This document shows positions 1 through 64,000 of a stretch of DNA of 64,000 bases, in pieces. Position numbers and translations under genes: made by a program. Positions within the stretch are counted from its first letter, which is position 1. Every line of letters starts with the position of its first letter. This stretch comes from a virus. The notes beneath the pieces are model-generated. The model was not told the DNA's origin, did no database searches, and worked only from the letters and a program-made list of their open reading frames with translations. The stretch covers positions 29,734 to 93,733 of IMG/VR virus record IMGVR_UViG_3300028388_001808. One strand, given 5' to 3'.

Positions 1-565
1 TGAGAATATTTCGATTAGAGTCAAACGCCAAGTCCAGTGTTACTGTAGTGGTGTCACCACCAGGAAAGATAAGAAATATAGTGTCTCCATTAGCATAAGC
101 CGTATCTAAGGCGAAGTTATAAATTAGACTGTCTAGCATCAGCCAGTTATCAGTCATCATCTGGCTTTCTTGTTGTTCTGTTATGTAGTTGCTTCCGTTA
201 GGTGGTATGATGTTAAGTTTCAGGTTTTCAGAAGGCGCGTACAGCGCACCTCTACCTTCGAATGGTTTTGCAGTTCCTCCGATATTAGATACGTCTACAC
301 GCACGATAAAACCAGAAACTACTATAGAGTCATCTTCTATACGATACTTGTTTCCATAAGAATCGAATAATATGTATCCAACCTGTATACTGTCGATTGA
401 ATAAGTAGAAGACCCGACCAATGCCAAATTACCCTGCCAGTCTGCTGTGCCTGTAGCAGTAAATGTGCCTATAGCAACATTAAGATTATACTGTGTTTTC
501 GTAGAATCTTGCGAGAAAACTGACAGTGGAAGTAACAGGGCGATGATCCAAATTAGAGTACGCAT
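1..565 (-). CDS. Partial CDS (runs off the window edge); late-module protein with a Sec-type signal peptide
   Basis: ATG at 565-563 reads MRTLIWIIALLLPLSVFSQDSTKTQYNLN...; the frame was read open by eye for the first ~75 codons. It is absent from the ORF track, consistent with no stop inside the window. Confidence 0.7.
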   Translation of the reverse strand, partial: MRTLIWIIALLLPLSVFSQDSTKTQYNLNVAIGTFTATGTADWQGNLALVGSSTYSIDSIQVGYILFDSYGNKYRIEDDSIVVSGFIVRVDVSNIGGTAKPFEGRGALYAPSENLKLNIIPPNGSNYITEQQESQMMTDNWLMLDSLIYNFALDTAYANGDTIFLIFPGGDTTTVTLDLAFDSNRNIL

Positions 566-575
566 ATTTATTCTT

Positions 576-1781
576 TTAAAGAAACGCCAAATTAACAGTT
601 CCTTGAATATCGGCATTAGCTGACAGCGGAGTAGCACATAGTACAATCTCGTCAGGTACTCCTGCTACAGTACTTCCTGGATAGAGCAAGTTACTGTAAG
701 TGCTTTTACTTCCAGCACCTCCACCAGCACCTCCGCTTGGAACCAGATCACCTATGATCGGATATCCTCCTGTAACAGTATTTGCGGTTGCTCCATAGGC
801 AGCCTGTATAGGAGCATTCGCTACATCTGAGTAAGTAAACGTATCCGCTACTGTAGGATTTAGCAGTAACGCCCAACGAAAAGCACCTGATTGTTCATTG
901 ATTACAGAGAGAGAAAGCACCTTAACTACGTTATCAAGGTGAGTAGATTTCAATTTATAACCAACTACAGCGTAAGTCGTATTAGCATCGTTAGCGTCTA
1001 CGTGAGTAGGAACAGTAGTAAGTTCTCTTGTATGACCGACGAGTTCTATACCACCCTCAGAAGACACAGATGAACAGATACATTCCAAGTCTGCTGCTGG
1101 ACCTGTTCCGTCATTCTCTATTTCATAACGAATAGGAAGGTTTGGTGTAGTCATATAAACACCAGCAGCACTGTTAGCATGGTTCCATTGTAGTACATAA
1201 GTAGGCTGTCCGTTATTGATGAAGCCTACACGAATAGAACCTACTCCTAACCATTCGAAATCAATTTCTATGATTAAAGAGTTTTCAGGATTCAAGTATA
1301 AATCTCTAAAAAGATTCCACTCTGCTTGCTGCTTCACCTCATCTACGGCAGAACCTGTAGTGTAACTTCTACGTTTGATGCTGATATCTGTATCCGTAAT
1401 GTCTACAAAAATGCCATTTTTGTCATCAAAGTAGCCTACTTTTCGTGAAATGCCAGCAACAGGCGTACCAAACGTTGTTGTAGCAAATACCTGATGCGAC
1501 TTTGCCGACTGATAGTCAAACCGCTGCTTGCTTTGACGTACTCTACGACCAGCCGTAGCATCGGAAACAGAAAGCGTAACGCTGGATTTGTTAATATTAT
1601 AGGTAGAATCTGTACCTCCGCCACTAACTTCTACATCATCCCACAAAATAGCGCGATTGTCTCCAAGTAGTTTTGATCCCCATTGTGTATAAGGTTGAGA
1701 AACGCGCTCTCTGCCAAATGCGTCTTTAGTGAAGTCTCCAAAATAAGGCGGAACATACGAAGCAGTCGACTGTGTAGACAT
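576..1781 (-). CDS. Putative virion structural protein (beta-rich, lectin/concanavalin-like)
   Basis: 401 aa; DAFGR-x-RVS, GYFDDKNG and IDFEWLGVG motifs recalled from phage virion proteins; lies in the structural operon. Confidence 0.6.
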   Translation of the reverse strand: MSTQSTASYVPPYFGDFTKDAFGRERVSQPYTQWGSKLLGDNRAILWDDVEVSGGGTDSTYNINKSSVTLSVSDATAGRRVRQSKQRFDYQSAKSHQVFATTTFGTPVAGISRKVGYFDDKNGIFVDITDTDISIKRRSYTTGSAVDEVKQQAEWNLFRDLYLNPENSLIIEIDFEWLGVGSIRVGFINNGQPTYVLQWNHANSAAGVYMTTPNLPIRYEIENDGTGPAADLECICSSVSSEGGIELVGHTRELTTVPTHVDANDANTTYAVVGYKLKSTHLDNVVKVLSLSVINEQSGAFRWALLLNPTVADTFTYSDVANAPIQAAYGATANTVTGGYPIIGDLVPSGGAGGGAGSKSTYSNLLYPGSTVAGVPDEIVLCATPLSANADIQGTVNLAFL

Positions 1782-1785
1782 AATA

Positions 1786-2298
1786 TTAAAGTTGGCCCAT
1801 AATCTCCCAATTACCTGACAAACCTGTTACCAGACTTACACAAGTACCGGGAGTGGTGATTTGATAATGATAAACATCAAAAATTCCAGCATCGTGAGGA
1901 CGCTGCATAAAAGGATCGGAGCCTATAACGTTTCTACTGACAGGGGTTAAAAACGGATGAAAGCTATCCGTATTATCGTTCTGGAAATCTTTAACCGTTG
2001 CTGTCGCTCCTTTACCGCCTACTATTGTAATCGTTAGTTCGTTTCCATTCAGATAACTTGAGTCGCCTCTTAAACGAAAAGAGATCAGATTGATTGTAGC
2101 TGGTACATCAATCTGAACTCCTCCGCTAACCTTTGTGCATTCTATTCCTTCGCCGTCTGCAAATACGATACATCCGTTTCCGGCATCATACCTCCGTAAA
2201 GCGGTATCATCCAGTCTGTCATCAAGTTTATCCAACTCACAAACGAGTATGTTTCCTGTGACGACTGGTATATCACGTAAAGGCATTCCTTTAAACAT
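1786..2298 (-). CDS. Hypothetical late protein
   Basis: 170-aa ORF, tightly packed in the operon. Confidence 0.65.
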   Translation of the reverse strand: MFKGMPLRDIPVVTGNILVCELDKLDDRLDDTALRRYDAGNGCIVFADGEGIECTKVSGGVQIDVPATINLISFRLRGDSSYLNGNELTITIVGGKGATATVKDFQNDNTDSFHPFLTPVSRNVIGSDPFMQRPHDAGIFDVYHYQITTPGTCVSLVTGLSGNWEIMGQL

Positions 2299-2326
2299 AG
2301 CAGAACTTTAAGGAATAAAGAAAGTA

Positions 2327-2363
2327 GTGAGGAGACTGTACAAAGGCAACCAGTCTCCTCATG
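2327..2363 (-). terminator. Probable intrinsic terminator hairpin
   Basis: GTGAGGAGACTG...CAGTCTCCTCAT inverted repeat followed by a T-rich run on the minus strand. Confidence 0.55.
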
Positions 2364-2368
2364 AATCT

Positions 2369-2758
2369 TCAAAGCTTTATCATCAACTCGCCCGTAGCTT
2401 GCTTGTATACCATTCCTGCTGTAAGTCCGCCTGCACCAGCAGCAGCGTCGTCTGCATAGGTAGGAATGGCAGCAAGAGTGAGTACCAAGTTATCTGTAGG
2501 AGTGAGTGTGATATTCGTAGGAGACGTAACGACTATCTCACCAGTACCACCAGCATCGATAGTAACATCATCACCAGCATTGATGTCAACAGCTCCAGCA
2601 GTTGCTGTGATGTCAACTTCACCCGTAGCTGCTGTAATTCCAAAAGAGTCTACAGCAAAAACAGGATTTACCGATGTATTGTCAATGTCTCCGAAGTAAC
2701 GTTCAATGAAGTTTTGAATCTTTTTGATCCAGGACTTCATTCTATAAAGTGACCACAT
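2369..2758 (-). CDS. Small virion/decoration-like protein
   Basis: 129 aa with Ala/Thr/Gly beta-repeats and a C-terminal PTYADDAAAGAGGLTAG motif, as in Bacteroidota phage fibre/decoration proteins. Confidence 0.6.
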   Translation of the reverse strand: MWSLYRMKSWIKKIQNFIERYFGDIDNTSVNPVFAVDSFGITAATGEVDITATAGAVDINAGDDVTIDAGGTGEIVVTSPTNITLTPTDNLVLTLAAIPTYADDAAAGAGGLTAGMVYKQATGELMIKL

Positions 2759-2795
2759 ATTTCAAATTTTAAAAGGTTAAGAAATAAGGTTCACT

Positions 2796-3893
2796 TTAAT
2801 CACCACAGCAAGAAGCTACATCATTAGCTACAGCAGGCATGCCACTTGCAGCAGCAAGCGCATCTACTACAGCAGCAAACGAAACGTCTCCACCACATTC
2901 TGCAAGAATAGTCGTATTCAATGTATCCGTGAAGGTCTGGAAACCAGATGCGTGGACATCATCGTACGTCAGGTGGAACGTGTTGTAGTTCTTGGTTTTG
3001 TCGATAAGATTTGAAACCGGAGAAGGTCCAAAAATAGGACCGCTTTCGTACTGACGATACGGACCGGGACGACCATTCCAGCCACCTGCGGTATATTCGT
3101 CAAAAGCAGCATCGTAGCCCGAAGTTTCTTCGAAGATCAATTCCTGGAAAGTGCTGGTAGTCAGCGGACAAGTCCAACCGATAGTACTTACCGAGAAGTT
3201 CAAACCGTTCGGTTCGATATAATCTTCGTTGATCTGGCAATACGAAGTCTGTGCTTCGAAAGAACCCGTCAGGTGCAGATCAGGACATACGTCCGGATTC
3301 GCAGCTACCCATACAGCCAGATCATCGATCAGAGCGTCATTAGACGGATCGTGAAGCGTAGCCGTTACCAGAGCATCCGGGTCTGCGTTAATGTCGTCAC
3401 GAAGCTGATCAAGCAGCGTGTAGCAAGGAGCTTCGGTACAACCGTCACAGCAGTCACCACAACAGTCGGTTTTTGTGATGTAGGTTTTCACCAGATCGTT
3501 AAAACCAAAGTTGGTTCCGATACGAGTGTTGTAAAGGTGAACCTTGATACCATAGTCGTTGGTGCAACAGCCGTTTTTGAAACCAGTGACTTTGACGATT
3601 TTCTCTTGACGAGTTACCCCACAGGAACCTTCCCATGCAATGACTTTCGTCTTTGCGATGTGGTCGCCCGCACTTTTCAGATAATCATCAACAGTACCAT
3701 CTCCATCATAGTCTACAGCTACGGCAAGGTAGAACCGGGATACGGTAGCTACTTGAGTTGCGTCAATCGACGTATTGGTATCCGCGTTGAAAATACCAAG
3801 TTGCCCTACAGCAAGATCAGCAAGGTTTTTATCCTTTGCCAGAACTGCCGTATCAGCAATTGGAAGAACGGAAAATACATGATTGTTGCGCAT
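2796..3893 (-). CDS. crAss-like auxiliary capsid / structural protein (Cys-rich)
   Basis: 365 aa; lies downstream of the MCP and ring genes as in crAss-like gene order; codon bias similar to the MCP. Confidence 0.6.
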   Translation of the reverse strand: MRNNHVFSVLPIADTAVLAKDKNLADLAVGQLGIFNADTNTSIDATQVATVSRFYLAVAVDYDGDGTVDDYLKSAGDHIAKTKVIAWEGSCGVTRQEKIVKVTGFKNGCCTNDYGIKVHLYNTRIGTNFGFNDLVKTYITKTDCCGDCCDGCTEAPCYTLLDQLRDDINADPDALVTATLHDPSNDALIDDLAVWVAANPDVCPDLHLTGSFEAQTSYCQINEDYIEPNGLNFSVSTIGWTCPLTTSTFQELIFEETSGYDAAFDEYTAGGWNGRPGPYRQYESGPIFGPSPVSNLIDKTKNYNTFHLTYDDVHASGFQTFTDTLNTTILAECGGDVSFAAVVDALAAASGMPAVANDVASCCGD

Positions 3894-3906
3894 AGCAATT
3901 CAAATT

Positions 3907-4614
3907 TTATTGAATAGATAATTGATAGTTAGCTTGTTTTACTTGGTAATCAGGCATTTGCAAATCACCAGATAACAATAACGCTGCCAGTCTTACGATC
4001 TCTATATGCGTATGATCAGGCAAATCGCAATCTTGACTTCCAGTTAAAACAACTCCGCCTCCCGTTGTATACGTACCATCGCCATAGTCTTGAGCGTTGT
4101 GTATGTATGCAGGTTGTTTGAGATATGTCAATCTGGTAGTACTCACGATGAATGATCCATTGTGTAAAAAACTCAACCCTTTATCAGTAAGTCTTACATT
4201 CAGGACCTGCCAGTTAAAGTTAGATACACTAAGTTCATCATTTTCATCGTCGTCAAGATCAACATACGTACAAAGTACATTCTTTGTACACTCTCCTTTC
4301 TTTATGTCTGACCTGCATTTTGCGTAAAATAAAAAATCTTCAGGCAGCGTCAGCGTAGAAGAAAGACCGTCAGAATCAGGAATGGGAGTACTATTGTACT
4401 CCCTTACCAGTGTTCGTATATCGTGGATACTTCTTCCAGAAGATTCGTAACCAAGTTGCCTAGCTATTCTAGGCTGCGTTACGAATTTCACAAAAGTAAT
4501 GACCGCATCATTCAAGGCAGAATCCAGTGCAGGAATCCTAAGATTCTCATACTTTCTGGAATCAACTTTGTTCAGTACAGAACGTAAACGAACGATCATT
4601 TCTCGTGCTGTCAT
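3907..4614 (-). CDS. crAss-like tail ring/neck protein
   Basis: MTAREM...LNKVDS start and CDLPDHTHIEIVRLA end, typical of crAss ring proteins; synteny. Confidence 0.65.
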   Translation of the reverse strand: MTAREMIVRLRSVLNKVDSRKYENLRIPALDSALNDAVITFVKFVTQPRIARQLGYESSGRSIHDIRTLVREYNSTPIPDSDGLSSTLTLPEDFLFYAKCRSDIKKGECTKNVLCTYVDLDDDENDELSVSNFNWQVLNVRLTDKGLSFLHNGSFIVSTTRLTYLKQPAYIHNAQDYGDGTYTTGGGVVLTGSQDCDLPDHTHIEIVRLAALLLSGDLQMPDYQVKQANYQLSIQ

Positions 4615-5564
4615 TCTTCAGAAGTTTTCCTTGTTTTCCTCGTTTTTTTTGGAGGTGTGTCCTCTTCAACATCTTCTACTACCTCTTTCAAAGATACAGT
4701 TTTTGCAGCTTCTATAGGAGTAGCGTCTGCTGGTTTTGAGGAACCCTCTTCAATTTTTTCCATGATCGCCAACTTGATCTGCTGATTGGTCGGATTTAGG
4801 AAGTAAGTTACAGCGTCTTCAAAGTCATATCCGATCATACTGTCGAGATACATGATCGCAGGACCATCGTGACGAAGTACAAACTTCTCAAGACCTCTAA
4901 CAATCATAGATCGAGTAGTCTTTTCTTTATCACTCATGTTTAGATAACGCAGAAGTTTTGCAATGTTTGGTTCTTCTACATCACCTTCTATGATCTTGGC
5001 AAATTCCAGATCAAGAGAATCTGCGTTATGACCTTTACCAGACCTGCTTGTAACCGCTTCAAAAAGCGTACGTTTCTGTTCTGTACTCAGAGGAGACAGT
5101 GCGACATAGGCTTTCTGCTTCAATTGTACTTTGCTTGCCTTCAGTGCAGCATTTTGACGCTCGTCGTAAATAACGTGAGTAGCGTCTGGCCACAAACCTT
5201 TTTCCCATTCTTCAATGGAGTTTGCCACATAGCGACTGGCAAGCATATTTTTCCACTTGACAAAATCACGTGGATTGTTCGGATTCAGAAGTGTCGTTCT
5301 GTTAGGAAGACGTAACCAGGAAGCCGGACTGCTCCAATAAGGATGAGGCTTCTCCGGATCAAACTTTCTGGAAAGGTCTACTCCCAAAAGATTTGAATAC
5401 TTTTCTTCCTCTTCAGGAGTCAATCCAGTTGCGTATCCTCCAATATCCGGATCGTAAAGAACTTCATATTTCTTTTCAGAACCGAAGTCACGGTCTTCCG
5501 GACCCCACCATTCAGGACGTTTACCGTTAAACGGTACAGGTCTAATCTCAATGAACTCTTGCAT
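4611..5564 (-). CDS. Conserved crAss-like protein downstream of MCP
   Basis: 317 aa; GYATGLT-x-EEE and NPxD motifs; synteny. Confidence 0.6.
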   Translation of the reverse strand: MQEFIEIRPVPFNGKRPEWWGPEDRDFGSEKKYEVLYDPDIGGYATGLTPEEEEKYSNLLGVDLSRKFDPEKPHPYWSSPASWLRLPNRTTLLNPNNPRDFVKWKNMLASRYVANSIEEWEKGLWPDATHVIYDERQNAALKASKVQLKQKAYVALSPLSTEQKRTLFEAVTSRSGKGHNADSLDLEFAKIIEGDVEEPNIAKLLRYLNMSDKEKTTRSMIVRGLEKFVLRHDGPAIMYLDSMIGYDFEDAVTYFLNPTNQQIKLAIMEKIEEGSSKPADATPIEAAKTVSLKEVVEDVEEDTPPKKTRKTRKTSEE

Positions 5565-5624
5565 GTGCTGTTATTTGTTGTGTATTGTTTATAAAATGCT
5601 GACTGTTTTTTTGTTCTGAAGAAG

Positions 5625-5651
5625 ACTTATGGGGGACAAGCCCCCACAAGT
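5625..5651 (-). terminator. Hairpin/terminator after MCP
   Basis: ACTTATGGGGG-ACAAG-CCCCCACAAGT inverted repeat directly downstream of the MCP stop. Confidence 0.55.
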
Positions 5652-5687
5652 TTCTTACAACAGAACACAACAGTAGAACAGTACAGC

Positions 5688-7142
5688 TTACGAATTACGT
5701 TGCAGAATCAATTCACCACAACGGCTCGTATCTTCGATATGTACACCACAGCGATCAACTACGTGCATTTCGTAGTAGTCACCACTATGCGACATGCCTT
5801 TGTTGTTTACAGGTCCATAAGGAGTCTGCAAACCATGTACGTAACCGAGTTTGAATTCATTCTTTTTCTTCATGAGTTTCACGTTGCTCGAAACACCCTC
5901 ACCAGAGAAGTCGAGGAACGTATAACGCATGGATTCAGTCGGATAACCCGTAACCGGATCAATTTCAAAGTTGATTTCCCGATCATCATACAGAGGCAGG
6001 TGAATCAGTCGCAGAGACGAACCATTAGCCATTTTGTATTTGATGAACTGGAAGCCGTAACTCTTGGCATTGGTGTGGTACGGAGACTTATCATCCTGGA
6101 TGAAGTAGCTGTCTACGGTGATGAAACCTTTCTTCGAGAGTTCATCAGTGATGGCACGATGGAATTGAATCATACCGTATTCACCCGTAAAGGCTACCAT
6201 TTCACGCTTCGAACCGGGAGATACGCGATTGTAGAATACATCCATGAGGTATTCTTCGATCAGACGAGCCGTCAGGTGGCTGTAGCGGTGGATGTGTGAT
6301 TTTTCAAGAAGTTCCTGAACACCAGGACCGGAGTAGATCGGACGACCGTTTGCACCAAGTACAGTAGACGTACTGCGGCTGTACCAGTAACCCCTTTCGA
6401 GTTCACGATACCATTGTTCCCAGTATTCTACTTCAGCATACTTGACCCACGTATCGTGCATCTTTCCTTTGCTGTCAGGAATCTTCACAGCGAGTACTTC
6501 GTTTGCAGCATCACCAGTTACCTGATACTCCTTACGATAGCGCGACATGCGGCTACCAAGAGTCATCGGCAGACTGTACTGAGTGCTACCAGACTGTTGA
6601 CCAGCTTCTTCATACTGGCTGAACAGTTTAGCCCACTGCGTACCTGCTTTGAAGTACTTGAGAGGAATGTAAAAGTCGATTGCATCGTTCATCGGACGGA
6701 CTTTGTAAATCCAGCCGTTTCCATGACGACGCGGATGGTCCTGAATACGGACCTGATACTTTTTGTCGGAAGTACCTGGGTGCATGATATCACCTGGCTT
6801 GTACCAGTTGGTATCCCACTTCATTTCGATAACGGTACGACCCACACCGGGTTGCGTTACTCCAGCAGGAGTAATATCTTCCAGAATCACTGCGGGACGA
6901 GTGTTTGCTGTACGCAAATCCCACTCCCAATGACTCTTACCGATAGTCTCCATTTTGCCTGTCATGCCCAATACAGCAGATAGCGGATTGTCGCTATAAC
7001 GGTACGCAGTGAAAAGCTTCATCATCGTACCCTGCAATCGTTCAGGCTTGGCAATCAGAGCCGCCCCAAGGTGGTTCATTTCCGTCATGTTAGCGTGCCA
7101 AGGCATCTTACGAATGACGAGATTTGATTGAACAGCAGCCAT
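5688..7142 (-). CDS. Major capsid protein (crAss-like)
   Basis: 484 aa; TEMNHLG and GRPIYSGPG motifs; terminase-portal-scaffold-MCP order; strong codon bias. Confidence 0.85.
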   Translation of the reverse strand: MAAVQSNLVIRKMPWHANMTEMNHLGAALIAKPERLQGTMMKLFTAYRYSDNPLSAVLGMTGKMETIGKSHWEWDLRTANTRPAVILEDITPAGVTQPGVGRTVIEMKWDTNWYKPGDIMHPGTSDKKYQVRIQDHPRRHGNGWIYKVRPMNDAIDFYIPLKYFKAGTQWAKLFSQYEEAGQQSGSTQYSLPMTLGSRMSRYRKEYQVTGDAANEVLAVKIPDSKGKMHDTWVKYAEVEYWEQWYRELERGYWYSRSTSTVLGANGRPIYSGPGVQELLEKSHIHRYSHLTARLIEEYLMDVFYNRVSPGSKREMVAFTGEYGMIQFHRAITDELSKKGFITVDSYFIQDDKSPYHTNAKSYGFQFIKYKMANGSSLRLIHLPLYDDREINFEIDPVTGYPTESMRYTFLDFSGEGVSSNVKLMKKKNEFKLGYVHGLQTPYGPVNNKGMSHSGDYYEMHVVDRCGVHIEDTSRCGELILQRNS

Positions 7143-7161
7143 TTTTGATTTATGTTAAAAG

Positions 7162-8307
7162 TTAAAAGAAATCAGCCAGTCGCTTCTTTTCACCAGTATC
7201 TGTTTCAGACCTTCTGGTTGTCAAGCTTTTACGTGCTTTTCTTGTCTTTGAAGTAATCACTGCGTTTTTCAGGTTACTCAACTCCAGGTCTTCACGTACG
7301 AGCTTTGCAAGAAGCATCAATTTTTCAGGATCGCGGTAAACCTCTTGTAAATCTTTAGCGAACTGACTGACTTTTTCACCCTTACTGGCAGGGGCTAAAA
7401 CATAGTCAGGCAAGCTGGTATCGGATTTACCCAGTTTAACATTCGAAGCTTTACCACTACGTACAATGTCTTGTAGTGCCTTGTACGTATTCTTTCTATT
7501 TTCTGCGGCAGTGCGCCTCAGTTCTTCTTGACGTTCTAGCAGAGCAGCCTTTTCAGCCTTCTCTTTCTCTACGAGCTTGTTGTGATATTTCTTGGCTCTG
7601 CTTTCCAGCTTACCAAGCTCTATCAGCGTTTCAATCTCATCTTCAGCTTCATCCTCTGTGAATCCTTCCTCTTTAAGCTTTGCACGAAGCACAGCTTTCT
7701 GAGCAGATTCCTTCGTGATGTCCATGCTTTCGTAGTCTCCAGACTTACTATAGGTCTGTATGAAATCGGAGGTCTTGCCTCCATTTCGTTTGAACATCAA
7801 GAACTGACGAGCGTCATCATCCAGTTCATCCTGAAAGAATGTGGATAGTGCTTCATCGACACGTTTTTCAATTTTCGACTCTACTCTTTCGTAGAAGTCA
7901 TCTACATCTTTGATTGGTTCTTCGTCTTCTTCTTTATCGAAGATACCTTCTTCGAGAAGGTTGTCATAAAGGTTCGAGTAGACGTCTTTTTCTGATCCAC
8001 CTGTTTCCTTTTCAGGTTCATCATCTTCGTCTTCGTCACCTTCGTCTTCATCGTCACTAGTTTCAGTCTCTTTTGAATCGTCTTTGCTGTCTTCGGTATC
8101 CTCAGAACCATCACTAAAATCATCTTCAGAACCTTCGTCAGAGCCGTCATCTTCAGAACCCTCTTCAAAAAACTTGAAGTTGTCGTCTTCTTCAGGCTCT
8201 TCTTTTTCTCGTTTGTCAGCAAGAACGTCAATCTCATCCAGTGACGATCCAGGAACTTCAGAACTAGCATCCCATTCAAAACCTAGTGTTCCGCTATTGT
8301 CTTCCAT
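7162..8307 (-). CDS. Acidic scaffolding-like protein
   Basis: Very D/E-rich N-terminus and coiled coil; lies between portal and MCP. Confidence 0.7.
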   Translation of the reverse strand: MEDNSGTLGFEWDASSEVPGSSLDEIDVLADKREKEEPEEDDNFKFFEEGSEDDGSDEGSEDDFSDGSEDTEDSKDDSKETETSDDEDEGDEDEDDEPEKETGGSEKDVYSNLYDNLLEEGIFDKEEDEEPIKDVDDFYERVESKIEKRVDEALSTFFQDELDDDARQFLMFKRNGGKTSDFIQTYSKSGDYESMDITKESAQKAVLRAKLKEEGFTEDEAEDEIETLIELGKLESRAKKYHNKLVEKEKAEKAALLERQEELRRTAAENRKNTYKALQDIVRSGKASNVKLGKSDTSLPDYVLAPASKGEKVSQFAKDLQEVYRDPEKLMLLAKLVREDLELSNLKNAVITSKTRKARKSLTTRRSETDTGEKKRLADFF

Positions 8308-8334
8308 ACAAAGTTAAATTTAAAAGTGTACAAA
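8307..8334 (-). promoter_or_regulatory. Bacteroidota-type promoter (TTTGTA-N12-TAACTTTGTA)
   Basis: TAACTTTG (-7 box consensus TAnnTTTG) at 8316-8309, with TTTG at 8334-8331. Confidence 0.5.
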
Positions 8335-8380
8335 TGTAAATTAAGCTGCTGTATTCTGTATTAGAAAGTCCTACATAGCA

Positions 8381-10759
8381 TTATTCTTTTTTCTTTGCAT
8401 CTTGCTTGACTTTCTGTCGCTCTATATCAACCTTTTGCTGCTCTATATCAAGCTTCCTGTTCTCTATCTGTGCATCTTTTCCGCTTCGATAAAGCTCAAG
8501 AACGTCAGGAATACCATCATTGTCCATGTCTTTATCCTGATTAAATCCAGCAGATAGCATTGCTTGCTTTTGTAGTTCAGTCTTTCTTCGTTCCTCTTCT
8601 TTGACTCTAATCTCATCTAATCTGTTCTTGTGTTGCTTATCTTCAGTTTCCTGACGCATAGCTTCTATCTCCTTAGCCTGTGCAGCAGCTTGCTTCTGAG
8701 TTTCTACATCTTTAGTACGTTTGCGCTCTTCTGCATCAGCCAGTTCTTCTTCAGCCTCAGCTATATTCGTACTGCGGTACAGCTTGATAATATCAGAAAG
8801 TTCTACGCTCTGAGTCTGCATTGCAGCATGTCCAAGCTGCTGGATCAGATTCATCACTTCAGAGTCTTTTGCTGCATTCGACACAAACACACCAAATGAA
8901 GCATTATCCAGAAGTGCTACATTAGAAGAAAGGTTCAACATTTCCAGAGAAAGATCGTCTAATGTATAGACCAGATAATCAGGAGGATCGAGTGCATAAG
9001 AAGCTTTAGCCACCTCAAGTAATTGAGACAGTACATGCTTCTTTACATTATTGTGCAGATCAAAGTAAGGCTCAAGTAGATTCGAAGATTGGATAATCTG
9101 TTGCTGTACATTAGTAACAGCCTCCGTAGGACTTATCTGCGCCTCTATCTGTTTTGGAATACCAACAGACTCACCACAACGTCGTTCAATATATTCAGCC
9201 AGCTCTATGTATTGTCGAATCTGATCTGTATTTGAGAGATCAAGTTCTTTGAACAGATTCGTCACATTCATATCTCCCCTGTTCCCTTCTTCCGATGGAT
9301 TGACCCAGGTGACTCTGTTAGCTGCTGCATAGTACATGAATTTACTAATATCCATCCCCATAGATCGGGCAACCTTAGTAACATCACCAACAGCAATCTT
9401 ACCAAGATCAGTAGCCATCAGCACCTCTATCCGATACATGATGATATTATAGTAGTACTGATAGGCTTTCATCCTATCCATCAGAGCTACAGAAGTAGAG
9501 TTCGTATCGGAATAAACAGCACCAATGAAAGGAAGAGGAGCGTAAGTAAGATCATTCAAGTCTTTGTGCTGGTAAGGAACAGGACGCATCCTTACATACT
9601 TGTCTCTGCCTATCTTTATTCCTTCATGTACTTCAGGAATCCAGGTCCACTCGATCTTTAGGTCTCCGGCTGGTTTGTTTACCTTATACGACTCAGATAC
9701 AATTCTTTCCTGTTCATTACCATCCGGATCAACATAGGTCAGAAAACCTATTTTCTTCAGACTTCTCCATGCTCTATGAACGCAACGTATCTTACCTGCT
9801 GTTTCATCATAGGTAGAGTCATCAAAACTAAAATCACTATCAGATACAGAAGTCCCGCCAGTAAAGAAACCGGAATACAGATCATCTATATCTTCATCAT
9901 TTAGCTCGTCTCCCCATCTGGCTATTACTTCTTCAGGAGATAACCAATACTCCACACCTGCCCATTGACGCTCATGTACATAAGGAGTTTCCGTATTTCG
10001 ATCACAGTCAAAATACTTCGAGTTGATCGTTTTTACAATCGGTCCGTTTCCTTCGTCTGTGACGTAATAGATTTCTTCCCCTGACAGTAGAGCATGTTTC
10101 CACCCTTCATTAAACTTCCTGTTCAACTCTTGCTTCTCGAACAGATAATTCAATATGCGCTGTCCCAGAATCTCTACCATATCCTGATGTTCGCGTTTCA
10201 TGTACTTGCGAACTTCAGGCGGCGTTCTGGCGTCCAGTTCTTCTTGTATCTCTTGTCGTATTTTTTGAATCTCTTCTTGTGACGGCTGTCTTCCTTCCAG
10301 TTCCTGAATCTTCCTTTGCTGGATTTCCATCCTTACAGGTTCCAGAATCTGAGCTACGACAAACCGTTTGATTCTTTCAGCCTCTTCCTGTTCTCTTCTG
10401 GACAAGGCTTCCGGATTAGTCGCCACGACACGCCAGGTAAACGGACGCTTCATTTCCCAGCCAAGTAAAGCGTTGATCTTACCAGATACAATATCACGAT
10501 TTGTCATTTCAGCAGGTAACTCACCAGCTTGTGCGCCATAAGGAGCGCATACGTACTCAAAGTCGTTGATGTTGATGATATTGTTCATCAAGTTGTAGTT
10601 GACGGACTTTCTTCTTTTGTCATCAACTCCCTGAAAGGTAAAGCTGAATCTCCCAGAGATAAGATCAAGTCTATCTATATTGTCTTTGTACCACTGCTTG
10701 TCGTCAGCATCCTTCTGAGACTGGGTAAGCTTTTGGGTAAACATATTGTCGGTTGTCAT
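8381..10759 (-). CDS. Portal protein (crAss-like)
   Basis: 792 aa; follows terminase; C-terminal coiled coil with a DMDNDGIPD motif as in crAss portals. Confidence 0.85.
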   Translation of the reverse strand: MTTDNMFTQKLTQSQKDADDKQWYKDNIDRLDLISGRFSFTFQGVDDKRRKSVNYNLMNNIININDFEYVCAPYGAQAGELPAEMTNRDIVSGKINALLGWEMKRPFTWRVVATNPEALSRREQEEAERIKRFVVAQILEPVRMEIQQRKIQELEGRQPSQEEIQKIRQEIQEELDARTPPEVRKYMKREHQDMVEILGQRILNYLFEKQELNRKFNEGWKHALLSGEEIYYVTDEGNGPIVKTINSKYFDCDRNTETPYVHERQWAGVEYWLSPEEVIARWGDELNDEDIDDLYSGFFTGGTSVSDSDFSFDDSTYDETAGKIRCVHRAWRSLKKIGFLTYVDPDGNEQERIVSESYKVNKPAGDLKIEWTWIPEVHEGIKIGRDKYVRMRPVPYQHKDLNDLTYAPLPFIGAVYSDTNSTSVALMDRMKAYQYYYNIIMYRIEVLMATDLGKIAVGDVTKVARSMGMDISKFMYYAAANRVTWVNPSEEGNRGDMNVTNLFKELDLSNTDQIRQYIELAEYIERRCGESVGIPKQIEAQISPTEAVTNVQQQIIQSSNLLEPYFDLHNNVKKHVLSQLLEVAKASYALDPPDYLVYTLDDLSLEMLNLSSNVALLDNASFGVFVSNAAKDSEVMNLIQQLGHAAMQTQSVELSDIIKLYRSTNIAEAEEELADAEERKRTKDVETQKQAAAQAKEIEAMRQETEDKQHKNRLDEIRVKEEERRKTELQKQAMLSAGFNQDKDMDNDGIPDVLELYRSGKDAQIENRKLDIEQQKVDIERQKVKQDAKKKE

Positions 10760-10773
10760 GGCAATTGTTTTAA

Positions 10774-12855
10774 TTAACGTCTTGGCTGTCTTATGTTTCT
10801 AAGCTGTTCCAGTTCTTCTGCTACTTTCTGATTAAAATCACTTGATTTGCTTTGACGTTCCAAAGTCTTCTCTTGCATTTGAAACTGTATCATAAAGAAA
10901 GCAGATAATCTATCATAGTTACCTACTCTCTTACCATTTCGTTTCTTATAGGCTATAACCTCTTCAAGAAAACCTGGAATATTTACAGTATGTATGTTCA
11001 GAATAATCTTATCAGTCTCATCTATAGACCGTTCTTCGATCATCCACTTCTTACTGTATTTCTCCCCAGCCTCTATAAGGTTATCGGTCATGTGTATACC
11101 ATAAACACGTTTAACCGAACTTTCTTTTATACTGGCCCTGATTACATTATCAGGCTGTTCTGCCAACAAATGTAACTTATTTTTATTTCTAAAGTAAGTC
11201 TTTACATCAGGAACCATGTTCTCATACATGATTTCTGCACTATAATACTCAGCAAGATATTCTGCTATCCTGTGCGTACCATCTGGATTTTCCAATCTAC
11301 CATAATAATCAGCTACTATCGTACCTGATGTATATGAAAGATCAGACCATTTATAAACGATTATAGACGCAAGAGAAGTACCCTGATCTTGTTGAATAGG
11401 GTCGTATCCTATCAAATAAGTACCAGGCATAGCACCTGGTCTTGGAGGTTCGAATATGACAACAGCACCAGATAAATCCAAATCACCATTCTTTTTTGGT
11501 TTGGGTTTCCACTCCCATATTGGATTTAATTCATTATTCAAATCAGGTACAGCTTTAACCTTACCGTCTTCTCTGGTTAAATGTACAGGCTGCCCAAGCT
11601 TTAAGTGAAGCTTGTTTGACATTACTCTGGCTAGCTGCGCTCTTGCTTCTTGTACTGGAAAGACGTTCCCTGTAGATTGCAGGAAGGCTTCTTCAGGAGA
11701 GAAACAGAATTCTTGCGTATGCGTGGTAATCGTAGATGGAGAAGACGCAGTAGAACGTATCTCTTCTCGCTTTTTTTCTTCATATTCTTTTGCTGCTTGT
11801 CTATCTGAATTACCGTGTTCGTCAATAAAACCCGGTTTGTTTTGATAATCAGGAAAGAAAAAAGAGCATTGAGCATCTACGGCATGTTCGTCCCACACAT
11901 TTTCATAACTTATCGCACCATAAGCTTCAGGACTGTAGAACATCTTAGCAAAGTCATACATATCGTCACCACCAGACGTTCCAAAGACTACCATTTGCCC
12001 AGTCACATATTTACCATCTTCTAAAGAAGGCTTAGTTACCAAATAAGAAGTCTCAAGATTTGGAAAGGAGCCAGCCTCTTCAAACAGTATCAGTGTACCG
12101 TCTTTACCACGAGCCGCACTAGGATTGTCTTTGAATGAAATAGCAAGTACAGAAGAGACATAGCCACGCTTACTCAATACTCCATTAACCTCACCTCTAA
12201 AAGAGGCTTCTTTTGCATCTGACCTGTCTACGTATTCTCTTTTCTTAGCCCACCCTGTGTGAGCATTCAGGAAATCCATATAATCAGATGCCATAGCCAT
12301 CGTACCTCTTGGGTAGAGATACTTTTTATCGAAAGCACCTATAATAGATACGCTACCACGTATAGAATTGTACCTGTTTACAACTATGGCTGCATTCTTG
12401 TAAGAAAAGCCTTTACGTCTGGCCTTACCTACAATCATGTGCCTACCACCATCTATCTGCTTAGGTTCATTTATAAGGTGTAACTCTTTAAGCTTCTCAG
12501 GAGTAGTACCGTAACGCGCTATGTTCATATTGTGATAGTAATCATAGTCACCATCCCAAAAGAACGGAAATGTCTTTTTCTTGTCAGTAGCTTTACCTTT
12601 TATCTGCTTTGTTACATCAGTAAGTTGTATCTGACAGAAATTCAGGTAAAAATAATGATCGCCTGTAACATACGCACCTCCTGAGCTATGTCCTTCCTTA
12701 CACCTTCTTAGTTGCTCCTGCCAATATTCTACCCAAGGTTGGGAACCCCAAGGATCAGGACAATAGTAGCCGTACTTGCTAAAATGCAAGGCTTCTTCTC
12801 GAAAACCTTGCGTATTAACCCATAATCCTTCGGAGTTCCTAACACTTAGAGACAT
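10774..12855 (-). CDS. terL: Terminase large subunit
   Basis: Walker A-like KARRKGFS, Walker B LILFEEAG, FGTSG coupling motif and nuclease IGYDP...YDRLSA. Confidence 0.92.
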   Translation of the reverse strand: MSLSVRNSEGLWVNTQGFREEALHFSKYGYYCPDPWGSQPWVEYWQEQLRRCKEGHSSGGAYVTGDHYFYLNFCQIQLTDVTKQIKGKATDKKKTFPFFWDGDYDYYHNMNIARYGTTPEKLKELHLINEPKQIDGGRHMIVGKARRKGFSYKNAAIVVNRYNSIRGSVSIIGAFDKKYLYPRGTMAMASDYMDFLNAHTGWAKKREYVDRSDAKEASFRGEVNGVLSKRGYVSSVLAISFKDNPSAARGKDGTLILFEEAGSFPNLETSYLVTKPSLEDGKYVTGQMVVFGTSGGDDMYDFAKMFYSPEAYGAISYENVWDEHAVDAQCSFFFPDYQNKPGFIDEHGNSDRQAAKEYEEKKREEIRSTASSPSTITTHTQEFCFSPEEAFLQSTGNVFPVQEARAQLARVMSNKLHLKLGQPVHLTREDGKVKAVPDLNNELNPIWEWKPKPKKNGDLDLSGAVVIFEPPRPGAMPGTYLIGYDPIQQDQGTSLASIIVYKWSDLSYTSGTIVADYYGRLENPDGTHRIAEYLAEYYSAEIMYENMVPDVKTYFRNKNKLHLLAEQPDNVIRASIKESSVKRVYGIHMTDNLIEAGEKYSKKWMIEERSIDETDKIILNIHTVNIPGFLEEVIAYKKRNGKRVGNYDRLSAFFMIQFQMQEKTLERQSKSSDFNQKVAEELEQLRNIRQPRR

Positions 12856-12865
12856 TCGATGCTGT

Positions 12866-13231
12866 TTAAACTGTTCGACCGGCCTTCAACGGAATACGTT
12901 TAGCTGCGCTAATCGCTTCGGTGATCTTCACCTCTGCCTGATCAGAAGGCAGCGTATTCCGATTTTTCCACTCTTCAAGGGTATTTGCGAACTCCTGAAT
13001 CGTGTCGATCAGTACCTTCATAGTTGCAAATCCCATGAGAATGAATCGGAACCATCCAAGCAGTTTCTGAGGAACGAATTCCTCCAACTGAACGGCAAAG
13101 TCACGAATCTTCCCGATAATGTCTTCAAAGCCTTGAAGCTTTTCAAGAAGTCCGTTGTTCTCTGTTTCCAGTTGCTGTGCGTACTTGACCAGTTCATCTT
13201 TGGTCAGTTTCGACAATTTCTGATTACTCAT
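12866..13231 (-). CDS. Hypothetical protein with one hydrophobic segment
   Basis: 121 aa, coiled coil plus LLGWFRFILMGF segment. Confidence 0.6.
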   Translation of the reverse strand: MSNQKLSKLTKDELVKYAQQLETENNGLLEKLQGFEDIIGKIRDFAVQLEEFVPQKLLGWFRFILMGFATMKVLIDTIQEFANTLEEWKNRNTLPSDQAEVKITEAISAAKRIPLKAGRTV

Positions 13232-13677
13232 AATATAGCTATATTAAAGATGAAAAATAAAGTAAGCCCTACTACAAAATACAATAAGCGCAGCCAGGGA
13301 TTCTTATCCGGAAAGTTTGAAGAGTCTGCATGCGCATACCCAAAGAATCGATATGGTTTGCCTCTAGCATCCAATACAGGTTTCAGTTCTTTGTACCACT
13401 TAGTCAACCAGTAATGACCTTCAAAATAAAATCCAGTCTGTATGAAAGGCAACATCAGCCAGAGAAATACAGTATTCAAAGCAATGCCCAGAAGATTCAG
13501 ATGACTGACAGTGAGAAAAAGAACGACTATGCGCTGCAATAGCGCAAATAGATGAGGCACGTGTATGCTTTTCGAATTGAATCTGTATCGTATTGGAAGA
13601 AATCGATAAAGATAGCTATCGTAAAGACCTTCGATAGCAAGATAAGTAATCCATAGTAGTAGAGATATATATATCAT
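13228..13677 (-). CDS. Multi-pass membrane protein (possible holin)
   Basis: About 4 hydrophobic segments; near the peptidase gene. The holin role is inference. Confidence 0.5.
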   Translation of the reverse strand: MIYISLLLWITYLAIEGLYDSYLYRFLPIRYRFNSKSIHVPHLFALLQRIVVLFLTVSHLNLLGIALNTVFLWLMLPFIQTGFYFEGHYWLTKWYKELKPVLDARGKPYRFFGYAHADSSNFPDKNPWLRLLYFVVGLTLFFIFNIAIL

Positions 13678-14222
13678 TCTTCAAAAGGGTTTATTTGTCG
13701 ATTACCTCTGGTTTTCATCTTTGTGTAAACTTCCTCTTCTACTTTTTTCTCTAAAGTCTGGAGCGCAGCCAAAACCTTGTCTGACTCTGCAAGTGCTTTC
13801 ATTAAGTCAGCAGGTTTATAAACTGCTGCTCCTCCTTTTGTTCTTTCAGTTACGTCTATGTTCTGTATGTCAAGTATAAATTTTTCAGCACCTGCTTTAG
13901 CTGCCTCAAGTAATCTTACAGGTAACTGATTCATTAAAAGCTCTTTGTAGGCATCTAAACACTTTTTTACCAACTCATCAGGACAATAGTCAGCGTCTTT
14001 AAATACAGCTCTTCCTACAGCAGCTGGTCTGTCCTCTTCAGCATACCCTTTGTAAGGATTTGTCTTTTTAAGAGAACACATATACTCCACATACAATAAC
14101 TCAGCTAATGCTGTGTCTTTTCTTTCTGAGTTGTCTCTTTGCCAGAGTTCGCTAAACGGACTTAACGCTATAAGATGAGCGTTAGGTACGACTCTAGCAC
14201 CTTCCATTGTGATTAGGTCCAT
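13674..14222 (-). CDS. Conserved crAss-like protein upstream of terL (terminase small subunit candidate)
   Basis: 182 aa; position and ELLYVEYM...NPY motif. Confidence 0.5.
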   Translation of the reverse strand: MDLITMEGARVVPNAHLIALSPFSELWQRDNSERKDTALAELLYVEYMCSLKKTNPYKGYAEEDRPAAVGRAVFKDADYCPDELVKKCLDAYKELLMNQLPVRLLEAAKAGAEKFILDIQNIDVTERTKGGAAVYKPADLMKALAESDKVLAALQTLEKKVEEEVYTKMKTRGNRQINPFEE

Positions 14223-14866
14223 TACTTAAAGATTGGGACAAAGAAATGAGCCTGTATTCTTTTGTCAGTTCCTACATCAATAGAATACATTCTACGTTTT
14301 TTGTCCTGATAAAATAAACCAACATTCACTGCAAATCCCTGCAATGGATCGTCCCATACCGTTCCTGTACCTAGTTTAGCACCAAAAGCAGATCTTTCTA
14401 CAGGAATCTCTACAGTCTTTTCTGTAGTATGTTCAATAATTATCGGATCGGTATAAACAGGTACAGTATCAGTAATATATACATTTTGAATGATGTAAGG
14501 AGTGTCTAGGGTTATCTCGTGTTCTACAGCAACTAACTCTCCTGTATGCAGTATTTTAGTTTCCAGATCAATATGCTTGTCTGTATAAGATACTACAGAC
14601 TCCACAGTATCTGCCGACACAATAACCTCATTTACTTTTTTAGTCTTGACTTTCTTCATTAGCCCTTTGCGTACAGTCCGATAGATTTCCATGCTGTCAA
14701 TCTGTACAGGAAAACAAGTGTCTTTGTATTGAGTAATGTAAATCAGGCTATCTCTGGTTACAGGAACCTCACGTTTACCAGAAGCCTTACCTGCGAAGAA
14801 AGCACCCACTACAGCAGACAGAAACAAAAGAACAAGAATGATAATAGAGGTAATTGGATTTTTCAT
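14222..14866 (-). CDS. Membrane-anchored protein (spanin-like candidate)
   Basis: N-terminal TM helix, ITDTVP/DSL repeats and beta-rich C-terminus; next to the peptidase. Confidence 0.5.
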   Translation of the reverse strand: MKNPITSIIILVLLFLSAVVGAFFAGKASGKREVPVTRDSLIYITQYKDTCFPVQIDSMEIYRTVRKGLMKKVKTKKVNEVIVSADTVESVVSYTDKHIDLETKILHTGELVAVEHEITLDTPYIIQNVYITDTVPVYTDPIIIEHTTEKTVEIPVERSAFGAKLGTGTVWDDPLQGFAVNVGLFYQDKKRRMYSIDVGTDKRIQAHFFVPIFK

Positions 14867-14869
14867 GTT

Positions 14870-15262
14870 TTAATAGTAATGCCATACTAGATATGGCGGT
14901 TTAGTAGGATCGCAATCGGCATGAATAAACGTTCTTCCGATACCGATACGGTTTATTCCAGCTTGTATTAAAGCCCTGATAATCGTATAACGATGAGACG
15001 AAGTAAGTACCTTGATATCGGCAGCCCAGCCCTTCAAATGTGGAGAGTTTTTAGCTGTCTTATATCCTCTGTTTCTAAGATCGTCATGGTGTCTTTGCGT
15101 CCTGTATCCAGATGTGACAATAAAGGGTATCTGTGCTATCCTTCTTGCCTCATCAAGCTTCAGAAGAAAAGACCTTTCCATAAGCTCTCCTGATCCCGGA
15201 GCGTCAGGAGAATCAAACTCCCAGGAAGTAAAATATTTTATACCTTCAAACTTACTTGCCAT
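14870..15262 (-). CDS. Peptidase M15 family endolysin
   Basis: YFTSWEF, VTSGYR, SPHLKGWAADI and FIHAD motifs (Zn ligands H, D, H). Confidence 0.85.
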   Translation of the reverse strand: MASKFEGIKYFTSWEFDSPDAPGSGELMERSFLLKLDEARRIAQIPFIVTSGYRTQRHHDDLRNRGYKTAKNSPHLKGWAADIKVLTSSHRYTIIRALIQAGINRIGIGRTFIHADCDPTKPPYLVWHYY

Positions 15263-15572
15263 GACGAACAGCTTTTATAGTCAATATTTGGGTTCTTTGG
15301 TTTTCTCCATCTGTCAGCGTCACTGCGATTGTTTTAACAGTAGGCTGAATTGTAGAATTCACCAAAGGTGACAATTGTGGTATCTTGTAGATAACTGTTA
15401 CCACATTGTTCTTAACAGAGGCGACAGTACAAGAGCATCCAGGCACTACATTAAGGATAGTATCCTTCCCCATATACGTAAACGTGACTGGATACTTCTT
15501 ACCTACTTCAACGTCTCCAAGATTAACTACTGTAGCATCCCATTCCAATTGACTTCTTACTACGTCAGCCAT
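15252..15572 (-). CDS. DUF1573-like Ig-fold protein
   Basis: LGDV...VTFTY...VVPGCSCT motif. Confidence 0.6.
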   Translation of the reverse strand: MADVVRSQLEWDATVVNLGDVEVGKKYPVTFTYMGKDTILNVVPGCSCTVASVKNNVVTVIYKIPQLSPLVNSTIQPTVKTIAVTLTDGENQRTQILTIKAVRHGK

Positions 15573-15578
15573 ATTTAT

Positions 15579-16022
15579 TTATTTAATGTGAAGTTCTTCA
15601 TAGTTTTCGTAGATATAAACTAAAAGTTCTTTTGTGCGGATATTCATTGCCTTATAATCCCTTTTACTTATCATCTTGGGATAGCATCCTCCTTTGTCTG
15701 CCTTATTTGCAAAAAACAGATCAGGAGTAACGCATCCACAGACTACACAATGTCCGTTCTCTATACACTCCAAAGATTTCTGTCTTACTTTCTCCACCCT
15801 GTATTCATAAGTAAATCTTACCCTTTCCGACAACCACAGAGGATCGACTCCATAGTAAATAAAAAATCTCCACTCGCCTGTCAAAAAATGAAAAATGTCG
15901 GGCAGCTTATACTGTCCCGACATCATCATTTTGATTCCCTTCCCTGACAGCTTCAAGAAGCGTATCATAAGCTTCAATACTTTCAGGTAGGATTTGTCTG
16001 ATGTGTTCTGAAGTTCTGGCAT
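15579..16022 (-). CDS. Cys-cluster (zinc-binding) protein
   Basis: ECIENGHCVVCGC...GGCYP. Confidence 0.6.
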   Translation of the reverse strand: MPELQNTSDKSYLKVLKLMIRFLKLSGKGIKMMMSGQYKLPDIFHFLTGEWRFFIYYGVDPLWLSERVRFTYEYRVEKVRQKSLECIENGHCVVCGCVTPDLFFANKADKGGCYPKMISKRDYKAMNIRTKELLVYIYENYEELHIK

Positions 16023-16326
16023 AGTTCAAAAGTAGTTCGTAATACTCCCTGTGAAAAAAATTAACCTTTCCTTTCTTGATACCTTTCCGTAGAATGAAGG
16101 CTGATTTGATCAGTTCGTTTTTTACGAATCTGTCCTGTGGGACGAAAGAGCCGAAATACTTTAATCGAAGCACAGGAAACAAGCCCTTTCTTATATGCCC
16201 GACAAAGCATTGAAATAAAGACATCACAGCGTGTCTGAACTCTTCAAATGAAACATCTTCCTCTTCTTCTTCAATAAACAGTTCATACGCTCTTTTTATC
16301 ACTCTTTCCCATCCTACTACCGTCAT
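15907..16326 (-). CDS. HU/IHF-like DNA-binding protein
   Basis: VLRLKYFGSFVP motif; IHF-like genes occupy this position in crAss-like phages. Confidence 0.55.
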   Translation of the reverse strand: MTVVGWERVIKRAYELFIEEEEEDVSFEEFRHAVMSLFQCFVGHIRKGLFPVLRLKYFGSFVPQDRFVKNELIKSAFILRKGIKKGKVNFFHREYYELLLNYARTSEHIRQILPESIEAYDTLLEAVREGNQNDDVGTV

Positions 16327-16709
16327 GAGTTGTCAAGTTCCAGATTTATATCATATTGAAGATAATCAGCTACAGGCTCTACCGCAGGGTTCACAGCATA
16401 CTTCATTCTGGTATTAACAGAGACGAGATAACCTTTACGTAGTAACTGTGTAAGATAATTAGAAACTCCTGCTCTTGAAAGAGTAAGCGCGTCCATAACC
16501 TTCTTTCTGGCTTCTGTACTAAACCTGTAATCTACAGGTTCGCACATAAACAAAGAAAGAACTTCAACTTCTTTCTCTGTAAGCTGCTTTTCCTTGTTCG
16601 GTATAAGCGCATTCAATATGTTCAAATGTCTCTTGTAAAACTCAGGCTTACCTGAAACAGGTATACTCTTGCTTAGCTTTTGTTTATTCTTGTCAGACCC
16701 GTCGATCAT
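16323..16709 (-). CDS. Winged-HTH DNA-binding protein
   Basis: LTEKEVEVL...LSRAGVSNYLTQLLRKGYL. Confidence 0.65.
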   Translation of the reverse strand: MIDGSDKNKQKLSKSIPVSGKPEFYKRHLNILNALIPNKEKQLTEKEVEVLSLFMCEPVDYRFSTEARKKVMDALTLSRAGVSNYLTQLLRKGYLVSVNTRMKYAVNPAVEPVADYLQYDINLELDNS

Positions 16710-16723
16710 TATTCTACTGTTTG

Positions 16724-16750
16724 TACAAAGTTAACGATAAATATTTACAA
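16724..16750 (-). promoter_or_regulatory. Promoter at the head of the late operon (TTGTA-N12-TAACTTTGTA)
   Basis: TAACTTTG at 16733-16726; same architecture as the 8307-8334 site. Confidence 0.55.
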
Positions 16751-17094
16751 CATGCAAGTACAAACATAAAAAAAGAGGACACCGTTTCCAGTATCCTCTT
16801 AAAGACCCTTTTCCTCAGACAAGAAGATCTTTATGGCATGAACAAGATAGGCAAAATAAGTCGTTTTATTCAGGCGTTCACAAAATGATAGAGTTCGCCC
16901 AGTTCGCCCAGTATTATATAATAGATATACAATACTAAGTTATTTATTATTAACTATATAATAATTATATAGTATTATAAGGTTCCTCCCCACCCTCCCT
17001 CCACAATTTTTTCATTTTTTTTTGATAAAACCAACTTTTTTCACCTAAAAAAACTCATCCCACTCATAACTAATTGACTGACAGGGGGAAAAAA

Positions 17095-17433
17095 TCAGAG
17101 GGGTCTGGACTCTTCAGCAGGTAGACTGGCCACTTTTTGCAGTTCGTCAGAGTGAAGTACCATGTTCGATCTGAGTTTCTCAGAACATGATACAATCTCA
17201 ATCCACTCTCCGCTTCTTGAAAGATTGATATCTCTGATCAACTCATTCTGTACAATAACAGAAATAAGATCATTCATAAGACGATCATCTTTCTGCACAC
17301 CAAAACTATCAGGTAATGCCTGATCGAATGCAAATGTGCGTAAACTAATAGAGCTTACAGCTCTTAAATTTTGTCCTCTGTAATAAGCGTAGCCTACTAC
17401 TACAGACCTTGCAGGAAATGATTGTGTGTTCAT
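17095..17433 (-). CDS. Hypothetical protein
   Basis: 112-aa ORF in a co-oriented run. Confidence 0.55.
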   Translation of the reverse strand: MNTQSFPARSVVVGYAYYRGQNLRAVSSISLRTFAFDQALPDSFGVQKDDRLMNDLISVIVQNELIRDINLSRSGEWIEIVSCSEKLRSNMVLHSDELQKVASLPAEESRPL

Positions 17434-17444
17434 AACAAAAATTA

Positions 17445-18101
17445 TTAAGAATGACTAGATTTAATCTTATGCACGTACTCTCCTATAAAGTTCTCTTTCT
17501 TAGTAATAAAGCCAATAGTATCAAACGTAGTCAGCATCTTGCAAACTATCTGTTTTCCTGCGATCTTCACCAACTCTAAAGCCTTACCGTTCACAGATAC
17601 AAAATCCCCACTCTGTGCATCAATACGCTCACTGAAGTTACGATCCAAGGTAAGTACAATAATAGAAAAAGGCGCATAAGTCGTACTATCTATAGAACAG
17701 TCAATGATTCTCAAAAGGACTGACTGGTTTGCACCTTTCGCCTCTATACCCATAAGATCACAAATAGTGTTAAAATCCGTCTTGTCCCAATCATAACTAA
17801 CACCATTATAAGACAACGTATCATACCTTCCACCAGAGTCAAAATACTCTTTCAACCCACCTTTACCCGTCATAATCATTTTATCAGGAGTCTTTATTAC
17901 AGCAGAGAAAAACTCCGATCTATCAACCCTGTCAGTCTTATGGACTACACTAATCGTCGTTTTGCCTTTAACTGAAGTGTTCTCTATTCTATCATAGAAC
18001 ACCTCTAAAAGATACCTTTCTACATCTTCAACTACGAGATTCTTGATCTCCAGGAATTTTTTCATCTTGTCCATGCTATACATTTTTAATAAGTCAACCA
18101 A
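17445..18101 (-). CDS. Hypothetical protein
   Basis: 218-aa ORF. Confidence 0.6.
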   Translation of the reverse strand: MVDLLKMYSMDKMKKFLEIKNLVVEDVERYLLEVFYDRIENTSVKGKTTISVVHKTDRVDRSEFFSAVIKTPDKMIMTGKGGLKEYFDSGGRYDTLSYNGVSYDWDKTDFNTICDLMGIEAKGANQSVLLRIIDCSIDSTTYAPFSIIVLTLDRNFSERIDAQSGDFVSVNGKALELVKIAGKQIVCKMLTTFDTIGFITKKENFIGEYVHKIKSSHS

Positions 18102-18385
18102 TCTTTAAACTCTCTGAGACGCTCAACTACAATCACCTTTATCTTCTGCATCCTGGAAAGGGAGTCATACCAAATCTTACTTTTTTTGAACTCCTTATCT
18201 ATAAAACCTTCCCACAGCTCTATAGTAGAGGCTCCTCCTACAGTAACATACTCATAATGAAGTTTCCCGCATCTACTACAATAGCTAGAAACATAAGAAC
18301 CGTAATTCCTAGATACCTTCATATCATGTCCTTTGAACAGACATACGGTCTTCCTAACAAGTCTTCTTGGTCTTTTTCTCATCAT
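18086..18385 (-). CDS. Small zinc-ribbon protein
   Basis: CLFKGH...CSRCG. Confidence 0.55.
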   Translation of the reverse strand: MMRKRPRRLVRKTVCLFKGHDMKVSRNYGSYVSSYCSRCGKLHYEYVTVGGASTIELWEGFIDKEFKKSKIWYDSLSRMQKIKVIVVERLREFKDWLTY

Positions 18386-18693
18386 CTACAATTTAAGCCA
18401 TTTTGTACATAAAGATACTGAACATTTTAAAGAAAACCCAGAAAAACTGACAGGGTAGAAAAATCCAGTACTCCAAAAATTTTTAGAGGTGGGGGTACTA
18501 TACCCTAAAAATCAAAGGATTTAATACCCCCCCCCCTACAATACCTTACCTATTTCTGAAACCCGAAAAAAATTAGGGGGTAGGGGTGAAATGGTGAACC
18601 CCCTCTATTCTTTAGCCCCCACTAATGATTGCAGGGGATACCCCCCTGCATATTTCTAGGAAGGATTTCTATCACCTTGTAAATATATTTACT

Positions 18694-19263
18694 ATGCGTA
18701 CCGAACATTCCAAAGTCACTTGTACTCAAGTAGTTTCTTCTCAGTATGATCAGCTTCAAGCAGAGCTGCGTCAGACTGTGACTACGTACTATCCTAACGA
18801 GGCTGTCAATGCTGGACACGACGAGTTGTTCTCCTTTGAAGGAGAAGAAACGCCGTACAGCAGTGAACGCGTCGTGTGGATCAATGTACCTGAAGGAACT
18901 ACCAAAGAACAGGTTGACCAGCGTCTGGCTTCCATGCCGAATTGCTGCATCACCAGGACTCTTTCGTTCGTTCCGATCCTTGAAGAGGGCGATATCGCCA
19001 ACGGAGTTTCCGTTGAAGAGAAGTCCAGATCTCAGATCGTATGCGACGAATCCGGTGAAGTGGTCTACCGCAATGGAAAGCCTATGTTCCGCCGTTACTA
19101 CTTCCGCACCACCAAGTCGGAAGATGTTGACCTGCGGGAACAAACGGCTGAGAAGGCTTACATGCCGCTGTGGCTGCAAGGAGAGTCTGAAATCTCCAGC
19201 AACGCCGCCGCATCCTATGCGGAGCAGTCTGAAGACCTGGCTGCTGAAGAGCAGACCTTCTGA
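18694..19263 (+). CDS. First early-strand protein (hypothetical, acidic tail)
   Basis: ATG at 18694 after an AT-rich leader; strong codon bias. Confidence 0.7.
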   Translation: MRTEHSKVTCTQVVSSQYDQLQAELRQTVTTYYPNEAVNAGHDELFSFEGEETPYSSERVVWINVPEGTTKEQVDQRLASMPNCCITRTLSFVPILEEGDIANGVSVEEKSRSQIVCDESGEVVYRNGKPMFRRYYFRTTKSEDVDLREQTAEKAYMPLWLQGESEISSNAAASYAEQSEDLAAEEQTF

Positions 19264-19532
19264 CCGCCGGAGATATTGTCCGAGTCCTGTAGAAATGCAG
19301 GATTCGGACAATTTTTCACAATCAAAGGGCGGTGAATTGACAATTGGAAGAAAATTCGGTACATAGTATGGTGATTATGAGGTGATTAGAGGAGTGAAGA
19401 GACGAGTCAGGAACCTGACGCCCTCTCAAACCTTTTTCACAAATCCTCATTTTTATGAATCTAACTGTGATTTTACATAGCAGTTTCAGATAGACAGGTA
19501 AACAAATGTATCGTTAACCTAAATCTATCACC

Positions 19533-19730
19533 ATGAAACTGTACGTAATAACTATAGAGACAGCACAAGAATTTACTCCCTGGAGTGAATGGCGTATTTA
19601 CGCTGTGTTCGTCTCTAAAGATAAAGCAGTAGCTTGCTTAACTCAGTTAAGACAAGACATCCAGAACAGCAATTGCTGGTACTCTGATGTCGAACTGTCT
19701 GAACAAGAGGAAGGCGAGTTAGCTGTTTAG
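19533..19730 (+). CDS. Small early protein
   Basis: MKLYVI...IYAVFVSKDKA motif common in phage early proteins. Confidence 0.6.
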   Translation: MKLYVITIETAQEFTPWSEWRIYAVFVSKDKAVACLTQLRQDIQNSNCWYSDVELSEQEEGELAV

Positions 19731-20149
19731 GGATATTCAGGATTCACCCTTAAAAGAATCCGATTCATGCCAAGGATGATAATCTCGTAGTCCTTGGACA
19801 TCTGCCTCTCTACAGAACGCTGAGATAAGAGAAGGCATGTGAGGCCCGTTTGACCCTCACTGGTTAGAGACTCAGTAGAAGATCAGATAATACCTTCAGT
19901 AATGTTGGTATTAGCCGCCTGATTAGCAATGTGCAGGTTTGAGGTACTGTACATAAAAAAAATCCACAACCTATCGCCTAAACAACGAAGGTGGACTAAG
20001 TGTCGGATTGTTATCGGCATGTCCATGTGGAATACTACCGTAGGCTGACTGGGATGCTGCATCGTGTGTGTAGCAATACTCCAGTGTAATGAGTATGACT
20101 CGTGCGAATGCCTACGGTAGTTACTTTGTAATCAACTCAATCCAATGAT

Positions 20150-20497
20150 ATGAAAAAGCAACTGACACGCCGCGAAGTAGAGATTCTCACTCTTATCAAG
20201 ACTGTATATAAGTCTTATAAGCACATTAGCGAGATGCATACTCTTACGTACTTACTGGAAAAGCTTGATGATTACACAGAGATCATGGAAGCTAAAGGTA
20301 CTAGCTACGGCTATACCTACATCAACAACATGGAATCTCTGGTCAAAGTGGTCGCCATGACCACTATCAACGCACAATACGGATATACGAGGTTCCTGAG
20401 AAAGGAATACCAGAATCCAGCTTATCACGTCGACAACTTTGTGTCTGATGACATGAAGTGGATTGGCGATGAGCGAGAGTTTGAATTCTCCGTATAA
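20150..20497 (+). CDS. Hypothetical early protein
   Basis: 115-aa ORF followed by a hairpin at about 20505-20525. Confidence 0.65.
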   Translation: MKKQLTRREVEILTLIKTVYKSYKHISEMHTLTYLLEKLDDYTEIMEAKGTSYGYTYINNMESLVKVVAMTTINAQYGYTRFLRKEYQNPAYHVDNFVSDDMKWIGDEREFEFSV

Positions 20498-20919
20498 CAA
20501 ATAACAGACCTACTAGGTGGGTCTGTTACTCTCTCATAGATGCCCTGACAGACGGCTTCTATACTGTGAGAGAGTATCCGAACCAAATAGTCTGTTAAAA
20601 GATAGCAGTAACAAGGATCATAACCTTGAGGCTTTGTTATGTGCCTTAGCCGACCGGAGAGCTAAACATAACCATCACAAGTGATGTCTTGGTCTAAACC
20701 TTGCTGCTGTCTTTTACAAGTCACCAATACCTCTATATCATGAGATTACGATACTAGCATATTACTTAGCGAAAAAAAAGATCGGACAGCGGACAACAGA
20801 GGAGTCTTTAAGATGGGCTTCTCTGTTGTTGTCTTTAATGTTCCATTACTTCATGCTATTGGAGGTGTGAGTCTTTTGACGACATACGACCTCCAGTAGT
20901 AGAGAAGTGAAAGCCCTTA

Positions 20920-21390
20920 AATGGGATAACTACAGGTATAAGCAACCTGTAGGATGGCAGCAATCCAGCTTTAGGATTGCCTTACTGTAGCGAATAAAGT
21001 TACAGTAAGTAGCTACCACATATCGGAAATGTTATGGTAGCATTGTGCGGGAAATCTCTATGAAGAACTAGCTTAATGGCAGAGCTGCCATAGTAATTTT
21101 GCTATGGTGTAACATTCTTTTTGAAGCATCCCTACAGATGTGGATATAGAATGACTGGTGTGTAGGCACTTGGTTTTGGTTCGAATCCAAAGTTCTTCAC
21201 TACTAAGCGTACAATCTGGATAAAACCGGATGTTAGCCAGTACGCTTCCTACCTCATTAGGTAGGTATATCAAGTACTTGCGCATTGCCCGTTTAATACG
21301 GCCACAGTGCAAGGCTAAAAGGAGTAAAGGGAAACTCCAGTTATGGCTGTTTTTACCCAACACCACTATGGGTTGATGTTAGTGGTAATA
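20920..21390 (+). ncRNA. Candidate structured ncRNA tract
   Basis: Back-to-back hairpins (TACAGGT/ACCTGTA, GCAATCC/GGATTGC, TTACTGTA/TACAGTAA, GCTACCA/TGGTAGC); no convincing ORF. Confidence 0.35.
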
Positions 21391-21589
21391 ATTGAGCATT
21401 CTAAATCCTAAAAGAGTGAAGGGATATGTAGTGTGGATGCACTGGGACGACAACTCCGTAACTACGGATGTTGTACGTGACCTACGTGCAGCCATGCGGA
21501 TTGTCCGTAATGTAAAGAAGGACATTCGCCTTTATGAGGTGGAAGTTCGTTCTAACAGAACGGGCAAAAGAGTATATTAGTACTCTTAT

Positions 21590-21920
21590 CCGATGATCTC
21601 AATGTAAAGCGAGTCATAGCTTTACACGCAGGACTACATGCGATAATGGTAGTATATGCTGGTATGGGCTAAAGGATAACCATACTACCTTGGCAGAGTA
21701 GATAAAGGATGCGAAACTCTGCGTGTCACCACTGACACCGTTAAAGAAGGGCGTTTCTCCATGTGGAGGCTGCTGTACGATAACAGTAATATTTAAAACT
21801 CGTGCCAGCGAGTATAATGCTGGGAGCTTACTTTTACCCTAAGTCTCGAAAGAGATATGGGATGCTTACAAGACTGTAGAAATACAGAGCAAGCCAAGCA
21901 GGGCAAGCAATACTGCAAAA
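21590..21920 (+). ncRNA. Candidate structured ncRNA with GNRA tetraloops
   Basis: TGTAAAGC/GCTTTACA, TCTC-GAAA-GAGA, CTGTA-GAAA-TACAG and CCAGC/GCTGG hairpins; no ORF. Confidence 0.4.
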
Positions 21921-21954
21921 AAACCAAACCCCGGAGCGCCAACCGGATTAAAAA

Positions 21955-22254
21955 ATGGCGGGAAATATGTTAGAGATTAAAAAAGGCGACTTGACCATAC
22001 TTATTAGTATGGTTAAGCTCCAATCCGTCGAAAATTGGGTTGGAGAGATTCAGGCACCACACGGAACATTCCGTTCGAAGATATCGGCGGACTGGCTTCC
22101 ACCTAATACTTATGCTAGCCATGTAAAAGATGACCCAAGCCTCATTGGGGTTTGGGAGGTAGACACAGAAAAGATGGAAGTCGTATGTGAGGGGTACCAC
22201 TACCCCAAAACGTCAAGTAATAATGTCCAGCTAGTGGTTAGCTGGGAACATTAA
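21955..22254 (+). CDS. Hypothetical early protein
   Basis: 99-aa ORF after an A-rich leader. Confidence 0.55.
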   Translation: MAGNMLEIKKGDLTILISMVKLQSVENWVGEIQAPHGTFRSKISADWLPPNTYASHVKDDPSLIGVWEVDTEKMEVVCEGYHYPKTSSNNVQLVVSWEH

Positions 22255-22256
22255 GA

Positions 22257-22785
22257 CATTCCCCGTCACAGCGTTTGGGGGAGAATGCACGTTGATTTTT
22301 TTTAATAGCCTACAGCTATTGTTGCAGCAATAGAGACAACTGTAGAGTAGAATATGAGGATGAAAGCGCCTCACCATAGTTGTAGTCTTGTCAACTGCTT
22401 ATCCGAAACACTACACACTCCTAAAAAGCTGGAGTGTTAAATGCAAGATTAGTTGGTGTGAAGGATAATAAACTATGGTTATGTTTTGACAGTCCACCGA
22501 GAGGGAGGACGTTACTCTGATCTCGGTTAATCTTTGTGGAGGCTAGTAAACACGCCGAAGAAACTAGATTGCCGAACGCCTAACCAGCGGAGACAGAGTA
22601 GGCAGCTACTTGGCTGTACCTTTGAAAAATCAACCACTGTCGGTTGGTCAGATCATCGGTACTTCTCACAGACAAGTAGCGTTCTTTACACCAGACGTGA
22701 GAAGAAGGTGTAAAGTCCTAGCACTCGTGGGAGTGCAGTGTGCGATTAGTGATGTGCTACAGGTTTGAAACAGCATCACTGAAGA
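22257..22785 (+). ncRNA. Candidate structured ncRNA tract with a pseudoknot
   Basis: Serial hairpins plus CTTCTCAC/GTGAGAAG crossing CTTTACACC/GGTGTAAAG. Confidence 0.35.
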
Positions 22786-22802
22786 CAACAAAACTCAATA
22801 CC

Positions 22803-23105
22803 ATGAAAGACATTGGAGGATTTATTGCTATTTCTATCTTTGTAGTCCTGATTTTAGGATTACCTTTACTGCTCTGGTACTACGACCAAGGCGGTAAGGA
22901 GGTAGAAAAACAAGAAATATTGACTCAGATCACCGAAGATTTTACCGTTGCACAGATCACTGCAATGGTAGAAGAACGCATGAGCGGAGTCAGCGACACC
23001 AGTGAAGCCTATGAGGCTTACTGGATAGTGCTACACGCACTGTCGGAGAAAGAATACAAAGAATTTTCAGTTGAGGTTAACGTACAAAGTTACCTCAGCA
23101 GATAA
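22803..23105 (+). CDS. Membrane-anchored early protein
   Basis: N-terminal TM helix (GGFIAISIFVVLILGLPLLLW). Confidence 0.65.
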   Translation: MKDIGGFIAISIFVVLILGLPLLLWYYDQGGKEVEKQEILTQITEDFTVAQITAMVEERMSGVSDTSEAYEAYWIVLHALSEKEYKEFSVEVNVQSYLSR

Positions 23106-23634
23106 AGAAACGCCGGGGTCCCCTCGAATCCCTCTAACCCACCACACAGAGGGGACTTCCGGCACAAAACAACTGACATGAATGTAGAACTGTTTGAAAA
23201 GGGAGACAGTGTGCTGAAAGGATTTGGAATCCTGACAGTCCACACTGGACTAAAAAGCAGGTCACTGTTGGCTTGCTTTTACAACAGAGAAACCAAAGAA
23301 TTCTGGGTGGACATTATGTTCATCCAAATAGTACTACGATAAGATACGAGGGCGGCACTAGTTTTCTCACATAGCGTAATCCTCTTACGCATCTGTTTTA
23401 TGGGGTAATTGTTTAGCCGCCTTCTTTTAAGGATTGGTTTTTTGGGGTTTTCAGGCTGCCTGTCTTCGGATGGGCAGCCTATCTTTAAGACAAGTCACAG
23501 ACCGAACTCTGGAGAGTGCAAAGTCAGGACTTGTCTTTTTTTTGATCCAAGGTAGGCCAGCGATCTCCCTTTTTTGGGTAACTGGTTGCGGTGAAAACCC
23601 GCTTAAATGCGCTTATAATCAAAAAAAAGACGCC

Positions 23635-23946
23635 ATGACAAAGGAACAGATCAAACATCTGACGCAAAATGTGTTGAACGAATTGGGATTACAGCAGGTA
23701 GAAACGGTAGAAATACCTGAACCTGTACTACAGCATCTTCTTGAAAAAAGAGGCAAAAGAATGGGTATACCCAGTAGCCTCATAAACAAATTAGACATAA
23801 TACTGTACAGGGCTAACAAAAATAAGACATCAAGTAACGATGTCTTTATAAAGGCGTTGACAGAGATGAAAAGAGAGATATTCGTCCATACCTTCTTTGA
23901 ACACCTGGACGAAATTTTAGTGGATCAGGCAGAACAGCTACTATGA
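23635..23946 (+). CDS. Hypothetical protein
   Basis: ATG after an A-rich leader; translationally coupled to the next ORF. Confidence 0.6.
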   Translation: MTKEQIKHLTQNVLNELGLQQVETVEIPEPVLQHLLEKRGKRMGIPSSLINKLDIILYRANKNKTSSNDVFIKALTEMKREIFVHTFFEHLDEILVDQAEQLL

Positions 23947-24518
23947 AGAAAAGAGAAGACATAGACTACGAAATGCTAGACAAGCGTCATAGCTACAGCA
24001 AACCCACTTGTGGGGTAGAAGAACTGTTTGAAAAGTGGGACTTTTTGTGGTCCTCTTTCTTAAAAAGCTTCAACCCCTGTCAGTGGGAGAATGGAACCTG
24101 TGCGCTAATGAGAGACGACCAGTTCAAAGGTCATCCTTATTACAACAGCCCGTTTGCTTGCTGTAGCGGATGTAGTCACGCTTCGTCAGATGGATGCACT
24201 ACGTCCAACCTGGAATGTAAATCCTGGCTATGCAGTAAGGCGAAAGCCAACCTGCAAGATCAGGGGAACTATGATGCGTACGTTCTACTAGATCGTGCAT
24301 ATCATAGAGAGGTACTGCACAGAAAATTCTACATTAGCAAGGAGCAATACATAGAAGATGTGTACCTTGCGAAAAATAACGGTACTCAAGTCCAGAAGTT
24401 AGACTTTGGCTGGAGTAACAAAGAGGATATAAGAAAAAAACTGTCGCAGCATGGAGCAGGGATTATTTACAAAGAAAGATTTGGAGAAAGAATACCAGAA
24501 GTGGTGTTTAACATTTGA
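23943..24518 (+). CDS. Cys-cluster protein, paralog A
   Basis: FNPCQW..TC..CCSGC..GC..NLECKSWLC. Confidence 0.7.
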   Translation: MKKREDIDYEMLDKRHSYSKPTCGVEELFEKWDFLWSSFLKSFNPCQWENGTCALMRDDQFKGHPYYNSPFACCSGCSHASSDGCTTSNLECKSWLCSKAKANLQDQGNYDAYVLLDRAYHREVLHRKFYISKEQYIEDVYLAKNNGTQVQKLDFGWSNKEDIRKKLSQHGAGIIYKERFGERIPEVVFNI

Positions 24519-24867
24519 CGGCTTTTTCAAAGCCTTCAACGTCTGTGGTTGGAGAACTGACCAAGACGGAAATACCACTTGTCACGGTATGAGGAGAGGA
24601 GTCTTCAAGAACAGCCCTACGGGTTGTTGCGGAGACTGCAAGCTGTTCAACAACGGCTGCCCTACTCAAAATCTTTCGTGCAAAATATTCCTTTGCCAAG
24701 AGGCAGCAGATAATCTGCCAGAAAGGGCGAAGGAAGACTACAAGAAGCTACTGTTTGGTTTCAACCAAGAGTTTAAAGGTTGGAACCATACCGAGACATA
24801 CAAGGTTGAAAAAGAGGACTGTCTGAAATCGATCAGACGTCATCTTGAAAACAAGGAAGTAGAGTGA
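24451..24867 (+). CDS. Cys-cluster protein, paralog B
   Basis: FNVCGW..TC..CCGDC..GC..NLSCKIFLC. Confidence 0.7.
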   Translation: MEQGLFTKKDLEKEYQKWCLTFDGFFKAFNVCGWRTDQDGNTTCHGMRRGVFKNSPTGCCGDCKLFNNGCPTQNLSCKIFLCQEAADNLPERAKEDYKKLLFGFNQEFKGWNHTETYKVEKEDCLKSIRRHLENKEVE

Positions 24868-24916
24868 AGAACACACTATGAGATAACTATTATTTCTTCA
24901 CTTTAAAAGCCAAAAT

Positions 24917-25144
24917 ATGGCACGTACACACAAGGACAAACGCAATGCGTTGGTCAAACAAGGAAAAGCTGAGTACAAACCCGTATCCCGTATAGGGGTG
25001 TACAAGCGTGTTAGGAAACACAATCAGCCGAAAGGTCTTGAGAATCTTCCGGCAGTACCCGGTGGTTTCTTTCACAGCATCAAAAACACATGTCGGGATA
25101 TCCTTCCCTGGAACTGGGGGAAGGGTAAGCACCGTAAGGTGTGA
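24917..25144 (+). CDS. Small basic protein
   Basis: 75 aa, K/R-rich. Confidence 0.55.
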   Translation: MARTHKDKRNALVKQGKAEYKPVSRIGVYKRVRKHNQPKGLENLPAVPGGFFHSIKNTCRDILPWNWGKGKHRKV

Positions 25145-25195
25145 AGAATTCCGGTGTTAGGTAGGGGTAACACGAGACGAGTACCTCTACCAAAT

Positions 25196-25271
25196 GTCAG
25201 TGAGTCACCGATTGGTAAGGTGGCAGGGGTAAATCCCCCTGTTGTAGTCGGTTCGAATCCGATCACTGGCA
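25196..25271 (+). ncRNA. tRNA-like element / pseudo-tRNA with no valid anticodon loop
   Basis: Acceptor GTCAGTG/CACTGGC, D arm with TGG, T arm GTCGG-TTCGAAT-CCGAT; anticodon arm CAGGGG-TAAATC-CCCCTG has a 6-nt loop. Confidence 0.65.
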
Positions 25272-25377
25272 CTCGTATCATGGATTGAGAAGTGTTGCAC
25301 CCATTACGGTGCATCTACCCCCAGGAGCTGCTCTTAATTGAGTGGCTCCTTTTTCATTAACCAAAAAACAAAAGATC

Positions 25378-25689
25378 ATGGGAGATATGGCAGACGATGC
25401 TTTTGACAGAGCGTTAGCTGAAGAACTATGGGAGGAGGAACAGAATAGAGGAAAAGAAACGTCTTTATTAGACGCGTATCTGGAGGAGAATCTTGTATGG
25501 AGAACCAGACAAGAGACTTTGATAAGGATACAGAATCTAAGCGATCCTCATTTACTCAACATCATAAAGATGCTTGAGTCCAATCAGTCTTATTCCGAAA
25601 TATTGAAGATCATGAGAATTGAACAATACCACAGGAAAAGGTTGAGAGAGTTCATACACAGACACGAAGAGGAAAGCAGAGGCTGGTAG
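25378..25689 (+). CDS. Hypothetical protein
   Basis: MGDMADD start and WRT..I..LSD.HL.NI motif common in phage proteins. Confidence 0.65.
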   Translation: MGDMADDAFDRALAEELWEEEQNRGKETSLLDAYLEENLVWRTRQETLIRIQNLSDPHLLNIIKMLESNQSYSEILKIMRIEQYHRKRLREFIHRHEEESRGW

Positions 25690-25850
25690 CAGTCTCTTCA
25701 ACAAGGTGAGAATCCTTGTCAAGCTTACATTAACAAGATGGTGTAAGCTGGGGCATCTATCTGGTCTTTGAACCAGTAGTTGTGCGGAATAAAAAAGAGT
25801 TGTACATTGCGCCTCTTTACATCTTTATTTTTAAACCTAGTTGAGTAACC

Positions 25851-26198
25851 ATGAGAAACGAACAATTGGTATTGGTAGCTATCTTCGATGGCAGCCACAT
25901 CGCATTCGTGGGGACTCAATCCAAGGGATACGAACTTCCTACTGCCGAGTTGGGAAGAGCCTCTCTGATCGAGAAGTCGAAAGACTTGGCAGAACAGATA
26001 GGTTGTATCAGTCACAGTGCTGTACACTATGATGGTAAAAGAGAAAACCAGCATATTGTATGGATCACTGTGGATGAACACACCAATTACAAGGCAGTGA
26101 GATGGGAAACAACTGATCGCATAGCCATGACAGAGTCTATGCGAAAGATGTTGTCTGCCATAAAAGAGAAGGCCAGAGATTCACTCCAAACGGCCTAA
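25851..26198 (+). CDS. Hypothetical protein, possibly a degenerate NUDIX fold
   Basis: GYELPTAELGRASLIEKSKDLAEQIG loosely resembles a Nudix box. Confidence 0.45.
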   Translation: MRNEQLVLVAIFDGSHIAFVGTQSKGYELPTAELGRASLIEKSKDLAEQIGCISHSAVHYDGKRENQHIVWITVDEHTNYKAVRWETTDRIAMTESMRKMLSAIKEKARDSLQTA

Positions 26199-26273
26199 AA
26201 AAGCAGGGCGGCTGCACTATACCATAGTATGTAGATCGCAGTCGTCCTGTATTTTCTAACAAAACCTAATCTC

Positions 26274-26861
26274 GTGAAGAATGACACAATTTTACTTATC
26301 ATTCTGTTCATCTTTTCACTACCGATAAAGGGTTTTTCACCCTGCCAGTCCAATTTGGGTTTGACTGACAGGTTGGAAAAACAAGAGGTCTGTCAGCCTA
26401 CTAGGCTGGACAGTCTTCTTCAATTGTCCCTTTATCTGCTGAAAGACATGGAAGGACTCCGATTGGAGTCGTATAAATGTCCCGGTGGGATGTGGACAAT
26501 TGGCTATGGTCATACCAAAGAGGTCAAAAGAGGTATGATCATTACAGAAGAACAGGCTGACAGTCTGTTGCTTCAAGACCTCACAGAAGCTTTGAACCAT
26601 GTTGATCGTTTGTCGAACAACTTGGAAGAAGGCGAGAGATACGCTTTAGCATTGTTTCTCTTCAATGTCGGACCGTACCGACTGAAGGGAACACGTACTC
26701 TGAGACATATTCAGGAAGGAAATGAACCTCCATTCCATCTTTGGGTACACGCTAAAGGAAAGAGGCTCAGAGGATTAACTGAAAGACGACAGATCGAAAC
26801 TGAATTTTTCAGAAATTGGTCTGGACTATTTCAGAAAACCTTTGTACATTTGGATTCATAA
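26274..26861 (+). CDS. GH24 (T4/P21-type) lysozyme with an N-terminal signal peptide
   Basis: EGLRLESYKCPGGMWTIGYGHT (E-x8-C-x5-T triad), FNVG and GLTERR; hydrophobic N-terminus. Confidence 0.85.
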   Translation: MKNDTILLIILFIFSLPIKGFSPCQSNLGLTDRLEKQEVCQPTRLDSLLQLSLYLLKDMEGLRLESYKCPGGMWTIGYGHTKEVKRGMIITEEQADSLLLQDLTEALNHVDRLSNNLEEGERYALALFLFNVGPYRLKGTRTLRHIQEGNEPPFHLWVHAKGKRLRGLTERRQIETEFFRNWSGLFQKTFVHLDS

Positions 26862-26882
26862 CACAGTAAAAATAATCAGTCA

Positions 26883-27383
26883 ATGAAAAAGATTGAGTAC
26901 AGCAAAGAACAAGTCGATGCAGTCATCGCCAAGTTCAACAAGTACGGTCGTGGGGTGCTGATATCTCCCTACCAGACCGGAAACTTTAAGAGTAAAACTG
27001 GTAGCGCCAGTGAGGTTACGTTCTCTGACCTGTGCAACCCTGAGTTGTACGGAGTGCAGCACCTCCAAAAAGCCTACCAGTTTTACTACGACCGAATGAG
27101 CCGTCAAGCCATTGATCCGGAGGTCTTTGGTGATGAGAAGGTTCCCCTCTTTGTTCACACGACTCCTCTCGATGAGGACATCGTGTTTACAGCAGAGGAA
27201 GCCTTCATCCTGGTTCGCGCAGCCCTCATTGAGCAAAAGAACATCGAGAAGCTCATCGAACTGAAAGAAGCGGCCCGTCAGGCACAGATTTATCTGGATG
27301 CCAACGAAACCCGCAAGTCGAAAAGGGAAAAGGCTAAGGCTATCATCGAAGCAGCAAAGGCTGCTGGTATTGAGTCGCTGTAG
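26883..27383 (+). CDS. Hypothetical highly expressed protein
   Basis: 166 aa, strong codon bias; TACATTTG promoter-like box at about 26845. Confidence 0.7.
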   Translation: MKKIEYSKEQVDAVIAKFNKYGRGVLISPYQTGNFKSKTGSASEVTFSDLCNPELYGVQHLQKAYQFYYDRMSRQAIDPEVFGDEKVPLFVHTTPLDEDIVFTAEEAFILVRAALIEQKNIEKLIELKEAARQAQIYLDANETRKSKREKAKAIIEAAKAAGIESL

Positions 27384-27668
27384 CTCTGTAAGTATCTGGT
27401 CCGCACAGCCAGATACTCTCAAACGTTCCTGTTACTCTACAGGACCAGGTACACCAGGCAGCGTAGAGTCCACACGTACCACAAACAAGTAATCTTATCT
27501 TATTCACCACGACAGGAGGTGAGGTGTGCCGACACCAGGGATTTGATGAAGTGAGTACGAATGAACACGGAAACAAGGGGTTTGTGCATGAAAGACAGAC
27601 AGGTAATATTAACCGTACCCTACCTGTATTCGGACTGTCTTTTTTCTTTGACAATTTGTTAGTAGCGC

Positions 27669-27737
27669 ATGTCCCTCTTAGAACCTAAAACTTTAGACGT
27701 TTTTTTGGTTAAACTGGCTAAGTTGTCAGAGGGACAT
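27669..27737 (+). ncRNA. Y-RNA-like unit 1 (shared helix plus a minimal anticodon-like hairpin, TTTTGGT loop)
   Basis: Closing stem ATGTCCCTCT/AGAGGGACAT; CTTAGAAC...GTTGTCAG motif. Confidence 0.7.
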
Positions 27738-27747
27738 TTTAAAAAGC

Positions 27748-27839
27748 AAGATACAGCGCAACGTGATGGCAAGAGCCTTTCTTTTAGACGAAAGGGAAGC
27801 GCAAGGCTCTTTAGGGTAAATCGTGGCCCTCTGTATCTT
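27748..27839 (+). ncRNA. Structured RNA unit lacking the shared motif
   Basis: Closing stem AAGATACAG/CTGTATCTT with internal GAGCCTT/AAGGCTC and AGGGT/GCCCT hairpins. Confidence 0.5.
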
Positions 27840-27844
27840 TTTTA

Positions 27845-27963
27845 GGGGAGGTTGAAATGTTGGTCTTAGAGACAGAGAGGTGAATCCTCTCTTAGAACTA
27901 AACTAAAACTTTCAAGTACACTCATAATGTATCCTAACGTAGGTTCGATTCCTACCCTCCCCA
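27845..27963 (+). ncRNA. Unit 2: tRNA(CAT)-like RNA with the shared helix inserted in the D arm
   Basis: Acceptor GGGGAGG/CCTCCCC; T arm GTAGG-TTCGATT-CCTAC; anticodon arm GTACA-CTCATAA-TGTAT; TTGAAA/TTTCAA stem enclosing GACAGAGAGG-TGAAT-CCTCTCTTAGAAC. Confidence 0.75.
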
Positions 27964-27967
27964 CAAA

Positions 27968-28097
27968 AGTCCACTTAGAACTGTAACATAGTTACAAAAT
28001 TTGCAGGTTCAAATCCTGCTATAAGCGAAAGCTTATATGGCGGAAATGGTATACGCACTTCACTTAAAATGAAGCATTTTAAAACAGACAGTGGACT
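27968..28097 (+). ncRNA. Unit 3: circularly permuted tRNA-Leu(TAA)-like RNA opened at the variable arm
   Basis: AGTCCACT/AGTGGACT stem plus motif; order is T arm, acceptor TATAAGC-GAAA-GCTTATA, D arm, anticodon arm CTTCA-CTTAAAA-TGAAG. Confidence 0.8.
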
Positions 28098-28166
28098 AAG
28101 ACAAACGTAGGCGGAAGTCTAGCCCGTAGAAGGTAACTACAAATCAAATCCCTTCCGCTGAACGTA

Positions 28167-28215
28167 GGAACCCCCTTAGTATCATGTACGCATGGTGTCT
28201 TAGTCAGGGGGTTCC
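28167..28215 (+). ncRNA. Unit 4: minimal variant (CTTAGTAT...TAGTCAG)
   Basis: 10-bp stem GGAACCCCCT/AGGGGGTTCC; inner CATG-TACG-CATG hairpin. Confidence 0.6.
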
Positions 28216-28225
28216 AAAGAAAAAA

Positions 28226-28326
28226 CGTCTCGCTTAGAACAAACAAAAGTTATAGGTTCGAGTCCTATATTTTCTCGATTTTGAGGAAATTAGCTTAATT
28301 GGTTAGAGCAAATAGGCAGCGAGACG
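28226..28326 (+). ncRNA. Unit 5: YrlA-like Y RNA (T arm - closed acceptor hairpin - D arm)
   Basis: CGTCTCGCT/AGCGAGACG stem plus motif; ATAGG-TTCGAGT-CCTAT; ATTTTCTC/GAGGAAAT; TAGCTTAATTGGTTAGAGC; no anticodon arm. Confidence 0.75.
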
Positions 28327-28470
28327 ACAAAAAGAGGGGCCAGCCTCCCAAATACCGATTCAAACAGGTAAGTGCTGGTCCCTCCTACTTCGATCAAAGA
28401 TTAGGGGGAGCCGATACGGTTGAACAAATCAAAAGGGGATTTTTTGATTCCGGCTCCTCCGACCTTATAA

Positions 28471-28540
28471 GGTCCACTTAGAACTAAAACTAAAAACACC
28501 AGACTTGTAAATCCGGCAACGTTTTAGCAGTCAGTGGACC
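28471..28540 (+). ncRNA. Unit 6: shared helix plus an anticodon-like hairpin (CTTGTAAA loop)
   Basis: GGTCCACT/AGTGGACC; CTAAAAC/GTTTTAG; CCAGA-CTTGTAAA-TCCGG. Confidence 0.7.
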
Positions 28541-28557
28541 AAACTTCTATCATAACC

Positions 28558-28663
28558 GTCTCTCTTAGAACCAAAAAAACTTTGTATAGCTCATTGTAGA
28601 GCATCAAATTTAGGTTTTGAAGGTTGCTGGGTCAAACCAGCTACAAAAGTTTGACAGAGAGAC
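28558..28663 (+). ncRNA. Unit 7: shared helix stacked on the acceptor end of a degenerate tRNA cloverleaf (TAG loop)
   Basis: GTCTCTCT/AGAGAGAC; TTTGTA/TACAAA; GCTC-ATTGTA-GAGC; TCAAA-TTTAGGT-TTTGA; GCTGG-GTCAAA-CCAGC. Confidence 0.7.
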
Positions 28664-28693
28664 AAGGGAGTGCTTCGGCACTCCTTATTTTTT
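28664..28693 (+). terminator. Intrinsic terminator closing the RNA array
   Basis: GGAGTGC-TTCG-GCACTCC followed by TTATTTTTT. Confidence 0.8.
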
Positions 28694-28704
28694 GTTTAAC
28701 CGCT

Positions 28705-28778
28705 GGTCCCTTAGTTCAGTTGGTTAGAACCCCTGACTCATAATCAGGAAGTCGCAAGTTCGAGTCTTGCAGGGACCA
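28705..28778 (+). tRNA. tRNA with CAT anticodon (likely Ile2; Met possible)
   Basis: Canonical cloverleaf GGTCCCT/AGGGACC, loop CTCATAA. C4:G69 and C5:G68 match TilS determinants. No encoded CCA. Confidence 0.9.
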
Positions 28779-28808
28779 CTACGAGGAGCAGCATCTCAAA
28801 TCACAATT

Positions 28809-28967
28809 ATGAAAGACACAATAAAAACAAAAAAAAGATTTGCATTCTTTCCAGTTAAACTTAGTGACGGGAGAATAATCTTTTGGAAAAAATACAAACT
28901 AACAGTAACAAAATCCTGGCATCCATCAGGGTTGACGGTAACAAAGAAGTATGAATGGATTCCGTAG
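28809..28967 (+). CDS. Small hypothetical protein
   Basis: KKRFAFFPVKLSDGRIIFWKKY motif; overlaps tRNA-Arg by 10 nt. Confidence 0.5.
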   Translation: MKDTIKTKKRFAFFPVKLSDGRIIFWKKYKLTVTKSWHPSGLTVTKKYEWIP

Positions 28968-29031
28968 CTCAGTTGGATAGAGCATCTGCCTTCTAAGCAG
29001 ACGGTCACAGGTTCGAATCCTGTCGGGATCA
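28958..29031 (+). tRNA. tRNA-Arg(TCT)
   Basis: GATTCCG/CGGGATC; TCTGC-CTTCTAA-GCAGA; T arm ACAGG-TTCGAAT-CCTGT. Confidence 0.92.
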
Positions 29032-29063
29032 CAATTACTGTAATTACAAATAAATCTAAGCAA

Positions 29064-29285
29064 ATGCAAACAACGTTTATTGACATCGACACTAATGAGG
29101 CGCTCGACATTCAGTGGCATTCTAACAATGTGCCTGCTCGCCTGGAATACATTTCTGCTAATGGGATATGGTATAAAGTTGATGAGGTGGTGTATCGGAT
29201 AGTAGAAAAATTAAATTTTACGCCACCGGAACAAATATTACCGGTTGTGTATCTCAAGAAAACAGGTAGACCGTATTTTATTTAA
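29064..29285 (+). CDS. Small hypothetical protein
   Basis: 73-aa ORF between tRNAs. Confidence 0.55.
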   Translation: MQTTFIDIDTNEALDIQWHSNNVPARLEYISANGIWYKVDEVVYRIVEKLNFTPPEQILPVVYLKKTGRPYFI

Positions 29286-29292
29286 GTTATAA

Positions 29293-29377
29293 TTGCCCGG
29301 ATGGTGGAATTGGTAGACGCGCTGGTCTTAGGAACCAGTGTTCTAGCGACGTGTGGGTTCGAGTCCCACCGGGCGTA
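29293..29377 (+). tRNA. tRNA-Leu(TAG) with an irregular acceptor stem
   Basis: D arm, CTGGT-CTTAGGA-ACCAG, long variable region and GTGGG-TTCGAGT-CCCAC; the acceptor register is shifted by 2 nt. Confidence 0.75.
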
Positions 29378-29409
29378 CAATATCTTTCAACTTAAAAACA
29401 ACAGACACC

Positions 29410-29673
29410 ATGACAAGAAAAGAAGTAGAGTTTATTGAGAGGCACAAAGCAGGATTATTAAATCCTGATTGCGCTTACTACATCGGAGACAAGGCAAGAG
29501 AGGCAGTGAAAGAAGGTAGAGTCGCGCTTCAGAACTACACGACAAGGGATAAAATACAAGAACTCAAGCCAAAGAAAAAGACCAAAAGGCAATCTGGCTG
29601 GAATCTTAATAATGAATATGATGGTCGTAACGACTTTCACACGTTCGGATATCCGGACAGTTACTGGATGTAA
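29410..29673 (+). CDS. Hypothetical protein
   Basis: ATG in ACAGACACCATG, the same context as the next gene. Confidence 0.6.
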   Translation: MTRKEVEFIERHKAGLLNPDCAYYIGDKAREAVKEGRVALQNYTTRDKIQELKPKKKTKRQSGWNLNNEYDGRNDFHTFGYPDSYWM

Positions 29674-29699
29674 TTTTCAAAATCTAAATAACAGACACC

Positions 29700-31454
29700 A
29701 TGAAGAAAAGTACAGAGATACTGCTTCCTACAGGAGTAGATCAGAAAAAGCTGGCTGCGATGAGTGTAACGATCAACACCATCAAAAAATCAGCAAAAGA
29801 ACCCAACGAGCAGTTGGTCTATGACCAGTTGACAAGACTTATTGGGGGGACTACTGATGAAGAGAAGACTTTACTGCTCCGCAACCTGTTCCAGATCATA
29901 GATCGTGAATCCGGAAAAGAGCTGGGTTATATCTCTCGAATCATTATCCGGTGGATAGAACACTACATGCCGGAATGGTTCTATGCGAACCTTTGGACAG
30001 TACCGTATTTCGTCAAGTGGGAGTACCTCTGGTACAACCAGATTCGGACTACCAAAAAGTCCAGCCACAAGCGACCTGCAAAGGTTGAAAAGACAGAACT
30101 GTCTGATTTCGACTATGAAGCAATCGCCAAGTTTGTTGCGGATTACATCCGTAGCAAAGAGGACAAAGGTCTTCTGGCGAAGTGGTTGCCGAAATACCGT
30201 AAAACAAAGCGGTGGCGTAAGAAGGTTTTAAAGGACGGTACAGTGAAACGCTGGACTACGAATCTGCTGCCTTCCACACAGTCGGTTGTGAATGTAAACA
30301 ACCACTTCATCAACCTCATCTGTGAGGAAATGGGGTGGACTGTTTCTGATTACGCCAACTGGAGAAAGGAAAATCAGCGCACCATCGAACAACAGGTGTC
30401 AAAAGGAGCTGCCTTTGACGCTTTGCCGGAAGCTACAATCAAGGACCATTTCGACAAAATGGCTACCCATGCCAGATTCAGAGTGGAGAAATCCATGAAG
30501 AATACGGATAAGTGGAAAAGAGCTTCCCAGGTATTCAACGCCTGGAAAGAAGATGAAACACGAGTAGCAGAGAAAATCCGTACCGCCCTGTCGAAAGGCG
30601 ATGAAGAAGGAGCAAAACTCCTTCGAAAAGCTTCCAAGGCGAAAACCGGAGGTGGACTTCAGACCTATGATCTGCTTTATAAGCTAATGAAAGAGAATGA
30701 CATTTCCACAGCAAACAACCTGCATAGCAACCTTATGGTTGACTTAATGGATAAACTAGACGGAGACGTCTATACCATTATCGACTGGTCGGGAAGTATG
30801 GAGAGCTATAACCAATCAGATATAGCGATGATTGACATTGCAAATACGCTGGCCGTGACATTCTCTACGATGCACAAAAACCCCATGTACAAAAACGAGT
30901 TCATGGTATTTGGTAAAGATGCAGTCGTCGTAGGAACCACTTCCAAATACAGCAAGACTGGTAAATTCCAGGTTGCCAAAGTGGAAGAAAGGAAAAAAGA
31001 ACCGACAATCGATGCCAAATGGACGTTTGAGCAGAACCTTCGCAGGATGAGAGAGGCCCGCAGAGGTATGGATCAGTGGAGTTTGGTGTCTGCAACCAAC
31101 ATGGGTGCTTGCTTCGAGCATTTCATCCAGTTGGTGAAAGACGGACACTGCACGCCGGAGGAACTACCTGTTGCTCTTCTTTTCATTACCGACGAAGAGA
31201 ACAACATGGGTAAACACCCTACAGAGTGCATGGCTGATGCCGCACAGATTGGCTGGTATCCTCTGGTCATCTGGTGGGGACTCCGCAGTAACCGGATGTC
31301 TAGCATCCGCTGCGAGAATTTCTTGCCTGTAACAGGCTTTGCGGAAAACGTACTGAGTGAAGTACTGACTTTCTTGCGTAACGGAGTTATTCTTCCCGGA
31401 GCGGAACTGCTGGCGGTGAACGATAATCCCCGCTATAAGGATATTAAATACTGA
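29700..31454 (+). CDS. TROVE/DUF2828-like + VWA protein (Ro60/Rsr-like RNA-binding protein)
   Basis: Helical N-terminal region with LFQIIDR..G and LLAKWLPK; VWA MIDAS IIDWSGSM, ATNM and LFITDEE; C-terminal GF.ENV; size about that of Ro60. Confidence 0.75.
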   Translation: MKKSTEILLPTGVDQKKLAAMSVTINTIKKSAKEPNEQLVYDQLTRLIGGTTDEEKTLLLRNLFQIIDRESGKELGYISRIIIRWIEHYMPEWFYANLWTVPYFVKWEYLWYNQIRTTKKSSHKRPAKVEKTELSDFDYEAIAKFVADYIRSKEDKGLLAKWLPKYRKTKRWRKKVLKDGTVKRWTTNLLPSTQSVVNVNNHFINLICEEMGWTVSDYANWRKENQRTIEQQVSKGAAFDALPEATIKDHFDKMATHARFRVEKSMKNTDKWKRASQVFNAWKEDETRVAEKIRTALSKGDEEGAKLLRKASKAKTGGGLQTYDLLYKLMKENDISTANNLHSNLMVDLMDKLDGDVYTIIDWSGSMESYNQSDIAMIDIANTLAVTFSTMHKNPMYKNEFMVFGKDAVVVGTTSKYSKTGKFQVAKVEERKKEPTIDAKWTFEQNLRRMREARRGMDQWSLVSATNMGACFEHFIQLVKDGHCTPEELPVALLFITDEENNMGKHPTECMADAAQIGWYPLVIWWGLRSNRMSSIRCENFLPVTGFAENVLSEVLTFLRNGVILPGAELLAVNDNPRYKDIKY

Positions 31455-31538
31455 AGACTTGGAATTTTGGGACTGAAGGCGTAGTCTTCCTTTGTGGAGG
31501 GCTGCGCCATTTTTTTATCTTACCAAAACAACACTTAG

Positions 31539-31910
31539 ATGAAAATCTACAGAGAACTTTTGAATGAGGTTGTAGAATCTCTAAACAGCTACTACCTGCA
31601 CAAGAACGTAAAGTTCTATTTAAACACGACAGGGCCAACTATCATGGACGAGAAAAAAGGATACTATCAGTACACTTTAAGGCTGGTAGCATATATACCA
31701 AATCAACCTAATCTTGTAATTGCTATACGTTCCATAATAGTAAAGTCATTAGATGATGAAGGTCAGGTAATGGAATCGTTGGCATATAAATTACTTGTAG
31801 ACATGATAATGACAGGTATTGTAGAGGCTGGTAGGCGTGCAACAGAGACGTACTCTAGTCTGGAAGAACAGATAGGAGTAAGCTTTCAGGAGTACAAAGA
31901 GAAGTTATGA
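31539..31910 (+). CDS. Hypothetical protein
   Basis: 123-aa ORF at the start of the replication operon. Confidence 0.65.
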   Translation: MKIYRELLNEVVESLNSYYLHKNVKFYLNTTGPTIMDEKKGYYQYTLRLVAYIPNQPNLVIAIRSIIVKSLDDEGQVMESLAYKLLVDMIMTGIVEAGRRATETYSSLEEQIGVSFQEYKEKL

Positions 31911-32227
31911 AGAGGAAAGCAAGAAAAGAACACATCTGCGACACCTGCGGAGAAGTCATACAAAAAGGAGAAGTGTACGAATATGACGAGCTTAGAGTAC
32001 CTAGACTTGACGAACAAGACGTTCAGGTAGGAATAGAATACTTTAAGTTTAAGACATGTTGGCACTGCTTTGCTTTGTGTCACGAAAAACAAGAAGAGCA
32101 TTACTTTGTAGATGAATACGTAACAGATGGCTTCGTATCCGGAAATAGAGTAATGTCACCTACAGGAAGGCAATATTGCGTAAAATGCGGAATGTATAAG
32201 GAGGATTATGATAATATTCATCACTAA
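31907..32227 (+). CDS. Zinc-finger protein
   Basis: KARKEHICDTCG...CWHC...CVKC. Confidence 0.7.
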   Translation: MKRKARKEHICDTCGEVIQKGEVYEYDELRVPRLDEQDVQVGIEYFKFKTCWHCFALCHEKQEEHYFVDEYVTDGFVSGNRVMSPTGRQYCVKCGMYKEDYDNIHH

Positions 32228-34121
32228 ACAACTCGGAATTTGGGATTCTAGCGAAATTCCAACAGTGAACTCTATAGAACCACTGTTACAGTTCATGAGA
32301 ACTGAACAGGTCTATGGAGTGGATACAGAGACTACCGGAGCTTGGAATATGAGGAATGACCTTACTTCTCTTCAGATTATGAGGAATGACCTCATTTCTC
32401 TTCAGGTAGGGAATGAGGAAGTACAGTATGTCGTAGATTGGCAGTCTATGTCTACGGCAGAACGTATGGAAATACTGAATGAAATGGCTAAACCAAGAGC
32501 CACGAAGGTACTACAGAATGCGAAGTTTGATCTGAAATTCTTTATGCAGTATGGCGTGTATCTCCTGAACATCTACGATGTGATGGTAGCAGAGTGCTTG
32601 ATCTATGCAGGAAGAAAACAGGAGAAGGGATTCTTCGCACTGGATGCGATTGCAGCACGCTACTCGGATATGCGGCTTGACAAGTCAGTGCGTGGGAAGA
32701 TTCACATTGAAGGGCTAACTGGCAGGGTAATAAGATATGGTGCGGCTGACGTAGAATGCCTTATCCCAATAATGCGGGGAACGCATCTGAAGCTTCAAAG
32801 CCTCCACATGGCGAAAGAGGACCATCAAGACCCTCATACGGTACTGGGAATCGAAAATCGTTCTTGTCTGGCCTTTGCAATGATGGAATTCAACGGGTTA
32901 AAACTCGATCTGGTCAAATGGGAACAGATCAAGGAAGAATTGAAGGAATCTATCATACGTATAGAAAAAGAACTGGACAAAATCGTAGTCGAGTCAGACC
33001 TATTTACAGGAATGGGAATGCGTCAACTTGATCTTTTCTCGGACACAGTAGAGACGAGAATAAACTGGGGTAGCTGGCAACAGAAATTACCACTGTTGAA
33101 ACAGATTAACCCAGAGATACAAGATACCTCAGAACGATCTCTGTCAGTTCATAAGAACGAGCATCCAATCATTCCAAAGTTGATAGAGTATGCAAAAACT
33201 ACAAAGCTGTACAACGGATTCGCTAAGACAATGCCAAAGATGATAAATCCTGTAACGAATAGGATACATACATCCTTTTGGCAGAACCAAAGTACAGGAC
33301 GTGTCTCTACAGATAGTCCTAATTTGCAGAACATCCCAGCAAGAAGTGAAATGGGAGGTAGAATGAGAGAATGTTTCATTCACGAAGAAGGTTGGAAGAT
33401 AGTAGGCGGAGATTACAGTGGTTGCGAATTACGGGTAATGGCTGAATTCAGTCAAGACCCTCTATGGTTGAAAGTCTTCAATGAAGACGGAGACTTACAC
33501 AGCGAGTTGTGTGCAAAGACATTCAACATACCAATAAGCGACGTTAAAACAATGTCTCCTTATGGTGTGAAATACAGAGACGTACAAAAGACCATAAACT
33601 TCGGTCTCGCGTACGGAATGTCAGAATATAAACTGGCAGACACGTTACAAATCAGCATAGAAGAGGCAAGAACTATCATTAACCAGTTCTTTGCCGTAGT
33701 GCCTACACTGAAAGCTTTCCTAAACAAGCTTGGAAGGTTTGCAGTAAGAAAAGGCTTCTCAAGGACTCCTCCACCATACGGTAGGATTCGCTGGTTTGAT
33801 AAGTACAAAGGTAGCCCCAAACAGAGGGGTGAGGTGGAAAGGGAAGGTAAGAATCATCCTATCCAGGGAGCAAACGCAGATATGGTTAAACTCGCACTAG
33901 CCAACTGCTACGAATACATTGTAAATCACGGTCTTACAGATCATGTAAAGTTAATGCACACTATACATGACGAGATACAGACTGAGGCAAGGGAAGACAT
34001 TGCAGAGATATGGGCTGTAGAACTACAGAACATAATGGTGGAAGCCGCCTCTGTTATTATCAAATCAATTCCTATGGTTGTCGATGTGAAAATCGGAGAC
34101 AACTGGGGAGAAACCAAATAA
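32208..34121 (+). CDS. polA: DNA polymerase family A (3'-5' exonuclease + polymerase; no 5'-3' exonuclease)
   Basis: ExoI DTETTG, ExoII NAKFD, ExoIII YGAAD; TGRVS..PNLQNIP; motif A DYSGCELR; motif B KTINFGLAYG; motif C IHDE. Confidence 0.95.
   Translation: MIIFITKQLGIWDSSEIPTVNSIEPLLQFMRTEQVYGVDTETTGAWNMRNDLTSLQIMRNDLISLQVGNEEVQYVVDWQSMSTAERMEILNEMAKPRATKVLQNAKFDLKFFMQYGVYLLNIYDVMVAECLIYAGRKQEKGFFALDAIAARYSDMRLDKSVRGKIHIEGLTGRVIRYGAADVECLIPIMRGTHLKLQSLHMAKEDHQDPHTVLGIENRSCLAFAMMEFNGLKLDLVKWEQIKEELKESIIRIEKELDKIVVESDLFTGMGMRQLDLFSDTVETRINWGSWQQKLPLLKQINPEIQDTSERSLSVHKNEHPIIPKLIEYAKTTKLYNGFAKTMPKMINPVTNRIHTSFWQNQSTGRVSTDSPNLQNIPARSEMGGRMRECFIHEEGWKIVGGDYSGCELRVMAEFSQDPLWLKVFNEDGDLHSELCAKTFNIPISDVKTMSPYGVKYRDVQKTINFGLAYGMSEYKLADTLQISIEEARTIINQFFAVVPTLKAFLNKLGRFAVRKGFSRTPPPYGRIRWFDKYKGSPKQRGEVEREGKNHPIQGANADMVKLALANCYEYIVNHGLTDHVKLMHTIHDEIQTEAREDIAEIWAVELQNIMVEAASVIIKSIPMVVDVKIGDNWGETK
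32348..32407 (+). repeat. 30-bp tandem duplication within polA
   Basis: TATGAGGAATGACCTTACTTCTCTTCAGAT / TATGAGGAATGACCTCATTTCTCTTCAGGT. Confidence 0.9.
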
Positions 34122-34122
34122 C

Positions 34123-34392
34123 ATGGGACTCTTTAAAGACATTCAGATGATCTTAGGTATGGCGAAAATGTCACCACCTAAAGACATGAGCAACGAAGTG
34201 GCAATCTATGAAGCATCTATGCTGTATGAAAAGACGGTAAAGGAAGCTCCAATAGACCAGTTAACTCCTAATACAATGATCATTGCAGAAACCAAAATCG
34301 AGAAACACGAGCTTCCGAAAGGAGATCATAATTTCTCAGATTCTGGTCTGACAATCATTCTTGCAAAAACTGAAAACCCTCCAGAAGCATGA
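34123..34392 (+). CDS. Hypothetical protein
   Basis: 89 aa, coupled ORF. Confidence 0.6.
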   Translation: MGLFKDIQMILGMAKMSPPKDMSNEVAIYEASMLYEKTVKEAPIDQLTPNTMIIAETKIEKHELPKGDHNFSDSGLTIILAKTENPPEA

Positions 34393-35000
34393 AGATCAAC
34401 AACGAAGTAATCGAGAAGCTGAAAGAGGCTGGAATAGATACCTCAATCGGCTGCCTTTATCTCCTGTCAGTGTATTTCGGATTGACTGAAAACATTATAT
34501 CTGAAGATATAAAAGAGAAAGTCAATCGAGTAATGATTGACAGAGACTACACAAATGGGGGAAAACCCTTCATTAAGATGCCTCTGATCTTAAATACAGG
34601 ACATGATCCTCTATTTAAGGAAGAGAAAGAAAAGACGGCACACTCTGATACAGGAATGTTTGATGAATGGATGAGTTTGTGGCCTAAGCCACAAGAGACG
34701 AATCTAAACTACTCTGTAAGTGGTAACAAGCCGCAATGCAGATCAAGAATGAACACGTTTCTGTCATCAGGATGGAAATCGCACGAACTTCCTGCCATGA
34801 CGAGAAAAGAAAAGTGGGATGTTATAATAGAGGCAACCAGAAGATACATCGCTTACCAAAAGAACCGTAGATGGGCCTACACAAAGAAAAATGTGAAGTT
34901 CATCAATGACTTAGAAGGTTCTGTTCTTGCTGAGTGGTGTTTGAAGGTGATGAACAACAGTCAAGATTCTCAAACTACGGTACTAGAGCGGATGATATGA
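34389..35000 (+). CDS. Replication-associated protein (initiator/loader-like)
   Basis: FDEWMSLWP and IIEATRRY motifs; directly upstream of the helicase. Confidence 0.5.
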   Translation: MKINNEVIEKLKEAGIDTSIGCLYLLSVYFGLTENIISEDIKEKVNRVMIDRDYTNGGKPFIKMPLILNTGHDPLFKEEKEKTAHSDTGMFDEWMSLWPKPQETNLNYSVSGNKPQCRSRMNTFLSSGWKSHELPAMTRKEKWDVIIEATRRYIAYQKNRRWAYTKKNVKFINDLEGSVLAEWCLKVMNNSQDSQTTVLERMI

Positions 35001-36115
35001 GTTTCAACGATACGATGGCCTTTATAGAGGCGAACAGACAAAGAGCCTTATCTGGAGACTTTAACTGTATTCCTTGGGGATTACCGAGGTTTGAGAAGTA
35101 TGCTCCAGGATTAGAAAAGGCTAAATACTACATTGTAACGGCCAACACAAAGGTTGGTAAGACTCAATTCACAGACCAGATGTTTTTGTATAATCCGTTT
35201 AATTATCTGAAAAGTAATCCGGATTTGGACATAAAACTGAAGGTGGTGTACATCTCTATGGAGATGACTAAGCAGGAGAAAATACTGCAAGCGATAAGTC
35301 GAAAACTGTATATGGACTCAAGAGGTAAGGTACGATTGAGTCCAACTCAAATAAAAAGTGTAGGTAGGAATAACGTCCTCCCAGAAGAAATTCTTGGGAA
35401 GATCAAAGAGTACAACGGATACTTTGAGGAGTTTGAAGATATCGTTGAGATAGTTGACGATACGCGTAACTCCTATGGTATCTACAACAAAGTAAGAGAA
35501 ATCTCAAAAGACTTTGGTACTCAGGAATTTAAAGTGATAGAAGAGAAAGGCAAGAAGAAAAAAATTCCAATAAGATTCCACTCTCACCATGAGAATCTGT
35601 ATTTTGTAGTTATAGTTGACAACTACAATATACTTGTACCTGAACATGGAGAAACGATACATAAAGCCATTACAAAGTTTAGTGCTGACTATGCACTGAA
35701 GCTGCGTAACAATTATGGATTTAGTATCGCTGCAATCCAGCAGCAAGCGGCAGATCAGGAAGGAATCGAAAGGTTCAAAGAAGCAAAACTGGAACCTAGT
35801 CTTGATGGCATGGGTGACAATAAGCTGACTTCCAGAGACGCGAATCAGATTTTCTCCATATTCTCACCCGCAAGACATCACATCCCATTCTATAAGGGAT
35901 ATGATATCAACAGATTGGGAGATCACTTCAGAACACTATCGATACTCGGTGGACGAGACGGCGGTGCTGGTGTGATGATTCCTGTCTACTTCGATGGGGC
36001 AGTCAACTATCTAAGAGAAATGCCTTCTCCTAAATACAACAATGACAAGAAGCTGATTAACGGAGCTGAATTAGAAGTCTTCTACAAGAAGGCAGAAAAA
36101 AATTACTCAAACTAA
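34997..36115 (+). CDS. DnaB-like replicative helicase
   Basis: Walker A ANTKVGKT, YISMEM, Walker B VIVDN, IQQQ and RDA motifs. Confidence 0.85.
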   Translation: MSFNDTMAFIEANRQRALSGDFNCIPWGLPRFEKYAPGLEKAKYYIVTANTKVGKTQFTDQMFLYNPFNYLKSNPDLDIKLKVVYISMEMTKQEKILQAISRKLYMDSRGKVRLSPTQIKSVGRNNVLPEEILGKIKEYNGYFEEFEDIVEIVDDTRNSYGIYNKVREISKDFGTQEFKVIEEKGKKKKIPIRFHSHHENLYFVVIVDNYNILVPEHGETIHKAITKFSADYALKLRNNYGFSIAAIQQQAADQEGIERFKEAKLEPSLDGMGDNKLTSRDANQIFSIFSPARHHIPFYKGYDINRLGDHFRTLSILGGRDGGAGVMIPVYFDGAVNYLREMPSPKYNNDKKLINGAELEVFYKKAEKNYSN

Positions 36116-36127
36116 AAAAAGATCAGT

Positions 36128-36874
36128 ATGAACATGATTGCAATCGTCGGGGCATCTGGTTCCGGCAAATCTACGGGGATAGGCTATATCCCTGAATTGA
36201 AGATTGAGGGTTTATCCCCTGCCAGTACAGCATTGGTAAACGTGGATGGTAAGCCTTTACCCTTCAGAGGATGGAGAAGAGGCTATAAGCCAATCAAAAT
36301 TCAGAAAAATCCAAGTGGTCCGCCTGTCGTAGTAGAAGAAGGCAACTATCTGACATCGGACAATGCCAAGCAGATTGTCTTCTGTGTGGAACACTGGGCG
36401 AAAAATCCGGACATACGAAATATCGTCATTGACGACTATCAGTATGTCATGGGTAATTACTTCATGCAGAAAGCCTTGGTAGCTGGCTATGACAAATATA
36501 ACGTCCTGGGCAAAAATGCCTTTGACATTTTGGACATTGCCAGAAAACTGACAGTGGATAAAAACTTCATTGTCCTGACGCACTCCGAAGAGATCGACGG
36601 AGCTGTAGAACGATTCAAGATGAAAACAATTGGACGTCTTCTGGATAACAAAATTACTCTGGAAGGCAAATTCACTGTCGTTCTTTACGCAGCGCAAAGT
36701 GTGGAGAAAGGAGAAGTACAGAAATTCTTCGTTACCAACTTCGATGGGATATATCCTGCAAAATCTCCTATAGGAATGTTTGAAGAGAAGCACATTCCTA
36801 ACGATCTGGGGTATGTCGTACGTAAGGTAAACGATTACTACAATGGAGTTGTAGAAGAAACGGAAAACCCGTAA
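36128..36874 (+). CDS. AAA_24/Sak4-like P-loop ATPase
   Basis: GASGSGKST, IVIDD, LTHSE, KTIG and AKSP.GMF. Confidence 0.85.
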   Translation: MNMIAIVGASGSGKSTGIGYIPELKIEGLSPASTALVNVDGKPLPFRGWRRGYKPIKIQKNPSGPPVVVEEGNYLTSDNAKQIVFCVEHWAKNPDIRNIVIDDYQYVMGNYFMQKALVAGYDKYNVLGKNAFDILDIARKLTVDKNFIVLTHSEEIDGAVERFKMKTIGRLLDNKITLEGKFTVVLYAAQSVEKGEVQKFFVTNFDGIYPAKSPIGMFEEKHIPNDLGYVVRKVNDYYNGVVEETENP

Positions 36875-36922
36875 CTTGTCGTCCCAATTCATAATTTTTT
36901 TCAATTTTCAAAAAAAACAGTA

Positions 36923-37294
36923 ATGAGCAAAGTAATCAAGCTTACGAAGCAAGCTGTAGTTGATCTGATCAACGAAGGCTGTACCAAGTCAAAGCGTCAT
37001 CCGAAGTACAACCCGGAAATCGGTACGCTCCTGGAGCGTCTGAACATTACACAGGAAGCCTGTAGTAAAATGTTTGACGCGTCGGTAGAAATCCGCAGCG
37101 CGTACCGCAAAAAATTCGGAACTGCCGGAGCATCGAGCAGCAAAGCCGATGAGGTAGTCTTCATCGATGATGATGACACCATGCCTCAAGTAACACCGGA
37201 GTCGGAAGACCAGGAAGAAGAATACGATGAATTTGAAGACGAGGGTGAAGAACTCGTTTCAGATGCAGTCGTAGAAGACGACGGTCTGGCGTAA
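36923..37294 (+). CDS. Hypothetical protein with an acidic tail
   Basis: 123 aa, followed by a terminator-like hairpin at about 37305-37335. Confidence 0.65.
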   Translation: MSKVIKLTKQAVVDLINEGCTKSKRHPKYNPEIGTLLERLNITQEACSKMFDASVEIRSAYRKKFGTAGASSSKADEVVFIDDDDTMPQVTPESEDQEEEYDEFEDEGEELVSDAVVEDDGLA

Positions 37295-37363
37295 AGAAAA
37301 GAAAAGGGGAGTCCAGAAAACGGACACCCCTTCTTTATTATTCACACTTTATAAAATAAAAAC

Positions 37364-38122
37364 ATGACTGAAGATCAATTTGGTGGATATGGATGGGAAG
37401 ACGACGAATCCACACAGAGTAACCCAGCTCTGGTATTCGGCATTAACGAAAAAGTACGTCTTACCGGATTCGAAAAGGTTCAGGATGAGGATGGTTCATC
37501 TTACCTGAACGTCACTTTCACTGCACAGAACGATGAAACAAAGTCGAAGCGGTACTACGAAGTGACAAAAACCTATCGGGACAATGTGGAAATCACTGAT
37601 CCGAAAGACCCGGCGATCATTGAAGATCGTAAAAAGCAGGGTGCGTGTATCACGCATATTGTTTCCAAGTTCGTAGACAAAGACACGTTCCGTTCTATGC
37701 CGCGTGCAAAGTCTTGGGATGACTATCTCGACAACCTTGTTGAGCTGCTCAATACCCATGCTCCGAACTACGCAGAGAAAGAACTCGATCTCTTCGCACA
37801 CCTGCAATGGACGATTGGGAAGAAGACCAATCGTACCTGGCCGGAGATTCCGAAGAACATGAAGCAAGGTCCCTGGCTTTGTGAGCATGTCGAACCAGTA
37901 GGCCAGTGGCATGAAGTCCGCAACGATGAAGCATCAGACAATGCCTTTGGTATCAAATACGTCGATGACGAAGGAAACCAGCATCCCTTTACCCGTTCCG
38001 GTTGGTTTGTACGCAGCAACTACGCAAACGTACAGACCAAAGAAGAGGATGAAGGAGAAGATTACGGCTACGACGCTGAAGGTACTTCTGAAGAAGCCGC
38101 AACTGACGGAGAAACCTGGTAA
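37364..38122 (+). CDS. Putative single-stranded DNA-binding protein
   Basis: Lies between the AAA ATPase and primase; acidic C-tail ending in Trp; strong codon bias. Confidence 0.55.
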   Translation: MTEDQFGGYGWEDDESTQSNPALVFGINEKVRLTGFEKVQDEDGSSYLNVTFTAQNDETKSKRYYEVTKTYRDNVEITDPKDPAIIEDRKKQGACITHIVSKFVDKDTFRSMPRAKSWDDYLDNLVELLNTHAPNYAEKELDLFAHLQWTIGKKTNRTWPEIPKNMKQGPWLCEHVEPVGQWHEVRNDEASDNAFGIKYVDDEGNQHPFTRSGWFVRSNYANVQTKEEDEGEDYGYDAEGTSEEAATDGETW

Positions 38123-38164
38123 TTCGACTGCGATTGAGCCAAACGAGACTAAATCTCAATCGCC

Positions 38165-39163
38165 ATGTACGGATATACACCAGACAAACAACCAGAATAC
38201 AAGGAGTTACTGAACTATCAGGAGGAAATCTGGAAATTGGTTCTAGGTTTTCATCCTGTGCCATTCAAAAGGATTAGAAATCCATTCCGTGTGGACCATA
38301 GACCAGATTGCTGGTTTGAATGGGGACACACAAGACTCTTTCTTGTAGACTATGCAGATTACAGGTATCACAACATGACTTGTTTTGATGCTGTATCAAG
38401 ATCAAAAGGATTGTCATTTAAGGATACCTTAATCTACATAGATGAGCAACTAGGGGGTGTAGGGACGACAATCAACCCTAGTAAAAAGTTAGCTCGTGAC
38501 AAGAAAGATGTAGGTGAGATAGAAATAAGAAGTAGAAGGTTCCTGAAAGTCGATAGAGATTTTTGGGAACCTTTTTCTATTTCATCTGAAGACTTAAAAG
38601 AAGATGGCGTTATGGCGTTAAGCTGGTATAAGTTTAAAGCCAAAGACGGCAGACACATCGTGAAGTCATTCAGACGTCCTGTAAATTCTTACGGGATCGT
38701 ATTTCCAAATCACCACAAGAAGATTTACAATCCGAAACTGAGTCGGGAGTCAGGTAAGTTTATCACGAACTGCAAAGCTGACGACATTGGAAACTGGCAG
38801 GGGATAAAGACAGGAGATTTGCTGATCATCACAAAGTCCTACAAAGATCATCGCATATTGCGAAATCTGGGGTATGATGTGATATGGATGCAAAACGAAG
38901 GTATCGCTTTATCGCCTGAGAAAGTAAAACAAGTGTCAGGTCAGTACAAGAAAGTAGTTCTAATCTACGACAACGACGCAGCAGGAAGACTAGCTGCAAA
39001 AAGACTTACCGAACTGTACAACTCCTATGTAAACAACAAGAACTTTTCATGGTCTACCTTTCCTGAAAGAGTAAGAGAGAAAGACCCTGGAGAGTTTATT
39101 ACCGCCTACGGCAAGAAACCTCTTGCCGACGTCATTAAAACACTACTGATACATGCTGCCTAA
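38165..39163 (+). CDS. DNA primase (TOPRIM, crAss-like)
   Basis: NPFRVDHRPDC, IITKSYKD, YDNDAAG and KDP. Confidence 0.85.
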   Translation: MYGYTPDKQPEYKELLNYQEEIWKLVLGFHPVPFKRIRNPFRVDHRPDCWFEWGHTRLFLVDYADYRYHNMTCFDAVSRSKGLSFKDTLIYIDEQLGGVGTTINPSKKLARDKKDVGEIEIRSRRFLKVDRDFWEPFSISSEDLKEDGVMALSWYKFKAKDGRHIVKSFRRPVNSYGIVFPNHHKKIYNPKLSRESGKFITNCKADDIGNWQGIKTGDLLIITKSYKDHRILRNLGYDVIWMQNEGIALSPEKVKQVSGQYKKVVLIYDNDAAGRLAAKRLTELYNSYVNNKNFSWSTFPERVREKDPGEFITAYGKKPLADVIKTLLIHAA

Positions 39164-39803
39164 GATCGTACACCCTTCCTGGGAACCGATCTTCTCTGAA
39201 CTTGAACCACAGTTAGAACACATCCGAAGAACGCTACCTAAGTTAAGACCCTACTATCCTACACCTGACAAAATCTTTGCAGCATTTAAAGTGCCATTAG
39301 ATAGTGTCAGCGTAGTCATAGTAGGTCAAGACCCTTATCCAAGAAAAGGGTACAGCACAGGTATAGCTTTTGCAGTACCTGAAGCTATTGGTACTTCCCC
39401 AACACTAGAGATTATCTTTGACACTGTCGCAATCGACACTTACAATATTGCCTACGAAGGTGATTGTACGCTGACGAACTGGACAAATCAAGGAATCCTG
39501 CTACTGAATTCTGCCCTGACAGTCAAGCCGAATAACCCGGATCATAAATCGCATGTCACTCTATGGCATGGATTTATGTACAAGTTGTTTGAGTTGATAA
39601 CTGATCAGAGAAGGGATTTATTGTGGCTACTGTGGGGAGACAGAGCTAAAAAGCTGGGTACGGCAATAAAAGGAGACAAACTGACTGCGGTGCATCCTGT
39701 GTACGATCATTACCAGATCGTACCCAGATTCAGAGAAGAGCATCATTTCAGGAAAACAAACGAGTGGCTAGATGCAAAGGGCAAGCCACAAATTCAATGG
39801 TAA
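39153..39803 (+). CDS. ung: Uracil-DNA glycosylase family 1
   Basis: GQDPYP, QGILLLNSALTV, LWG and HP. Confidence 0.92.
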   Translation: MLPKIVHPSWEPIFSELEPQLEHIRRTLPKLRPYYPTPDKIFAAFKVPLDSVSVVIVGQDPYPRKGYSTGIAFAVPEAIGTSPTLEIIFDTVAIDTYNIAYEGDCTLTNWTNQGILLLNSALTVKPNNPDHKSHVTLWHGFMYKLFELITDQRRDLLWLLWGDRAKKLGTAIKGDKLTAVHPVYDHYQIVPRFREEHHFRKTNEWLDAKGKPQIQW

Positions 39804-39838
39804 AAAAACCTTTTTCTAACTTCTAATAAACGTTTATT

Positions 39839-40738
39839 ATGTCTGAACAAGTAACAGCAGGGTTGATCACCCTCATGGCTGTCTATTCCGGTGCAAAGGT
39901 CTACAAGATCGAATTGGGAGACGGCGAACAAATCAAAAAGCGGTCGGATATCGAACCGTATCTCATTGAGCATGGAATCAATTTTTCCAATGCTGACATG
40001 ATCATCCAGCCGGGAGAAATGGGACTCCCTTCTCCTGATTCAGCCGTTGTTCTGCCGGAAGCAAAGCAAATGACCTATGACGGTCAGGTGCGTATGGTAA
40101 GAGCAATCGGATTGTTCCTTACTCCCACAAAGAATGACTCAGGCGCACGTGTCAACATTGACGGTGCAGAAAATTCCTGGATTCGCTCAGAAGCAAAACG
40201 CCTCTACAAATCCGGAGATGCCGGAAAGGCCCATTTTACCAAAGATGGAAAACCGTACAATTCCGTTTCGACCGATGACCTTCGTGGGCTTCTGAAATCC
40301 TGGTATGCCAAAGAGGAAGCAGGAGAAGCTACAACAGTCGTTGAAGAAGAACAGACTACCAATCTGACCTACAGCAACGAAGCTGAAATCCTGGAGGCCG
40401 TTTCCAAAACGGTTGAGGATAGTTTTCAAATCCTCACACTGACCTGCAACACGCTGAATGATCTGAACGAAGTCCGGGTAGAGACGATCTGCGATACGCA
40501 GTCGAAGGCCGATCTTCCTGATCTCATCGGAGGCATTTCTACTGTTCTGGATAGCCTGAAAGGCTACAAACAACAGGTAGACACCGATGCCGCTGCGTGT
40601 AGGGAAGAAATCGCCCGCCGGGAGGCTGCCGCAAAAGCAGCCAAGGAGAATGTACAGGAAACGACAACTCCTGTAGGTTCACTTGGAGACGTATTTGGAG
40701 CATTCCAGAAACGTTACGACAGCCGCTACCGTAAGTAG
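39839..40738 (+). CDS. Ubiquitin-like (beta-grasp) domain precursor with a C-terminal extension
   Basis: Residues ~9-102 end in LFLTPTKNDSG and are followed by a helical/coiled region; first gene of an E2-JAB-E1 cluster. Confidence 0.55.
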   Translation: MSEQVTAGLITLMAVYSGAKVYKIELGDGEQIKKRSDIEPYLIEHGINFSNADMIIQPGEMGLPSPDSAVVLPEAKQMTYDGQVRMVRAIGLFLTPTKNDSGARVNIDGAENSWIRSEAKRLYKSGDAGKAHFTKDGKPYNSVSTDDLRGLLKSWYAKEEAGEATTVVEEEQTTNLTYSNEAEILEAVSKTVEDSFQILTLTCNTLNDLNEVRVETICDTQSKADLPDLIGGISTVLDSLKGYKQQVDTDAAACREEIARREAAAKAAKENVQETTTPVGSLGDVFGAFQKRYDSRYRK

Positions 40739-40764
40739 GACCAGGTAGACATTTTCTAATGCTT

Positions 40765-40800
40765 AGAAAGGGGTGGTGTAAAAGCTACCCCTTTCTTTTT
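40765..40800 (+). terminator. Intrinsic terminator after the Ubl gene
   Basis: AGAAAGGGGTGG...CTACCCCTTTCT plus T run. Confidence 0.75.
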
Positions 40801-40811
40801 AATCAAAAACT

Positions 40812-42026
40812 ATGGACAGAAAGGCATACGTTGAAGCACAGACAAAGATGCTGAACAAGAGACACAAAATCGTACAGCAAGACGATGATATCTTTAACAT
40901 TTGCGTGCATCTTGGAGACGTGAAGTACAGGTCTACTAACGAAGAAATGCAATGGGAGCATACCCTTAAAGGGACGTACGTTATGTTTTCCATAACATTT
41001 ACTACTGGAGAGGAAGGAGAAGAACGTATACAGGCAATAGTTCCAAATCTAGCAAGAACGGATTTCTACAGAGATGAGTACGAACAAGGATGGACTCACG
41101 GACACGTAGGAAGTAGAAGAATAGGCAGTTTTGCTGCTTTCTGTATAGGAGCTAATAGTGATGTAGACAAGATAACGAAACTAATCACTTCGGAAACTAT
41201 CACAGAAAGTAATGACGTGCTATACTACTATATGACTTCGTTTATAAACGGATGCGTTCCTTGGGAATACAAGTCTGGAGTCTATATATCATATCTTAGC
41301 ATGTTGGAAAACCAATCATCTAGTACTAGAAGCTACTTTCCTCCGAATAACCAGTACTACAATACCAGAAGAACGCAAGAAGTCAGCAACAAAAACCTAC
41401 TAAAGTTGCTATCCGAGACTTCTATAGTTTTGGATGAAGATGACGTTGGATTGATAGTAAACGACAAAGTCGTAGAAATAAAACCCACAAAAAAGCTAGT
41501 AGAGAAGCTGTCTTTTCTTCTCATCAGCAAGCTAAATCAAAGCACACAGGAGGATACTACTAGACTGAAAGACTTAGCAGACACGTTACTCTACGTACAG
41601 TGTGAAGACGGTTACAAATACAAATTTAGTTATTACTACACAGTCATAATAAAGAGTAATCCGATACCGTCGATAAGGGAACAGATAAGACAACTGGAAG
41701 AAGGACAGGAAAGAGAACTAGAGGTAGAAGATGCTAACATGACTCTTGCTATCTTCGACAAAGAAGTTCCTATAAAGATACATGAAAGAAATGACAGTAA
41801 CGTTAATGAAATCGAGTATCTAAAGTCTAAATTATTACATTACCAAACACTCCAATCAGGAGAAATTAAACCAACATTTAATGGAATCTTTCAAATTACA
41901 CCAGTTTACGTCACGTATGCTACAAGGAAGTACTTCGACGCATACGTACAACAAGCAGGGAATGCTGATCCAGAGTCAGGAGAAAGTGAAGGTGATATTG
42001 AACAAGCAGTTTCAGAAACATCTTGA
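40812..42026 (+). CDS. Prokaryotic E2-like protein
   Basis: RT.F...HGHV...FCIG (HxH..C signature); context. Confidence 0.55.
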   Translation: MDRKAYVEAQTKMLNKRHKIVQQDDDIFNICVHLGDVKYRSTNEEMQWEHTLKGTYVMFSITFTTGEEGEERIQAIVPNLARTDFYRDEYEQGWTHGHVGSRRIGSFAAFCIGANSDVDKITKLITSETITESNDVLYYYMTSFINGCVPWEYKSGVYISYLSMLENQSSSTRSYFPPNNQYYNTRRTQEVSNKNLLKLLSETSIVLDEDDVGLIVNDKVVEIKPTKKLVEKLSFLLISKLNQSTQEDTTRLKDLADTLLYVQCEDGYKYKFSYYYTVIIKSNPIPSIREQIRQLEEGQERELEVEDANMTLAIFDKEVPIKIHERNDSNVNEIEYLKSKLLHYQTLQSGEIKPTFNGIFQITPVYVTYATRKYFDAYVQQAGNADPESGESEGDIEQAVSETS

Positions 42027-43053
42027 AGATGTTCTGGACTTCTACAAAAGTAAGATACCTTACAACGAATGGAGTGGAGCAGTCATCTACAAGGTAGAAG
42101 GGAATTTCAACGATGAATCCTTTACTATCATTCCGACTGAAATCTACCCCATATCTGACGGAAGCCCTGGATACACGGACTACATGCTGGCAGAAGATGC
42201 GCCGGAGGTAACATCTTATATGTTCGAATCCGGACTGCTACCGCCTGATTATGCATGGGGACACATACACAGCCACCATAACATGCAAGCTTACTTCTCG
42301 CAGACAGACGATGCCGAACTGGCAAAGAATACAGATATGTATGGTCTGTATTTTTCCATGATCGTAAACAACAGATATGATGTTGTAGCGAGATTATCAA
42401 GAGAAGTGATACTAGACTGCAAAGTTTTACTGAATGGCGAAAATGCTCCTACAGAGCCTTTTGATAGAACACATCTTCCAAAGGTGTCTGTGGTATATGA
42501 TGCCATCGTAGAACGCGAAGTCTCTCAATTACCTCTGAGTAAACGATTGACGAAAGCCCTGGAGAAGTCTCTCGGTATTTCGAAAAAACGCAGCAATGTT
42601 GAATTTCCGGGACTTCAGGGAAAACTGTTCAACGCACCATCCAAAATCCAGAACGATTACCAGCAAATTCAACCTAACTGGACTAACGGAAAAGGTAAAG
42701 TTTCATCTACAGTAGATGGGCTTTTGAACGCTCCAAAAGCGAATTCAGAACTGGTAAGAAAGGACAGCCTGTATTACAGACAAACAGTAGAGGACTATAT
42801 CTACGACTGTCTCGTACAGACACTGGTGGAACCCGTACCTGAAGAGTCTTTGTACTTTGTGCTGGACAAGCTGGATCAAATAGAAAGTCAGACTTTTGTA
42901 GATTTTCTTGACAGTAACTACGGTATGGAGTTGCTGGAAGTTAACGGAGGATTCGAGTCTTTAAGTGAAGACATCAAAATCCTTCTGAAGAAACACAAAG
43001 TTAAAAATCCTCACCTCACAAAATTACTACTAAAATGGAAACAAGATTTGTAG
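41962..43053 (+). CDS. JAB/MPN metalloprotease
   Basis: NEWSG...GHIHSHHNMQAYFSQTD (E...HxH-x7-S-x2-D); start could be 41881. Confidence 0.85.
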   Translation: MLIQSQEKVKVILNKQFQKHLEDVLDFYKSKIPYNEWSGAVIYKVEGNFNDESFTIIPTEIYPISDGSPGYTDYMLAEDAPEVTSYMFESGLLPPDYAWGHIHSHHNMQAYFSQTDDAELAKNTDMYGLYFSMIVNNRYDVVARLSREVILDCKVLLNGENAPTEPFDRTHLPKVSVVYDAIVEREVSQLPLSKRLTKALEKSLGISKKRSNVEFPGLQGKLFNAPSKIQNDYQQIQPNWTNGKGKVSSTVDGLLNAPKANSELVRKDSLYYRQTVEDYIYDCLVQTLVEPVPEESLYFVLDKLDQIESQTFVDFLDSNYGMELLEVNGGFESLSEDIKILLKKHKVKNPHLTKLLLKWKQDL

Positions 43054-43856
43054 ATGCTCAATGGTTCAAAAAAGCTACTGAACAGAAAGTAGTAATAGTT
43101 GGACTTGGTGGAATCGGTTCTTGGGCAGCGTTGGCATTAGCCAGATTAGAAGTCGATAAGCTTATTTTACTTGACTTTGATGTTCTTGAGGAACATAACA
43201 CAGGAAGTCAACTTTGCTCTTTCTCTCAAATGGGCGACATAAAATCGTATGCGCTAAGTACGTTAATTTCCAGACTCACGAGACAAACAAACACATCCAT
43301 AATAGCCAAAAACGCTAAGGTGAACGAAAGTTCAACATTAGGTTACTGCCTTGGCTATAGCAGAGATGTGGATGTGGTTCTTGCTGCTACAGACAACATA
43401 GAATCAAGAAGTTTGATTTTTAGTCATTTTTTGGACATTGTAGGGATAAATGAGTCGATGTTTCACCTTTTACCAGACAGTAGGATACAGCATAAAAAAA
43501 AGATTTACCTGGATGCAAGAATGACCGCAGAGTTTTTCGAGTTATATGCTGTTCCTTTCAACAGAATCTCTATCGCCGCGTACAAAAGTACGCTGTTTCA
43601 ACCAGAGGAGTCAGAACAGTTACCATGTGGATACCAACAGACTAGCCACACAGGTATGATCCTCGGAGGCCTGATTGCTTCTGTTTTGGTTAATTTTTGT
43701 ACAACGCTAGATGAAGAGCAATTTCTCAATTTCAGAGAAATTCCTTTCAAGACTACAATGAACTTGCAGACATTATCAATCACAAAACAATCAGCTTATG
43801 AGGTTCTTGACAGAAATAGAGAAGACGGCACCTACGGATGGGAAGAGGATCAATAA
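43035..43856 (+). CDS. ThiF/E1-like adenylyltransferase
   Basis: VGLGGIGS, DFDVLEEHN, ATDN..SR, DARM and LPCG (candidate catalytic Cys). Confidence 0.88.
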   Translation: METRFVDAQWFKKATEQKVVIVGLGGIGSWAALALARLEVDKLILLDFDVLEEHNTGSQLCSFSQMGDIKSYALSTLISRLTRQTNTSIIAKNAKVNESSTLGYCLGYSRDVDVVLAATDNIESRSLIFSHFLDIVGINESMFHLLPDSRIQHKKKIYLDARMTAEFFELYAVPFNRISIAAYKSTLFQPEESEQLPCGYQQTSHTGMILGGLIASVLVNFCTTLDEEQFLNFREIPFKTTMNLQTLSITKQSAYEVLDRNREDGTYGWEEDQ

Positions 43857-44610
43857 GATAGTAGACGGGGCATTAAACAAACTGTTACCAAGAGTCCTCC
43901 AACCTCGTGAAGGTGTAACTGCCATAGGAAGTTCGAAGAAGGATTTCCTTCCACTTACTGCGATCCACAGAAGTAAAAAAACAGCACTCGACAAGAAAGT
44001 AAACGGAGTTGCAGCTACAAGTGATTTTTTTGTTTCTCCTTTTCACTATCTGTCCGGTTACAGATTTGAAGGTATAGATGAAATGCTTTATAGTCCTGGT
44101 ATGTCTGGTTCTGGTTATGCGAAGAATTTCTACTTTTTTAAAGTTAATTCCTCTTCGGATATTGACTTGATAACAAACAGAAATTCAATTTGCAAATTCA
44201 GAAATGGGAGTACACTGGTATCCGAGAATTTGGTTTTCTATAACGTTGATTTTAGAAACGAAGAGATTATCATACTTTGTATGTTTGTAGTCGAGAAATC
44301 TTATCTAACAGATAAGTTCTTTTCAGATTATAACAACACAGTAATCGACTCCACTAAATGTAAACTTCTAATGGACGCTTCTGTAAAAGGAAAAAGCCTA
44401 CAAAGCAGAGCATTGCAGGAAGTTGCAGAGCAAATGAAGCAAATGAACATAGATGTCAGAATAGTAGAGAATCTTACGACAGAGTACTATGATATCAATA
44501 TGTTTCAAATTACCAGAAACACACTATCTGTACTACAAAACATTGAAAAGCAGGACACGATAGGTGTGATAAACAAATTCATGTATGATCATCGAACAGA
44601 TAATAGCTAG
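43798..44610 (+). CDS. Hypothetical protein
   Basis: 270-aa coupled ORF. Confidence 0.65.
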   Translation: MRFLTEIEKTAPTDGKRINKIVDGALNKLLPRVLQPREGVTAIGSSKKDFLPLTAIHRSKKTALDKKVNGVAATSDFFVSPFHYLSGYRFEGIDEMLYSPGMSGSGYAKNFYFFKVNSSSDIDLITNRNSICKFRNGSTLVSENLVFYNVDFRNEEIIILCMFVVEKSYLTDKFFSDYNNTVIDSTKCKLLMDASVKGKSLQSRALQEVAEQMKQMNIDVRIVENLTTEYYDINMFQITRNTLSVLQNIEKQDTIGVINKFMYDHRTDNS

Positions 44611-45253
44611 TGAGATCGAAAGGATCAAAGAAGGAATACCTGTAAAGCTGGGAAAAGTGTATCTTAACAAAAGTTACAGATACCTTTATCCCATGCTAAA
44701 ACTTTGTAAGGGAGAACTTTACGACAAAGTAAAGCTGCTTCCTAAACTTGGAGTAGGTATAGGGGATGTCGTATACATCGAAAAAAATAACATAATTCTA
44801 ACATCAGAATTATTTATTCTTGTAGATACAAAGGGAAGCTACGAGAATGGGAGGCACAAAAACGCAACCCAATCTCAGTTGAGATTTGCAGAGTTTCTGA
44901 ATTGGTTTAGAAATTCTGAGTATCTTCGAGACGATTACATATATGACAGCCTTGAAGGACACATGCACATGCTGGTATTGAAGATACCGGAGGACGTACC
45001 TCATGCGATAAGAGCATTCGTATTAGGTAAATACGACATGATTTACACAGATAGCCAAGCTAGAACTATTTTTGATACTAAAAGTGTCGAGTTCAAAGTA
45101 GTCACGAATGATAAAGCACTGAGGAAATCTATAACCAATAAGATAAAAGAACTTGTTGGTTTAGAGACACTTGAAGACATACCAGGAATGACAAGTAAGC
45201 CCAAATTCGAATGGGAGATTTTCAAAACAAGAAAAGCAATAACTGATGGCTAA
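44585..45253 (+). CDS. Conserved crAss-like hypothetical protein
   Basis: NKSYRYLYP...DY...HMLVLKIP...F..GKY motif. Confidence 0.6.
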   Translation: MIIEQIIASEIERIKEGIPVKLGKVYLNKSYRYLYPMLKLCKGELYDKVKLLPKLGVGIGDVVYIEKNNIILTSELFILVDTKGSYENGRHKNATQSQLRFAEFLNWFRNSEYLRDDYIYDSLEGHMHMLVLKIPEDVPHAIRAFVLGKYDMIYTDSQARTIFDTKSVEFKVVTNDKALRKSITNKIKELVGLETLEDIPGMTSKPKFEWEIFKTRKAITDG

Positions 45254-45668
45254 TAGAAACAGGACAGCCGGACATAATTGGGAAAGAGAAGTAGCTAAGA
45301 TGTTAAGGGATTTATTTCCGGACATTGCAACATCCAGATACTCCTCTAGGGAAATAGATGACAGTGGGGTAGATTTTGTAAGAACAGGAGATTTCAAGTT
45401 TCAGGCAAAAAGTACGATGAAGGCTCCAAGTTATCACAATCTTCTCACTGAAATGGGTTCCGGCTTTCCTGTCATTCTACATAAACTGACAGGGAAAGGA
45501 ACAGGAAAAAAGTCCAAAGGGAAGATACTAATCCCAAAAGGGAATTACGCCATTATGAAAATGGAACATTTTGTAGAACTCTTAAAACAGCTAAAAGAAC
45601 ATGGAATTGAACTTGAAAGACCTATTCTCCCAGAACATTCCGGTAAGGGACAGGATAGAGGAGTATAG
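45246..45668 (+). CDS. PD-(D/E)XK nuclease (Holliday junction resolvase-like)
   Basis: GHNWERE...DDSGVD...FQAK. Confidence 0.75.
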   Translation: MANRNRTAGHNWEREVAKMLRDLFPDIATSRYSSREIDDSGVDFVRTGDFKFQAKSTMKAPSYHNLLTEMGSGFPVILHKLTGKGTGKKSKGKILIPKGNYAIMKMEHFVELLKQLKEHGIELERPILPEHSGKGQDRGV

Positions 45669-46782
45669 AAACAATGAAGCAATTAACAGGTCGGAACTCA
45701 AAGCAGCCTTGGAAGGTCCGGCAAGTCTCGCACCGGCAAAATCTGACGAACTGTACTACGAGGACGAAGAAGCTATGTTGCTTGGAAGTATAGTCGATGC
45801 TATGCTTACTTCTCCAGAGCTGATCGATGACTACTTTGTAGGAAAGTGTAACACAAAGCCTTCGGATAACCTACAAAGCATCTTACATGAAGCCTATGAC
45901 AGGTGTGTACAGGAAACTGGTCTGCTATGGCACGAATTGGAAAACATCTCTACGATAAGCGTGATCCATAGCATCATGAACAAAGTCGGCTACAACATGC
46001 AGTGGGCTAAAGAAGACCCTATGGATGATGCAAGAATCTGGCAGTTCGACAAAAAGAGAGTCAACCAAGGATGCAAGTTACCGCAAGACTACTGGAAAGA
46101 CCTGCAAAAATCAAAAGGGGCAGGAAAGAAACTGGTTTCAAAAGAACAGATGAGTATTGCAGAAACGACTTGCCAGCAAATGCAAGCTTCTCCTGTAACT
46201 CAAAGCTACTGTGAATGCAACGAGAACACATTCGAACAAGTTCCGATCTACTTTGAACATAATGGAGAGTCTTACAAAGTGTTGGTAGATAAGATCATCT
46301 TCCATGAAGAAGACTTTTCCCTGGAACCTTTAGACTTTAAAGTTATGGGTGGTCCTACCTCCGTATTTCCCTCCAGAGCAAAGAAGTACCGTCTTGATTT
46401 GCAGGGTGTTCTTTACACGCTTGGGATGAGAGAAGTCATCCGCTTCATAAATAATCTTATGGAGTCGAGCGGCAGTTCTCAACGTTTCAAGTTAAGACCA
46501 TTCAAGTTCGTGGTGAATAGCCACACACATCCCTATGAGCCAAGAATTTACGAATTCGAAAAATTCCATTTTGATATAGGCTATCACGGTGCTTATTTCA
46601 GAAACGGAAGTGTCGTATTGAATGAGTCTTACAGAGGCGATGATGCCATACATGAAAGGAACTATGAAATACTTGGATTTCTTGACGCTTTACACCGACT
46701 AAAATGGTACAGAAACAACGGTGATTCGGTTCACTACGATTACGCAAAAAATTCTACTTCACCTCTAAAACTTTGGTTCTGA
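45601..46782 (+). CDS. PD-(D/E)XK exonuclease (RecE/ExoVIII-like)
   Basis: INRSELK, GSIVD, EQVPI, KVLVDK, LDFK and YRLDLQG..Y. Confidence 0.75.
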   Translation: MELNLKDLFSQNIPVRDRIEEYRNNEAINRSELKAALEGPASLAPAKSDELYYEDEEAMLLGSIVDAMLTSPELIDDYFVGKCNTKPSDNLQSILHEAYDRCVQETGLLWHELENISTISVIHSIMNKVGYNMQWAKEDPMDDARIWQFDKKRVNQGCKLPQDYWKDLQKSKGAGKKLVSKEQMSIAETTCQQMQASPVTQSYCECNENTFEQVPIYFEHNGESYKVLVDKIIFHEEDFSLEPLDFKVMGGPTSVFPSRAKKYRLDLQGVLYTLGMREVIRFINNLMESSGSSQRFKLRPFKFVVNSHTHPYEPRIYEFEKFHFDIGYHGAYFRNGSVVLNESYRGDDAIHERNYEILGFLDALHRLKWYRNNGDSVHYDYAKNSTSPLKLWF

Positions 46783-46979
46783 TGGATGATCCTAACAAAA
46801 GAAACGAACAAGAAGATAACCCTGTAGAAATCTACAGGGATCATCAAATCTACGAAACTCCGGATGGTGAGTTTAAAGTAGACCTTACAGATCATGCTAC
46901 CTTTCCGACAGAAGAATCTGCGGAAGAGTACATTGACGAAGTACTTGACGGAGAAGACTATTACTCTGAAGACGGCTGA
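46782..46979 (+). CDS. Small acidic protein
   Basis: Coupled ORF. Confidence 0.5.
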   Translation: MDDPNKRNEQEDNPVEIYRDHQIYETPDGEFKVDLTDHATFPTEESAEEYIDEVLDGEDYYSEDG

Positions 46980-47194
46980 TGAAACTGGTAAAGAAGTATA
47001 GGGTAAGTATTTACCTGTCAAGCGGAAAAGTAATTCGCATTCTGTGTTCAGAGTTTACGATCACCAAACTTTCTTCGTCGAAGACCAGAGAGCTGCACTG
47101 GAAAATAGTCAGAGGAGAAGAACTACTTACTATAGACGTAGATACTATAGTAGCAGTGACCAGAAAATTTGCAGGATTTTACATTCAAATATAG
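46979..47194 (+). CDS. Small hypothetical protein
   Basis: Coupled ORF. Confidence 0.55.
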   Translation: MKLVKKYRVSIYLSSGKVIRILCSEFTITKLSSSKTRELHWKIVRGEELLTIDVDTIVAVTRKFAGFYIQI

Positions 47195-47198
47195 TATT

Positions 47199-47450
47199 AT
47201 GTTCAAGACACTTGCAAAGATAATGGGAGTAAACTTAAAGGCTAGACTATCTATGCCGCCAGACTTTAAAAAGAAGTCAAACGAAAGACACAGAGAAGAA
47301 TTGAATTACGAACTACAGCAGCAGCGACTAGAACTCGCAGAAGAATGGAGGCATTTGATATCGAAAGAAGTCGAAAATGAAATTAGAAAAGATGCAGAAA
47401 ACTACCAACCTCCGACTAAAGCAGAGCGTCGTAGAAAAGCTGGGAAGTGA
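47199..47450 (+). CDS. Small hypothetical protein
   Basis: Coupled ORF. Confidence 0.5.
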   Translation: MFKTLAKIMGVNLKARLSMPPDFKKKSNERHREELNYELQQQRLELAEEWRHLISKEVENEIRKDAENYQPPTKAERRRKAGK

Positions 47451-47631
47451 TACAGCTTATCATTTTGCCAAACGCGAAATGGTAAAAAACATCATAGCCA
47501 GTATGACAGACCAGAAACTTGAGGAACTTGGATTTAGTTTCAGGGTTCTGTCCCCTGACAGTCTAAGTGAAACTCAACGAAATTCTCTTGAAAAAGAGAA
47601 AGAAGTCATGTATGAAGCGCGACTAAGATAA
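47377..47631 (+). CDS. Small hypothetical protein
   Basis: 84-aa ORF followed by a terminator-like hairpin. Confidence 0.5.
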   Translation: MKLEKMQKTTNLRLKQSVVEKLGSDTAYHFAKREMVKNIIASMTDQKLEELGFSFRVLSPDSLSETQRNSLEKEKEVMYEARLR

Positions 47632-47830
47632 ACTTATTTGTCATCACTATTGGACTGTCTGTGTTTTTTATACAGGCAGTCTTTTTTAACTCAAAGAAAA
47701 TGGGAAAAAGTAAAAAGGAGGAAACCAAAAAAGAAGAAACAAAAAAGAAAGAAGTAATCATTTTTAAGTCTGGAGAGAAAACTTACGTTAAGCAAGGAGC
47801 TATTCTCATAGACATCACTTCAAAACCCAT

Positions 47831-48019
47831 GTGATGATACTGGACTTGATTATGCTTTTGATGGCTGCTCTTTTGAACAGAGTAGTGTCCGTAAGACTAA
47901 GAATGATAGCAGAAGAGGAAGAAATTGGAAACGAGCAGTTGCTTCAATTCATAATTCTTATTACTGCTATCTACATCCCCATAAAAACGATAGTCATTTT
48001 AGTAACTTATTTTAATTAG
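47831..48019 (+). CDS. Small two-TM membrane protein
   Basis: Two hydrophobic segments. Confidence 0.5.
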   Translation: MMILDLIMLLMAALLNRVVSVRLRMIAEEEEIGNEQLLQFIILITAIYIPIKTIVILVTYFN

Positions 48020-48025
48020 TAACGT

Positions 48026-48421
48026 ATGAAAAACAGATTTATCCTTTTACTGCTGTTTTTGTCGGCAGCTCTGTACTCGCAAGAGTACACTCCCAACTAC
48101 TGCGTACTGGAGAAAGAAAGCTTACTGGTCTATGATTCAGTATTTTTCTTCCATCCGGAAGATTTGAAGCACACACAAGACATAGGACAGTTTATGAAAA
48201 CGCACTACATCTTCTCTTGTGCAGAAGCTGTGCGGTGTTTCAACTGTCCGGTACTTGATAGAAGCGAAGAAAATTTCGAATTAAAGCGTGTTGCTTTAGT
48301 GTGGTTTGAAATGGATGGTGTCTATATAGCAAGGAATCTTTCAGATCGAGACATTGTACTAAACCTTTTAAATTTCACATTCAGAAAAAACAACACGCCA
48401 TGTCAACCGCAATCGCCTTAA
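48026..48421 (+). CDS. Secreted protein with a signal peptide
   Basis: MKNRFILLLLFLSAALYS-Q, a Bacteroidota-style signal peptide. Confidence 0.6.
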   Translation: MKNRFILLLLFLSAALYSQEYTPNYCVLEKESLLVYDSVFFFHPEDLKHTQDIGQFMKTHYIFSCAEAVRCFNCPVLDRSEENFELKRVALVWFEMDGVYIARNLSDRDIVLNLLNFTFRKNNTPCQPQSP

Positions 48422-48781
48422 TTGCAGCAGTCTTCACCGCTGCTTTTTTCAATGACTACATCAAAACCAATCGTAATGAGAAAAAACGTCAGAAATACAG
48501 GAAGTATCAGTAACTCTGATGCAGAGAAAAGAAGGCAAAACTGGCAAGAAGCGAATAAAAACACTGTACTTAATGTCGGGGATTACGTAAAAATCGGAAG
48601 ACCTTGCAAAGACTGTAGTGTAAAAGAGCATTTTTGGCTGGTTATCACCCAAACAAACCCATTTAAAGGAACGGTGGATAACGATCTGATCCACAATCTT
48701 GGGTTTAATGATGGACAGGAAATCGAATTTGAAAGATCAGAAATTCAAAGAAGAATAGAAAATGAAGAACTATTTAATTAA
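48422..48781 (+). CDS. Hypothetical protein (DUF2314-like C-terminus)
   Basis: EHFWLVI...GTVDND motif; the true start is probably about 48476. Confidence 0.5.
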   Translation: MQQSSPLLFSMTTSKPIVMRKNVRNTGSISNSDAEKRRQNWQEANKNTVLNVGDYVKIGRPCKDCSVKEHFWLVITQTNPFKGTVDNDLIHNLGFNDGQEIEFERSEIQRRIENEELFN

Positions 48782-49079
48782 ATACTACGAAAAAGACGAT
48801 AGTGATAAGTTCCGAAAGTCTGTTTTACGTTCATCTTATGATGAGCGTCGAGTAGAGCAGAACTACAAAAAAGAAAACCCAAAAGCTATCATCGAATACG
48901 TGGTTATAAATCAAACACAATGACAGCAGCAGACATTACCTGTATCCAAGACAGGATAAGACAGCTTTCCATTGAAGTAGCCTTACTTAAAAAAGAAGGC
49001 AAGAAAAACAACGACATCGTATATCAGAAATACGGTGTGATTAACAGACTGAAGTCCTGGCTTTCTAAAAAGTAAAAAC

Positions 49080-49430
49080 ATGACAAGAACAAGAGAATCG
49101 ACACAACGTAAAATTTTCAACCTCCAGAATATTCTTGAAAGAGGATATACGGAGGTGAGAATGTTCTCCAAACAATTCCAGATACCGCTGACACACAGTA
49201 AGAAAAAGCTTCTGGAGGACAAGATCGAAACTTTATCGAAGCTTGGAATGAGATATCGCTATATCTCATCACCTCCTTATTCGAAAGTTGCGATGCAGCA
49301 GCAATTTCCAGATGCGGGAAAGCCGTACATCAATCCGTACAGGCAGAGAAAGAAGACACAGAAAAATCCAAACCATGTACCTAAATGCGACATCAGTGAT
49401 GAAGCTCTTGGGATTGTGGAGCAGGATTAA
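49080..49430 (+). CDS. Hypothetical protein
   Basis: 116-aa ORF. Confidence 0.55.
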   Translation: MTRTRESTQRKIFNLQNILERGYTEVRMFSKQFQIPLTHSKKKLLEDKIETLSKLGMRYRYISSPPYSKVAMQQQFPDAGKPYINPYRQRKKTQKNPNHVPKCDISDEALGIVEQD

Positions 49431-49863
49431 GCCTAAAAGATACTGGTTAGATATAGTAGTAACTCAACAGTTCTTCAATGCTTACGCGTTGTGTGATGTT
49501 TCGCTGTACGACCAGTCTTCAGGCATGTATGCCTTTTACTACTCTGGAGTAATCGTAGATTTGCAAGTAGGTTATTTCGTATTAGATGACGATAAAGTAT
49601 ATTACGAAGACTTTGAAGATACGACAATAGCTGATATACGATACGAATGCGCTCCTTTGGATTCAGATAAATTTTTTGATAGTTTGGCATCAAAGTATTT
49701 TTTAGGTGTCGATCCTTGTGATTATAGCCTGGAAAGTGTAGCTTTGATGAAAAGTAAAGGAATCATAGAGGTTATAGGATCGAAGGATGCGAAAAACGCC
49801 TACTCCACTTGGAGTGCTACTATAGCTTCTCCTTTTGTAAAGGACGTAACTAAACCATACTAA
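49399..49863 (+). CDS. Hypothetical protein
   Basis: Coupled ORF. Confidence 0.55.
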   Translation: MKLLGLWSRIKPKRYWLDIVVTQQFFNAYALCDVSLYDQSSGMYAFYYSGVIVDLQVGYFVLDDDKVYYEDFEDTTIADIRYECAPLDSDKFFDSLASKYFLGVDPCDYSLESVALMKSKGIIEVIGSKDAKNAYSTWSATIASPFVKDVTKPY

Positions 49864-49864
49864 A

Positions 49865-50092
49865 ATGAGCGAATCTGCAAAATCTTTCGGAGTGATACCT
49901 GTAACGATAGCATCTACAATTGTAGTACTGGGTATTCCGCTGTGGTTGCTCCAACCGACACTTGAAAAGTTTCTTGACGGCTCTACATGGAAAATGATCG
50001 TAGTTGTAGTAGCCTGTGCTGTAGTAGGTTTCACAGCTATGTTCGGATCGGCTGGTCTGTATCATAGACTCGTCTATAGAAAAAAACGCTAA
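49865..50092 (+). CDS. Small two-TM membrane protein
   Basis: Two TM helices and a basic tail. Confidence 0.6.
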   Translation: MSESAKSFGVIPVTIASTIVVLGIPLWLLQPTLEKFLDGSTWKMIVVVVACAVVGFTAMFGSAGLYHRLVYRKKR

Positions 50093-50178
50093 CGTGTAGT
50101 TTTTTTTCATACGATTGTTTACAGGGAAGTCAGACATCTGGCTTCCCTTTTTTTATTCACTAAACAACATAACACAAC

Positions 50179-50442
50179 ATGACAAACAAACACTATACTA
50201 GCTGGTCAAAAGAAGATGATAACACTCTTCGTGACTACATGAATACCTACGATATGTCAAAAGAAGAATGTGTCGTAGAAGCTGCTAACGAACTTGGCAG
50301 AACTACAAATGCGATAAGGTCACGTATCAGCGCATTGAGGAACCAGCACCATAAGGTCGAAGAACAACCCGTAAGTAAAACTCAGACAGTAAGACTTGAG
50401 CTTGATGATCTGAATATCACTATTCAAATTAAAAGAAAATGA
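50179..50442 (+). CDS. SANT/Myb-like HTH protein
   Basis: WSKEDDNTL...AANELGRTTNAIRSR. Confidence 0.7.
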   Translation: MTNKHYTSWSKEDDNTLRDYMNTYDMSKEECVVEAANELGRTTNAIRSRISALRNQHHKVEEQPVSKTQTVRLELDDLNITIQIKRK

Positions 50443-50675
50443 CATTCAGTATCAGAGAATCCGACCAGGGACTGACTGCAAGTTGCAATGGAAAGGAGTA
50501 CAATAACAAACAGCTTATGGAAAAACTTTCCGAGACGACAGTACCTGTTTCTTTCATAAGAAATGGAAGAGTCCTTACCTTTTCTGAATGTGTAGAGTTG
50601 TATCTTCGTGTACAGAAAAGAATTTTTACACCGACTAAAACAGAAGAAAATGACATTCCAACAGAAACTGAGTAA
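50439..50675 (+). CDS. Small hypothetical protein
   Basis: Coupled ORF. Confidence 0.5.
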   Translation: MTFSIRESDQGLTASCNGKEYNNKQLMEKLSETTVPVSFIRNGRVLTFSECVELYLRVQKRIFTPTKTEENDIPTETE

Positions 50676-51234
50676 GTTCTATGAATCTTGCCGGAAAAAC
50701 TGTAAACCTCTTCCATTTGATGAGCATCTTATGCACATGGAGCTTGGTGTTTCTTCAGAATTAGGGGAAGTCTCTGACCTATTCAAGAAAAAACTGGCAG
50801 GGAATAAACCTATTGATCCGGAAAGGCTGGAAGATGAATGGGCTGACGTCTTGTGGTATACCATACAGACGCATCCTAATGAAGATGACAGCTTTCTTCG
50901 ACGTGTAGCTGAAAACGTTGACATTGAATTAAACTTGAGGAAGAGTCAAATAGCCTCATCTCTTGTAGATGCAGACTATTATCTTAAGTACAAGCATATA
51001 TTCGATACATCGTACGAAAGACTTTGCTACACATTACGGTCGCCAGTAGACCTGAAAAATGGAGCTTACAACATTGATCTTATTTCATCCTGTGTGTCAT
51101 GGATCATGCTTGGATTCGCATTGAAGATCAATGTAGTCGGAGCTATGCGACGTAACATTGACAAACTCGCCAAGCGTTACAAGGACGGTTTTACCGACGA
51201 AGAGGCACTCAAAAAAAGAGATAAACATGAATAA
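50650..51234 (+). CDS. MazG-like nucleotide pyrophosphohydrolase
   Basis: LGVSSELGEVSD..KK, EDEWADVLWY and NIDKLAKRY. Confidence 0.85.
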   Translation: MTFQQKLSKFYESCRKNCKPLPFDEHLMHMELGVSSELGEVSDLFKKKLAGNKPIDPERLEDEWADVLWYTIQTHPNEDDSFLRRVAENVDIELNLRKSQIASSLVDADYYLKYKHIFDTSYERLCYTLRSPVDLKNGAYNIDLISSCVSWIMLGFALKINVVGAMRRNIDKLAKRYKDGFTDEEALKKRDKHE

Positions 51235-51480
51235 ATTCAGAGAAGCTGTTAGACAGGCGACTAGAAAGTAATTGACGAACTAGAAAAAATGGAAGGCAAA
51301 TGAAATGGACAATCGAATACAGACATGTAAACGGATACAAGATAAAGAGAAGAGTAGAAAAGGCCGCTTCGGCAGAAGAAGCAAAAGCCAAGTTTTTCGA
51401 GCTGCACAGTCCGGAATGGTACGTTATTACAGCAGTGTATCCGACAAATCTTTAACACCAGGTGTTAAGAAAAAAAATAA

Positions 51481-51516
51481 AAAAGGGGTAAGTCTTGCGG
51501 CTATACCCCTTTTTTT
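51481..51516. terminator. Bidirectional terminator between converging modules
   Basis: A-tract + AGGGGTA...TACCCCT + T-tract, located where plus- and minus-strand operons meet. Confidence 0.7.
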
Positions 51517-51525
51517 CCTAACCGT

Positions 51526-54500
51526 TTATTCGCCAGCTTTCCACCAGGGTTGATTTTCAGCTTCTCTTTTCTCCTTTCTCTTCTTTGCGTTTTCTCTCTG
51601 TCTCTGGTTCTTCTGTTTTCTTTCCTCAGAGTAGAACATCTTATCCCATCTTGTAGTCTTAAACTGACGCTTGGTTATCTTATCATAACCTAAAGTAGGA
51701 TCAAGTTCCATTATACCTACAAATGCGTTAGGTATAAACGCATCTTCTACTGCATTTATAAATCCGTTCTCGCCAGCATTGTATCCTGTAGGTATGATAT
51801 GTTCCCCGTTCAGCATTTTCATGAAGTAATCCATGACTCTTGCTGTTCTTCCTATCATACTTGCTATTGGAAGTATATTAGATTGAAGTTCATTAAATCC
51901 CATAGGAGACGTGAACATCATAACATCTCCCATCATTCTCATAGTGTAGTTGGCCAGCAGGTTATGCGCTTTTCTTTTAGGATCGTCTCTCTCATCATCA
52001 TCATCCCAAAGAAACATTTTAGTCATAAGATAAGCAGTAAACATACTCATCAACATGACAAGCTCAGTAAGATTCGCTCTTAGATTAGCCGCATCTACCT
52101 CAGAAAATTTATCATCGAATTGGGTACTTTTCCCTGCCAGTTTACGAAGTAATTGTTTTGTCGTGAACATCAAATCCTCTCCAAAAGTACCTGCTTTTAC
52201 TCCGGTAAAAGCAGCAGCACCATAACCTAAAGCACCACCTACCACAGTACCTATTCCAGGTACAAGAATAGTACCCATAGAAGCTCCTGCTATAAGGCCG
52301 GATGCGGGAGTGTAGCTTCTGTATCTTCCTTTGGTAATGTGACCAAGTTCTATATCTTCCTGCTCTCCTCCAAACCTGGTATAGTATGCTCTGGGAAGCC
52401 AAGTTCTGAACATCGTAGCCATTCTACCTAATATAGAACGTTTAGCTTTCATACCACGTAGTGTATCATAGTCACCATGAGTAACTACGATAGCTTTATT
52501 GAGCTTTACTTTAAAGTTGTTGTAGTTTTCTCCGCGCATCAACACCCAATCTTCGTTGTGCTGCGTGGTGTTGAAATTGTCTTTCAATGTACCGTCTTCC
52601 TTCAAAGCATCCCACACAGACGATACTGTGCCATCTATGCCAGTTATTTTGGTGTCCATCAAAAGACCCATCATAATAGTAGACTGGTTAATAAATTCAC
52701 CTCTTGTTACAGGTTCATAAGGATTAAGAGGATCAAACTTTGAAGTGATTTTGGAAGACTGTCCAGCTTTTTGAAATTCATTTGTAGCGTCTTGAAGGAC
52801 TTTATACTTATCCATCAAGATTGTATTTTTTCTAGCTTCTTCTGTAGAAACCTTGCCAAAAGTCAAAGCTTTCATCATATTACCCAAGACAATTCTATAG
52901 GCTCTCCATATAGATTGCCAGGATACTACTCTACCATCAGAAGCTAATCCAAGATTAGCAACCGTACCAGCCATAATGTTCATTGGTACGGCAGGTAGAT
53001 TCCAACCCATACCTTTAAGACGAAGAGCGTGCAGAAGCAAGTCGATAGTACCAGAACCTGTTACATTCGACATTTGATCCTCTAGCATCGTCTCTAATTC
53101 TTCAACCTTATTTGGATCAGATTCATTATCAATAAGTTCCTGAATTTCTTTTGCCTTTTGCTTAGCTTCCTTCGACTTATAGATTCTCTTCTTTGTTTTA
53201 CCTTCATCAAAATTTGTATAATCTCCCAGAACAGCACGTTTGAACCAATCCTCAATCTGGAGGTTTGCCTGAGTCCTACGCATGGATTCTACGTTATCTA
53301 CAGTATTCTTACCTCTTCTTAGTACTGTAAATATTCCTGTTTGCTGATATGGTTTTTGTATATCCTTATAATGATCCTTCAGAATCTTCATTACTGGAAG
53401 TATCCTTTCTCTGTGCGCGTACTGTAACCCAAGAACAGCATACATTTGAAGTATCTTGGTTACGTCGAATGAATACTTCTTAGCTACTTGATCCTGTGCT
53501 AGTCTTTCATGTATCTGCCTTTGACTTAATGGTATTTTTTGTCCTCCATTTTGCTGCTCCCATCGAAGGTCCATTATCTTTTTGAGTTCTTCGACTTCTC
53601 TATCTCTATTACCCAAGAAAGCAGAATTGACAGACTGCTCCATTTCTCCGGTAATAGGATTATATTCAGGTTTAGGCGTATCTGCCCTGTCTTGTGTAAC
53701 TGTGTTACGAACAAAATCCATAAACTTCACACCAGAAGCACCTATAGTACCTAAAGCTTCCAGATAATTACCACCATCTGATATGAACCCTTCAAGAACA
53801 GATTTCTGGATAGCTATCAGCGAATTATTTCGCATATTTCTTTGTAAGTCAGGAGGAAGCGTACGGTTAACAGTCTCTATCGTGTCTATCATCGTTTTGT
53901 AGAAATCGTATAGAGGCTTGTTATTTTCTATCTTTTCAAAATTAGGATCGTACCAAATAGTTTTTTCTCCTGAAGGATGATCCTTCACTACATACATGCC
54001 ATTAACTACCCGAACATCAGCCTTAAACCTTCTAGGAATCGATACAGCGAATCTTTCATAGGCAGGTCGTATATACTCACCATTCGGCTGATATTTTCGA
54101 AGAGAGACGAAAGAATCCTGCTCTGGGATCAAAAATGGATTGTTTGCTAACTCCCAGAATTCAAGTTTCTGTCGCATTTCTACAGTCCAGTTTTGAAACG
54201 GTACTGGATTCTGTCTGGATGCAGGAGGTTGTGTAGAAATCTGCTCTATAACGATATCTCTGTGAATAAGGTATTGATTCAATTGCTTCCTTGACTTGTG
54301 AATAATATCGTCAAGTGCTTCTCTACTACCAAGATGACGAACTAATTCGTCTTCATGTGCCTGCATTTCAGCAGGCGCGTAAGACGGTCCTTTAGACAGG
54401 GACACGTACTTCCTGTCATTTACTATAGAGGCTATCCTATTAGGGTCTACCAGAATAAGATTTGACTTGTACCAACGATTTCTCTTTTTGTAGGCATCTT

Positions 54501-55809
54501 TGATAAGCTGTTTCCTTCTTGGACTTGTGGCAGCTTCTTCCATAGCCTCACGGAAGCCAGTAACAAGATATCGTTTAGCTGCTTCGAAGTTAGCTGAATA
54601 TCTGGTAATCAGATGTCCGGTTTCTCTCTCCTCTCCTTTTATTGGCCTGACGTACTTTTGCTTGAAGATGTCGAACTTTACCCCTATTCCACCTACGCCT
54701 ACTTCTCCCATCCTGCGTAGTTCGGCTTCAGCATCTTGTACCACAGTATTGATACGATCAATTAGTTCTTTTGCCTCTGACCATGCTTTTTCGTTCTCTT
54801 CGTGTATCAGTGATACCATGAGTTGAGCTAACTCAGGATTACCTGCGGTAGGATCAAGAAAGTTCGCAACCAGTGCATTTACATCAGGAGCGGCCTTTGT
54901 CAACTCTTCAAAGTTCAAAGGTTGAGCAAGAGGGTCACGTCCTCTTCTTTTTAATGTCTCTTGAATAAGTCTGTTGTTTCTAGCAACGTTAACCAAAACA
55001 TTCTGAAGCTTTGTCTTCAACTTACCATTAGATGCTAAAGCTTCCGCTGCTATGGCTTCAAAAGGCTTTCTGTAACTGTCTCTTAGACGTAACTGACCAG
55101 TTGCCCTGTTTACAATCTCGTTTTCTGTAAACAGGATGTGTCCTATTTCAGCAGCTTCTGCAAAGTTTCCAATATGACTATACAAGTCAATAAGGTCAGC
55201 AGCCTCTTTCAGATCACGTACCTCATTCGAGTTTACCAGCTTTCTAATCCTTTCCATATCTCTGGATGCGATAGAGTTGACATTACCAGAGAATATAGCT
55301 CTGAATAGAAACTCAGCAGGAGCGTTTTGTGTACCAGCATTAACAAGCTGATCTACTTCTTCCTGAGTCCTTTCTACCCTGTCAGTTAGATCGTGAATAC
55401 TTTTGTAATACGCTCTAATTTTTGGAAGATCGGCAGGATTCCCCTTTTGTTCCAATTGAGTCAGTGCGTCCTTTTGTTCAGCAATCCAACTATTCAGACG
55501 CTTTATATTGCGTTTCTTAATGCCTATGACAGCATCAAATCGCTTCTCGGTTATATCAGGACCAAAACCACCGCTATTAGTCGTAGCTGAACTGACAGGG
55601 GCAAAAAGCGAGTCCTGTGAATGAAAACTTGCTACAGATTGAATAGATGGTTCTCCATTACTATCAAGCTTGTATCTCGATTTATTCGACATAATGTCAA
55701 GATACTTACCCATAGCGTCATCGCCATAGATCACAGCAAGTTTAGCAAACAACACAGAAGGACTTCCATCAGGAGCGGTTACTTTTATCGAACATCCCAT
55801 TTTACTCAC
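51526..55809 (-). CDS. Large virion/ejection protein (crAss-like cargo protein)
   Basis: 1427 aa, helical, with Gly-rich hydrophobic segments near the C-terminus; follows the RNAP gene. Confidence 0.65.
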   Translation of the reverse strand: MSKMGCSIKVTAPDGSPSVLFAKLAVIYGDDAMGKYLDIMSNKSRYKLDSNGEPSIQSVASFHSQDSLFAPVSSATTNSGGFGPDITEKRFDAVIGIKKRNIKRLNSWIAEQKDALTQLEQKGNPADLPKIRAYYKSIHDLTDRVERTQEEVDQLVNAGTQNAPAEFLFRAIFSGNVNSIASRDMERIRKLVNSNEVRDLKEAADLIDLYSHIGNFAEAAEIGHILFTENEIVNRATGQLRLRDSYRKPFEAIAAEALASNGKLKTKLQNVLVNVARNNRLIQETLKRRGRDPLAQPLNFEELTKAAPDVNALVANFLDPTAGNPELAQLMVSLIHEENEKAWSEAKELIDRINTVVQDAEAELRRMGEVGVGGIGVKFDIFKQKYVRPIKGEERETGHLITRYSANFEAAKRYLVTGFREAMEEAATSPRRKQLIKDAYKKRNRWYKSNLILVDPNRIASIVNDRKYVSLSKGPSYAPAEMQAHEDELVRHLGSREALDDIIHKSRKQLNQYLIHRDIVIEQISTQPPASRQNPVPFQNWTVEMRQKLEFWELANNPFLIPEQDSFVSLRKYQPNGEYIRPAYERFAVSIPRRFKADVRVVNGMYVVKDHPSGEKTIWYDPNFEKIENNKPLYDFYKTMIDTIETVNRTLPPDLQRNMRNNSLIAIQKSVLEGFISDGGNYLEALGTIGASGVKFMDFVRNTVTQDRADTPKPEYNPITGEMEQSVNSAFLGNRDREVEELKKIMDLRWEQQNGGQKIPLSQRQIHERLAQDQVAKKYSFDVTKILQMYAVLGLQYAHRERILPVMKILKDHYKDIQKPYQQTGIFTVLRRGKNTVDNVESMRRTQANLQIEDWFKRAVLGDYTNFDEGKTKKRIYKSKEAKQKAKEIQELIDNESDPNKVEELETMLEDQMSNVTGSGTIDLLLHALRLKGMGWNLPAVPMNIMAGTVANLGLASDGRVVSWQSIWRAYRIVLGNMMKALTFGKVSTEEARKNTILMDKYKVLQDATNEFQKAGQSSKITSKFDPLNPYEPVTRGEFINQSTIMMGLLMDTKITGIDGTVSSVWDALKEDGTLKDNFNTTQHNEDWVLMRGENYNNFKVKLNKAIVVTHGDYDTLRGMKAKRSILGRMATMFRTWLPRAYYTRFGGEQEDIELGHITKGRYRSYTPASGLIAGASMGTILVPGIGTVVGGALGYGAAAFTGVKAGTFGEDLMFTTKQLLRKLAGKSTQFDDKFSEVDAANLRANLTELVMLMSMFTAYLMTKMFLWDDDDERDDPKRKAHNLLANYTMRMMGDVMMFTSPMGFNELQSNILPIASMIGRTARVMDYFMKMLNGEHIIPTGYNAGENGFINAVEDAFIPNAFVGIMELDPTLGYDKITKRQFKTTRWDKMFYSEERKQKNQRQRENAKKRKEKREAENQPWWKAGE

Positions 55810-58800
55810 ATTTAGTTTTGATTGTTCTGTTCTTCACCATTTGTTCGAAGGCAACGCGTTGAGAATCGGTTAAAGATTTCTTGAGCTGTAAGATGCTTAC
55901 AGGCAGCTCGAAGCGTACGTCCGTAACATCAAAGTCAGCCACTTCATTGATTCTGGAGAGTGGCAGCTTCTTATCAAATCCGGAAAACAGAGAATCGTTA
56001 TTGACCACTACATAACCATCACCAGATTCAAACTTAGGTTTGGTTTCTTCTGTTACAGGTTTTTCTTTTTTAGGTTCGACTTTTTGTTTCAACGGAGCAT
56101 CTTTGGATTTTCTACTGAATACGATAGCCAGATTATTAGGTCTTGAAAGAGCTACATACTTCAGCATGTTCCTTTCTATACCGTAGACACTACCATCAGG
56201 ATTCAGAACAGGATTATTTGTTACAGGAATATCTATGCTGTCCATGTCAATCATGATGTTTCTGTAAGTAGAACCTTGCACTTTATGGACAGTCAAAGCG
56301 TATCCGTAGTCTATGGTCTTTTTGAATCTTGCTGCTTTACCCTGACGTTGTAGCAAATCAATAGGAGCCATTCCTGTTTCTCTATTTCTTTTGAAGAGTT
56401 CCGGATTATTATCCATCAGTTCTTTCTCAGAAATCACCTTACCGTCATAAGCGATGAGGTTGCCAGGAACTTGAATCTTTCCATAGAGTGACTCTAATGC
56501 GCCTTGTATTCTCTTCTTTTTCGGCCATTCCCTAATCGTATTGTACTCCTGTACAAGTTTGTACATGTATTCTTTTATGGCGTCATTTGCAGGATTTTTC
56601 AAATCAAGGATACGTATCCTGTGTTCGGATTCCTGGTCATCAACTTCCTGTAGACGTACGTCATAAACAGCAGCTTTCATATACTCTCCGGTATAGATGT
56701 TACGAACAGTGTCATATTGTTCATTATAGTCACTGGATAGTACAACGTAATCCTGACCATTTTGAATAGGAGTTTCGCTTCCTATTTGATCGTAACCCAT
56801 AAGGATTTCACCTTTCTGGAATTGCTCCCTACCCATATCAGGCAATAGCTTGGAACGTATATAACGGTTCCACATATCTACCGCAGAGTTGGTATAGGCT
56901 GTAAGCTTCACATAGAGAGGATCAGTCTTGTAGTTGCTGAACATTTCTACTGCTCTATTCTGGAAAGTCTTGAAATCCCTGGTAAACTCTATACCTTCTT
57001 CCTTGTCATTGACGGAAGAAACATACTCAAATTTATCTGTCTTTGATGCGATGTTATTTCGAATAGCGTCAAATATCTGGAACAACGGATTACCAGATTC
57101 CTGTCTTTTCACCTCTGTCAGTTCGTATAGCTGACTTTGGGTTAGTGCGGGAGACAGTGCTTTAGAAGATGGTGAGGGTAACTGTGCAGGATCACCCATA
57201 AAAATCACCTTCGTAGACTTAGTAAGTGCCAAATCTATGATAGTAGCTACGTCTCTGGCATCAATCATAGAGGCTTCGTCTATAATCAGCAACCCACCAT
57301 CAGGAAGATACTTAGTATTACCATTGACCCATCTGGCATTTTCTCCGATACCTTCTTTACGTTTTGCCAGTATTTTTGCTACAGTTACAATGTCCTCACT
57401 GCGTCTTCCCTTCTCGGTCATCGCATTTCTAAGAACTTTAGCAGCTTTGTGTGTAGGTGCTGCAAACTGAGTATCAAGGTAGATTCCTCTTTTGTACTTC
57501 TCTTTGAGGTACTTGAGAAGATATTTGACGATACTGGTTTTACCCGTTCCGGCAAACCCTCTGAGAGAGAATGCAATGTTGTCAGCATTGTAGTCTCTTG
57601 AATTCACAAAGTCAGCCATACTTTGCAGAGCCTCTTTCTGACCGTCAGTCAATTCAAATTCTGTCTCTATCTGAATACCGTCACTGAAGGTAAAACCATG
57701 ATCTCTGGTTTTTGTGTCTTCTCCGTCGTTAGGAGTTTCTACTGTTTCAGGTTGTTCCGGTACATCTTCTTCTTCTACCGTAGCCGTTGTGTCTTCAGTA
57801 CTTCTGGAATCCAATAATGTGAACTGTAACTGAAAATATCCTCTGTTAGCCAGACGTTCCCACATCGAAGGACTCCAGCCTTCTTTTTCTGACCATTGTT
57901 TAGCGGTCAATCTGTTTACAGGTACGATGTCATCTATATGTACCAATACAGCTCTTCCTTTATTGTCAAAGAATTCTATCACGTCTCCCTCTCGTATAGT
58001 CCTTTTAGTTTCTTTAATAGGACCATAACCTATTTTGGAATACTCAGTTACAGTAGGTAACGTAGACCTGCTAGTACCTGTACGTTTACCTTCGAGTATC
58101 AAATCCATTGTAGATTTTCCAGCGTTCTCAGGACGCATTTTACGGCCTCCTGTGCCATCTTCGAAGGTCATTGGTATACGAGCCTGGATAGGCGTATTAG
58201 AGAAAGCCTGACGGTACGAATTGGGCAGATCCGATACAGGCTTCTTCGGCTTTTCGGACACCTTATCCGCTACCATCGATTTAATGACTTCCAATTCCTT
58301 ACCAGAGTAGTTTACAGGTTTTCCTGTTTTCACAGAAAAGACTTTGTTGTTTGCTACTATAAAAGGGTTGTTGTTATAAGTCACGATAGGAAAGCTACCT
58401 ATGCGAGTACCCTTATCGGCCATTTCCAGTACCTTATCATAAGGTCTTAGAAGTCTGGCTTCTCCTGTAATTAGCCTAACGTCTCCTTTAGTAGCATGAT
58501 CTATAGCAGCTACCATAAAATAACTACCTTCGTGATAGATCACAAGTCCAGGATTAAGGTCTTTCTTAGTCGAATCAAGATAAGTTTTAGTCTGTTCCAT
58601 TTGCTGTTCTGCTTCTTGTGTGTCTTCTTCCTGTTGAGAAGCTGTCTCATCTTCCATGAAAAGAAGTTGATAAGAGTAGCCGATGGCCATCTCAGCCAGC
58701 GTTCCGTTGATCTCTTTTCCAAAAACACCACCAAGATACTCCAAAAAGCCAGCAATGGACTCAATTACCTTGGAAAGTATAGAATCTGTCTTACTTTCAG

Positions 58801-61800
58801 GAAGCGGAATAGTAGATAAAACCCTAGCAAATTCAGGTTCAGTCAGCACGCCAGTAACAAATTCATGTATATTCTGCATCGCGTAGTTTACCTTCTTGCG
58901 CTGCTCTTTACTAAATTGAAGGTTACTGGGTATGACAGACTTTTCAGGTTTCAGTTCTTTTAATGCGAGACTATACGCCTGATACAAACCTTTAATAGGA
59001 TCAGGTAGGTTATCATAAGGTATCTTAAGACTTCCATCCTGATTGAAATATTGATTTAGCCTTTCTGCTGTAATACTATGAATGATCTCATGAGCAGCTA
59101 AAAGATTCGCTTTCTCTGCTCCTTTATCTCCATCGTACATGCGTTCTATCGCATCTTTAGAGAGTATGATTGCTTTGTTTGGTATGTTATAGACACCATT
59201 AAAAGGCTCTCCAGTAACATCAGAAACAATGTATATCTTGTCTGTATTCAACAAACCAGATAAAGTCTCAAACAAGAACTTACTGTGTGGAGTAAGATGA
59301 TTATGAGAAAGCAGATCAAGTAATTCTTTAGTGCCTATCTGCTGTACATTAGCTACATTTATCTTGTGCTTTGCTAAAGCTTGCGTTACTGTACTTTTTT
59401 CTTCAGGATTTACTTCAGAAAGACTTCTCGAAAAGTGTGTATCTTGAATAGAAGGCGTGTTAGCTGCCTTCACTTCCGGTTGAGTTTGCGTAGGAACTGG
59501 CAGGGGAATAGACGCAGGAGGATTGTTCTCTGCGATCATACTTTTAACAGGTTGTCCAGTTACCTGATGATTCATCAAAGCATTGTATTCAGAAGTCCCT
59601 GGTTTCGATGTACCAAGCGAAGGAACTCTGACGTAGTACAGTCCGTCGTCTCTCATATTCTGTACAAAAAGATCAAAACTCCCGCCCTTAGAATACGAAG
59701 AAATGAACTTAGGATAATGTTTGCCATTATAGCTGATATCATTAGGCACACCAGCAGCTTCAGGATTCAACTTATAACCTACTATCGCTTTAGCAGGACC
59801 AGAAGTAACAGGAATGAATACATTTACTTCCTTTAGTTTTTTCGGATTGTTCCTGTATGGTACAGATACAGTAGGATTCGTATTCCTTACAGCATACTCA
59901 GGATTGTGCTGAAAGAACTGCATTGTGAACTCAGATACCTGATCATCGTCTTTTTGTTCCATGCTATGCTTGAATAGTTTAGCATAACTAGGATCGTTTT
60001 TCATGAAGTCAAGAATACCAGACTTGATGACGTATCCTACAGGAACAAACTTAGAGAATTGTACTGCTTCCTGTATACCGCCTTCAAGATAAGCATACGT
60101 GATTAAGTCCTGAGCCAGCTTTCTTTCTGTATAAGGCTGATCACCAAACTCCGGTAGTTCTCTTTTAGACGCAAGAAGTTCGTAGAATGCGTTGTAGATA
60201 TGACTTTCATCGAAGTTAGCACCTGTAGCACTGTTGTACTTTATCAAGCTAGGCTTCAATCCATTAGGCTCTACTTCAAATTCTAAAAGTCGAAGAAACG
60301 CATTGTTCTTCTTCAGCGTCTCCGGCAACTCTTTTATATACCTTGCAAGAGAAGGATTTCCTTTCAGATCAAGGAAAAGTCTTGCTCTTTCTTGAAGAAC
60401 GCTGAATTCTGCATTTTTGTAGGCTACAACAGAGTTAATGTACTTACGCATGTCCTTTATGATCTTCTCGTAAAGAACTGTACGCTTGAACGTAGAAATA
60501 TCACCATATTCAGCAGCAGCCGTATAGGAAATCGTTTCTCCCACTACAGACCTAAATTCCGGATCGAGATAAGGGAAGAGATTTAATTCCGGAGAATCCA
60601 AATTCATAAATGTACCAAAAGCTGCACTGATACCGTATGCAGTAGCATAACCTTGTATACTGTCAGGATACACCATAACATCCATTATTGGGATGAATCC
60701 TTCAGCCAGCTTTTTATTGGCTTCTTCCGGCGTACCTTTTTTTCTGACTTTTCCCAGCACAGCATCTGCATTTTCAATCTTGGCATACGGACCTTTTTTG
60801 TCCATGAGTTCTCTTATCCTTTCTGCCCTTGCTATAACATGGAGCAGTGATTTACCAAGACCTTTAGAGTCGGCATTTACTGTAGTTTCTATGTCTCTTA
60901 TCTGCATTCCTATGTTATGCAGCATAATAAACTGAACGAGTACACCTTGCTGGAATCTGTTAAAGTCGCCTTTAAATTTACCAGACAGGCTTTCTCTAAG
61001 GTTCTTACCTGTCAGAGAATTGCCTATTTCTTGAATTTCTTGATGTATGATATGCTGATCATCAAAGTCCTGGTTTGCTGTAGGAGAAGAATTCTCGTCC
61101 CGGATGTGCATTAAAGCTCCATACTTCATTTCTCCTCCAAACTCTTCAACAAGTTGACGAATCACAGAGGGCAGAATATTACCATTACTGAACTGAGACA
61201 GTGAAGATTCTGCATTAGTCATCAGTTCTACATATCTTTTCAAGATAGGCTGAGACAAGAAGTATTCTCTAAGACCCACAGTGATTTCTTCGTCTCCGTC
61301 TTTGTAAGTGTCTTTGTCAAATCCAAGCAGAGTCATCGCCTTATCCGCATCCATAGTAGTGCGGTTAAGGTTAATCCTACCCATCACCTGTTCTTTCTCG
61401 TTATCTACAGCAATGTTCTGCCGTTCTGCCAATACTTCAGATATAGTACGTCCGCCATCGAGTGTTTTACTTCTGCCTAGTTTACCATCTGTGCGATACC
61501 TACCCATAAAAATCATGGGAGGTTTCCAGACGATAAAAGGACCATTATCCCCCCATTCAAATTGAGGCTGCTTGATCGTAAGAGGTCTTTTGTTCGCTGC
61601 GGCTATCTGAGTAGCTGCATGAAATACAACGTCCAAAGAATACGCACCTGTACCTGTTCTACCATGAGAGCCGGATATGAGTTTTTCTTTCTGATGCTCA
61701 TCAGATAGTGGAGTAAAGTACTCTTCTGCCATATCTGACATGGCTTCTATCTCTTCAGCGTTCCTTCTCGCCTCATCCATTGACAGTGGAGAAAGGATCA

Positions 61801-64000
61801 GATTTTGTATTGCGGGATTAGCAAATATCGAATGGTGAATTTCAATGATTTCGTTTTCCAGTTTCTTCTGCTCTTCGTCATTGTCTACTACTACTCTACC
61901 GTTATCAAGTTTTGTATTGTACTGATAGAAGTATTTCATATCAATGTCAAAATCCTGACCAGTCTGCGTTACAAGGTCTTTGCTTTCAATGACCATATCA
62001 CCTACTTCAGGAGGCAGGAACCCTACAATCTCTGAAGAGTGCATAGATACTTTACCTGAAGTCGGGATACGAAAACCAAAAAGACGCAGCGTGTCAGGAT
62101 CAAACATTTCTTCACGCAAAAAGAACTTACCTTCTACCTCAGTAAGATAGATATAAGCCCCATTACTATCCTGACGCATCAAATCAATAAGTCTTCCTTT
62201 TTGATCCTTAGTGCGTGAGGGTGCTAATACTTGAGTAGAGAGTACAGTAGTGCCATCTTCTGACAGTCTGCTTCCTCTCAACTGACCTTCCCATTTAGAA
62301 GTCCAGATTATTCTGGATTTGTACTGATCAAATGCCTTTTGTTTCTCAGCTTTGATCCTCTTGGATTGCATTACCCTTCTGGCATAATCCAGAATCTCAG
62401 ACATTATTTCAGATCGTCCATCTGTCCGAACATCATAGTCAAAAGAAGCTTGACCAGAGTCCACCAACTCGTTTGTATGAGAGTGGTTCGGATTTTGCAC
62501 AAAAGATTGAGTGACAAGGTATTGAGTAAGATCTTTTACAGAGTTCAAGTCAGCAGCCTGACCTGGGAATACCTTACCGTCTACCTTAAAGCTGTTCGAC
62601 TTAGCCCAGTTTACATATCTGTCATGTACAGACTGATCAAACTTACCTGATTTGAGTGCCTGATAGGCGTGTTCTACACTATAGAACTCACGTATTGTAA
62701 AGGTTGTGTCTTTATCCGATATGGGAACATTGGACATCTTCTTCAGATTGCCTTCATTATCGAAAGCAAGTCTGAATGTTCTGGTTGTCGTATTTTGAAA
62801 AGCTGGAAAGCTTGATACCTGTACAGTCTGATCCGGAAGACTTGGTACGTTTGAAAGCATACCTTCTTCAGAAGCCACTACCATAGAATGACCTGGCATT
62901 TTGGTTTTTACTATCTTGTTGTTTATAATAGAAACCAAAAGAGCTTCGTATCTGGCAGCATTTACATGCGTCCAAAGAGGAACCTCAAACTTACCATTTT
63001 CATCTACAGTAAGTCCTTCAAGATCAGAATCGTTATAGTTTCTCGATTCTGCTTCTTCTAACAGAATCTTTTGTAGTTCCTTGGCTGTCTTGTTAGCATC
63101 TTCAGGAACCAATGCACCGGATTCGTCTCTCTTCAATCCGAGACGATCCATAAACTTGTTCATCCGAATATTAAAGAGACTCTTGTATGCGTTGTTGTAC
63201 TTCTCATACAAAGAAAGTCCAGTCTCTGTATTGCCCTGATGAGTAAAGTCGTTGACGTCTAGTATATCAGCAAAGAGTACTTTAGCTTCTTGAGTACCTA
63301 AGTTGATGTGTTTCTTCTCTCCCTTATATGGTTTGTCCTGCTGTATTCTAAAGTTTGTCCTGTTCATAACCATCACAGGAGGAGAGGCTTTAAAAGCAGA
63401 CTCAATACTATTCGTATCTATCTTTCCGTCATCGTCCCATATCTTCAAAGCAGACTTCGGAAATCCTACTTTGACACCAGTACCATATACAGCTCTGTCT
63501 ATCTTGTTATTCTGCATGACACGTTCCAGCTTCTCTAATTCCGTACCTGCCACGAGTTGAGGAAGCAGAGGAATACTAGAAGTTTTAAGATACATGAAAC
63601 GCATCATTTTCGCTACAGGATCGTAATGCTGTCCGGTATAAACAGGTTTCAGTGGCTGGAATACTTTATTTACCACTGCCAGTTGTCTTGGAGACAGTCT
63701 AGACATTTTGACTCCACGAGAAACCAAGTCTCTAGCTTCTTCAATTTCCTGAAGTGTTATCTCGAAGGCATATCCTGGAGTCTTTGCCATAGATTCCAGT
63801 ATGTGCAAATGTTCCTGCCACGTAGTGTATTCCTGGGCATCAGAGGCTTCAATTTCCATGTAAGCCTTGGTCTTCGGAAATCCTTTCAGGTATTCTTTCT
63901 TCCTCTGCGAATCCATCTGATCGTACGCAGCTTTATCGAAAGTCTTACCGTCTATCACCTTAGCCAGATACTCAATTTCTCTTGAGAAGGATTTACGATC
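55802..64000 (-). CDS. Giant virion RNA polymerase polyprotein (5' part outside the window) with zincin, ASCH-like and SF1 helicase domains
   Basis: SDAQ, LKPVY, YLKTS, GFRIPT and catalytic GQDFDID (about 61940-61954); HEIIH; GFAGTGKT/DEASM/GDPAQL/TVHKVQGSTY/YVALSR. Confidence 0.85.
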   Translation of the reverse strand, partial: DRKSFSREIEYLAKVIDGKTFDKAAYDQMDSQRKKEYLKGFPKTKAYMEIEASDAQEYTTWQEHLHILESMAKTPGYAFEITLQEIEEARDLVSRGVKMSRLSPRQLAVVNKVFQPLKPVYTGQHYDPVAKMMRFMYLKTSSIPLLPQLVAGTELEKLERVMQNNKIDRAVYGTGVKVGFPKSALKIWDDDGKIDTNSIESAFKASPPVMVMNRTNFRIQQDKPYKGEKKHINLGTQEAKVLFADILDVNDFTHQGNTETGLSLYEKYNNAYKSLFNIRMNKFMDRLGLKRDESGALVPEDANKTAKELQKILLEEAESRNYNDSDLEGLTVDENGKFEVPLWTHVNAARYEALLVSIINNKIVKTKMPGHSMVVASEEGMLSNVPSLPDQTVQVSSFPAFQNTTTRTFRLAFDNEGNLKKMSNVPISDKDTTFTIREFYSVEHAYQALKSGKFDQSVHDRYVNWAKSNSFKVDGKVFPGQAADLNSVKDLTQYLVTQSFVQNPNHSHTNELVDSGQASFDYDVRTDGRSEIMSEILDYARRVMQSKRIKAEKQKAFDQYKSRIIWTSKWEGQLRGSRLSEDGTTVLSTQVLAPSRTKDQKGRLIDLMRQDSNGAYIYLTEVEGKFFLREEMFDPDTLRLFGFRIPTSGKVSMHSSEIVGFLPPEVGDMVIESKDLVTQTGQDFDIDMKYFYQYNTKLDNGRVVVDNDEEQKKLENEIIEIHHSIFANPAIQNLILSPLSMDEARRNAEEIEAMSDMAEEYFTPLSDEHQKEKLISGSHGRTGTGAYSLDVVFHAATQIAAANKRPLTIKQPQFEWGDNGPFIVWKPPMIFMGRYRTDGKLGRSKTLDGGRTISEVLAERQNIAVDNEKEQVMGRINLNRTTMDADKAMTLLGFDKDTYKDGDEEITVGLREYFLSQPILKRYVELMTNAESSLSQFSNGNILPSVIRQLVEEFGGEMKYGALMHIRDENSSPTANQDFDDQHIIHQEIQEIGNSLTGKNLRESLSGKFKGDFNRFQQGVLVQFIMLHNIGMQIRDIETTVNADSKGLGKSLLHVIARAERIRELMDKKGPYAKIENADAVLGKVRKKGTPEEANKKLAEGFIPIMDVMVYPDSIQGYATAYGISAAFGTFMNLDSPELNLFPYLDPEFRSVVGETISYTAAAEYGDISTFKRTVLYEKIIKDMRKYINSVVAYKNAEFSVLQERARLFLDLKGNPSLARYIKELPETLKKNNAFLRLLEFEVEPNGLKPSLIKYNSATGANFDESHIYNAFYELLASKRELPEFGDQPYTERKLAQDLITYAYLEGGIQEAVQFSKFVPVGYVIKSGILDFMKNDPSYAKLFKHSMEQKDDDQVSEFTMQFFQHNPEYAVRNTNPTVSVPYRNNPKKLKEVNVFIPVTSGPAKAIVGYKLNPEAAGVPNDISYNGKHYPKFISSYSKGGSFDLFVQNMRDDGLYYVRVPSLGTSKPGTSEYNALMNHQVTGQPVKSMIAENNPPASIPLPVPTQTQPEVKAANTPSIQDTHFSRSLSEVNPEEKSTVTQALAKHKINVANVQQIGTKELLDLLSHNHLTPHSKFLFETLSGLLNTDKIYIVSDVTGEPFNGVYNIPNKAIILSKDAIERMYDGDKGAEKANLLAAHEIIHSITAERLNQYFNQDGSLKIPYDNLPDPIKGLYQAYSLALKELKPEKSVIPSNLQFSKEQRKKVNYAMQNIHEFVTGVLTEPEFARVLSTIPLPESKTDSILSKVIESIAGFLEYLGGVFGKEINGTLAEMAIGYSYQLLFMEDETASQQEEDTQEAEQQMEQTKTYLDSTKKDLNPGLVIYHEGSYFMVAAIDHATKGDVRLITGEARLLRPYDKVLEMADKGTRIGSFPIVTYNNNPFIVANNKVFSVKTGKPVNYSGKELEVIKSMVADKVSEKPKKPVSDLPNSYRQAFSNTPIQARIPMTFEDGTGGRKMRPENAGKSTMDLILEGKRTGTSRSTLPTVTEYSKIGYGPIKETKRTIREGDVIEFFDNKGRAVLVHIDDIVPVNRLTAKQWSEKEGWSPSMWERLANRGYFQLQFTLLDSRSTEDTTATVEEEDVPEQPETVETPNDGEDTKTRDHGFTFSDGIQIETEFELTDGQKEALQSMADFVNSRDYNADNIAFSLRGFAGTGKTSIVKYLLKYLKEKYKRGIYLDTQFAAPTHKAAKVLRNAMTEKGRRSEDIVTVAKILAKRKEGIGENARWVNGNTKYLPDGGLLIIDEASMIDARDVATIIDLALTKSTKVIFMGDPAQLPSPSSKALSPALTQSQLYELTEVKRQESGNPLFQIFDAIRNNIASKTDKFEYVSSVNDKEEGIEFTRDFKTFQNRAVEMFSNYKTDPLYVKLTAYTNSAVDMWNRYIRSKLLPDMGREQFQKGEILMGYDQIGSETPIQNGQDYVVLSSDYNEQYDTVRNIYTGEYMKAAVYDVRLQEVDDQESEHRIRILDLKNPANDAIKEYMYKLVQEYNTIREWPKKKRIQGALESLYGKIQVPGNLIAYDGKVISEKELMDNNPELFKRNRETGMAPIDLLQRQGKAARFKKTIDYGYALTVHKVQGSTYRNIMIDMDSIDIPVTNNPVLNPDGSVYGIERNMLKYVALSRPNNLAIVFSRKSKDAPLKQKVEPKKEKPVTEETKPKFESGDGYVVVNNDSLFSGFDKKLPLSRINEVADFDVTDVRFELPVSILQLKKSLTDSQRVAFEQMVKNRTIKTKCE

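What the first reader, a model, noticed from the sequence alone, without database searches (positions are those of the whole stretch)
27968..28097. Unit 3: circularly permuted tRNA-Leu(UAA) with a GAAA-sealed acceptor stem
Seen: T arm (28003-19), 3' acceptor strand, GAAA, 5' acceptor strand (28031-37), Leu-type D arm and intact anticodon arm (TAA at 28065-67). The molecule is opened at the variable-arm position, where the shared helix attaches. Known: YrlA is permuted but lacks the anticodon arm; permuted tRNA genes that mature to real tRNAs are known from algae and archaea. Inference: an unchargeable mimic exposing a native anticodon loop, or a precursor that matures if the GAAA loop is cut.
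Basis: partly seen in the sequence, partly recalled or inferred. Interest (0 to 1): 0.85.

Follow-up and report, generated by a model that had tools for sequence, protein, structure and literature searches.

The report
Permuted tRNA-Leu mimic on Ro60-type handle
This 130-base phage RNA gene is a tRNA-Leu(UAA) look-alike with its two halves swapped and its amino-acid-accepting end sealed by a loop. It hangs from a conserved "handle" shared by neighbouring RNAs beside a hidden Ro60-like protein gene, so it is most likely a new kind of Y-RNA-type tRNA mimic, not a working tRNA.

Summary
Window 27968-28097 (+) reads: handle strand, UAGAAC, a small hairpin, T arm, a 7-bp acceptor stem capped by GAAA, a 3-bp D arm, a 5-bp anticodon stem with loop CUUAAAA, an A-rich linker, then the second handle strand.

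With the handle removed and the order restored, ARAGORN calls it tRNA-Leu(UAA). As it stands, ARAGORN calls nothing.

Seven more units with the same order and a retained anticodon arm were found on independent viral contigs. All have Leu-UAA or Ser-UGA loops, although the search pattern allowed only CUUNAAA. Across the eight units, 18 of 20 base pairs show compensatory changes, which rules out chance and assembly error.

Seven of the eight records encode a Ro60-type protein: three canonical TROVE and four of the DUF2828-related kind. The window's copy (29700-31454) has no Pfam hit but folds like Ro60 (Z 12.8-15.8).

Three phages also carry an ordinary tRNA with the same anticodon. The window's complete genome encodes no RNA ligase.

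Best reading: a Y-RNA-like tRNA mimic docked by its handle to the Ro60-like protein. It differs from YrlA in keeping the anticodon arm and being anchored in the variable region. RNase P opening of the cap, as happens in M. smegmatis YrlA, remains possible.

The scan had noted this array before, but only on this same genome.

The parts
27968..27975 (+). Handle, 5' strand (AGUCCACU); pairs with 28090-28097
   Evidence: A perfect 8-bp helix. The same stem-ends-in-CU / starts-with-AG design occurs in five more units of the window and in 18 units in L122-L129, each with a different stem sequence.
27976..27981 (+). Conserved handle flank UAGAAC
   Evidence: All six CTTAGAAC copies in the 64-kb window lie at 27677-28571 on the + strand. 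The flank is UAGAA(N) in relatives.
27982..27996 (+). Small hairpin (6 bp, loop AUA) at the place of the class II variable arm
   Evidence: It appears in the MFE fold. ARAGORN uses it as the long variable arm after re-permutation.
27997..28002 (+). Linker ending in U at tRNA position 48
   Evidence: The base before the T stem is U in all 8 units, which fits an A15:U48 Levitt pair.
28003..28019 (+). T arm (5 bp, loop UUCAAAU)
   Evidence: Four of its 5 pairs covary among the 8 units.
28020..28037 (+). Acceptor-like stem: 3' strand, GAAA cap (28027-28030), 5' strand; 7 bp, with no free ends
   Evidence: All 7 pairs covary. The cap loops of the homologues are 4-9 nt long and unrelated in sequence.
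28038..28057 (+). U8 G9, D arm (3-bp stem, 11-nt loop with GG), A26
   Evidence: The sequence is nearly the same as the D arm of ordinary phage tRNA-Leu(UAA) genes seen.
28058..28074 (+). Anticodon arm: 5-bp stem, loop CUUAAAA (UAA at 28065-28067)
   Evidence: All 5 pairs covary across 8 different stem sequences, and the loop is CUU(A/G)AAA in every unit. The loop was fixed by the search pattern.
28075..28089 (+). A-rich single-stranded linker ending in C before the handle
   Evidence: Linkers of 11-16 nt and A-rich composition occur in all 8 units.
28090..28097 (+). Handle, 3' strand (AGUGGACU)
27669..28663 (+). The array this unit belongs to: seven handle units carrying different cargo (U1 27669-27737, U2 27845-27963, U3, U4 28167-28215, U5 28226-28326, U6 28471-28540, U7 28558-28663)
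   Evidence: U5 gives a weak YrlA match (24.8 bits, cut-off 69). U7 scores 51 bits and U2 34 bits with the tRNA model.
28665..28695 (+). Intrinsic terminator-like hairpin plus U tract that closes the array
   Evidence: 9-bp stem, UUCG loop, T run.
29700..31454 (+). Ro60-like protein gene (584 aa): helical ring plus vWA domain with a MIDAS motif. Proposed partner of the handle.
   Evidence: No Pfam or PHROG hit. There are 59 distant relatives, with invariant D362xS364xS366..T466..D498, and some carry DUF2828 + DUF7788 + VWA. The AlphaFold model has pLDDT 84. The top matches are all Ro60: Foldseek E 8e-7 to 2e-4, and VIA-align Z 12.8-15.8 over about 400 residues spanning both domains, against Z of 11 or less for vWA-only hits.

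Best explanation
Unit 3 is a Y-RNA-type non-coding RNA whose cargo is a circularly permuted copy of a class II tRNA, tRNA-Leu(UAA).

What is shown:
- It has every tRNA helix and the key tertiary-pair positions.
- The acceptor end is closed by a GAAA loop.
- The RNA's own 5' and 3' ends lie in the variable region, where they pair into an 8-bp handle flanked by UAGAAC and C.
- The design is conserved, with covariation, in eight phage lineages.
- It travels with Ro60-type genes.

What is inferred:
- The handle docks on the Ro60-like ring protein encoded 1.6 kb downstream, as the stem of a Y RNA docks on Ro60.
- The L-shaped tRNA body, with elbow, 12-bp acceptor/T stack and a native anticodon loop, is held out as the effector module.
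- That module recruits, occupies or is acted on by host proteins that recognise tRNA-Leu/Ser-type tRNAs. These could be modification or processing enzymes, exonuclease partners as in Ro60-Y RNA-PNPase particles, or anticodon-directed nucleases.
- With no free CCA end it cannot be charged as made, so it is a mimic and not a decoder.

It probably arose from a tandem tRNA-Leu transcript, taking the T arm from copy 1 and the D and anticodon arms from copy 2. This is the origin already proposed for YrlA.
For: - Anatomy and the re-permutation test.
- Eight independent units have the same order. 18 of 20 pairs show compensatory change and 96.9% of cells are paired, against 31-37% in slid registers. 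U48 is invariant.
- None of the 118 unrelated phage tRNA loci holds such a unit once tandem tRNAs are removed.
- The partner gene folds like Ro60.
- The handle recurs next to homologues at about 30% identity: 18 units in 0.18 Mb, against 10 in 2.1 Mb of control loci that were themselves selected for the CTTAGAA motif.
- The flank motif tracks the protein clade. It is UAGAAC in the window clade, UAGAAU/A in L122-L129, AUACAGCAA in the Pfam-visible DUF2828 clade (L137, Klebsiella phage KP2025), and UUAC(U/A)UCG beside canonical TROVE genes (L159, L161, L144).
- Seven of the eight records encode a Ro60-type protein.
- Three phages carry both the permuted unit and an ordinary tRNA with the same anticodon (G003 and G004 Leu-UAA, G005 Ser-UGA).
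- The bases at the discriminator position (G, A, U, A, U, G, U, G) do not track Leu or Ser identity.
- There is precedent. YrlA RNAs are loop-capped permuted tRNA mimics bound by Ro60, and phage Ro60 binds phage Y-like RNAs and host PNPase (PMC4201824, 10.1101/312249, PMC12135203).
Against: - There is no binding, expression or processing data. No sequencing run could be listed.
- The handle has neither the GNCGAA motif nor the bulged helix of known Ro60 sites.
- The protein is Ro60-like by predicted fold only.
- In G005 the unit lies 20 kb from the TROVE gene. In L168's incomplete record no Ro60-type gene was found.
- Two tRNA-rich phages (G002, G007) lack an ordinary Ser(UGA) tRNA while carrying the permuted one. 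The window's phage likewise has no ordinary Leu(UAA). This would also fit a decoding role.
- The effector that reads the tRNA body is unknown.
- The eight units were found with a pattern that fixed the T loop, D loop and CUUNAAA, so the 'class II only' rule is not an unbiased result.
Confidence: 0.6

Rival explanations
1. Two-piece working tRNA. RNase P cuts 5' of G28031 in the cap, the 3' tail is trimmed and CCA is added. The two halves stay together through the 7-bp acceptor stem, the tertiary core and the 8-bp handle, which then acts as an oversized, open variable arm. The result is a chargeable tRNA-Leu(UAA), comparable to two-piece tmRNA made from permuted genes. It may or may not remain bound to the Ro60-like protein.
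For: - The acceptor stem is exactly 7 bp, the feature that makes M. smegmatis YrlA an RNase P substrate with CCA addition in vivo. YrlAs with shorter stems are not cut (PMC4201824).
- All eight units can form 7 bp.
- L161's cap reads U-CCA-AAAUC, as in a tRNA gene with an encoded CCA.
- The window's complete genome has Leu(UAG) but no ordinary Leu(UAA). G002 and G007 lack an ordinary Ser(UGA).
- No ligase is needed for this route.
Against: - The 7-bp length was partly imposed by my descriptor.
- A GNRA tetraloop leaves no flexible leader for RNase P.
- The position-73 base is G in U3, whereas Leu identity in E. coli-type systems needs A73 (my own knowledge). These bases are inconsistent across units.
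- A CCA occurs in only 1 of 8 caps, roughly what chance would give.
- Three phages already have the ordinary isoacceptor.
- The handle with its conserved flanks and the A-rich linker have no role in a decoder.
Confidence: 0.2
2. The handle is not a protein-docking site. It is a processing or stability element, for example a double-strand RNase site or a clamp protecting the ends. It would cut the polycistronic array into units or protect them. U3 would then be a stable tRNA-shaped decoy acting on its own, and the Ro60-like gene would be only a neighbour.
For: - The units are packed 4-90 nt apart in what looks like one transcript ending at the terminator at 28665-28695.
- In relatives the handle also encloses high-scoring ordinary tRNAs, such as Ile-GAU in L127 and Gly-UCC in L125, where it resembles a paired leader and trailer.
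- One unit is 20 kb from its TROVE gene.
Against: - The single-stranded flank motif is conserved while the stem sequence is free, as expected for sequence-specific protein recognition.
- The motif subtype changes with the protein clade.
- Handles are about 20-fold enriched next to the protein gene.
Confidence: 0.12
3. True permuted tRNA gene of the algal/archaeal type. The handle is excised, the ends are ligated in the variable region to give a circle, and the cap is then opened, producing a normal one-piece tRNA-Leu(UAA).
For: The gene order is the same as in Cyanidioschyzon permuted tRNA genes. Wang et al. raised this possibility for YrlA (10.1101/312249).
Against: - The complete phage genome has no RtcB, T4 Rnl1 or Rnl2-type ligase.
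- Bacteria are not known to have the splicing endonuclease (stated in 10.1101/312249).
- The handle is an uninterrupted 8-bp helix with no bulge-helix-bulge.
- The same handle is shared by units that have no tRNA to mature (U1, U4, U6).
Confidence: 0.03
4. Decayed relic of a tandem tRNA duplication or an assembly rearrangement, with no function.
For: No reads could be laid on the window. The unit could have arisen by tandem duplication.
Against: - The same permuted order occurs on eight contigs from different metagenomes, with compensatory changes in every helix and no decay of the loops.
- The handle is a perfect helix and the fold z-score is -5.
Confidence: 0.02

Closest known systems
YrlA-type bacterial and phage Y RNAs (Rfam RF02553; Chen et al. 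2014, PMC4201824; Wang et al. 2018, bioRxiv 10.1101/312249)
   Same: - The T arm lies 5' of the D arm.
- The acceptor stem is closed by a loop.
- The tRNA tertiary positions are kept.
- The 5' and 3' ends pair into a stem that carries the protein-binding module.
- It is encoded next to a Ro60-type gene, often with several Y RNAs per locus.
- It probably derives from a dimeric tRNA transcript.
   Different: - YrlA lacks the anticodon loop, and its Ro60 module continues from the anticodon stem. U3 keeps a full anticodon arm and is anchored in the variable region instead.
- The flank is UAGAAC, not GNCGAAN0-1G.
- The Rfam model gives no hit on U3 even at E up to 10.
- The partner is invisible to Pfam's TROVE model.
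Deinococcus radiodurans Yrn1
   Same: It is a Y RNA with a T arm and a possible 5-bp 'anticodon arm', bound by Ro60 (Rsr) (PMC4201824).
   Different: Yrn1 has a 6-nt loop, no clear D arm, no variable arm and no acceptor-like stem. U3 has all four arms and a canonical 7-nt loop with U33 and a real Leu anticodon.
Circularly permuted tRNA genes of Cyanidioschyzon merolae and some archaea
   Same: The 3' half is encoded upstream of the 5' half, the acceptor strands are joined by a short linker, and the ends pair.
   Different: Those genes mature through a circular intermediate made by the splicing endonuclease and a ligase, using a bulge-helix-bulge. Neither the motif nor a ligase is found here. 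The handle is shared with non-tRNA units and is linked to a Ro60-like gene.
Two-piece tmRNA from permuted ssrA genes; RNase P-cut M. smegmatis YrlA
   Same: They are permuted tRNA-like genes whose product can be opened at the acceptor end and function, or persist, as two paired pieces.
   Different: Opening is not shown for U3. tmRNA has no anticodon arm and is charged with alanine.
Phage-encoded tRNAs that counter host anticodon nucleases (my own knowledge of the phage-defence literature, not checked here)
   Same: The phage supplies extra copies of an anticodon arm that host defences may target.
   Different: Those are ordinary, chargeable tRNAs that replace cleaved ones. U3 is capped, permuted and tethered to a handle.

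Membership tests
YrlA (RF02553) | T arm 5' of D arm, with a loop-closed acceptor-like stem between them | tested here: met
YrlA (RF02553) | No anticodon loop; the Ro60-binding stem extends from the anticodon-stem position | tested here: not met
   U3 has a 5-bp anticodon stem and a 7-nt loop, supported by covariation in 8 units. The handle joins in the variable region.
YrlA (RF02553) | Conserved GNCGAAN0-1G motif in the 5' strand (PMC4201824) | tested here: not met
   The flank is UAGAAC. No GNCGAA is present in 27968-28002.
YrlA (RF02553) | Reaches the Rfam gathering score (69 bits) | tested here: not met
   There is no YrlA match on U3 at E up to 10. The only match in the array is unit 5 at 24.8 bits. 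No permuted unit with an anticodon arm in L123, L127, L137, L144, L159, L161 or L168 is hit at E up to 0.01.
YrlA (RF02553) | Encoded beside a Ro60/TROVE gene | tested here: met
   The gene at 29700-31454 is Ro60-like by fold but not by Pfam. Counterpart units in L159 and L161 sit beside Pfam-TROVE genes.
YrlA (RF02553) | Bound by Ro60/Rsr in vivo | not testable with these tools
   Needs immunoprecipitation or EMSA.
Canonical tRNA (RF00005) | Cloverleaf in 5'-to-3' order with free, paired acceptor ends; reaches 29 bits | tested here: not met
   The native sequence gives only a partial 23.2-bit match at 28031-28113 and no ARAGORN call. The ends are capped by GAAA.
Canonical tRNA (RF00005) | All four arms, U8, G18G19, T-loop UUCRA, U33, purine 37, and a class II variable hairpin | tested here: met
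   After re-permutation ARAGORN calls tRNA-Leu(UAA). The positions are listed.
Permuted tRNA genes (algal/archaeal type) | 3' half upstream of 5' half in one transcript | tested here: met
Permuted tRNA genes (algal/archaeal type) | Bulge-helix-bulge at the paired ends, and a ligase for circularisation | tested here: not met
   The handle is an unbroken 8-bp helix. The complete genome has no RtcB, Rnl1 or Rnl2-type ligase. Host enzymes could not be examined.
Ro60/TROVE proteins (for the partner gene) | Helical-repeat ring followed by a vWA domain with MIDAS | tested here: met
   MIDAS DxSxS..T..D is invariant in 37 relatives. The top 10 structural matches are all Ro60: Z 12.8-15.8, rmsd 5.2-5.8 A, 337-412 residues aligned, spanning residues 16-582.
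Ro60/TROVE proteins (for the partner gene) | Match to Pfam TROVE (PF05731) | tested here: not met
   No Pfam family matches at E up to 1, and PF05731 is not found in G000. Distant relatives match DUF2828 and DUF7788 instead.

The most novel reading that the evidence does not exclude
Phages use a Ro60-like particle to display genuine anticodon arms on a common handle, including a whole capped tRNA-Leu(UAA) or tRNA-Ser(UGA) body. These would act as tethered baits for host tRNA-directed defences such as anticodon nucleases. The particle would soak up, sense or channel the attack, for instance by handing cleaved RNA to an exonuclease or repair enzyme recruited by the ring or its vWA domain. The permuted, variable-arm-anchored design would exist because it leaves the anticodon arm and elbow free while hiding both RNA ends.
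Probability: 0.15. Interest if true: 0.85.

Novelty: new variant of a known kind. Interest (0 to 1): 0.62.

Why it matters
Y RNAs that mimic tRNA are known, but what their tRNA-like part is for remains an open question. Every described YrlA lacks the anticodon loop.

This subclass keeps a native Leu or Ser anticodon arm and moves the anchor to the variable region. It is conserved beside both classical TROVE genes and a previously unrecognised Ro60-like family related to DUF2828. That narrows the hypotheses to partners that read the anticodon arm as well as the elbow.

It also gives a concrete, short RNA-protein pair to test, and cultured Klebsiella phages carry related handle RNAs beside their DUF2828 gene.

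Finally, it gives DUF2828-type proteins, so far unstudied in the literature I could search, a likely role as RNA-binding ring proteins.

Tried and rejected
- **blastn of the array against GenBank phages:** no match.
- **The search for related loci with the single protein:** nothing. The closer subset worked.
- **Pattern CTTAGAAC..GGTTCRANTCC in viral contigs:** it returned almost only ordinary tRNAs, because CUUAGAA is also a Leu(UAG) anticodon loop. That scan was wasted.
- **Covariance model R1 from U3 + L137:** it scores junctions of tandem ordinary tRNAs as high as true units, so bit score alone cannot be used. I replaced it with a strict descriptor plus an ARAGORN filter.
- **MAFFT alignments A3 and A6:** they misplace the capped acceptor hairpins. 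Pair counts were therefore made on a structural segmentation in a script, not with the count of structure pairs.
- **Sequencing runs:** none was listed and no RNA holder was listed. This is not evidence either way.
- **Complementary distribution with ordinary isoacceptors:** tested and found mixed, 3 co-occurring and 2-3 not, so it settles nothing alone.
- **PDB profile search by sequence:** it gave only weak matches to the vWA part.
- **Literature search for DUF2828:** it returned only unrelated plant and tardigrade papers.
- **Sim et al. 2020 review:** not held.

Full report
**Context**

The window is the right-hand 64 kb of a complete 93.7-kb IMG/VR phage genome with direct terminal repeats. 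An endolysin gene lies upstream of the finding, and DNA polymerase and helicase genes lie downstream.

Between them, on the + strand, is a gene-free stretch. It carries a run of small structured elements (27669-28663), a strong terminator-like hairpin (28665-28695) and then three ordinary tRNA genes: Met, Arg-UCU and Leu-UAG. All six copies of CTTAGAAC in the window fall inside this stretch on the + strand. Each follows a stem strand whose complement, starting with AG and preceded by C, lies 50-120 nt downstream. This is the "shared helix", or handle.

**Observation**

In order it contains:
- an 8-bp handle
- UAGAAC
- a 6-bp hairpin
- a T arm with loop UUCAAAU
- a 7-bp acceptor-like stem whose 3' strand comes first and which is capped by GAAA
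- U8 G9
- a 3-bp D stem whose loop contains GG
- A26
- a 5-bp anticodon stem with loop CUUAAAA (UAA at 28065-28067)
- a 15-nt A-rich linker
- the second handle strand

RNAfold finds all of these helices except the anticodon stem, with a z-score of -5.0. In place of the anticodon stem it draws an 8-bp A/U hairpin. That hairpin is only 0.5 kcal/mol better than the tRNA-like fold.

After cutting in the cap, joining through the variable region and dropping the handle, ARAGORN calls tRNA-Leu(UAA) with a long variable arm. The native order gives no call. Rfam's tRNA model sees only the 5' acceptor-D-anticodon part, at 23.2 bits.

**Partner protein**

Earlier notes of this scan on the same genome pointed to the 584-aa ORF at 29700-31454 as Ro60-like. 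I tested this independently.
- It has no Pfam or PHROG hit and only two close relatives among 5.8 billion clusters.
- An exhaustive HMMER search finds 59 distant relatives.
- Their alignment has an invariant DxSxS..T..D MIDAS motif. Some members carry Pfam DUF2828, DUF7788 and VWA.
- An AlphaFold model (pLDDT 84, pTM 0.77) matches Ro60 proteins first. Foldseek's top 12 are all Ro60 or TROVE at E 8e-7 to 2e-4.
- VIA-align gives Z 12.8-15.8 with 337-412 residues aligned across both domains for the Deinococcus, human, Xenopus and Thermus-phage proteins. vWA-only proteins reach Z 11 at most.

So the gene encodes a Ro60-like ring-plus-vWA protein that sequence profiles do not file under TROVE.

**The handle travels with this protein family**

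Eight viral loci encode relatives at about 30% identity. They contain 18 units of the form [7-12 bp stem ending CU] UAGAA(N) ... (U) [AG-stem']. The stems are unrelated in sequence, and most units lie within 1.5 kb upstream of the gene.

The density is about 20 times that in 118 control phage tRNA loci, even though those controls had been selected for the CTTAGAA motif.

The single-stranded flank changes with the protein clade:
- UAGAAC here
- UAGAAU/A in L122-L129
- AUACAGCAA beside Pfam-visible DUF2828 genes (L137 and the cultured Klebsiella phage KP2025)
- UUAC(U/A)UCG beside canonical TROVE genes

**Unit 3 is one of a conserved class**

Two of the related loci contain a unit of the same length and order, L127:3416-3545 and L123:9366-9488, with loop CUUGAAA (Ser-UGA type).

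A viral-contig scan for T loop, then D loop, then CUUNAAA returned 53 stretches. Most were junctions of tandem tRNAs. I applied a strict descriptor that requires the acceptor strands to pair as a capped hairpin, then removed anything overlapping an ARAGORN tRNA. Exactly eight distinct units remained: U3, L127, L123, L137, L168, L159 (= L131), L161 and L144. None came from the 118 control loci.

On a structural segmentation of the eight units:
- 18 of 20 base pairs carry compensatory double changes, and the other two never vary.
- 96.9% of cells are standard pairs, against 31-37% when the 3' partner is slid by 1-2 positions.
- All five anticodon-stem pairs covary, across eight different stems.
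- The base before the T stem is U in all eight.

The competing hairpin of U3 has no counterpart in the others, so the anticodon arm is the conserved structure. The cap loops are 4-9 nt long and unrelated in sequence.

This also disposes of the "assembly rearrangement" objection, because the same permuted order stands on eight contigs from different samples. One caveat applies. The pattern fixed the T loop, the D loop and CUUNAAA, so the finding that only the class II anticodons UAA and UGA occur is not an unbiased result.

**Genomic company of the eight units**

- Four records carry the DUF2828-related protein: the window, L127, L123 and L137.
- Three carry a Pfam-TROVE protein. In L159 and L161 it is adjacent. 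In L144's record it is 20 kb away.
- L168's incomplete provirus record shows neither.

Rfam's YrlA model recognises none of these units.

**Decoder or mimic?**

The evidence that favours a mimic:
- Three phages have both the permuted unit and an ordinary tRNA with the same anticodon: G003 and G004 with Leu-UAA, G005 with Ser-UGA.
- The bases at the discriminator position (G, A, U, A, U, G, U, G) do not follow Leu or Ser rules.
- The window's complete genome has no RtcB, T4 Rnl1 or Rnl2-type ligase, and the handle has no bulge-helix-bulge. Algal-type cut-and-join maturation is therefore unlikely.

The evidence that leaves a decoding role open:
- Two tRNA-rich phages (G002, G007) lack the ordinary Ser(UGA) copy. 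The window's phage has only four ordinary tRNAs and no Leu-UAA.
- M. smegmatis YrlA, the one YrlA with a 7-bp acceptor stem, is cut by RNase P and receives CCA in vivo while staying bound to Rsr (PMC4201824). U3 also has 7 bp.
- L161's cap even reads U-CCA-AAAUC.

Opening of the cap into a two-piece form therefore remains a live possibility. I put it at about 0.2 as the main function.

**Comparison with what is known**

[quoted passage not shown] They say it "lacks the anticodon loop", with the Ro60 module continuing from the anticodon stem, and they propose an origin from dimeric tRNA transcripts (10.1101/312249). A Thermus phage Ro60 binds two phage Y-like RNAs and host PNPase (PMC12135203).

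Unit 3 works like these RNAs but fails three defining YrlA features: it has an anticodon loop, it lacks the GNCGAA motif, and it does not score with the Rfam model. It also pairs with a protein family that is not recognised as TROVE.

I found nothing in the held literature on DUF2828 as an RNA-binding or Ro60-like protein, and nothing on Y RNAs that keep a full anticodon arm. I file it as a new variant of a known kind.

**Verdict**

Most likely, U3 is a handle-docked, Ro60-like-associated mimic of tRNA-Leu(UAA) that presents an intact anticodon arm and elbow (confidence about 0.6). What reads that arm is unknown. Binding and end-mapping experiments on this 130-nt RNA and its 584-aa neighbour would settle the main alternatives.

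Noticed in passing
L159:166-582: A full-length GOLLD RNA (Rfam RF02032, 277 bits) lies about 230 nt upstream of the permuted Ser-UGA-type unit (L159:814-931) and about 1 kb upstream of a TROVE gene (L159:1663-3234). This puts GOLLD, a tRNA mimic and Ro60 in one phage locus.
   Followed up: no
L183 (Klebsiella phage KP2025, PP919962.1) 6150-6650: Directly downstream of the annotated 'DUF2828 protein' CDS are unannotated repeats of [stem]-AUACAGCAA handles and two YrlA-type permuted units (T arm, capped acceptor, D arm, no anticodon arm) at 6378-6440 and 6519-6575. The record's 432-nt 'tRNA-Arg-TCT' overlapping the CDS start looks like an annotation artefact: ARAGORN places a normal 75-nt tRNA-Arg at 4536-4610.
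   Followed up: partly
window 25196-25271 (+): A weak tRNA-like element (Rfam tRNA 29.3 bits in the whole-genome search) has good acceptor, D and T arms but an odd anticodon loop (GUAAAUC). ARAGORN does not call it. It lies 2.4 kb upstream of the array, among small ORFs.
   Followed up: no
L161:3577-3691 (-): The cap of this permuted Leu-UAA-type unit reads U-CCA-AAAUC between the 3' and 5' acceptor strands, as in a tRNA gene with an encoded CCA and a short leader. It is the only one of the eight units with a CCA there.
   Followed up: partly
window 27677-28571 and the loci: The handle motif CUUAGAA is identical to a tRNA-Leu(UAG)-type anticodon loop (C32 U33 U34 A35 G36 A37 A38) preceded by its stem strand. 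This fits the handle itself deriving from an anticodon arm of a dimeric tRNA precursor. It also makes motif-only searches return ordinary tRNAs.
   Followed up: no
L127:3329-3411: Between two handle units, ARAGORN calls a tRNA with an enlarged anticodon loop ('taga', undetermined type). Rfam's tRNA model gives it 46.6 bits. It may be a four-base-anticodon or degenerate tRNA.
   Followed up: no
L128:8976-9048; L183:4143-4217; L187 and L185 (G005, G003 tRNA clusters): Several phages that carry the Ro60-like or TROVE systems also encode suppressor-type tRNAs: CUA in L128 and KP2025, UUA in G005, and UCA in G003. This hints at stop-codon recoding or suppression in these lineages.
   Followed up: no
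window 27748-27840, 28098-28166, 28330-28470: Self-contained structured elements without the UAGAAC handle are interleaved with the handle units. Examples are the closing stems AGAUACAG/CUGUAUCU and GCGGAAG/CUUCCGC. Their role (spacers, processing signals or a second RNA class) is open.
   Followed up: no
window 27963-27968: Unit 2's tRNA-like 3' end (…CCCCA) is separated from unit 3's handle by only four bases (CAAA). A tRNA 3'-end processing cut at unit 2 would therefore generate unit 3's 5' end.
   Followed up: no
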